In this document: positions 1 through 41,297 of the stretch, in pieces | How positions within the stretch are numbered: position 1 is the stretch's first letter | Layout: every line of letters starts with the position of its first letter | DNA from: an uncultured Candidatus Saccharibacteria bacterium | GTDB taxonomy: Bacteria > Patescibacteriota > Minisyncoccia > Phycocordibacterales > UBA9973 | Direction of reading: 5' to 3' | DNA length: 41,297 nucleotides | Assembly (NCBI GenBank): GCA_964461985.1 | Contig: CAYWWG010000002.1 | Location: 1 to 41,297, forward strand | The notes under the pieces: model-generated | What the model saw: the letters and a program-made list of their open reading frames with translations, nothing else | Databases searched by the model: none | Told to the model about the DNA's origin: nothing | Program-made: the position numbers and the translations under genes

Positions 1-50
1 AGTCGTAACAAGGCACGGCTAGCGGAAGCTGGTCGTGGAATAATTCAATT
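1..50 (+). rRNA. rrs: 16S rRNA, extreme 3' end (partial; gene body lies upstream of the window)
   Basis: Universal AGTCGTAACAAGG at 1-13. Helix 45 is intact (14-23 pairs with 28-37, GGAA tetraloop 24-27). The tail at 38-50 reads GAATAATTCAATT where canonical 16S reads GATCACCTCCTTA. The exact mature 3' end cannot be determined. Confidence 0.85.
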
Positions 51-213
51 TGAAACCGTGTTTATATCTATTCAACCAGATATACACTTATGGTGTCGAT
101 ATTGTGCAGCTCGATCGAGTGCATAATGGTCCAAGCATGTCGTGACCTTAACCATGTTGACGCCAGGGAAAGACCTGGTCAGAACGAAACAAAAGAAAGT
201 TTGTATCCTCTAC

Positions 214-240
214 AAAAACCGCCGAAAGGTGGTTTTTGTT
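214..240 (+). terminator. Intrinsic terminator closing the 16S transcription unit
   Basis: ACCGCC-GAAA-GGTGGT hairpin (218-233, GNRA loop) followed by TTTTTGTT. Confidence 0.75.
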
Positions 241-250
241 ATTGTGTAAT

Positions 251-286
251 GGCAACGGAAATTAACGGCCGTTAATTTACGTTGCC
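251..286. other. Long near-perfect hairpin between two convergent terminators
   Basis: GGCAACG-G-AAATTAAC / GTTAATTT-A-CGTTGCC. About 15 bp are paired, with one mismatch and a GGCC apex. Confidence 0.5.
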
Positions 287-290
287 ACGT

Positions 291-327
291 ATAAAAATAA
301 AAAAACCCTGACACAACTGTGCCAGGG
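291..327 (-). terminator. Intrinsic terminator of the 344-1870 gene
   Basis: On the minus strand: CCCTGGCACAGTTGTGTCAGGG hairpin followed by TTTTTTTATTTTTAT. Confidence 0.8.
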
Positions 328-343
328 CCAAACTCCACAGAGT

Positions 344-1870
344 TTAGTTTTTTGCGATCTTTCCGATTGTTACCAGGTCTCCCTTGCTTAACTTGTAAAC
401 ATAGGTGCCTGCAGGTAAGCCGGAAAGACTGATTTCTTCATGCGCTTCAACCGTTACTCCTTCCAAAACTAACTTTCCATTAATATCAAACAGTTGGTAT
501 GTCGCACCAACTTCTGACTGAAGGTCTACTGACTGATTCCGCGGGTTTATACCCACAGACCAGGCTCTTAAATCCAAGGTAATGTCATTGCTTGCCATTG
601 TTTGGCCTGCATCGTTCATTCCCTGTATCCTTATGTAATATCTTTTGGTGGTATATGTATTGTTTAAGGTAAATTTCTCTACTTTTTGTTCTACAGTACC
701 ATTTATTACAAAGTTTTTAAGAGGGTCAGCTACAGCAAAACTTAGGTCATTGGACACTAATGGCCACACCGTACTTTTAGTTCCATTTTTATTGGTTACT
801 GTAAAGTATAAAGTGAAGTCACGGTATAATCCAGGTTCAACTTTGGTTATGTTGGCGCTGAAAACACCAGGGTTTTGTGTTTTGGTTGTGTATGCGGTTA
901 CGTTCATACTGCATCCTGTACCTAAAGCATTTAGTGAGTACGACCTGAATTCATATCCAGTTTCAGACTCTAACCCTGAAAGTAAAAATACAGGGTACTG
1001 AATGCTATCACCGGTTGTGTTGATCGTGTCACTGTAAAACCAGATTGTCGAATTCAACTTGTGGTAGGTTAACCAAGTTTTAGTTGGCAAACCAAATCCA
1101 ATACTACTGACTCTGATTTTTAAAGAATTATTCGTTCTTTGTAATACGGAGTCGATTTCAGTTGAAGCTTGCTGTTTAGGCAAGAACAAATCGCTTTTAA
1201 CAATAACAGTGCTGTCTTTGCCGGCAATGTTTCTAATTAATACACGGCAATACAGCCTTGTACCTGTTGCGATGTTAACAGCAAAAACAACTTTGATGTT
1301 TACCGGGTTTGTGCTACCAGCAACATAAATACTGTCAGGGTTTTTATTAGTTAGTGCCCTGGCGCTATCGTATGCCGCATATTTAAACACATATGCATCA
1401 CCGTTAGTTTTGACTTTAACAAAACAACTTATCTCACCATTGGTTTGAATAGTCGGATTGCTAATAAAACTAATTGTCGGTTTTACGACGGAGTCGGTAA
1501 TGTTTATACCGCATAATTGGTTAGAAAATGTATCAACGATTCCTGTGGATACAAGTCTCACCATCACACACACATTTTGTGCAACGGGCAACCCGGCTAA
1601 GCTTGCACCATCAGTAATGGTGTCAGTTATCGTCTGAACTGAATCATTACCCTTACGGGTATAGATTTTCTCAGGCATAAATGAACCACCGACGCCGGAA
1701 ATTCCGACGGTTATGGTGTATGTGGTGTCTTTAACACCTTTCCACAATGTTTTGTGGATTATACACTTTTGTCCGCCGTTAGCGTAAAAAAGTGTAACAT
1801 CAGAAGATTGAGCCGAAGCTCCAACATAGGCCCACAAGAGGGCAACGAGGATAAGAATTTTGTTGTACAT
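344..1870 (-). CDS. Secreted repeat (Ig/FN3-like) protein with a T9SS-type (Por) C-terminal sorting domain
   Basis: The signal peptide MYNKILILVALLWAYVGASA/QSS has Gln at +1. The last ~70 aa (INPRNQSVDLQSE..YQLFDINGKLV..ISLSGLPAGTYVYKLSKGDLVTIGKIAKN) match the TIGR04183/Por_Secre_tail pattern. The body is beta-rich and repetitive. Confidence 0.75.
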   Translation of the reverse strand: MYNKILILVALLWAYVGASAQSSDVTLFYANGGQKCIIHKTLWKGVKDTTYTITVGISGVGGSFMPEKIYTRKGNDSVQTITDTITDGASLAGLPVAQNVCVMVRLVSTGIVDTFSNQLCGINITDSVVKPTISFISNPTIQTNGEISCFVKVKTNGDAYVFKYAAYDSARALTNKNPDSIYVAGSTNPVNIKVVFAVNIATGTRLYCRVLIRNIAGKDSTVIVKSDLFLPKQQASTEIDSVLQRTNNSLKIRVSSIGFGLPTKTWLTYHKLNSTIWFYSDTINTTGDSIQYPVFLLSGLESETGYEFRSYSLNALGTGCSMNVTAYTTKTQNPGVFSANITKVEPGLYRDFTLYFTVTNKNGTKSTVWPLVSNDLSFAVADPLKNFVINGTVEQKVEKFTLNNTYTTKRYYIRIQGMNDAGQTMASNDITLDLRAWSVGINPRNQSVDLQSEVGATYQLFDINGKLVLEGVTVEAHEEISLSGLPAGTYVYKLSKGDLVTIGKIAKN

Positions 1871-1921
1871 AATTAATTTTTTTATAAATAACGTTTTAAA
1901 TTTGTTTTATTTTCTAACTGT

Positions 1922-1950
1922 AGTATAGCAGATTTAGCCTTAAAAGTCAA
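1922..1950 (-). promoter_or_regulatory. Sigma70-type promoter for the 344-1870 gene
   Basis: Minus strand: TTGACT (1950-1945), 17 nt spacer, TGC-TATACT (1927-1922). Gives a leader of about 45 nt. Confidence 0.7.
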
Positions 1951-1958
1951 GCATAAAC

Positions 1959-1986
1959 TTGACAAAACACATAAATTTGTTATAAT
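1959..1986 (+). promoter_or_regulatory. Sigma70-type promoter for the 2095-3954 gene
   Basis: TTGACA (1959-1964), 16 nt spacer, extended -10 TGT-TATAAT (1978-1986). Confidence 0.7.
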
Positions 1987-2094
1987 CCCTAGATATCCTT
2001 ATAAAGTAAGGTATAATATAAATACTTGTCCCGTATTAAAATTTTGATTACGGGTATAGTCGATAAAATTATTATTTAAATTTTTAGTATCGGG

Positions 2095-3954
2095 ATGAAA
2101 AATATAATCAAAAAATTTAGCTTTGTTTTCGCATTTTGTGCAGTTTTTGCTATGTTTGGTGCAAGCCAAGCTAAGGCAGCTGTAGTTGTGCAAACTGGTT
2201 CGTATACTGCAACCACAACCACTGCGACTCTTTACGGTACATACAGCACAGACGGACTTTACATGGACGTTTGGTTTCAATATGCCGACAATGCTGGTTG
2301 GTATGGTTCTATCGATACACCACATGAATCTGTTAATGGTGTAAGTTTGTCTTACAGTAAAACCATTACAGGTTTGACTCCTGGTAAACGTTACTACTAC
2401 CGTATAATGGCTGAAGGCCACGGGCAGTTTCCGTCTGGTTCTCAAGCAAGTTTAATAACAGATAGTTCTGTGTTTAGTAGTGAACCAACTATTATGACTT
2501 CTGGCTATGACAACGTTACTACTTCAAGTGCAACTGTAAAATGTGCACTAAATACCGGTGGCGACCCAACAGCTGATGTGTATTTTGAATACGGTACTAG
2601 TAGTACAAATCTAAACAATCAAACAGCAACACAAACTATTGCTTCAGGAAGTACTTGTTCTGCAAATATTTCTAACTTGGTTTCTAATACTACATATTAC
2701 TACCGTGCTGTTGCAACAAATAGTGTTTCAACAAAACGTTCAACTACTATCGGCTACTTTACTACTCTAAAAGCGGGTGGAACAGGGTCAGTTGTATTAC
2801 CAACAGTGTCAGTACAAAATGCATATAGCATAACTCAAACAAGTGCGGTATTTCCTTGTACATTTACTACAGGGGGTGATGCTTCTGTTGATATATATTT
2901 TGATTACTTTGATCTAAACAACAAACACACTTTAACACCGACTCAAACTTATACAAACGGATCTTCTTGTGCGGTATATGTTGGAAATTTAGTTCCAAAT
3001 ACACAATATCGTTTTCAAGCTATTGCTTCTAATAGTGCTGGTTCTGTTGGGTCTGATAATTCAAACCCTTTCACTACTTTGCAAACAGGTTGGGGTGGTG
3101 GTGGCGGTGGTTATAGTGCACCAACAGTTACCACTGGTTCGGTGTATAACATAGGCACTACAAGTGCAAGTTTGGCTTGTTATTTTACTACTGGAGGTTA
3201 CCCAACAGCTGACGTGTATTTTGAATACGGTCAAAACGGAAACTTTAACAATCGTACTCAAGCCCAAACTTTGGCAAACGGAGCTTCTTGTACAAATTAT
3301 GTTTATGGTCTACAGCCAAATACTTTGTATTCAGTTCGTGCTGTAGTGTCAAACATGGGGGGTGTTGCGTATGGTTATAGTATGCCTTTTACAACTTTAT
3401 CAATAGGTGGTGGAGGCGGAGGTTCTAACGGCCATGTAACAACAGTTACCGTGCTGGCTAAATCAGCAACAACAAAAAGCATTTCAGTAAGCGGTATTGC
3501 TTACGGTACAGCTAACAACGCCCGTGTTTGGTTTGAATACGGTCCGACAACAGCTTTAGGTCAAACTACACCTCAACAAAACTTAAATATAAACAATATG
3601 CAAGTTTTCTCTGCAACTATTACCGGGCTTAAATCAGGAACTACATATTACTACCGTGCTGTGGCTATGGACCAAAACAGTGTGTCTCGTGGCGACATAA
3701 ATTATGTCAAAACAATTTCTACTGTTGCTGGTAGTTCTACAAAAGTAGAAACTGGCACTGCTGTAAAAAGCGACAAAACAATATTAGACAAAGCCTCTGA
3801 CCCTCTTGGTTTTGGTAATGGCCAAGGTGCTGCTGCGTTGTTTGGCTTTGGTACAGGATTCTTCCCAACATCATTGTTCGGCTGGTTATTACTGATATTC
3901 ATGTTGCTACTACTGATCGTACTTAGCCGACATTACTTTGCAAAGAAGAAATAA
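2095..3954 (+). CDS. Surface protein with tandem FN3-like repeats, poly-Gly linkers and a C-terminal hydrophobic anchor
   Basis: Signal peptide ending AKA/AVV. Five to six ~100-aa repeats each end in T(Y)YYRAVA.N...FTT. Linkers are GWGGGGGGY and IGGGGGGSNG. The C-terminus is GFFPTSLFGWLLLIFMLLLLIVLSRHYFAKKK. Confidence 0.8.
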   Translation: MKNIIKKFSFVFAFCAVFAMFGASQAKAAVVVQTGSYTATTTTATLYGTYSTDGLYMDVWFQYADNAGWYGSIDTPHESVNGVSLSYSKTITGLTPGKRYYYRIMAEGHGQFPSGSQASLITDSSVFSSEPTIMTSGYDNVTTSSATVKCALNTGGDPTADVYFEYGTSSTNLNNQTATQTIASGSTCSANISNLVSNTTYYYRAVATNSVSTKRSTTIGYFTTLKAGGTGSVVLPTVSVQNAYSITQTSAVFPCTFTTGGDASVDIYFDYFDLNNKHTLTPTQTYTNGSSCAVYVGNLVPNTQYRFQAIASNSAGSVGSDNSNPFTTLQTGWGGGGGGYSAPTVTTGSVYNIGTTSASLACYFTTGGYPTADVYFEYGQNGNFNNRTQAQTLANGASCTNYVYGLQPNTLYSVRAVVSNMGGVAYGYSMPFTTLSIGGGGGGSNGHVTTVTVLAKSATTKSISVSGIAYGTANNARVWFEYGPTTALGQTTPQQNLNINNMQVFSATITGLKSGTTYYYRAVAMDQNSVSRGDINYVKTISTVAGSSTKVETGTAVKSDKTILDKASDPLGFGNGQGAAALFGFGTGFFPTSLFGWLLLIFMLLLLIVLSRHYFAKKK

Positions 3955-3965
3955 AAAATATAATG

Positions 3966-3995
3966 AAAACCCTTACATTTGTAAGGGTTTTTGTT
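3966..3995. terminator. Bidirectional terminator between convergent genes
   Basis: AAAACCCTTAC-ATTT-GTAAGGGTTTTT, with an A-tract and a T-tract on either side. Confidence 0.8.
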
Positions 3996-4017
3996 TAAGA
4001 ATATTACTGATTTTAGT

Positions 4018-4821
4018 TTAAATTTTACGGTTTTTTTCAGCATCTTCTAAGAGTTCTTGATTAGAATATTTTTTCCTTTTTATCAGTGTAAATGGGTCTT
4101 CTAATGCACCACCACCTGCTGGGCGTATAACACGTACCCAGTCGAAACGTACTGACATACCGATATCCTTAAATTCAGGATTTTGGCGTGTGTAATGTAT
4201 AATCGAACAGTTTGGTACACGACCCCATTCTTCGTCAGTCGATAAATATGCATTACTTTGTAACAATGGCTGTCTTTCTAAAACTATCCGGAATGCACGC
4301 ATAACATGCCCGTGGCAAACAATGATAACGTTTTGACCGTCGCATTCTCGTGCTAATGTGTCCAGCTCCATTTTTATTCTTTGGCATAGATCTGCAACAC
4401 TTTCACCTTGGGGCGGTCTATATAGAAATGGTTGAGTATCAAAAAACTTTTGTTGGTCAGCATATTTTTCATCACGTACTGAAGGTGTAATAACATTAAA
4501 CAAACCCCCATCTCGTTCGCGTAGGTTGTATTTTATCATCCATTTTGCATTTTCAATATTTAAATATGCGGCAGTTTGTTTTGCTCGAACATTGTCTGAT
4601 ACTATCATGCGGTCAAAATTGGTAAAATTGTTTTCTTTTAACCATTTGCCAGCTAGTTTGGCTTGCTCTATTCCTAATGGAGTTAGTGCGTACTGTGATT
4701 CGTGTAAACTTAAGAAATCTTCGGTGAAAGAATTTTTCTCATCTTTTGTTTCTTCAAATTGCCGTCTGGCAAGGTTTCCTTCAGACTGTCCGTGTCTGAC
4801 CAGGAAAAGGTTTTTTGGCAT
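4018..4821 (-). CDS. Histidine phosphatase superfamily (phosphoglycerate mutase-like) protein
   Basis: LVRHGQSEGN catalytic RHG motif near the N-terminus. The ORF track starts at 4827 (MGMPKN). I prefer the ATG at 4821 because a TACAAT box (4834-4829) sits 7 nt upstream of it. Confidence 0.8.
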   Translation of the reverse strand: MPKNLFLVRHGQSEGNLARRQFEETKDEKNSFTEDFLSLHESQYALTPLGIEQAKLAGKWLKENNFTNFDRMIVSDNVRAKQTAAYLNIENAKWMIKYNLRERDGGLFNVITPSVRDEKYADQQKFFDTQPFLYRPPQGESVADLCQRIKMELDTLARECDGQNVIIVCHGHVMRAFRIVLERQPLLQSNAYLSTDEEWGRVPNCSIIHYTRQNPEFKDIGMSVRFDWVRVIRPAGGGALEDPFTLIKRKKYSNQELLEDAEKNRKI

Positions 4822-4935
4822 TCCCATAATTGTATAGATTTAAATAATTATATTTATTTTTACTCTACACTTTTTATATTCTTTAGTCAAATATATTTTA
4901 TATATAAATAAATAAGTTTTTGCTATAATACACAC

Positions 4936-5430
4936 ATGAAATTAAAAAAGAAGATTATACCTATTATTGTTTCAGTCCTGGTTATTGTTGGTATCAGCTA
5001 TGTTATATATAGTAAAGTTGAACCACGACCATCTGTATATGACAACACTCCTTTACAACAAAAACGTATATTAATCGGTAGTACTACATATACTGTGTCA
5101 GTTGCCGATACAGAGGCTCGCCGAGAACAGGGTTTGTCTGGTACAAAATCCTTGTTACCACATACGGGTATGCTTTTTGTTTTTGAAAATTCTGGTAAAT
5201 ATGGTTTTTGGATGAAGGAAATGCAATATCCGATAGACATTGTTTGGGTAAATGTAAATGATCAAGGTGTTGGTAGTATTGTGGACATTGAACAAAACGT
5301 GCAACCCGAAACATATCCTAAAATTTTTACAAATGTCAATATTGCCAACGCTGTAATCGAGGTTACAGCCGGTGAAATGGCTAAACAAAATATAAAAGTC
5401 GGGGACACTGTATACCTCGGTAAAAAATAA
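4936..5430 (+). CDS. DUF192 (COG1430) family protein with an N-terminal membrane anchor
   Basis: GLSGTKSLLPHTGMLFVFENSGKYGFWMKEMQYPIDIVWVN matches the DUF192 core. TATAAT at 4924-4929 lies 6 nt before the ATG. Confidence 0.7.
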   Translation: MKLKKKIIPIIVSVLVIVGISYVIYSKVEPRPSVYDNTPLQQKRILIGSTTYTVSVADTEARREQGLSGTKSLLPHTGMLFVFENSGKYGFWMKEMQYPIDIVWVNVNDQGVGSIVDIEQNVQPETYPKIFTNVNIANAVIEVTAGEMAKQNIKVGDTVYLGKK

Positions 5431-5592
5431 CCATTGTTATAAAAACATTTTTCCGTTTTGCTTTACATGAACCTAAAATTGATTTGTTATGGTCTTTTTT
5501 GTGTTTAAAATGGTTGCTAAGGCTTAAATTTTTAAAGGAAACAGGGTACAATAGTTAGACAAAAAATTATTATCAATTATTAGAAAATACCT

Positions 5593-7911
5593 ATGACCAA
5601 AAAAGTAAGTTTCTCGAAAGCAGAATTAGCAAAAATAAAACAGTTTCGTAACCGCCAAGGTGAAATAATTCCATTTGATGTACACCGTATTACAAATGCA
5701 ATATACAAAGCATTTTTAGATACCAAAGAAAAAAATGCCGGAGAAGACGAAGCAGTTGCTATTGCTCATGCTGTGTTCAAAAGTTTACTTGCTTTACAAA
5801 AAGAAAATAAGAAAGGTAAATTTATACCTTCTGTTGAAATGGCACAGGATATGGTTGAAGCCGAACTTATGCGTGCTGGTTTTCTGGAAACTGCTAAAGC
5901 ATACATATTGTTCCGTAAAAACCGCGAACTTCTTCGAGAAAGTGGTGTGGTTGTAACTAAAGATTTTAAGAAAAAAGCTGAAGAATCTGCAAAGTATTTC
6001 CGTAATAAATTAGCGGAACTAGTTTATTACCGAACTTATGCACGTTGGATAGAGGAAGAAGGTCGCCGTGAATGTTGGATCGAAACAGTCGACCGTTACA
6101 TGGACTTCATGCGTGAAAACATTGGTGACGCTCTAAATAAAAAAGAATACGAAGAAATTCGTGAATCAATTCTAAAACAAGAAGCCATGCCTTCTATGCG
6201 CTTAATGCAGTTTGCAGGTAAACCAGCACGTGCAACAAATGTGTGTGCATATAACTGTTCATTTATTGCCCCTAAATCTATTCAGGATTTTGCTGAAATA
6301 ATATACATATCTATGTGCGGTACCGGTGTTGGTTTTTCTGTCGAAAGTCAAAACATTCAAGCTTTGCCACAAATCGCGTACCAAACAGGCAAAATGTTGC
6401 CTACTTATACAGTTGCAGATTCAAAAGAAGGTTGGGCTGATGCGTTTGCTGTAGGTATGCAAACTTGGTTCGATGGTAACGATATCAAGTTTAACTTCTC
6501 ACAATTACGTCCAGCTGGTGCACGTTTGGCAACTATGGGTGGTAAATCTTCAGGACCACAACCATTAGTAGACCTACTTGATTTTACTCGTGCAAAGATT
6601 CTTCACCGCCAAGGTCGCCGTCTAACAAACATTGATGCTCATGATATTATTTGTAAAATAGGTGAAGTTGTGGTTTCGGGTGGTGTGCGCCGTAGTGCGC
6701 TTATATCGTTGTCTGATCTTGATGATGAAGCAATGCGTGACGCTAAAAAGGGCCAGTTTTGGAACACAGACAGTCAGCGCATGTTGGCTAACAACTCGGC
6801 TGTGTATAACAGTAAACCAAGCACTGAGGAATTCATGGACGAATGGGTAGCACTAATGAAGTCTGGTTCAGGTGAACGCGGAATATTTAACCGTGGTGGA
6901 CTACCTGCGCAGTTACCAAAACGCCGCGTAGAAATGTTAAAGAAAGATGGTTATATCGATGACCAGGACCATGTTGTTGGTTCTATTGGTACAAATCCAT
7001 GTGGCGAAATTATTCTTCGTTCAAAACAATTCTGTAATTTGTCTGAAGTTGTAGCTCGTGCTGAAGACACCGAGGCAACACTGATGAAGAAAATCCGTAT
7101 TGCAACTATATTAGGTACATACCAGTCTTCATTAACCAAGTTTGGTTACCTTTCAAAAGAATGGAAAGAAAACTGTGAAAAAGAAAGACTTCTAGGTGTG
7201 TCTATAACCGGCCAGTGGGACAGTAAGGTTGCTCGTGCGCCAAAAGTACTTGCAAAACTACGCGCTGAAACAATACGTATAAATAAATTATATGCAAAAC
7301 GCCTTGGTATATCCGAGTCCACATGTATAACATGTGTTAAGCCTTCAGGTAACCTTTCTCAAACAGTAGACTCATCTTCAGGTATGCATCCACGCCACAG
7401 TCAGTACTACATACGCCGTGTTCGTATTTCAGCAAACGATGCATTGTTTAAAATGTTGAAAGACCAAGGTGTGCCACACTTTCCAGAAGTTGGACAAACC
7501 TATGACACAGCACATACATTTGTTTTGGAATTCCCGGTTAAGGCACCAAAGGGTGGTGTATTCAAAGATGACATTAATGCTATCGACCAACTAGAACACT
7601 GGAAAGTTGTAAAAGTAAATTACACTGAACACAACCCTTCAGTAACTGTTTCAGTAGGTGACGACGAATGGATCGAGGTAGCAAGTTGGGTATATAAAAA
7701 CTGGGACATTGTCGGAGGGCTATCATTCCTACCACGTTCAAACCATGTTTACCAACTAGCCCCATACGAAGCTATAACTGAACAACGTTACAATGAACTA
7801 AAAGGCACAGTTGCTAACATCGACTTTTCGAAAATAATGACTTACGAAATGCATGACGAAACAGAAGTTAAAAAGGAATTGGCATGTGTAGGTGGAGTTT
7901 GTGAAATATAA
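5593..7911 (+). CDS. nrdJ: Class II (adenosylcobalamin-dependent) ribonucleotide reductase with an N-terminal ATP-cone
   Basis: ATP-cone-like N-terminus (GEIIPFDVHRITNAIYKAF). Thiyl-radical loop TNPCGEI. C-terminal redox Cys pair CVGGVCEI. At 772 aa and a single chain, the size fits an RTPR-like enzyme. Confidence 0.85.
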   Translation: MTKKVSFSKAELAKIKQFRNRQGEIIPFDVHRITNAIYKAFLDTKEKNAGEDEAVAIAHAVFKSLLALQKENKKGKFIPSVEMAQDMVEAELMRAGFLETAKAYILFRKNRELLRESGVVVTKDFKKKAEESAKYFRNKLAELVYYRTYARWIEEEGRRECWIETVDRYMDFMRENIGDALNKKEYEEIRESILKQEAMPSMRLMQFAGKPARATNVCAYNCSFIAPKSIQDFAEIIYISMCGTGVGFSVESQNIQALPQIAYQTGKMLPTYTVADSKEGWADAFAVGMQTWFDGNDIKFNFSQLRPAGARLATMGGKSSGPQPLVDLLDFTRAKILHRQGRRLTNIDAHDIICKIGEVVVSGGVRRSALISLSDLDDEAMRDAKKGQFWNTDSQRMLANNSAVYNSKPSTEEFMDEWVALMKSGSGERGIFNRGGLPAQLPKRRVEMLKKDGYIDDQDHVVGSIGTNPCGEIILRSKQFCNLSEVVARAEDTEATLMKKIRIATILGTYQSSLTKFGYLSKEWKENCEKERLLGVSITGQWDSKVARAPKVLAKLRAETIRINKLYAKRLGISESTCITCVKPSGNLSQTVDSSSGMHPRHSQYYIRRVRISANDALFKMLKDQGVPHFPEVGQTYDTAHTFVLEFPVKAPKGGVFKDDINAIDQLEHWKVVKVNYTEHNPSVTVSVGDDEWIEVASWVYKNWDIVGGLSFLPRSNHVYQLAPYEAITEQRYNELKGTVANIDFSKIMTYEMHDETEVKKELACVGGVCEI

Positions 7912-7920
7912 TTAAAAATA

Positions 7921-7951
7921 AAAATCACACTTTTAAACAGTGTGATTTTTA
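7921..7951 (+). terminator. Intrinsic terminator of nrdJ
   Basis: ATCACACT-TTTAAAC-AGTGTGAT followed by TTTTT. Confidence 0.8.
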
Positions 7952-7988
7952 TTTGCCAAATATGAAAAATAGTGTTATATTTAAAAAG

Positions 7989-8458
7989 TTCTGTGCCGAA
8001 GTGGTTACGTCCGCCAACTGGCGGATGAGGAAAGTCCGAACACATACCTATTTAGTTAGGACACGTAGCGGCCCCGACACTGAAAGGTGCGGGGTTCCGG
8101 CCCCGTAAGGGCGTCGGAGGTAACACCCGTCTGCTGTAAAGCACGAGTTGCGAACAGAAACGATCCGGTTAAGTCCGGCTGAAACGGGGCCGACGATTTG
8201 TCGGCCCTCCGACCCCGTAAGGGCGTCGGAGCTAAATACTTACGCGTGTGCAAGACCGTGCCAGCGTGCATAGCACGCAGTTTGTAAAGTAAAAAGTATA
8301 AAGTTCATAAAGTAGATGCATTTGTATTATCTTTTAACTTTTAACTTTAAAACTTTATAACTTGCGTGCTATGCACGTGGGAGAGTCGCTTGAGGTTGTA
8401 GGTAACTACAATCCTAGATAAATACCATTAGAACAGAATTCGGCTTACGAGCACAGAA
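7989..8458 (+). ncRNA. rnpB: RNase P RNA, bacterial type A, unusually long (~470 nt)
   Basis: P1 forms from TTCTGTGC (7989-7996) and GCACAGAA (8451-8458). Conserved GAGGAAAGTCCGAAC lies at 8028-8042, and the 3' block TCGCTTGAGG...CCTAGATAAATA...ACAGAATTCGGCTTA at ~8385-8448. The core is much more GC-rich than its surroundings. Confidence 0.9.
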
Positions 8459-8462
8459 TATG

Positions 8463-8490
8463 AAAAAACTCTTCGAAAGAAGAGTTTTTT
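8463..8490 (+). terminator. Intrinsic terminator of rnpB
   Basis: AAAAAACTCTTC-GAAA-GAAGAGTTTTTT. Confidence 0.85.
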
Positions 8491-8516
8491 CTCTTCATAA
8501 TAAATTTAAAATAAAC

Positions 8517-8544
8517 TTGACATTTAGGGCATATTTGCTATACT
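8517..8544 (+). promoter_or_regulatory. Near-consensus promoter of small transcription unit 1
   Basis: TTGACA (8517-8522), 16 nt spacer, TGC-TATACT (8536-8544). The flanks match the promoters at 1922-1950 and 11771-11799 (CTTGAC.TTTAG...TGCTATACT). Confidence 0.7.
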
Positions 8545-8550
8545 AGTACT

Positions 8551-8642
8551 GTGAGTGATGAACTCCACAACAGTACCGGATATTTTTAAATTGATGGTGC
8601 TGGAAGCCATACAAATCGCCCTTCGGGGCGATTTGTGTTTCT
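8551..8642 (+). ncRNA. Candidate small RNA 1 (~90 nt), family unknown
   Basis: Bounded by the promoter above and a UUCG-capped terminator, ACAAATCGCCC-TTCG-GGGCGATTTGT plus GTTTCT (8611-8642). The 5' hairpin is GTACTGTGAGTG...ACTCCACAACAGTAC. The only ORF (39 aa from 8558) runs through the terminator. Confidence 0.5.
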
Positions 8643-8647
8643 ATTCC

Positions 8648-8675
8648 TTGCCGAAATTTAAATATACTATATAAT
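8648..8675 (+). promoter_or_regulatory. Promoter of small transcription unit 2
   Basis: TTGCCG (8648-8653), 16 nt spacer, TATAAT (8670-8675). Confidence 0.55.
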
Positions 8676-8681
8676 AAACCC

Positions 8682-8813
8682 ATTGTTCATTTTGTGCAGA
8701 AAACGGTTGCACTCACATAGGCTTTGTGGAGTTTGCCCCGTTTTCTGCACCAAGTGCGTAATAAACTAAATACTAAAGGCCGGTATGTTATAGTACCGGC
8801 CTTTAATGTTTTA
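8682..8813 (+). ncRNA. Candidate small RNA 2 (~130 nt), family unknown
   Basis: Perfect 13-bp stem, GTGCAGAAAACGG (8694-8706) with CCGTTTTCTGCAC (8738-8750), enclosing an inner hairpin. The terminator is an 11-bp stem, AAAGGCCGGTA...TACCGGCCTTT (8775-8804), followed by AATGTTTT. No plausible ORF. Confidence 0.5.
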
Positions 8814-9080
8814 TTGTAAATTAAAAAATAATTTTAGAATTTAAATATTAATGCAACATTTTTGTGTTTTGTTGGGCATTATGTATTTTGTATTAATTTA
8901 GCTAAATTTTGGTATTTTTATTAAGAATATTTTTAAAAATATTATTTTTAAAAAATTTTGTAAATAAAATATTGTTTTATATGGGTAGAAAAACATTTTT
9001 TTACATAGTGTATAGTAAACTTTACATTATTATTTTTTAAAAAAATAATTTTAAAAAATAAAAAATATTTTTTGTGCGAG

Positions 9081-9089
9081 TTATCCACA
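9081..9089 (+). promoter_or_regulatory. Perfect consensus DnaA box TTATCCACA within a ~400 bp AT-rich tract
   Basis: Exact 9-mer match. I saw only this one perfect box in the tract. Confidence 0.4.
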
Positions 9090-9222
9090 GTTTTTGTGTA
9101 AATATATTTGCGAGTGATAATAATGTTTGCGATAATGAATGTAGCAGTAATGCAAATCTCATTTAATTATGAAAGGTCGTGCATTATGCTTATCAATAAA
9201 AATACACACACAATTATTTTTT

Positions 9223-9315
9223 ATGGCAACAAAAAAGAAAGCAGTAAAAAAGGCAGTTAAAAAATCAGCAAAAAAGGCTGTTAAAAAAGCTGCAAAAAAG
9301 ACAAAAAAAATATAG
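9223..9315 (+). CDS. 30-aa Lys/Ala-rich basic micro-protein (MATKKKAVKKAVKKSAKKAVKKAAKKTKKI)
   Basis: My own translation: ATG at 9223, TAG at 9313-9315. It is not in the ORF track because it is under 60 aa. A terminator follows immediately. The A/V-KK repeats resemble histone H1/HU-tail low-complexity segments. Confidence 0.5.
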   Translation: MATKKKAVKKAVKKSAKKAVKKAAKKTKKI

Positions 9316-9330
9316 TCTTTTAACTAAAGA

Positions 9331-9366
9331 AAAACCCCGGTATGTCGATAGCATATCGGGTTTTTC
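9331..9366 (+). terminator. Intrinsic terminator after the micro-ORF
   Basis: CCCGGTATG-loop-CATATCGGG (9 bp including one G-U pair) followed by TTTTT. It abuts the secA -10 box. Confidence 0.7.
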
Positions 9367-9383
9367 TGTGCTATAATGCTTCC

Positions 9384-11678
9384 ATGTCATTGTTAAATCT
9401 ATTTAAAAACAAGCACGAAAAAACAGTTCTGTCGTACAAGCCGATCATTGCATCGGTTGCGTCTTTTGAGTCAGAAATGCAGGCATTAGCTGATGCAGAT
9501 TTTCCACTAGAAACAAATAAACTTAAAGAACAAATACAGTCCGGTAAAACACTCGACGAAGTTTTGCCCCGCGCGTATGCTTTAGTGCGAGAAGCTTCAC
9601 GTCGTGTTATAGGTCAGCGCCATTACGATGAACAAATTATCGGTGGTATAGCTATACACCGCGGCATGATAGCTGAAATGCGTACAGGTGAAGGTAAAAC
9701 TTTGGTAGCAACATTACCGGCATATCTGCACGCACTTACAGGTCTGGGTGTACATATAGTTACAGTTAACGATTACCTTGCACGTCGTGACGCAACATGG
9801 ATGGGGCAGATTTTTGCATTTCTAGGCGTATCTACATCTGTTATTAATGGTCAACAAACTTCATATATATATGACGCATCACATAGTGCACCAGAAGACA
9901 CTAACGATGACGAATCTTTCCGTGTTGTGTACGAAAAACTTCGACCATGTACACGAATCGAAGCTTATCAGGCAGATATAACTTATGGTACAAACAGTGA
10001 GTTTGGTTTTGACTACTTACGCGACAACCTGGTTTACTCTGTGGATCAACGCAGTCAACGTGGTCATGTTTATGCTATTGTCGACGAAATAGATTCAATA
10101 TTAATCGACGAAGCGCGCACGCCTTTAATTATTTCTTCGGAAGCTGAGAAATCTGACGAGCTTTATAAAACTTCAGCAAGTGTTGCAAAAAAGCTACAAA
10201 AAGAAGTCGACTACACAGTGGATGAAAAACTTAAAGCCATACAACTAACTAACGACGGTATAAACCATGTCGAGTCTTTGCTTGGTGTTACAGATATATA
10301 TACAGAAAAAGGTATAAAATATGTACATCATATAGAAACGGCTGTGCGTGCATATGCATTATATATAAAAGATAAAGACTATGTAGTTAAGAATAACGAA
10401 GTTATAATAGTTGACCCTTTTACTGGCCGTATGCAACCAGGTCGCCGATGGTCTGAAGGTCTACACCAAGCCGTAGAAGCCAAAGAGGGTGTGCCAATCG
10501 AAAACGAAACACGTTCTGTTGCGTCCATAACATACCAAAACTATTTCCGTTTTTACGAAAAACTCGGTGGCATGACAGGTACAGCAGAAACTTCAGCTGA
10601 GGAGTTTTATAAAGTTTACAAATTAGATGTATTACAGATACCAACACATTTACCTGTAAAACGTATTGACCATATGGACCAAATTTACCAAACTGAACAA
10701 GGTAAATTCAAAGCCATAGCAGAAAAAGTTAAAGAACTTCAAACAAAGGGTCAACCTGTATTAATAGGTACTGTGTCTATTGAAAAAAGTGAAATGCTTT
10801 CTGCGTATCTGCATCAAGCCGGAGTTGCTCATACTGTATTGAATGCTAAGAACCATGAAAAAGAAGGTGAGATTATAGCCCAGGCGGGTCGCAAGGGTAG
10901 TGTTGTCGTTGCAACTAACATGGCGGGTCGTGGTGTGGACATATCTCTAGGTGGTAAACCATGTACACCAGAACAAGCAGACGAAGTGCGCGCACTGGGT
11001 GGTTTGTTTGTATTAGGTACCGAGCGCCACGAAGCTCGTCGTATAGATAACCAGTTACGCGGACGTTCAGGCCGTCAAGGTGACCCAGGTGAAACAGTGT
11101 TCTATGTATCATTAGAAGACGACCTAATGCGTATATTCGGTGGGGACAGACTTAAATCTATGATGGGTCGTTTCGGTATACCTGAGGAAACGCCTATCGA
11201 AAATAAAATAATTAGTCGCACACTAGAAAATGCTCAAGCTAAAATAGAAGGTTTCCATTTTGATGCACGTAAAAGCACTTTGGAATACGATGATGTTTTA
11301 AATACTCAGCGTACGGCTATATATAAACGGCGTAATAGTATTGTCGAAGGTGACCGGGCAGTTTTGAATTCATATCTAGAATCTCTTTCTGAAATAGACG
11401 AGAAGGCACCCGAGATAGTTGCTAACAAGATCAAAGAAGTAGGTGAAGAAGCTTTTTTTGATGTTCTAAGACGTATTTTACTGAACGTAAACGATAATTT
11501 GTGGGTAGAACACCTTGAAACTATGGACTATATGCGTAGTTCTGTTAACCTTCGAGCCTATGGTCAACGAGATCCATTGATCGAATACAAGAAAGAAGGC
11601 TTACGCCTATTTAAGACCATGGAACAGTCTCTAAAGGCCGAAACTTTGAACCTAATTGAGACCATAAGAATACAGTAA
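9384..11678 (+). CDS. secA: Preprotein translocase ATPase SecA
   Basis: Conserved throughout (MRTGEGKTLVATLPAYLHAL, DEIDSILIDEARTPLIIS, TNMAGRGVDI, LRGRSGRQGDPG). I start at ATG 9384 (MSLLNLFK) rather than 9342, because TATAAT at 9372-9377 lies 6 nt upstream of it. Confidence 0.97.
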   Translation: MSLLNLFKNKHEKTVLSYKPIIASVASFESEMQALADADFPLETNKLKEQIQSGKTLDEVLPRAYALVREASRRVIGQRHYDEQIIGGIAIHRGMIAEMRTGEGKTLVATLPAYLHALTGLGVHIVTVNDYLARRDATWMGQIFAFLGVSTSVINGQQTSYIYDASHSAPEDTNDDESFRVVYEKLRPCTRIEAYQADITYGTNSEFGFDYLRDNLVYSVDQRSQRGHVYAIVDEIDSILIDEARTPLIISSEAEKSDELYKTSASVAKKLQKEVDYTVDEKLKAIQLTNDGINHVESLLGVTDIYTEKGIKYVHHIETAVRAYALYIKDKDYVVKNNEVIIVDPFTGRMQPGRRWSEGLHQAVEAKEGVPIENETRSVASITYQNYFRFYEKLGGMTGTAETSAEEFYKVYKLDVLQIPTHLPVKRIDHMDQIYQTEQGKFKAIAEKVKELQTKGQPVLIGTVSIEKSEMLSAYLHQAGVAHTVLNAKNHEKEGEIIAQAGRKGSVVVATNMAGRGVDISLGGKPCTPEQADEVRALGGLFVLGTERHEARRIDNQLRGRSGRQGDPGETVFYVSLEDDLMRIFGGDRLKSMMGRFGIPEETPIENKIISRTLENAQAKIEGFHFDARKSTLEYDDVLNTQRTAIYKRRNSIVEGDRAVLNSYLESLSEIDEKAPEIVANKIKEVGEEAFFDVLRRILLNVNDNLWVEHLETMDYMRSSVNLRAYGQRDPLIEYKKEGLRLFKTMEQSLKAETLNLIETIRIQ

Positions 11679-11696
11679 AATCAAGTCTTTTATATC

Positions 11697-11726
11697 AAAA
11701 AACCCTTATAAAATAAGGGTTTTTTG
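11697..11726 (+). terminator. Intrinsic terminator of secA
   Basis: AAAAAACCCTTA-TAAAA-TAAGGGTTTTTT. Confidence 0.85.
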
Positions 11727-11770
11727 TATTTAAATACAACACAAAATAATATAAAGTCAATGTTTAGTGC

Positions 11771-11799
11771 TTGACTTTTAGACCCCAATTTGCTATACT
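11771..11799 (+). promoter_or_regulatory. Consensus promoter for the 11918 gene
   Basis: TTGACT (11771-11776), 17 nt spacer, TGC-TATACT (11791-11799). Confidence 0.7.
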
Positions 11800-11917
11800 T
11801 GACTCATAACCGAATAATCAATTTGAAGTATATTTGTACAACTAATTGATTATAGGTTTTTTTGCTTTTAGGGCAAAATATTTCTACCACTGGTTTAAGG
11901 GAGCAAAACCCCCACCT

Positions 11918-12481
11918 ATGAAAAACAAAATCAATTTAACATTTCTTCAGTCAATGATAGTAATGCCGCTTATGGCAATGAGTATCGCGCAAGCGACTCC
12001 AGGAAGCGCTACGATCTTAACAGATGCAAATGTACAGAATCAAGTATCCGTTTTAAGCGAAGCTGATTTGCGCGAACGTGCAGAGATAGCCGCTAAAATC
12101 GACCAATATTATGCTGATCACAATATGCCACTAGCTGGCTATGGTGCAAAGATGGTGGAAGTCGCTTATGAAAACGACCTTGACCCATATCTTATTCCAG
12201 CTTTATCAGTGCGTGAATCAACAGGTGGTAAGTTTGCATGTAAAACACATGCAAACAACCCCTTCGGTTGGGCATCATGTAAAGTAGGGTTTGACACAAT
12301 GGATAGTGCCATTGAAAAAATTGGTCAACACTTAGGTGGTAACCACCCGAAAACATCTTCTTACTATAAAGACAAAGATATTGCGGGTATCCTCCAGACC
12401 TACAACCCTCCTTCTGTTGTGCCAGGTTATGCTAATCAAGTTATGTCTATCATGACAAAGATTAAAAATACCGAAGCCTAA
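11918..12481 (+). CDS. Secreted GH73-like (glucosaminidase/FlgJ-type) peptidoglycan hydrolase
   Basis: I start at ATG 11918 (MKNKINLTFLQSMIVMPLMAMSIAQA, a signal peptide). RESTGGKF....NNPFGW resembles the ESG.G...NN.FG motif of the glucosaminidase family. Confidence 0.5.
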   Translation: MKNKINLTFLQSMIVMPLMAMSIAQATPGSATILTDANVQNQVSVLSEADLRERAEIAAKIDQYYADHNMPLAGYGAKMVEVAYENDLDPYLIPALSVRESTGGKFACKTHANNPFGWASCKVGFDTMDSAIEKIGQHLGGNHPKTSSYYKDKDIAGILQTYNPPSVVPGYANQVMSIMTKIKNTEA

Positions 12482-12490
12482 CAGATTCGT

Positions 12491-12519
12491 AAAAACCCTC
12501 GCATTCGGCGAGGGTTTTT
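12491..12519. terminator. Bidirectional terminator between the 11918 gene and dnaE
   Basis: AAAAACCCTCGC-ATTC-GGCGAGGGTTTTT. Confidence 0.85.
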
Positions 12520-12535
12520 ACATTTTATATTTATA

Positions 12536-15500
12536 TTAAACCAGGGCTATAACTTTTTCTATAACAATACTTTTTTCGTCATTACGTACTGTTGTACGTC
12601 CGGCGATACCCAGTGTTGGTGAAGATTCTACTATTTTTATAAATTCACGGTAGTTTTTTGGAAAAATTACTGCTTCTATCGAACCTGTTTTGTCAGCTAT
12701 TTTTAAGAATGCCATAAATTCACCAGTTTTTGTTTGGACTTTACGAATTTCTTCTACTATTGCCCCTAATTGTACTATACCTGTTTTCTTTTTAGATTTC
12801 TTAATTTCTTCGATCGTGTTTTTACCTTCTAATCTTTTGGCAAAGTTATCCAGCGGGTGTCCTGAAATATACAAACCTAACAATTCTTTTTCCCAGTTGA
12901 GTTTTTCGGTTAGAGTAGCTGGTTCTGTAGGGGTTAGTTTTAGTTGATGTTGAGCAAGTCCGATAGAAAACAATGAAGATTGGCTGTCTGACTTACGAGC
13001 GTATTCGCGATTGTATTCTAGTAACGCTTCAGAATTTACTAATAGTTGATTACGTTCACCTAGGTCGTCGAAAGCTCCAGACTTTATAAGTGCCTCCATA
13101 GACTTCTTGTTTAAGTTTTTATGGGTCATACGATCTAGGAAGTTGTCGATAGAGGTAAACGGTCCACGGGCTTTACGTTCTGCTATGATAGCGTCGGCTA
13201 TGTCACCACCGAGGTTTTTAATTGTATACAAACCGAAACGTATTGTTCGGCTTTTATCTAATGGCACTCTGTCTTCCTTTGCAATAGTAAAAGCATGGAA
13301 ACTTTCGTTTATTGATGGAGGCAATATATTCAGACCCATGCGTCGGCATTCGTTGATGTATATACCAATGGTTTCAATGTCGCCTGATTCGGCTGTTAAC
13401 ATAGCTGTCATGTAGTAAACAGGGTAGTTGGCCTTCATGTAGGCAGTTTGATATGCAACTTTACCATATGACGCAGCATGAGCTTTGTTAAAACCGTAAC
13501 CTTGGAAAGGTTCAAACAGTGCCCATATTTTTTCGGCTTGGTGTTCAGTAAGTCCAGAACAGCTTTTACAACCTTCCACGAACTTAACGTGTTGTTTAGC
13601 CATTTCCTCTGGGATCTTTTTACCAACCGCTTTACGGAATTTATCTACTTCACCCCAGTCGTAGCCGGCTAATTCGATAGCGGTAAACAACAAGTCGTCT
13701 TGGTAAACTAACAACCCGAATGTAGTTAGAAGGTAGTCCTTCATTTTCGGGTGGTAGTAGATAATGGGTTTTTCTCCGTTCTTTCGTGCAATATATTCGT
13801 CGATCGTTTGCATCGGACCCGGGCGGTATAATGCCACCATAACGTTTATGTCGTGTATGGTTGTTGGTTTCAGTTTCTTTAGGGCTTGTGTCATGCCTGA
13901 TCCGTTAAGTTGGAACAAGCCCTCTGTTTCTCCGCGAGCAAGCATTTCGAAAGTTTTTTTGTCGTCTATTGGCACTGTGTCGAGGTCTATAACTTTACCA
14001 GTTATTTTTTCAAGCAGTAGTACACTTGAAGCTAAAAATGCTAAGTTACGTATACCCAGGAAGTCAAACTTAGTTAAACCAACACCGTCTTCACCAACCG
14101 AATACATATCATACTGGGTTATAAGTTTACCACCCTTCGGGTCGAATTGTACGGGTGTAAAATCCGTCAGTGGTCCAGGGGCAATAACTACACCGGCAGC
14201 ATGCACTGAAATGTGTCTGGCTGAACCTTCGATTTTTTTAGCTAGGTCAATAATGGTTTTAACGTCACGTTCACTGTCGTAGGCTTCTTTGAGTTCAGGT
14301 ACAATTTCTAATGCATGGTCGAGCGTCATCGGAAAACCTTGACTACCCATGGGTATCATTTTACTTATTCTGTCTCCTGTGGTGTATGGGTAGCCTAATG
14401 CGCGGGCTACGTCACGTACGGCACCACGGGCAGCCATAGTACCAAAAGTACCGATCTGAGCTACTTTTTCAGCACCGTATTTTTGACGGGCATATTCTAT
14501 AAGTTCGTCGCGTCTGTCGTCGGCAATATCTAGATCTATATCGGGTGCCGATGGGCGAAACGGGTTTAGAAAACGTTCAAAAGGTAGTTTATATAAAATA
14601 GGGTCTACGTTTGTAATACCACAAACATAAGATACAAAAGACCCCGCTGCCGATCCACGAGTGTTTGTTAAAATTCCGTTTTCACGAGCATGGCGCATCA
14701 GGTCGTGCATGATCAAGAAATAAGAAGAATAACCTTTGGTTTTTATAACCTCAAGTTCGTAGTCTAAACGAGCTTTAACGTTTTCGTCCATTTCTATACC
14801 TCGGGTTTTTATGCCCGCGTATGCGGTTTCGCGTAACACGTCGTCGGCATTGGTACCAGGTGGTAGTATAAATTCCGGGAAGAAGAATTTACCTAAGGTA
14901 AGTTCTAAATTACAGCGTTCTACTATAACAGCAGTGTTGTCGTATGCGCCAGGAATGTTGCGGAAAAATTCGTATGCTTCAGCAGATGTAATAAAAGAAT
15001 AGTTGCCGTTTTTCATACTCATTTTCTGGTTGCTTATATCAGCACCAGTGTTTATAGCAACTAGTGTATCTTGGGCTTCAGCGTCGCTGACGTGTAGGTA
15101 GTGTGCGTCCCATGTACCAACTAGTGGTATGTTGTATTCTTTAGATAGGGCAATAAGGTGCTGGATAACTTCTTGGTAGCCATCTATTTCGGCATGGTTC
15201 ATTACTTCGATATACAAATTTTCACGCCCGAAAATATTAATCCACTCTTCTAAAACTTCTTTAGCTTTTGGAATGTTTTTATTTAACAACATTTGTGCAA
15301 GCTCGCCACCAGGGCAACCAGTTAAACATATTATACCTTCGCTATATGTGCTTAGTATTTCTTTGTCCATGCGTGGTTTGTAGTAGAAACCTTCTGTGTA
15401 TGATAGGGAAACAAGTTTAAGCAAGTTTTTGTAACCTGTCATGTTTTCCGCTAACAGTGTTAGATGGTAGCGCTTGTTATCTATTCCTGGGTCGCGGTCA

Positions 15501-15733
15501 AAACGGCTACGTGGGGCAACGTATGCCTCAACTCCGATGATCGGTTTTATTTCTTTTTTCTTACATTCCTGATAAAACTCGATAGCCCCGTATAGGTTGC
15601 CGTGGTCGGTTAATGCAATAGCTTGCATGCCGTCGGCTTTTGCAGCCTTTACTAGTTCAGGTATTTTAGAAAGCCCATCTAATAGGGAATAATGCGAATG
15701 GGTATGAAGATGAGTAAAAGGCTTTACTTCCAT
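12536..15733 (-). CDS. dnaE: DNA polymerase III alpha subunit
   Basis: PHP domain (FTHLHTHSHYSLLDG), polymerase core (GRMPDIDLDI-like PDIDLDIADDRRDE, KFDFLGIRNL) and an OB-fold C-terminus. 1065 aa. TATAAT at 15746-15741 lies 7 nt upstream of the ATG. Confidence 0.97.
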   Translation of the reverse strand: MEVKPFTHLHTHSHYSLLDGLSKIPELVKAAKADGMQAIALTDHGNLYGAIEFYQECKKKEIKPIIGVEAYVAPRSRFDRDPGIDNKRYHLTLLAENMTGYKNLLKLVSLSYTEGFYYKPRMDKEILSTYSEGIICLTGCPGGELAQMLLNKNIPKAKEVLEEWINIFGRENLYIEVMNHAEIDGYQEVIQHLIALSKEYNIPLVGTWDAHYLHVSDAEAQDTLVAINTGADISNQKMSMKNGNYSFITSAEAYEFFRNIPGAYDNTAVIVERCNLELTLGKFFFPEFILPPGTNADDVLRETAYAGIKTRGIEMDENVKARLDYELEVIKTKGYSSYFLIMHDLMRHARENGILTNTRGSAAGSFVSYVCGITNVDPILYKLPFERFLNPFRPSAPDIDLDIADDRRDELIEYARQKYGAEKVAQIGTFGTMAARGAVRDVARALGYPYTTGDRISKMIPMGSQGFPMTLDHALEIVPELKEAYDSERDVKTIIDLAKKIEGSARHISVHAAGVVIAPGPLTDFTPVQFDPKGGKLITQYDMYSVGEDGVGLTKFDFLGIRNLAFLASSVLLLEKITGKVIDLDTVPIDDKKTFEMLARGETEGLFQLNGSGMTQALKKLKPTTIHDINVMVALYRPGPMQTIDEYIARKNGEKPIIYYHPKMKDYLLTTFGLLVYQDDLLFTAIELAGYDWGEVDKFRKAVGKKIPEEMAKQHVKFVEGCKSCSGLTEHQAEKIWALFEPFQGYGFNKAHAASYGKVAYQTAYMKANYPVYYMTAMLTAESGDIETIGIYINECRRMGLNILPPSINESFHAFTIAKEDRVPLDKSRTIRFGLYTIKNLGGDIADAIIAERKARGPFTSIDNFLDRMTHKNLNKKSMEALIKSGAFDDLGERNQLLVNSEALLEYNREYARKSDSQSSLFSIGLAQHQLKLTPTEPATLTEKLNWEKELLGLYISGHPLDNFAKRLEGKNTIEEIKKSKKKTGIVQLGAIVEEIRKVQTKTGEFMAFLKIADKTGSIEAVIFPKNYREFIKIVESSPTLGIAGRTTVRNDEKSIVIEKVIALV

Positions 15734-15821
15734 AGGCCCTATTATACGCTTTTACGCGAACTGACGAAATGTTGACAAACGGGGTGTATATGGGTAAAGT
15801 TAGGTCAAAATATATAGTTAT

Positions 15822-16064
15822 ATGGCACACATACCAACTAATTTCAAATGTCACTGCGGTGGTGCTGTGGTGCATAATTTAAAAAAAGTTTACTCGGGTA
15901 ATAATGGAATAATCGGACCTGGAGGAAGAGCTTTTTATGATATGGAACAATCCTTTAATTGTTCTGAATGTGGCTGTGTTTATGTTCCGACTGAGAAAAA
16001 TAAATTGAAAATTCTTCCTGAATCCGAAGCAAATGAAGCTTATATTGAGGCTTCGAGAAAGTGA
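15822..16064 (+). CDS. Small zinc-ribbon-like hypothetical protein
   Basis: Two Cys pairs, KCHCGG and NCSECGC, about 40 aa apart. A terminator follows directly. This is the only gene in the window that ends in TGA. Confidence 0.45.
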   Translation: MAHIPTNFKCHCGGAVVHNLKKVYSGNNGIIGPGGRAFYDMEQSFNCSECGCVYVPTEKNKLKILPESEANEAYIEASRK

Positions 16065-16068
16065 AAAA

Positions 16069-16100
16069 TAAAACCGAACTACATTGTTGTTCGGTTTTTT
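16069..16100 (+). terminator. Intrinsic terminator
   Basis: AAACCGAAC-loop-GTTCGGTTT followed by a T-tract. Confidence 0.8.
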
Positions 16101-16114
16101 TAATGCAGTATCCA

Positions 16115-16139
16115 CAGATAGTGCTTCAGGCACTATCTG
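16115..16139. repeat. REP-like hairpin 1 (CAGATAGTGC-TTCAG-GCACTATCTG)
   Basis: Perfect 10-bp stem. The 3' arm overlaps the expected -35 position of the RAYT promoter. Confidence 0.75.
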
Positions 16140-16168
16140 GTGTTTCTATGAATTGATATAATTAAAAT

Positions 16169-16840
16169 ATGCGTAAAGAACCTTTAGTGACAGGTGAATA
16201 TTATCATATATATAATCGTGGTGTAGATAAGCGTGATATTTTTATGTGCAAAGAAGACCTAGAACGTTTTATTGAAAGTATTTTAGAGTTTAATAATGTC
16301 GAGGTTATTACCAGTATATCAAATGTAAGAAAAACAAAGAACCAGATAGTGCCTGAAGCACTATCTGGTAAACCGCTAATCTCTGTTATTGGTTGTTGCT
16401 TGAATCCAAATCATTTTCATTTTATTTTGAAACAATTAGAAGATGGGGGTATATCTAAATTCATGCAAAAACTACAAGCAGGATATACATATTATTTAAA
16501 TGTTAAAAATTCTCGCACAGGTGCATTGTTGCAAGGTGCTTTTAAATCGCATCATATCTATGATGATAATTATTTTAAAAAACTGATTGGTTATGTAAAT
16601 TTTAATAACGAAGTACATGATATACCTTTAGAAAAATCACACCTAGTTTTCTCTGGTAGTTCAGAATATAAAAATAATAATTTCAATGTTATTTCAAAAA
16701 TAGAAGGTGAAAATATTTTAAAAATGTTTGGTGGTGTAAAGGGATTTGAAAAATATTGTAAAGAAATAATTTCTGTAATCAGAAAAGAAAGAGGTAAAAT
16801 GTCATTGTTAGAAGAAGATAATTTACCAGATAGGACCTAA
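16169..16840 (+). CDS. REP-associated tyrosine transposase (RAYT; IS200/IS605-like Y1 HUH family)
   Basis: The GEYYHIYNRGVDKRDIF N-terminus, the HUH motif in NPNHFHFILKQ, and the Tyr-containing helix QAGYTYYLN...RTGALLQGAFKSHHI are typical of PF01797-type RAYTs. TATAAT at 16157-16162 lies 6 nt before the ATG. Confidence 0.8.
   Translation: MRKEPLVTGEYYHIYNRGVDKRDIFMCKEDLERFIESILEFNNVEVITSISNVRKTKNQIVPEALSGKPLISVIGCCLNPNHFHFILKQLEDGGISKFMQKLQAGYTYYLNVKNSRTGALLQGAFKSHHIYDDNYFKKLIGYVNFNNEVHDIPLEKSHLVFSGSSEYKNNNFNVISKIEGENILKMFGGVKGFEKYCKEIISVIRKERGKMSLLEEDNLPDRT
16341..16369. repeat. REP-like hairpin 2, in frame inside the RAYT coding sequence
   Basis: ACCAGATAGTGC-CTGAA-GCACTATCTGGT, a perfect 12-bp stem. 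Its 25-nt core is the exact reverse complement of hairpin 1. It encodes residues N58-G67 (NQIVPEALSG). Confidence 0.8.
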
Positions 16841-25030: not shown

Positions 25031-26039
25031 ATAGTTTTACCACAGTGTATTCTTCAGGTGCTTGTTTAAGATATTCTTCAATTTTTTCTTTACTTAACAA
25101 ACCTGCTTGTGCACCTATATGTTGTACGACTGACATTGAGTTTACTGGTCCGTAGCGTAAAGCTTCTTTAAAAGACATGCCGTTTGCCATCATGGCTACA
25201 ATAGTTGAACTTGTTGCGTCGCCAGCACCAGTACGTTCAACAGGTGGTGCGATGTCTGGGTATTCTGATAATGTGTAAATGTTTACACCGTCAGATGCAT
25301 CTAGACCTTTTGATCCGTCTGTAATAACAACCTTTTTAGGTCCAAGGTTGTGGATGTTTTTTATTAGCACGGCCATATCATGCTCGTCCGGGGTTTCTAA
25401 TATACGTTGTGCTTCTTCTTTGTTACAGAAAAATATTTCTGTGTGTTGATATAGTTCTGCCAAAACTTTTGTGCCAAGTTTTATTTGAAATGTCCCAGGC
25501 TGGAAAGCTAGTTTAACATTAGGATGTTGTTTAAGGTATTCAGTAAGTTGTAAATGGTATGGTAGTGTGTTGTCTGCAATAGAAGAAAAGTATATCCAAC
25601 CAGGCTCTGGTAAATTCATTGGAAAATCATAAGGGAATTCAGTGTGTTTTATAAGTATTGTTCTGTCTACTTCGTACCAAAGTACAAAATGGTAGTTTGA
25701 TGCATAGCCAGGAGCAATAACCATGTGGTCTGTAATAACATTGTTCTTTTTTAGTTCTTCAATATTACCACGACCTATTTCGTCATCACCGATGTATGAC
25801 ATTAAGGCACTTTTTACGCCTAAACGCGCCGCTGCCACAGCAGCATTTGCGCTGTTACCAACAGCTCGACATAGTGTAACTGATTCGTAAGGAATTTTGT
25901 CTCCGTAACGCATAGATAGCACACAGTTTTCATTGTCTAGTTGGCATGTAACCTGTGCATCTTTTAATTTTATAAAAGGTTCGGTTACTATGTCACCTAT
26001 AGCTAAAAATTGTATTTTTTCAGAATTATTATTTTGCAT
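25029..26039 (-). CDS. PfkB-family carbohydrate kinase
   Basis: Ribokinase-like fold motifs: GNSANAAVAAARLG, and the TGAGDATSS anion-hole motif near the C-terminus. TATAAT at 26051-26046 lies 6 nt before the ATG. Confidence 0.8.
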   Translation of the reverse strand: MQNNNSEKIQFLAIGDIVTEPFIKLKDAQVTCQLDNENCVLSMRYGDKIPYESVTLCRAVGNSANAAVAAARLGVKSALMSYIGDDEIGRGNIEELKKNNVITDHMVIAPGYASNYHFVLWYEVDRTILIKHTEFPYDFPMNLPEPGWIYFSSIADNTLPYHLQLTEYLKQHPNVKLAFQPGTFQIKLGTKVLAELYQHTEIFFCNKEEAQRILETPDEHDMAVLIKNIHNLGPKKVVITDGSKGLDASDGVNIYTLSEYPDIAPPVERTGAGDATSSTIVAMMANGMSFKEALRYGPVNSMSVVQHIGAQAGLLSKEKIEEYLKQAPEEYTVVKL

Positions 26040-26102
26040 TACGTTATTATATCATAGGTTGCTGTGTTTGGTTAAAATATTTCTACAGGGTATAATATAA
26101 CA

Positions 26103-26987
26103 ATGAAAACATTACGCGAATATGTACATGAAGCAGAGAGCAAGGGTGTGGCTATAGGACATTTTAATATTTCTAATTTAGAGGGTCTGCATGGTATATA
26201 TAATGCTGCAAAAAAACTTACAGCAGAAACAGGTGCACCCGTTCCTGTAATAATAGGTGTTTCAGAAGGGGAAGAAAAGTTCGCTGGACTAGAAGAGGTT
26301 TTTGCTTTGGTTAATGAAATACGTACTCGCGACAATTACCCAATATTTTTAAATGCTGACCATCATGCATCTTTTGAATCAGTTAAAAAATGTATTGATA
26401 CTGGTTTTGATATGGTAATTATTGATGCTGCAAAACTACCTTTTGCAGAAAATGTTGCTGTTACAAAACAGTGTGTCGACTACGCACGCAGTGTTTCTAA
26501 AAATACAGGCAGAGACATTTTAGTTGAAGCTGAGCTAGGTTATATTGGTTCTGGTTCTATTATTCGCGACATTATTCCTGAAGGTGCAGGTGTTTTGACA
26601 AAACCCGAAGATGCAAAGAATTTCGTTGACGCTACAGGTATAGATTTGTTTGCACCGTCAGTTGGTAGTATCCATGGTCTAATAAAAACAGGTAAACCAC
26701 ATATCGATGCACAATTAGTTAAAGAAATAAAAAATATTACTGGTGTGCCTCTTGTTTTGCATGGTGGTTCTGGGCTCGCGGATTCAGATTTTACAAATGC
26801 TATTACGGCAGGTATTTCTATTGTTCATATAAATAGCGAAATACGTTTGGCTTTTAAAGAAGCAGTAGAAAAGTTTATTCAAGAAAATCCAAACGAAATA
26901 ACCCCAGCAAAAATATTAGGTCCGGCTGTAGATGCTATTGAGGTTGTCGTCTACAATAGATTAAAATTATTTAACCGAATTGTTTAA
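26103..26987 (+). CDS. fba: Class II ketose-bisphosphate (fructose/tagatose) aldolase
   Basis: GHFNISNLE, LNADHH, LVLHGGSG and INSEIR motifs. Divergent from the pfkB gene. Confidence 0.85.
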   Translation: MKTLREYVHEAESKGVAIGHFNISNLEGLHGIYNAAKKLTAETGAPVPVIIGVSEGEEKFAGLEEVFALVNEIRTRDNYPIFLNADHHASFESVKKCIDTGFDMVIIDAAKLPFAENVAVTKQCVDYARSVSKNTGRDILVEAELGYIGSGSIIRDIIPEGAGVLTKPEDAKNFVDATGIDLFAPSVGSIHGLIKTGKPHIDAQLVKEIKNITGVPLVLHGGSGLADSDFTNAITAGISIVHINSEIRLAFKEAVEKFIQENPNEITPAKILGPAVDAIEVVVYNRLKLFNRIV

Positions 26988-26988
26988 T

Positions 26989-27312
26989 ATGAAATGGATC
27001 ATTCCTTTAGTGGTGTTAATATTATTCGAAGCTATTGCAGACTATTTTGCTGGTAAATGGGGTATAACTGGTAGCATGCGTTTTGCTTTTATTTCTTTTG
27101 CTGGATATGCATTAGGTAATTTGTCTTGGTTAATAGCAGTTTATGATGGTTCTGGTTTGGCACGAGGAGCAGAAATATTTTCTATAGTCTCGGCGCTTTT
27201 GGCCATAAGCATTGGTGTGTTTATATATAAAGAAAGCTTTTCTAATGTGCAAGCCATAGGGGCTGTGCTTGGGGTTATTAGTATTGTTTTATTGGTTTGG
27301 GAGTTTAATTAA
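26989..27312 (+). CDS. Small 4-TM membrane protein (SMR/DMT-like)
   Basis: About 107 aa with four hydrophobic helices. Starting at 26989 avoids overlap with fba, whereas the ORF track starts at 26980. Confidence 0.5.
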   Translation: MKWIIPLVVLILFEAIADYFAGKWGITGSMRFAFISFAGYALGNLSWLIAVYDGSGLARGAEIFSIVSALLAISIGVFIYKESFSNVQAIGAVLGVISIVLLVWEFN

Positions 27313-27316
27313 TTTT

Positions 27317-29041
27317 ATGGAAATTGTGCAAGAAATAAAAAAAATAATAAAAGGTGATGTAGAAAATTCAGATACTGTACTGGATAAATATTCGCACGAC
27401 GCCAGTCTGTTAGAAGTTCGCCCACAAGTTGTAGTATTCCCGCGTGATTCTGCCGATGTGTGTGCAGTTGTAAAATGGGTTAAAGAACAAAAAACTTTAG
27501 GTAATGTTTATTCGATAACTCCACGTTCAGCTGGTACTTGTATGGCTGGTGGGGCTATTGGTGAATCAATTGTTATGGATTTTACAAGGTATATGAATGC
27601 ACTTGGTCCAGTCGAAACAGTGGATGAATTTACTATTACACCCAAGTACCCCAATGCACATCCAGTTGTTATATCTGGTCGTGTGTCTGTTATGCCCGGT
27701 TGCTACTACCGTGATTTTGAAACTTCTACACTAGAGAAAGGTTTGTTGTTGCCATGCTACACAGCTTCGAAATCTATAAATGCTGTTGGTGGCATGGTGG
27801 GTAATAATTCTGCTGGAGAAAAAACTTTACAATATGGCAAGACCGAAGACTATATAGCTGAACTAAAAGTTGTTTTTGCAGATGGGTACGAATATGTTGT
27901 AAAACCTTTAACTAAAAAGGAGCTTTACAATAAAATCGCACAGATAGATTTTGAAGGTTCTGTTTACAAAGAAATCTATAACCTTATAAAAGAAAATGAA
28001 ATGGTTATTAAGAGTGCTAAGCCACAGGTTTCTAAAAATTCCGCCGGTTATTATTTGTGGAACGTTTATGATCCAGTATCTGATATATTTGATTTAACTA
28101 AACTTATAGTCGGTTCGCAGGGTACATTAGGTATTGTAACCGGTATTACATTCCACCTTGTTCGCACCAAACCTGTTTCAAAACTTGCTGTTATATTTAT
28201 GAAAGACCTTTCGCGCTTAGGTGAACTCGTAGATGCTGTTTTGCCTTTCCATCCAGAAAGTATTGAAAGTTACGACGATGCCACTATGAAGTTGGCAATT
28301 AAATTCTTCCCAGATTTTTTAAAGAAGAAAGGCTTGTGGGGTATGGTCAAATTTATGTGGAGTTTCTGGCCTGAAGCTATAATGATGCTAGCGGGTGGTA
28401 TGCCCAAACTTGTTTTATTAGTTGAATTTGCTGGTACAGAACAAACTGTAATAGACAAACAAGCAACTGATTTGGTAAATACTTTAAAACCATTTAATTT
28501 TAAAACACGTATAACTAAAAATAAAAACGACGCTGACAAGTATTGGGACATTCGTCGTGAGTCTTTTGCCTTGTTGCGTAAACATATAAAAGATAAACAT
28601 ACCGCACCTTTTATAGACGACATTATTGTGCCACCACAAATTTTGCCAGAATTTTTACCTAAACTACAAACTATATTAAACCAATACCCGATAACATATA
28701 CTATTGCTGGCCACGCAGGTAACGGTAACTTCCATATTATTCCACTTATGGATTTTTCACTGCCGGGAACAGGTGACATAATAATTGAACTTTCCAAAAA
28801 AGTTTACGACCTTGTATTAGAATATCGTGGTTCGACAACAGCTGAACATAACGACGGGATAATACGTACACCATACTTAACACAAATGTTTGGTGAATAT
28901 GTTGTGTCTTTGTTCCAAAAAACGAAAAACATTTTCGATCCACAAAACATACTAAACCCTGGTAAAAAAGTTGGTGGTTCTATACAGTACATCCGCGAGC
29001 ATATTATAAAAGAGCGTCACGATATTTCTCACGGTGTATAG
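27317..29041 (+). CDS. FAD-linked oxidase (GlcD / D-lactate dehydrogenase-like)
   Basis: FAD_binding_4 motifs (PRSAGTCMAGGAIG, GSQGTLGIVTGITFHL) and the C-terminal AEHNDG...DPQNILNPGK. I start at ATG 27317 (MEIVQEI). Confidence 0.85.
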   Translation: MEIVQEIKKIIKGDVENSDTVLDKYSHDASLLEVRPQVVVFPRDSADVCAVVKWVKEQKTLGNVYSITPRSAGTCMAGGAIGESIVMDFTRYMNALGPVETVDEFTITPKYPNAHPVVISGRVSVMPGCYYRDFETSTLEKGLLLPCYTASKSINAVGGMVGNNSAGEKTLQYGKTEDYIAELKVVFADGYEYVVKPLTKKELYNKIAQIDFEGSVYKEIYNLIKENEMVIKSAKPQVSKNSAGYYLWNVYDPVSDIFDLTKLIVGSQGTLGIVTGITFHLVRTKPVSKLAVIFMKDLSRLGELVDAVLPFHPESIESYDDATMKLAIKFFPDFLKKKGLWGMVKFMWSFWPEAIMMLAGGMPKLVLLVEFAGTEQTVIDKQATDLVNTLKPFNFKTRITKNKNDADKYWDIRRESFALLRKHIKDKHTAPFIDDIIVPPQILPEFLPKLQTILNQYPITYTIAGHAGNGNFHIIPLMDFSLPGTGDIIIELSKKVYDLVLEYRGSTTAEHNDGIIRTPYLTQMFGEYVVSLFQKTKNIFDPQNILNPGKKVGGSIQYIREHIIKERHDISHGV

Positions 29042-29073
29042 TTATTTAAATTAATTTATGGTACACTATTACA

Positions 29074-29193
29074 AACTTTAAAAAAAATAGACACAGAAAG
29101 GCCTACGGAACATAAATATACCTTTTGCATAGCAAGGTAAGGACACTTTCAACGTAGAGCTTCGCCGGTGGTACCAACCACCGGTTCTGTTTT
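29074..29193 (+). ncRNA. Candidate orphan small RNA (~120 nt), family unknown
   Basis: Extended -10 TGG-TACACT at 29059-29067. The terminator is CCGGTGG-TACCAA-CCACCGG plus TTCTGTTTT (29165-29193). There is no ORF and no downstream gene on the same strand. Confidence 0.4.
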
Positions 29194-29204
29194 ATGTAAA
29201 TTTT

Positions 29205-29238
29205 AAAAACCCCGTGCTCATGTAGAACACGGGGTTTT
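29205..29238. terminator. Bidirectional terminator (serves the 29257-29790 gene)
   Basis: AAAAACCCCGTG-loop-CACGGGGTTTT. Confidence 0.8.
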
Positions 29239-29256
29239 GTTGTGTTTGTGCTGAAA

Positions 29257-29790
29257 TTACTTTAGCAACTGCTGAATCAGCTTCATGAATTCCGGAACGG
29301 TTGCTTTTTTGTTTAGTTCAAAAGCATTCCAGATTTTTTCAAAGAAATCTGATTTTTTTGTCAGTTTTTTACTTTGTAAATACCTTAGTACCACCATGAC
29401 AGATTTTTGCAACACATAAGGCGAGTCACGAAAAATCTTCGTAATTTCACCGGCCTTAGGTATTGAATTTCTGGTTCCAACTACGCTATGGGCCAGAAAT
29501 TCTTCGTGGTTTGATGCACCAGAGCAAAAAGTCACAGATAGGTGTTTTTCACGTTTTTTAGGGTCTGTACCCATATGAAAAAGTTCTATCTCTACTACGT
29601 CCAGGTTGTTGTTTTGACCTTGTTTTTTTGTCATTGTTATCATTACAGCAACCAGGTTTTCTTCAATGTAACCAGATCTGTAAAGATCATATGGTTGCAT
29701 CCATTGCGGTGGGTAGTCCATAAGTTTGCCTAATTGGTCATGGAACACTTTGTCGGTGTACAGCAGTAAGTTAATTTTTTGTGAACTCAT
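29257..29790 (-). CDS. Hypothetical protein (177 aa)
   Basis: Clean ORF with its own terminator. I recognise no motif. Confidence 0.5.
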   Translation of the reverse strand: MSSQKINLLLYTDKVFHDQLGKLMDYPPQWMQPYDLYRSGYIEENLVAVMITMTKKQGQNNNLDVVEIELFHMGTDPKKREKHLSVTFCSGASNHEEFLAHSVVGTRNSIPKAGEITKIFRDSPYVLQKSVMVVLRYLQSKKLTKKSDFFEKIWNAFELNKKATVPEFMKLIQQLLK

Positions 29791-29955
29791 TTACGTAAAT
29801 ATTTTAAATTTTGAAAAGAATATAAGCCTTTGAGGGCTCGAAAACTTCTGAAACAATAACACATTTTTATACAATAATCAATACACATGTGAATTATAGA
29901 CTTTGGCAAAATTTAGAATTTGCCTTATTGAGGTTTTTGTGGTAACCTAGCGTCT

Positions 29956-30597
29956 ATGAATACATTAACTGCAATAAAGCGAAGTAAGGCAGATTTGTTG
30001 GAAACCGTACGAAATAACGGTATGGTTCCAGCAGTTGTCTATGGCGCTGGTATAGAAAATACAATTATTTCTGTTCCAGCAGCTGATTTTAAAAAAGTGT
30101 TTGCTCAAGTTGGCGAATCTGAAGTTGTAGATTTAACAATTGATGGACACACCTATAGTGTTTTGGTTCAAGATGTGCACCGCGACCCGATTCGTGGTCA
30201 TGCTATACACGTAGACTTTCTAGCTATCGATATGAAGAAGAAAATTAGTGTTATGGTACCACTTGAATTTGAAGGCGTATCTCCAGCTGTTAAAGCCGGT
30301 ACTGGATCATTGGTTAAAATTACACACGAAGTTGAAATCGAAGCTCTACCAAAAGACCTTCCTCATGCACTACACGTTTCTATTGAATCTTTGGTAACCA
30401 ACCAAGACAAAATACACGTTTCTGACATTAAGGCCCCAGCAGGTGTTACTATATTAACAAGTCCTGAAGAAGTTGTGGCATTGGTTGCACAATTAGTAGA
30501 AGAAAAAGAAGAAGCGCCTGTAGACATTGCTAATATTGAAGTAGAAAAGAAAGGTAAGAAAGACGACGAAGCAGAAGGTGAAACTGCTAGTGAGTAA
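29956..30597 (+). CDS. rplY: 50S ribosomal protein L25 (Ctc form)
   Basis: GMVPAVVYG, HRDPI and the long Ctc-type C-terminal domain with an acidic tail. Confidence 0.9.
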   Translation: MNTLTAIKRSKADLLETVRNNGMVPAVVYGAGIENTIISVPAADFKKVFAQVGESEVVDLTIDGHTYSVLVQDVHRDPIRGHAIHVDFLAIDMKKKISVMVPLEFEGVSPAVKAGTGSLVKITHEVEIEALPKDLPHALHVSIESLVTNQDKIHVSDIKAPAGVTILTSPEEVVALVAQLVEEKEEAPVDIANIEVEKKGKKDDEAEGETASE

Positions 30598-30642
30598 TTT
30601 TACTTTATTGTGTGTTTTACAGCAGAATTAATATAAAAATAT

Positions 30643-30671
30643 AAAAACCCAGATTTTTTTCTGGGTTTTTA
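30643..30671 (+). terminator. Intrinsic terminator of rplY
   Basis: AAAAACCCAGA-TTTTTT-TCTGGGTTTTT. Confidence 0.85.
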
Positions 30672-30688
30672 TATGTTATACTATATAA

Positions 30689-32089
30689 ATGCGTAAAATA
30701 GTACATATATTCATGATTATAGCTTTGTTGGTTGCTACTGTCGGCCAAGTTATTTTACCTACTCAAAAAGTATATGCATTTAATTGTCTTACAGATCTGA
30801 CACTTAGTTCTAGTCCTGAAGAACGCCAGCAGTGTCAAAACGAAGTTGACGACATTGATAAGCAAATTGCTCAATGGACAGCAGAACTTAATAAACAAAA
30901 ACAAAAAACAGGTTCTATAACCAAAGACATAAGTGTCTTGACCGCACAGATAAATAAAGCAAAGTTAGAAATTCAAAACAGAAATTTAGTTATAACTAAA
31001 CTAACCGCTGAAATAGGTAAGCGTCAGGAAAAAATTAATAATCTCGGTCAGAAAATAAGTTCAACCCAAGATTCCATTGCGGACTTGCTACGTAAAACTC
31101 GTGAAATAGATAACACAACACCAGTACATTTGTTGTTGTCTGGCCAAACCGTTTCTGATTTTTATCATGATTTTGATTCATTTACTCAGATAAAAACATC
31201 ATTAAAAGACCATGTCGATGTGGTAAAGGAAGTTAAGTCTGATACTGAGGTAGAAAAACAAACCCTACAGAACAACAAAGCTGATCAGTTAGATGCTAAG
31301 GTGGAACTTGAACACCAGAAGAAAACTGTTGAACTCACAGAAGCACAGAAAAAAGTACTACTAACAGAAAGTAAGACTCAAGAAAAAACATACGAACAAA
31401 TAGTTGCTGAAAAACAAAAACAAAAACAAGCAATTTTAAGTAAATTGTTTGCACTTCGTGACGTAAAGTCCATCGAGTTCGGCGACGCTCTGCGTTATGC
31501 AAAAGAAGCTAGTGATAAAACTGGAGTTCGACCCGCAATGATATTGGCTATAATAACCCAGGAATCAAGTTTAGGTAAAAATGTTGGTACATGTAACAGG
31601 CCAAACGATCCAGCAAGTAAAAACTGGAAAGTAATTATGCCTGGACCAGAAGCTGTTGCTTCTGGTCGTGCAAAGTCTAACTGGCAAGACGACTACCTAC
31701 AAATTGTAAATGAACTCGGACTTAGTCCTGAGGGTACACCTTTATCATGTCCATTATCAGGTGGTGGTTGGGGTGGTGCCATGGGTCCTTCGCAGTTTAT
31801 TCCACCTACATGGAATTCGTATAAATCACGAATTGCCTCAGCTTTAGGCAAAGGTACAGTAAGTCCATGGAATGCTGAAGACGCTATAATGGCAACGGCT
31901 CTGTACTTGCAAGATCGCGGTGCTGCGGGTGGTTCTTATACAAACGAACGTAATGCCGCTTGTAAGTACTATTCTGGTTCGGCTTGTCAGGCAGGACGCA
32001 AGCCACCTAACGCTTTTTATGGCGACTCTGTTATGGCTATAGCTAAAAAGGTCCAGGGTACAATAGACCAGTTGCAAACCTTGGAATAA
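30689..32089 (+). CDS. Secreted coiled-coil protein with a C-terminal lytic transglycosylase (SLT_2/MltB-like) domain
   Basis: Signal peptide, then ~230 aa of heptad-rich sequence, then AIITQESSLGKNVG and GPSQFIPPTW motifs. Confidence 0.7.
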   Translation: MRKIVHIFMIIALLVATVGQVILPTQKVYAFNCLTDLTLSSSPEERQQCQNEVDDIDKQIAQWTAELNKQKQKTGSITKDISVLTAQINKAKLEIQNRNLVITKLTAEIGKRQEKINNLGQKISSTQDSIADLLRKTREIDNTTPVHLLLSGQTVSDFYHDFDSFTQIKTSLKDHVDVVKEVKSDTEVEKQTLQNNKADQLDAKVELEHQKKTVELTEAQKKVLLTESKTQEKTYEQIVAEKQKQKQAILSKLFALRDVKSIEFGDALRYAKEASDKTGVRPAMILAIITQESSLGKNVGTCNRPNDPASKNWKVIMPGPEAVASGRAKSNWQDDYLQIVNELGLSPEGTPLSCPLSGGGWGGAMGPSQFIPPTWNSYKSRIASALGKGTVSPWNAEDAIMATALYLQDRGAAGGSYTNERNAACKYYSGSACQAGRKPPNAFYGDSVMAIAKKVQGTIDQLQTLE

Positions 32090-32107
32090 CGTGCTATTAT
32101 CTGACGT

Positions 32108-32359
32108 ATGAAGAAAGAAATCCACCCAACAAACAACCGCTATGTGGTGTTTGAAGATAATTCAAACCAAAAGCAATTTTTGGCACTTTCAACTGTTTCT
32201 ACTAAAGAAACAACAAAATACAATGGTAAAGAATACCCACTATACCGTGTTGAAATTACAAGTGCATCACACCCTTTCTATACTGGTAAAGAAACCATTC
32301 TTGACACTGCTGGACGCGTAGACCGCTTTAAAAAACGTGTTGCCGCTGGAAAGAAGTAA
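32108..32359 (+). CDS. rpmE: 50S ribosomal protein L31, type B (no Cys zinc ligands)
   Basis: MKKEIHP...HPFYTGK...[12 protein letters not shown]. There are no cysteines. Confidence 0.9.
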
Positions 32360-32366
32360 CTTAAAA

Positions 32367-32480
32367 AAATCCCAGATTAGCTCCCATCGAGATGCTACCT
32401 ATAATTCGCTGCTGCGAATTTAGTCGACTCGGCCCAGTCGGCCTGCGTCAGGCATCTCTCCGGGACTAATCTGGGATTTT
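32367..32480 (+). other. Elaborate GC-rich multi-stem element doubling as the rpmE terminator
   Basis: Outer 14+4 bp stem (32367-32385 with 32462-32479), a 7-bp stem GAGATGC/GCATCTC (32389-32395 with 32452-32458), and two internal hairpins (32403-32420 and ~32426-32449). A TTTTCT tract follows. Confidence 0.55.
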
Positions 32481-32497
32481 CTGTATAATAATATTAT

Positions 32498-33472
32498 ATG
32501 ACTATCGATATCGAAGCACTAAAAAAGAATCATAAAACATCTTACCTCGCTGGTGAATACGAGAGACTTCAACATGAATTACAAGAGGTGCGTGACATGA
32601 TAACTGCCGACCCAACAATGGCTGAACTTGGTCAGACTGATATAGATACTATTACTATGCAATTAGATGCATTAGAAAAACAACTTGAATCTATAACTGA
32701 AGCTGAAAAGGCTGAAGAAGAATTTCCAAATGAAATAATTCTTGAAATACGTGCGGGTGTTGGTGGTGACGAGGCATCACTGTTTGCATACGAATTGGCA
32801 TATATGTACCAAGGCTATGCCGAGTCCAAGGGTTTTCAAGTTAAACGTCTTGAAATAAGTGAAAATGATGTAGGTGGTTATAAAGAAGCTGTTTATGAAA
32901 TAAAAGGTAAAGAAGTTTATAAATATTTCCGTTATGAAACAGGTGTACACCGTGTTCAACGCATACCAGCAACAGAAAAAAACGGACGCGTGCATACTTC
33001 GACAGCATCAGTTGCTGTTTTGCCAATGCGTAAAAAAGTTACTTTTGAAATAAATCCTGCTGATATAGAAATCGAATATTCACGTTCAGGTGGTGCTGGT
33101 GGACAGAATGTTAACAAAGTTGAAACTGCTGTTCGTCTAATACATAAACCAACCGGCATGGATGTACGTTCTACATCTGAACGTTCACAACTAGCAAACC
33201 GTGAAAAAGCTATGACTATTCTTACAGCCAAGTTACAGCAAATGAAAGAAGAAGAAGAAAATAAAAAATATGCCGAAAATCGTGCTAACCAAATAGGCAC
33301 AGGTGATAGAAGTGAAAAAATACGTACCTATAACTTTCCACAGGATCGTGTAACCGACCACCGAATACGTCAGTCTTGGTCTGGTATACCTACTATAATG
33401 AGTGGTAAAATCGATAAAATAGTTGATGCATTACTAAGTGGGGTAGTTGGCTCTGAAGACACAACTGACTAG
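32498..33472 (+). CDS. prfA: Peptide chain release factor 1
   Basis: PAT tripeptide (RIPATEK) and GGQ ([11 protein letters not shown]). At 324 aa it has a short N-terminal domain. Confidence 0.93.
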
Positions 33473-33507
33473 TTTTTGTTTTTAGTTTTGTAGTATAATA
33501 GACGTAT

Positions 33508-35070
33508 ATGAATAAAAAGAACCTCGTCAGGCTTTGCATTGTTTTAGTGGCTATTTTTGTTGTTTATGTAAACACTCAAAAAAGTAAAGCATCTTTTAGT
33601 GTTGTTGATTGTACGAATGTTACAGACTTAACAACCTTAGGTGGTGGTGTTACACCCATACCTCAAGCCGAATGTGAAGCTTTAGAAGATTTATACACTT
33701 CTACTAATGGCAGTTCTTGGACTAACCATACTAACTGGGACACTGCTACTGACGTCGGCACTTGGCGTGGTGTAACTCGAACAGGGGCACACGTAACAAA
33801 GATTTCTCTAATTCACAACAATCTGGTTGGTAGCATACCTGCATCTATAGCCGACCTTACGTATCTAGAAGATTTTCGTCTAAGCTCAAACAGCCTTTCT
33901 GGTTCGATTCCTGATATTTCTGCTTTAACAAATCTTTTGTATTTGTATTTAGACGACAACCAATTAACAGGTTCAGTACCATCACTTTATAGTAATACGG
34001 CATTACAATATTTAGAATTAAGTGAAAACCAACTTACTGGTTCAATACCATCACTTTCTAATAATACTGCATTATATCTCTTAGATCTTTCCAGAAACCA
34101 GTTAACTGGTTCATTGCCTTCTTTAGTAAACAATACTGCACTTTTTGATTTTAATGTTGAAACAAATAAACTTTCAGGTACAATACCGTCTTTATCTGCA
34201 AATACTTCTTTAGCAGCTTTTAATGTAAGTTATAATAATTTTAGTGGTGAAATTCCAGATATTTCAGGTTCGTCTATAACATTTTGTTCATTTAAAGAAA
34301 ACTCTTTATACACAAGTTCAAATAGTGTTGATCTTGATATTGATACAAGATGTTCTGAAAACTGGTCTAGTACACAAACCATTGCACCGACTGGTTTAAC
34401 TGTAACTAGAAATGGTAATAATGTTGTAATAACCTGGAACCCGATAGAATACACAAGTATCGGTAGTTATAATATTTATTCCAGTGATGTAACCGGCGGA
34501 CCGTATACAAACCTCGAAGCAACCATAGCTAGAAACGCAGGCTCAACTGTAACGATCACCGCCCCGAATACAAATAAGTATTACATTATTCAGGCATACA
34601 CACCCGCACACCCTTCGGGATTATCTGATTCGTCACAACAAACTAACCTGTCTGTAAATTCATCGGAAGTTGCTTTTATAGCTAGAACTAGTGGCGGGGG
34701 CGGTGGAATGTTGGCGGAAATAGCAAATAAAATAAATAATGCTTCAGCTAATTCTACAAAACCAAAAGTTTTAGACGATAAAAAAATTATTCCAACTCCA
34801 AACGCGGGTTGCCCTGCAAAGTACCCAGCATTTACTTATTTAGATTTATTTAAACCATGGCCAACAAAAAATATACAGTGGTTGTTAAACGAAGAAGTTA
34901 ATGCCCGTATTCGTATCGATGGTCATGGTGGAGTAAAAACTAGAAATGGTATTCTTTTATACAAAAAGAAATACCAATCTGAAATAGGTCTTAATGACGA
35001 TCAAATTAAATCATCTTATATTGATTCTAAGACATTGGCCCATATAAATGCCAAGTTATGTGCCAAATAA
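33508..35070 (+). CDS. Secreted plant-type LRR protein with an FN3-like domain and a C-terminal PG_binding_1-like domain
   Basis: Signal peptide. Cap CEALEDLY..W.....W.GVT. About seven 23-24-aa repeats of L..L.L..N.L(S/T)GSIPS. An FN3-like segment (APTGLTVTRNGNNVVITWNP). A GGGGG linker. The C-terminus NIQWLLNEEVNARIRIDGHGGVKTRNGILLYKKKY resembles a peptidoglycan-binding domain. Confidence 0.7.
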   Translation: MNKKNLVRLCIVLVAIFVVYVNTQKSKASFSVVDCTNVTDLTTLGGGVTPIPQAECEALEDLYTSTNGSSWTNHTNWDTATDVGTWRGVTRTGAHVTKISLIHNNLVGSIPASIADLTYLEDFRLSSNSLSGSIPDISALTNLLYLYLDDNQLTGSVPSLYSNTALQYLELSENQLTGSIPSLSNNTALYLLDLSRNQLTGSLPSLVNNTALFDFNVETNKLSGTIPSLSANTSLAAFNVSYNNFSGEIPDISGSSITFCSFKENSLYTSSNSVDLDIDTRCSENWSSTQTIAPTGLTVTRNGNNVVITWNPIEYTSIGSYNIYSSDVTGGPYTNLEATIARNAGSTVTITAPNTNKYYIIQAYTPAHPSGLSDSSQQTNLSVNSSEVAFIARTSGGGGGMLAEIANKINNASANSTKPKVLDDKKIIPTPNAGCPAKYPAFTYLDLFKPWPTKNIQWLLNEEVNARIRIDGHGGVKTRNGILLYKKKYQSEIGLNDDQIKSSYIDSKTLAHINAKLCAK

Positions 35071-35117
35071 TTATTTGCTAAAAAGTGTTTTTTTTGCTAT
35101 AGTGCAAAAGCCATATT

Positions 35118-41297: not shown

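Follow-up and report, generated by a model that had tools for sequence, protein, structure and literature searches.

A 16S rRNA gene without the anti-Shine-Dalgarno core, and apparently leaderless gene starts, in a Paceibacteria-type CPR bacterium

The stretch of DNA analysed here (41,297 nucleotides, referred to below as the window) begins with the 3′ end of a 16S rRNA gene in which the core of the anti-Shine-Dalgarno (anti-SD) sequence is missing. Taken together, the data make it very probable that the gene is a functional, stand-alone 16S rRNA gene of a CPR bacterium without an anti-SD, in which genes have leaderless-type starts and the 16S tail has been remodelled in a covarying manner.

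Window positions 1–50 are the 3′ end of a bacterial 16S rRNA gene, i.e., its last 50 bases as delimited by Rfam. They align to positions 1484–1533 of the RF00177 model (E 2.8e-8, truncated at the 5′ side), and the posterior probability is maximal (“*”) at all columns of the alignment. The sequence reads, in order, AGTCGTAACAAGG CACGGCTAGC GGAA GCTGGTCGTG GAATAATTCAATT. The following features were assigned in this part of the window:

14–37, + strand: helix 45, with stem CACGGCTAGC at 14–23, GGAA loop at 24–27 and stem GCTGGTCGTG at 28–37
38–50, + strand: 16S tail of the canonical length of 13 nt, GAAUAAUUCAAUU (DNA GAATAATTCAATT)
55–211, + strand: rrs 3′ trailer, non-conserved and structured, varying among relatives, with a strong predicted fold
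212–239, + strand: intrinsic terminator for rrs, consisting of a terminator-like hairpin and a run of T

Direct reading of the helix 45 stem gives 10 pairs out of 10, two of which are G-U, and the helix is unchanged in all 94 distinct related sequences. Its GGAA tetraloop would be the site of the two dimethyl-adenosines. Both this reading and the RF00177 alignment confirm the original prediction, which had been made from the letters of the window and had placed the stem at 14–23/28–37, with the GGAA loop at 24–27. The prediction that the tail at 38–50 lacks CCUCC is likewise correct: where the RF00177 consensus is GAUcACCUCCUUu, the window has GAATAATTCAATT. AUUCA stands in place of CCUCC, and of the old core only U8 and C9 are left. 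CCTCC is absent from window positions 1–260, where the sole CCTC is at 207. Thus, the claim that no CCTCC occurs up to the terminator stood, while the terminator itself, predicted at 214–240, was found at 212–239 instead. A scenario that had been named as contradicting the prediction, namely, processing that restores a CCUCC-containing tail, is impossible from the DNA of the window, since there is no CCTCC in 1–260. We conclude that this is a genuine 16S 3′ end without the anti-SD core.

An 11-kb ENA contig, L001, which was found via the neighbouring protein (344–1870, − strand), reaches upstream of the window and contains the entire gene:

L001 9458–7963, − strand: full-length 16S rRNA gene, 1369.2 bits, model positions 1–1533, with a tail identical to that of the window

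Recovery of the whole rrs gene from the parent contig had been proposed as a check of the original prediction, and the full-length, high-scoring gene that was recovered left the reading of the tail unchanged. Upstream of the 16S gene, L001 carries secF, a terminator and a TTGACT-16-TATAAT promoter located ~120 nt before 16S. Since no LSU rRNA is present in the 41-kb window downstream of 16S, and since a terminator is located at 212–239, the 16S rRNA is not co-transcribed with 23S rRNA and forms a stand-alone unit. The features that mark it as monocistronic, with a promoter and a terminator belonging to 16S alone and no linked 23S, lie in window positions 1–240 and L001 positions 9458–9611. In 17 out of 18 relatives, no 23S was detected within at least 6.5 kb downstream of 16S. 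Unlinked rRNA genes, defined by more than 1500 bp between 16S and 23S, are known for Patescibacteria (Brewer et al., bioRxiv 705046), and the 16S gene of the window is unlinked in this sense.

Several further observations concern the surroundings of this unit. L001 and about 20 related loci share a conserved leader box, YTTTTGTTCCGTTCT, with the variants TTTTGCTCCGT and CTTGTGTTCCGCC, located 15–45 nt upstream of the 16S 5′ end; this may be a boxA-like antitermination or processing element. Between the rrs terminator (212–239) and the terminator of the convergent gene (304–329), there is a near-perfect 18-bp inverted repeat without a loop (250–286; GGCAACGGAAATTAACGG / CCGTTAATTTACGTTGCC). A lone tRNA-Ile(GAU) gene (35118–35190, + strand) lies between the LRR protein gene and trhO, 35 kb from 16S. 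The normal location of tRNA-Ile(GAU) is the 16S-23S spacer. In many relatives, a tRNA gene is found 0.3–1.6 kb downstream of 16S. A class A RNase P RNA gene (7988–8463, + strand) scores 100.3 bits against the Rfam threshold of 100 and exceeds the model by ~110 nt in length, carrying several large insertions; relatives L026 and L058 also have RNase P RNA, within ~5 kb of 16S.

We scanned one genome per GTDB species with the helix 45 sequence as the pattern and with the tail left free, which yielded at least 120 loci. Every one of the matches listed (at least 120 species genomes) belongs to Patescibacteria/CPR, the groups among them being Paceibacterota, Nomura-, Kaiser-, Zambryski- and Yonathbacteria and others. 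Among the matches listed, CCTCC is found in the 13 nt after helix 45 in 0 of 120, in line with what the original prediction, which had proposed a comparison of tails from relatives, would lead one to expect. The identical 13-mer GAATAATTCAATT is present in 18 of the 120 matches listed, and the best 16S identity to the gene of the window among them is ~84–85%. By this comparison, the organism is a CPR bacterium of the Paceibacteria/Parcubacteria type, and none of the loci compared comes from a close relative. Judging from the same set of tails, the loss of the anti-SD is a fixed, lineage-wide and phylogenetically coherent trait of the clade and not a one-off error.

The same helix 45 followed by a canonical GATCACCTCCTTTCT tail was found in only six contigs (L124–L129) of a metagenome set of 241 million records. 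It follows that the ancestral state exists, but is rare. These six contigs may represent clade members in which SD is still in use. They were tried as a natural SD-positive control, but the sample was too small and was contaminated by spurious ORFs in rRNA. Three of the six carry AATCATGAACAAGG or TAACATGAACAAGG in place of AAGTCGTAACAAGG just upstream of helix 45, and L125 and L127, which represent one organism, contain four genes with good AAGGAG/GGAGG sites. In another relative, L054 (2981–3026, − strand), the tail is GAAUUUCUCCUUUUAAGGAGUA, and a CUCCU remnant in it pairs in cis with AGGAG; the resulting 5-bp hairpin stands at the same position as the mini-hairpin of other tails that is described below.

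For the analysis of translation starts, non-overlapping long ORFs were collected with a crude longest-ORF caller, and a 50-kb piece of E. coli K-12, treated in the same way, served as the control. The SD-like 4-mers scored were GGAG, GAGG and AGGA. None of the 34 window genes has such a 4-mer within 20 nt of its start, with a background of 2.9%. In the E. coli control, there was a clear SD peak at spacer 5–11, and 33% of genes had a match at spacer 4–12 vs 2.4% in the background. The claim that gene starts in the window support SD-independent initiation is thus upheld by a count of 0/34 obtained with a procedure that is positive for E. coli. When 369 ORFs of relatives (8-kb pieces) were grouped into six named tail classes, no SD excess over background was detected in five of them; relatives with the tail class of the window had SD-like 4-mers in 6.0% of 67 ORFs vs 7.5% in the background. 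The GAATATTTCAAGG tail class (23 ORFs) had a weak SD-like excess, 26% vs 13%. Therefore, the expectation that SD sites would show no enrichment elsewhere was borne out in five classes but not in the sixth. These counts support SD-independent initiation.

The start codon is ATG in 30 of the 34 window genes. For dnaE, aldolase, bL25, bL31, AspRS and TrhO, the called starts fit the N-termini of the respective families, the N-terminus matching profile position 3 for dnaE and profile position 2 for aldolase. The programmed frameshift of prfB, which needs SD–anti-SD pairing, was considered as an independent test and set aside, since the release factor encoded in the window is RF1, not RF2. In this release factor 1 (32498–33472, + strand), ~40 N-terminal residues of the family model are missing, the match beginning at profile position 41–45.

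An exact TATAAT located 6–10 nt before the start codon was found for 11 of the 34 window genes (mode 6) and for 0/42 in the E. coli control. At any other spacer between 0 and 39, only two were seen in the window genes. All 11 TATAAT-proximal genes start with ATG, and 5 of the 11 have an extended −10 element, with TG one base upstream of the hexamer. The 11 arrangements are as follows:

4924–4938, + strand: TATAAT, 6 nt, ATG of the DUF192 gene, a leaderless-type start
15731–15746, − strand: TATAAT, 7 nt, ATG of dnaE, a leaderless-type start
16157–16171, + strand: TGaTATAAT, 6 nt, ATG of the IS200-like gene
20046–20064, + strand: TGcTATAAT, 10 nt, ATG of the C-terminal half of transketolase
23610–23627, − strand: TGgTATAAT, 9 nt, ATG of the GT2 glycosyltransferase gene
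24308–24323, + strand: TATAAT, 7 nt, ATG of the DUF975 gene
26037–26051, − strand: TGaTATAAT, 6 nt, ATG of the PfkB kinase gene
26091–26105, + strand: TATAAT, 6 nt, ATG of the class II fructose-bisphosphate aldolase gene
32484–32500, + strand: TATAAT, 8 nt, ATG of the release factor 1 gene
33494–33510, + strand: TATAAT, 8 nt, ATG of the LRR protein gene
36932–36946, + strand: TATAAT, 6 nt, ATG of a 135-aa ORF

In addition, the bL31 gene has a TATTAT box, also of the extended TGn form. With the looser TANWAT pattern at spacer 5–10, 35% of window genes were matched vs 6% in the background. In relatives with the same tail, a −10-like box at spacer 5–10 was present in 27% of 67 ORFs vs 1.5% in the background; in the GATTAATTCAA tail class, the corresponding values were 22% and 5%. 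In leaderless genes, the 3′ end of the −10 box is located ~6–7 nt from the ATG, and transcription starts at or next to the A. A TATAAT positioned 6–10 nt before ATG thus points to leaderless mRNAs, and translation of the window genes appears to begin, for the most part, without a leader. Several genes without a −10 box lie 3–20 nt behind the preceding gene, and reinitiation coupling is plausible at such closely spaced genes. The literature searched contained no paper linking leaderless initiation to Parcubacteria, Patescibacteria or CPR.

Some other genes of the window deserve mention. Transketolase is split (region 17033–21048, + strand) into an N-terminal half (17033–17986) and a pyrimidine-binding/C-terminal half (20062–21048), which are separated by two ORFs of 548 and 130 aa without a family match; these ORFs are located in the lowest-GC stretch of the window (29%) and look like an insertion. 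The IS200-like Y1 transposase gene (16169–16840, + strand), with a weak Pfam match (E 5.5e-6), is divergent from dnaE. The 508-aa protein encoded at 344–1870 (− strand) has a T9SS type A sorting domain (Por_Secre_tail, E 1.1e-8, above cutoff), and a Bacteroidota-style type IX secretion system is unexpected in a CPR genome.

The remodelled tail contains one more element:

44–54, + strand: candidate mini-hairpin UUCA-AUU-UGAA, which replaces or extends the tail

The aligned tails, with the loop in brackets, are GAWUAAUUCA[AUU]UGAA, GAUUAAUUCC[AAUU]GGA, GAUUAACUCA[AAU]UGAG, GAACAUAUCC[AAUC]GGA and GAAUAUUUCA[AGG]UGAA. U8 and C9 are kept in 86 of 94 distinct tails, and a GA 3–7 nt downstream, placed to pair with U8C9, is found in 80 of 86 tails vs 39% after shuffling. 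The inner pair, followed in 66 distinct tails, is A-U in 38 and C-G in 26, there being no A/G or C/U and two A/C combinations. Covariation at this pair is strong (Fisher 1.7e-18, permutation 0/10,000, slid controls 0–48%), with the p-values overstating independence because the sequences are related. In each of four tail-prefix groups, both types of inner pair are represented, pointing to repeated switches. At the outer pair, 49 tails have U-A, five have C-G and one has G-C; where position 7 is C, the pair is C-G in five out of six tails. Taken over all tails, the outer pair does no better than permuted data, and only one pair of the hairpin covaries strongly. Information content is high up to tail position 17–18 and then collapses, so that the conserved element ends with the 3′ arm, 4–5 nt past the canonical 13-nt end. 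The isolated hairpin, as folded by ViennaRNA, has an MFE of 0 kcal/mol for the version of the window and of −0.7 to −3.1 kcal/mol for others.

The clean pair counts given above come from a position-anchored rule made for this analysis; MAFFT does not bring the forms with 3-nt and 4-nt loops into one register. A generic best-hairpin search was uninformative, since A/U-rich shuffles make 4-bp stems 47% of the time, and a position-anchored test was therefore needed. A covariance model (R1) obtained from the ungapped alignment A1 did not re-register tails with 4-nt loops, and alignment A2 added nothing over A1. In a pair count on A1, where the unchanging helix 45 and sequences out of register dilute the result, the hairpin has 72.6% paired cells, and its covariation beats all 500 shuffles and all slid versions. 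We regard the hairpin at window positions 44–54 as a supported candidate. Most likely, it either belongs to the mature 3′ end or defines where this end lies.

One can also imagine that the conserved palindrome after helix 45 is an element of the pre-rRNA that is trimmed away and is not found in the mature ribosome, where it could serve as a stop for a 3′-to-5′ exonuclease, as a nuclease recognition site or, by pairing with the 5′ leader, as one side of a processing stem. We consider this possible, though rather unlikely. In its favour, the isolated hairpin is thermodynamically marginal, and RNase III, RNase J and PNPase are reportedly retained in CPR genomes (PMC12641178). In duplex predictions between leader and trailer, which are noisy, tail positions 1–8 have a modest preference for their own 5′ leader over those of others (−3.22 vs −2.66 kcal/mol, 0/300 permutations); in L001, the leader sequence UUAUUU at −8 to −3 is able to pair with GAAUAA of the tail. 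However, this complementarity falls on tail positions 1–8 and not on the arms of the hairpin, and the own-leader preference is gone when tail positions 1–18 are used (62/300). The fact that conservation reaches exactly to the end of the 3′ arm fits a trimmed and a mature element alike. There is only a slim chance that the altered tail acts instead as a new anti-SD that pairs with an altered, A/U-rich motif upstream of genes. Upstream regions are indeed A/T-rich, and AATTATT-like strings, with complementarity to the AAUAAUU stretch of the tail, occur in some of them, but duplexes of the tail with positions −25 to −1 are weaker than those with shuffled upstream sequences (−2.81 vs −3.36 kcal/mol). 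Tail-complementary 5-mers are present in 19 genes vs 24.0 after shuffling, and 6-mers in 10 vs 10.0; since upstream regions are thus no more tail-complementary than shuffled ones, an alternative anti-SD was rejected as a candidate. Moreover, genes that start 6–8 nt past a −10 box would offer no upstream RNA for pairing with the tail, and among 128 taxa without an anti-SD, Amin et al. detected no variant SD to match (PMC6107228).

Two more explanations concern the gene copy and the assembly. It is very unlikely that this rrs copy is degenerating or non-functional and that a canonical anti-SD is carried by a further 16S gene of the organism, even though the same helix 45 is known to be followed by the canonical GATCACCTCCTTTCT tail in the six metagenome contigs. 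Those contigs belong to other organisms, as all six differ downstream and three differ just upstream of helix 45. The gene itself is full length (1369 bits) and is flanked by a near-consensus promoter and a terminator; the tail is identical in 18 species and free of CCUCC in 120 of 120 among the matches listed; only one match was obtained in CP174360.1 (L066), a complete genome of the clade with a size of 579 kb; and the window genes are without SD. A decaying copy had been put forward as the alternative to the original prediction, and the intact transcription unit and the lineage-wide nature of the trait contradict it. An artefact of assembly or sequencing at the edge of the contig or the window is scarcely credible. 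The feature does sit at window position 1, and a second assembly (L002) is interrupted within helix 45. L001, however, covers the complete gene with an identical tail and continues for another 1.5 kb, and the tail is common to many independent MAGs.

The preferred reading is therefore retained, in which a functional 16S rRNA without an anti-SD is matched by genes that need none. According to it, the CCUCC core was lost in the clade, and the ribosome, having no CCUCC, would be unable to use SD pairing. The mRNAs would be adapted to this condition: about a third of genes have a −10 box, often of the extended TGn type, 6–10 nt before ATG, which would place the transcription start at or within a few nucleotides of the start codon and result in leaderless mRNAs. 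Many of the remaining genes lie 3–20 nt behind the preceding gene, where termination-reinitiation coupling would be possible. The remodelled tail would run 4–5 nt past the canonical end and could form a hairpin of 3–4 bp (44–54), with pairing presumably maintained by compensatory changes across the clade. A more specific version, which we offer tentatively and hold to be doubtful, is that the tail was rebuilt from the U-C remnant and the 4–5 nt extension as a hairpin of the mature 30S subunit, occupying the platform site of the SD helix, and that most promoter-proximal genes are leaderless. If this version were true, the clade would be one in which the SD mechanism has been replaced wholesale, in both rRNA architecture and mRNA design.

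Few bacteria have lost the anti-SD, and those that have show that SD pairing can be dispensed with. The window provides a clean and consistent CPR example, in which the rRNA tail, the missing SDs and the promoter-adjacent start codons agree. Gene callers with SD models will misplace starts in these genomes, and 16S annotation that stops at the 13-nt tail may truncate a conserved element. The clade now has a cultured relative, Minisyncoccus, of the class Minisyncoccia (PMC12281837).

Among the closest known systems is that of Tsurumaki et al. 2022 (RNA 28:1041, PMC9297842), who found the anti-SD motif in only 48% of Parcubacteria; Parcubacteria without an anti-SD overlap with the group lacking uL1 (PMC9297842). 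Both the lineage and the trait, i.e., disappearance of CCTCCT from the 16S 3′ end, are the same as in our case. The core finding is thus already published for a subgroup of Parcubacteria, and the window is a further example of it. PMC9297842 gives only the presence or absence of the motif and describes neither the replacement tail nor the arrangement of a −10 box and ATG. What we add, and infer from sequence, are the leaderless-type gene starts, with their TATAAT-ATG signature, and the covarying remodelled tail with its hairpin, neither of which was found in the literature searched. The organism of the window has bL9, bL25 and bL31, and no uL1 gene is present in the 41-kb window, a result that applies to the window and not to the whole genome. 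Era GTPase recognises GAUCACCUCC, and era is lost in most CPR (PMC10582724; PMC12641178), which fits a tail that is free to change.

16S genes lacking an anti-SD are recognised as a class by a good helix 45 with no CCUCC(U) in the 13-nt tail after it (Lim 2012, Amin 2018 and Tsurumaki 2022), and this is what is found at the start of the window. The taxa of Lim et al. 2012 and Amin et al. 2018 (PMC6107228), which are Chryseobacterium/Elizabethkingia/Riemerella, Blattabacterium, some Mycoplasma and Carsonella, are also without SD and have no compensating variant SD. Intact helix 45, a 13-nt tail without CCUCC(U), the lack of SD and phylogenetic clustering are common to them and to the window. 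Unlike them, the window represents another phylum and has a replacement tail that is conserved over more than 100 species, with a stem that covaries. In Bacteroidia (Jha et al. 2021, PMC7797042), SD-blind initiation is likewise lineage-wide, and the 3′ tail is unavailable to mRNA, but CCUCC is retained and is hidden in a bS21/bS18/bS6 protein pocket. In contrast, no canonical CCUCC is retained in the 16S rRNA of the window, and any occlusion of its tail would be through self-pairing of RNA.

Bacteria rich in leaderless genes include Actinobacteria such as Mycobacterium, as well as Deinococcus, and gene-start models have a “bacterial leaderless” class for them. Bacteria of the Mycobacterium/Deinococcus type keep a canonical anti-SD and use SD on leadered genes. 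The window resembles them in having a −10 box ~6–8 nt before the start, a strong preference for AUG and no SD on the genes concerned and differs from them in that the anti-SD is wholly absent.
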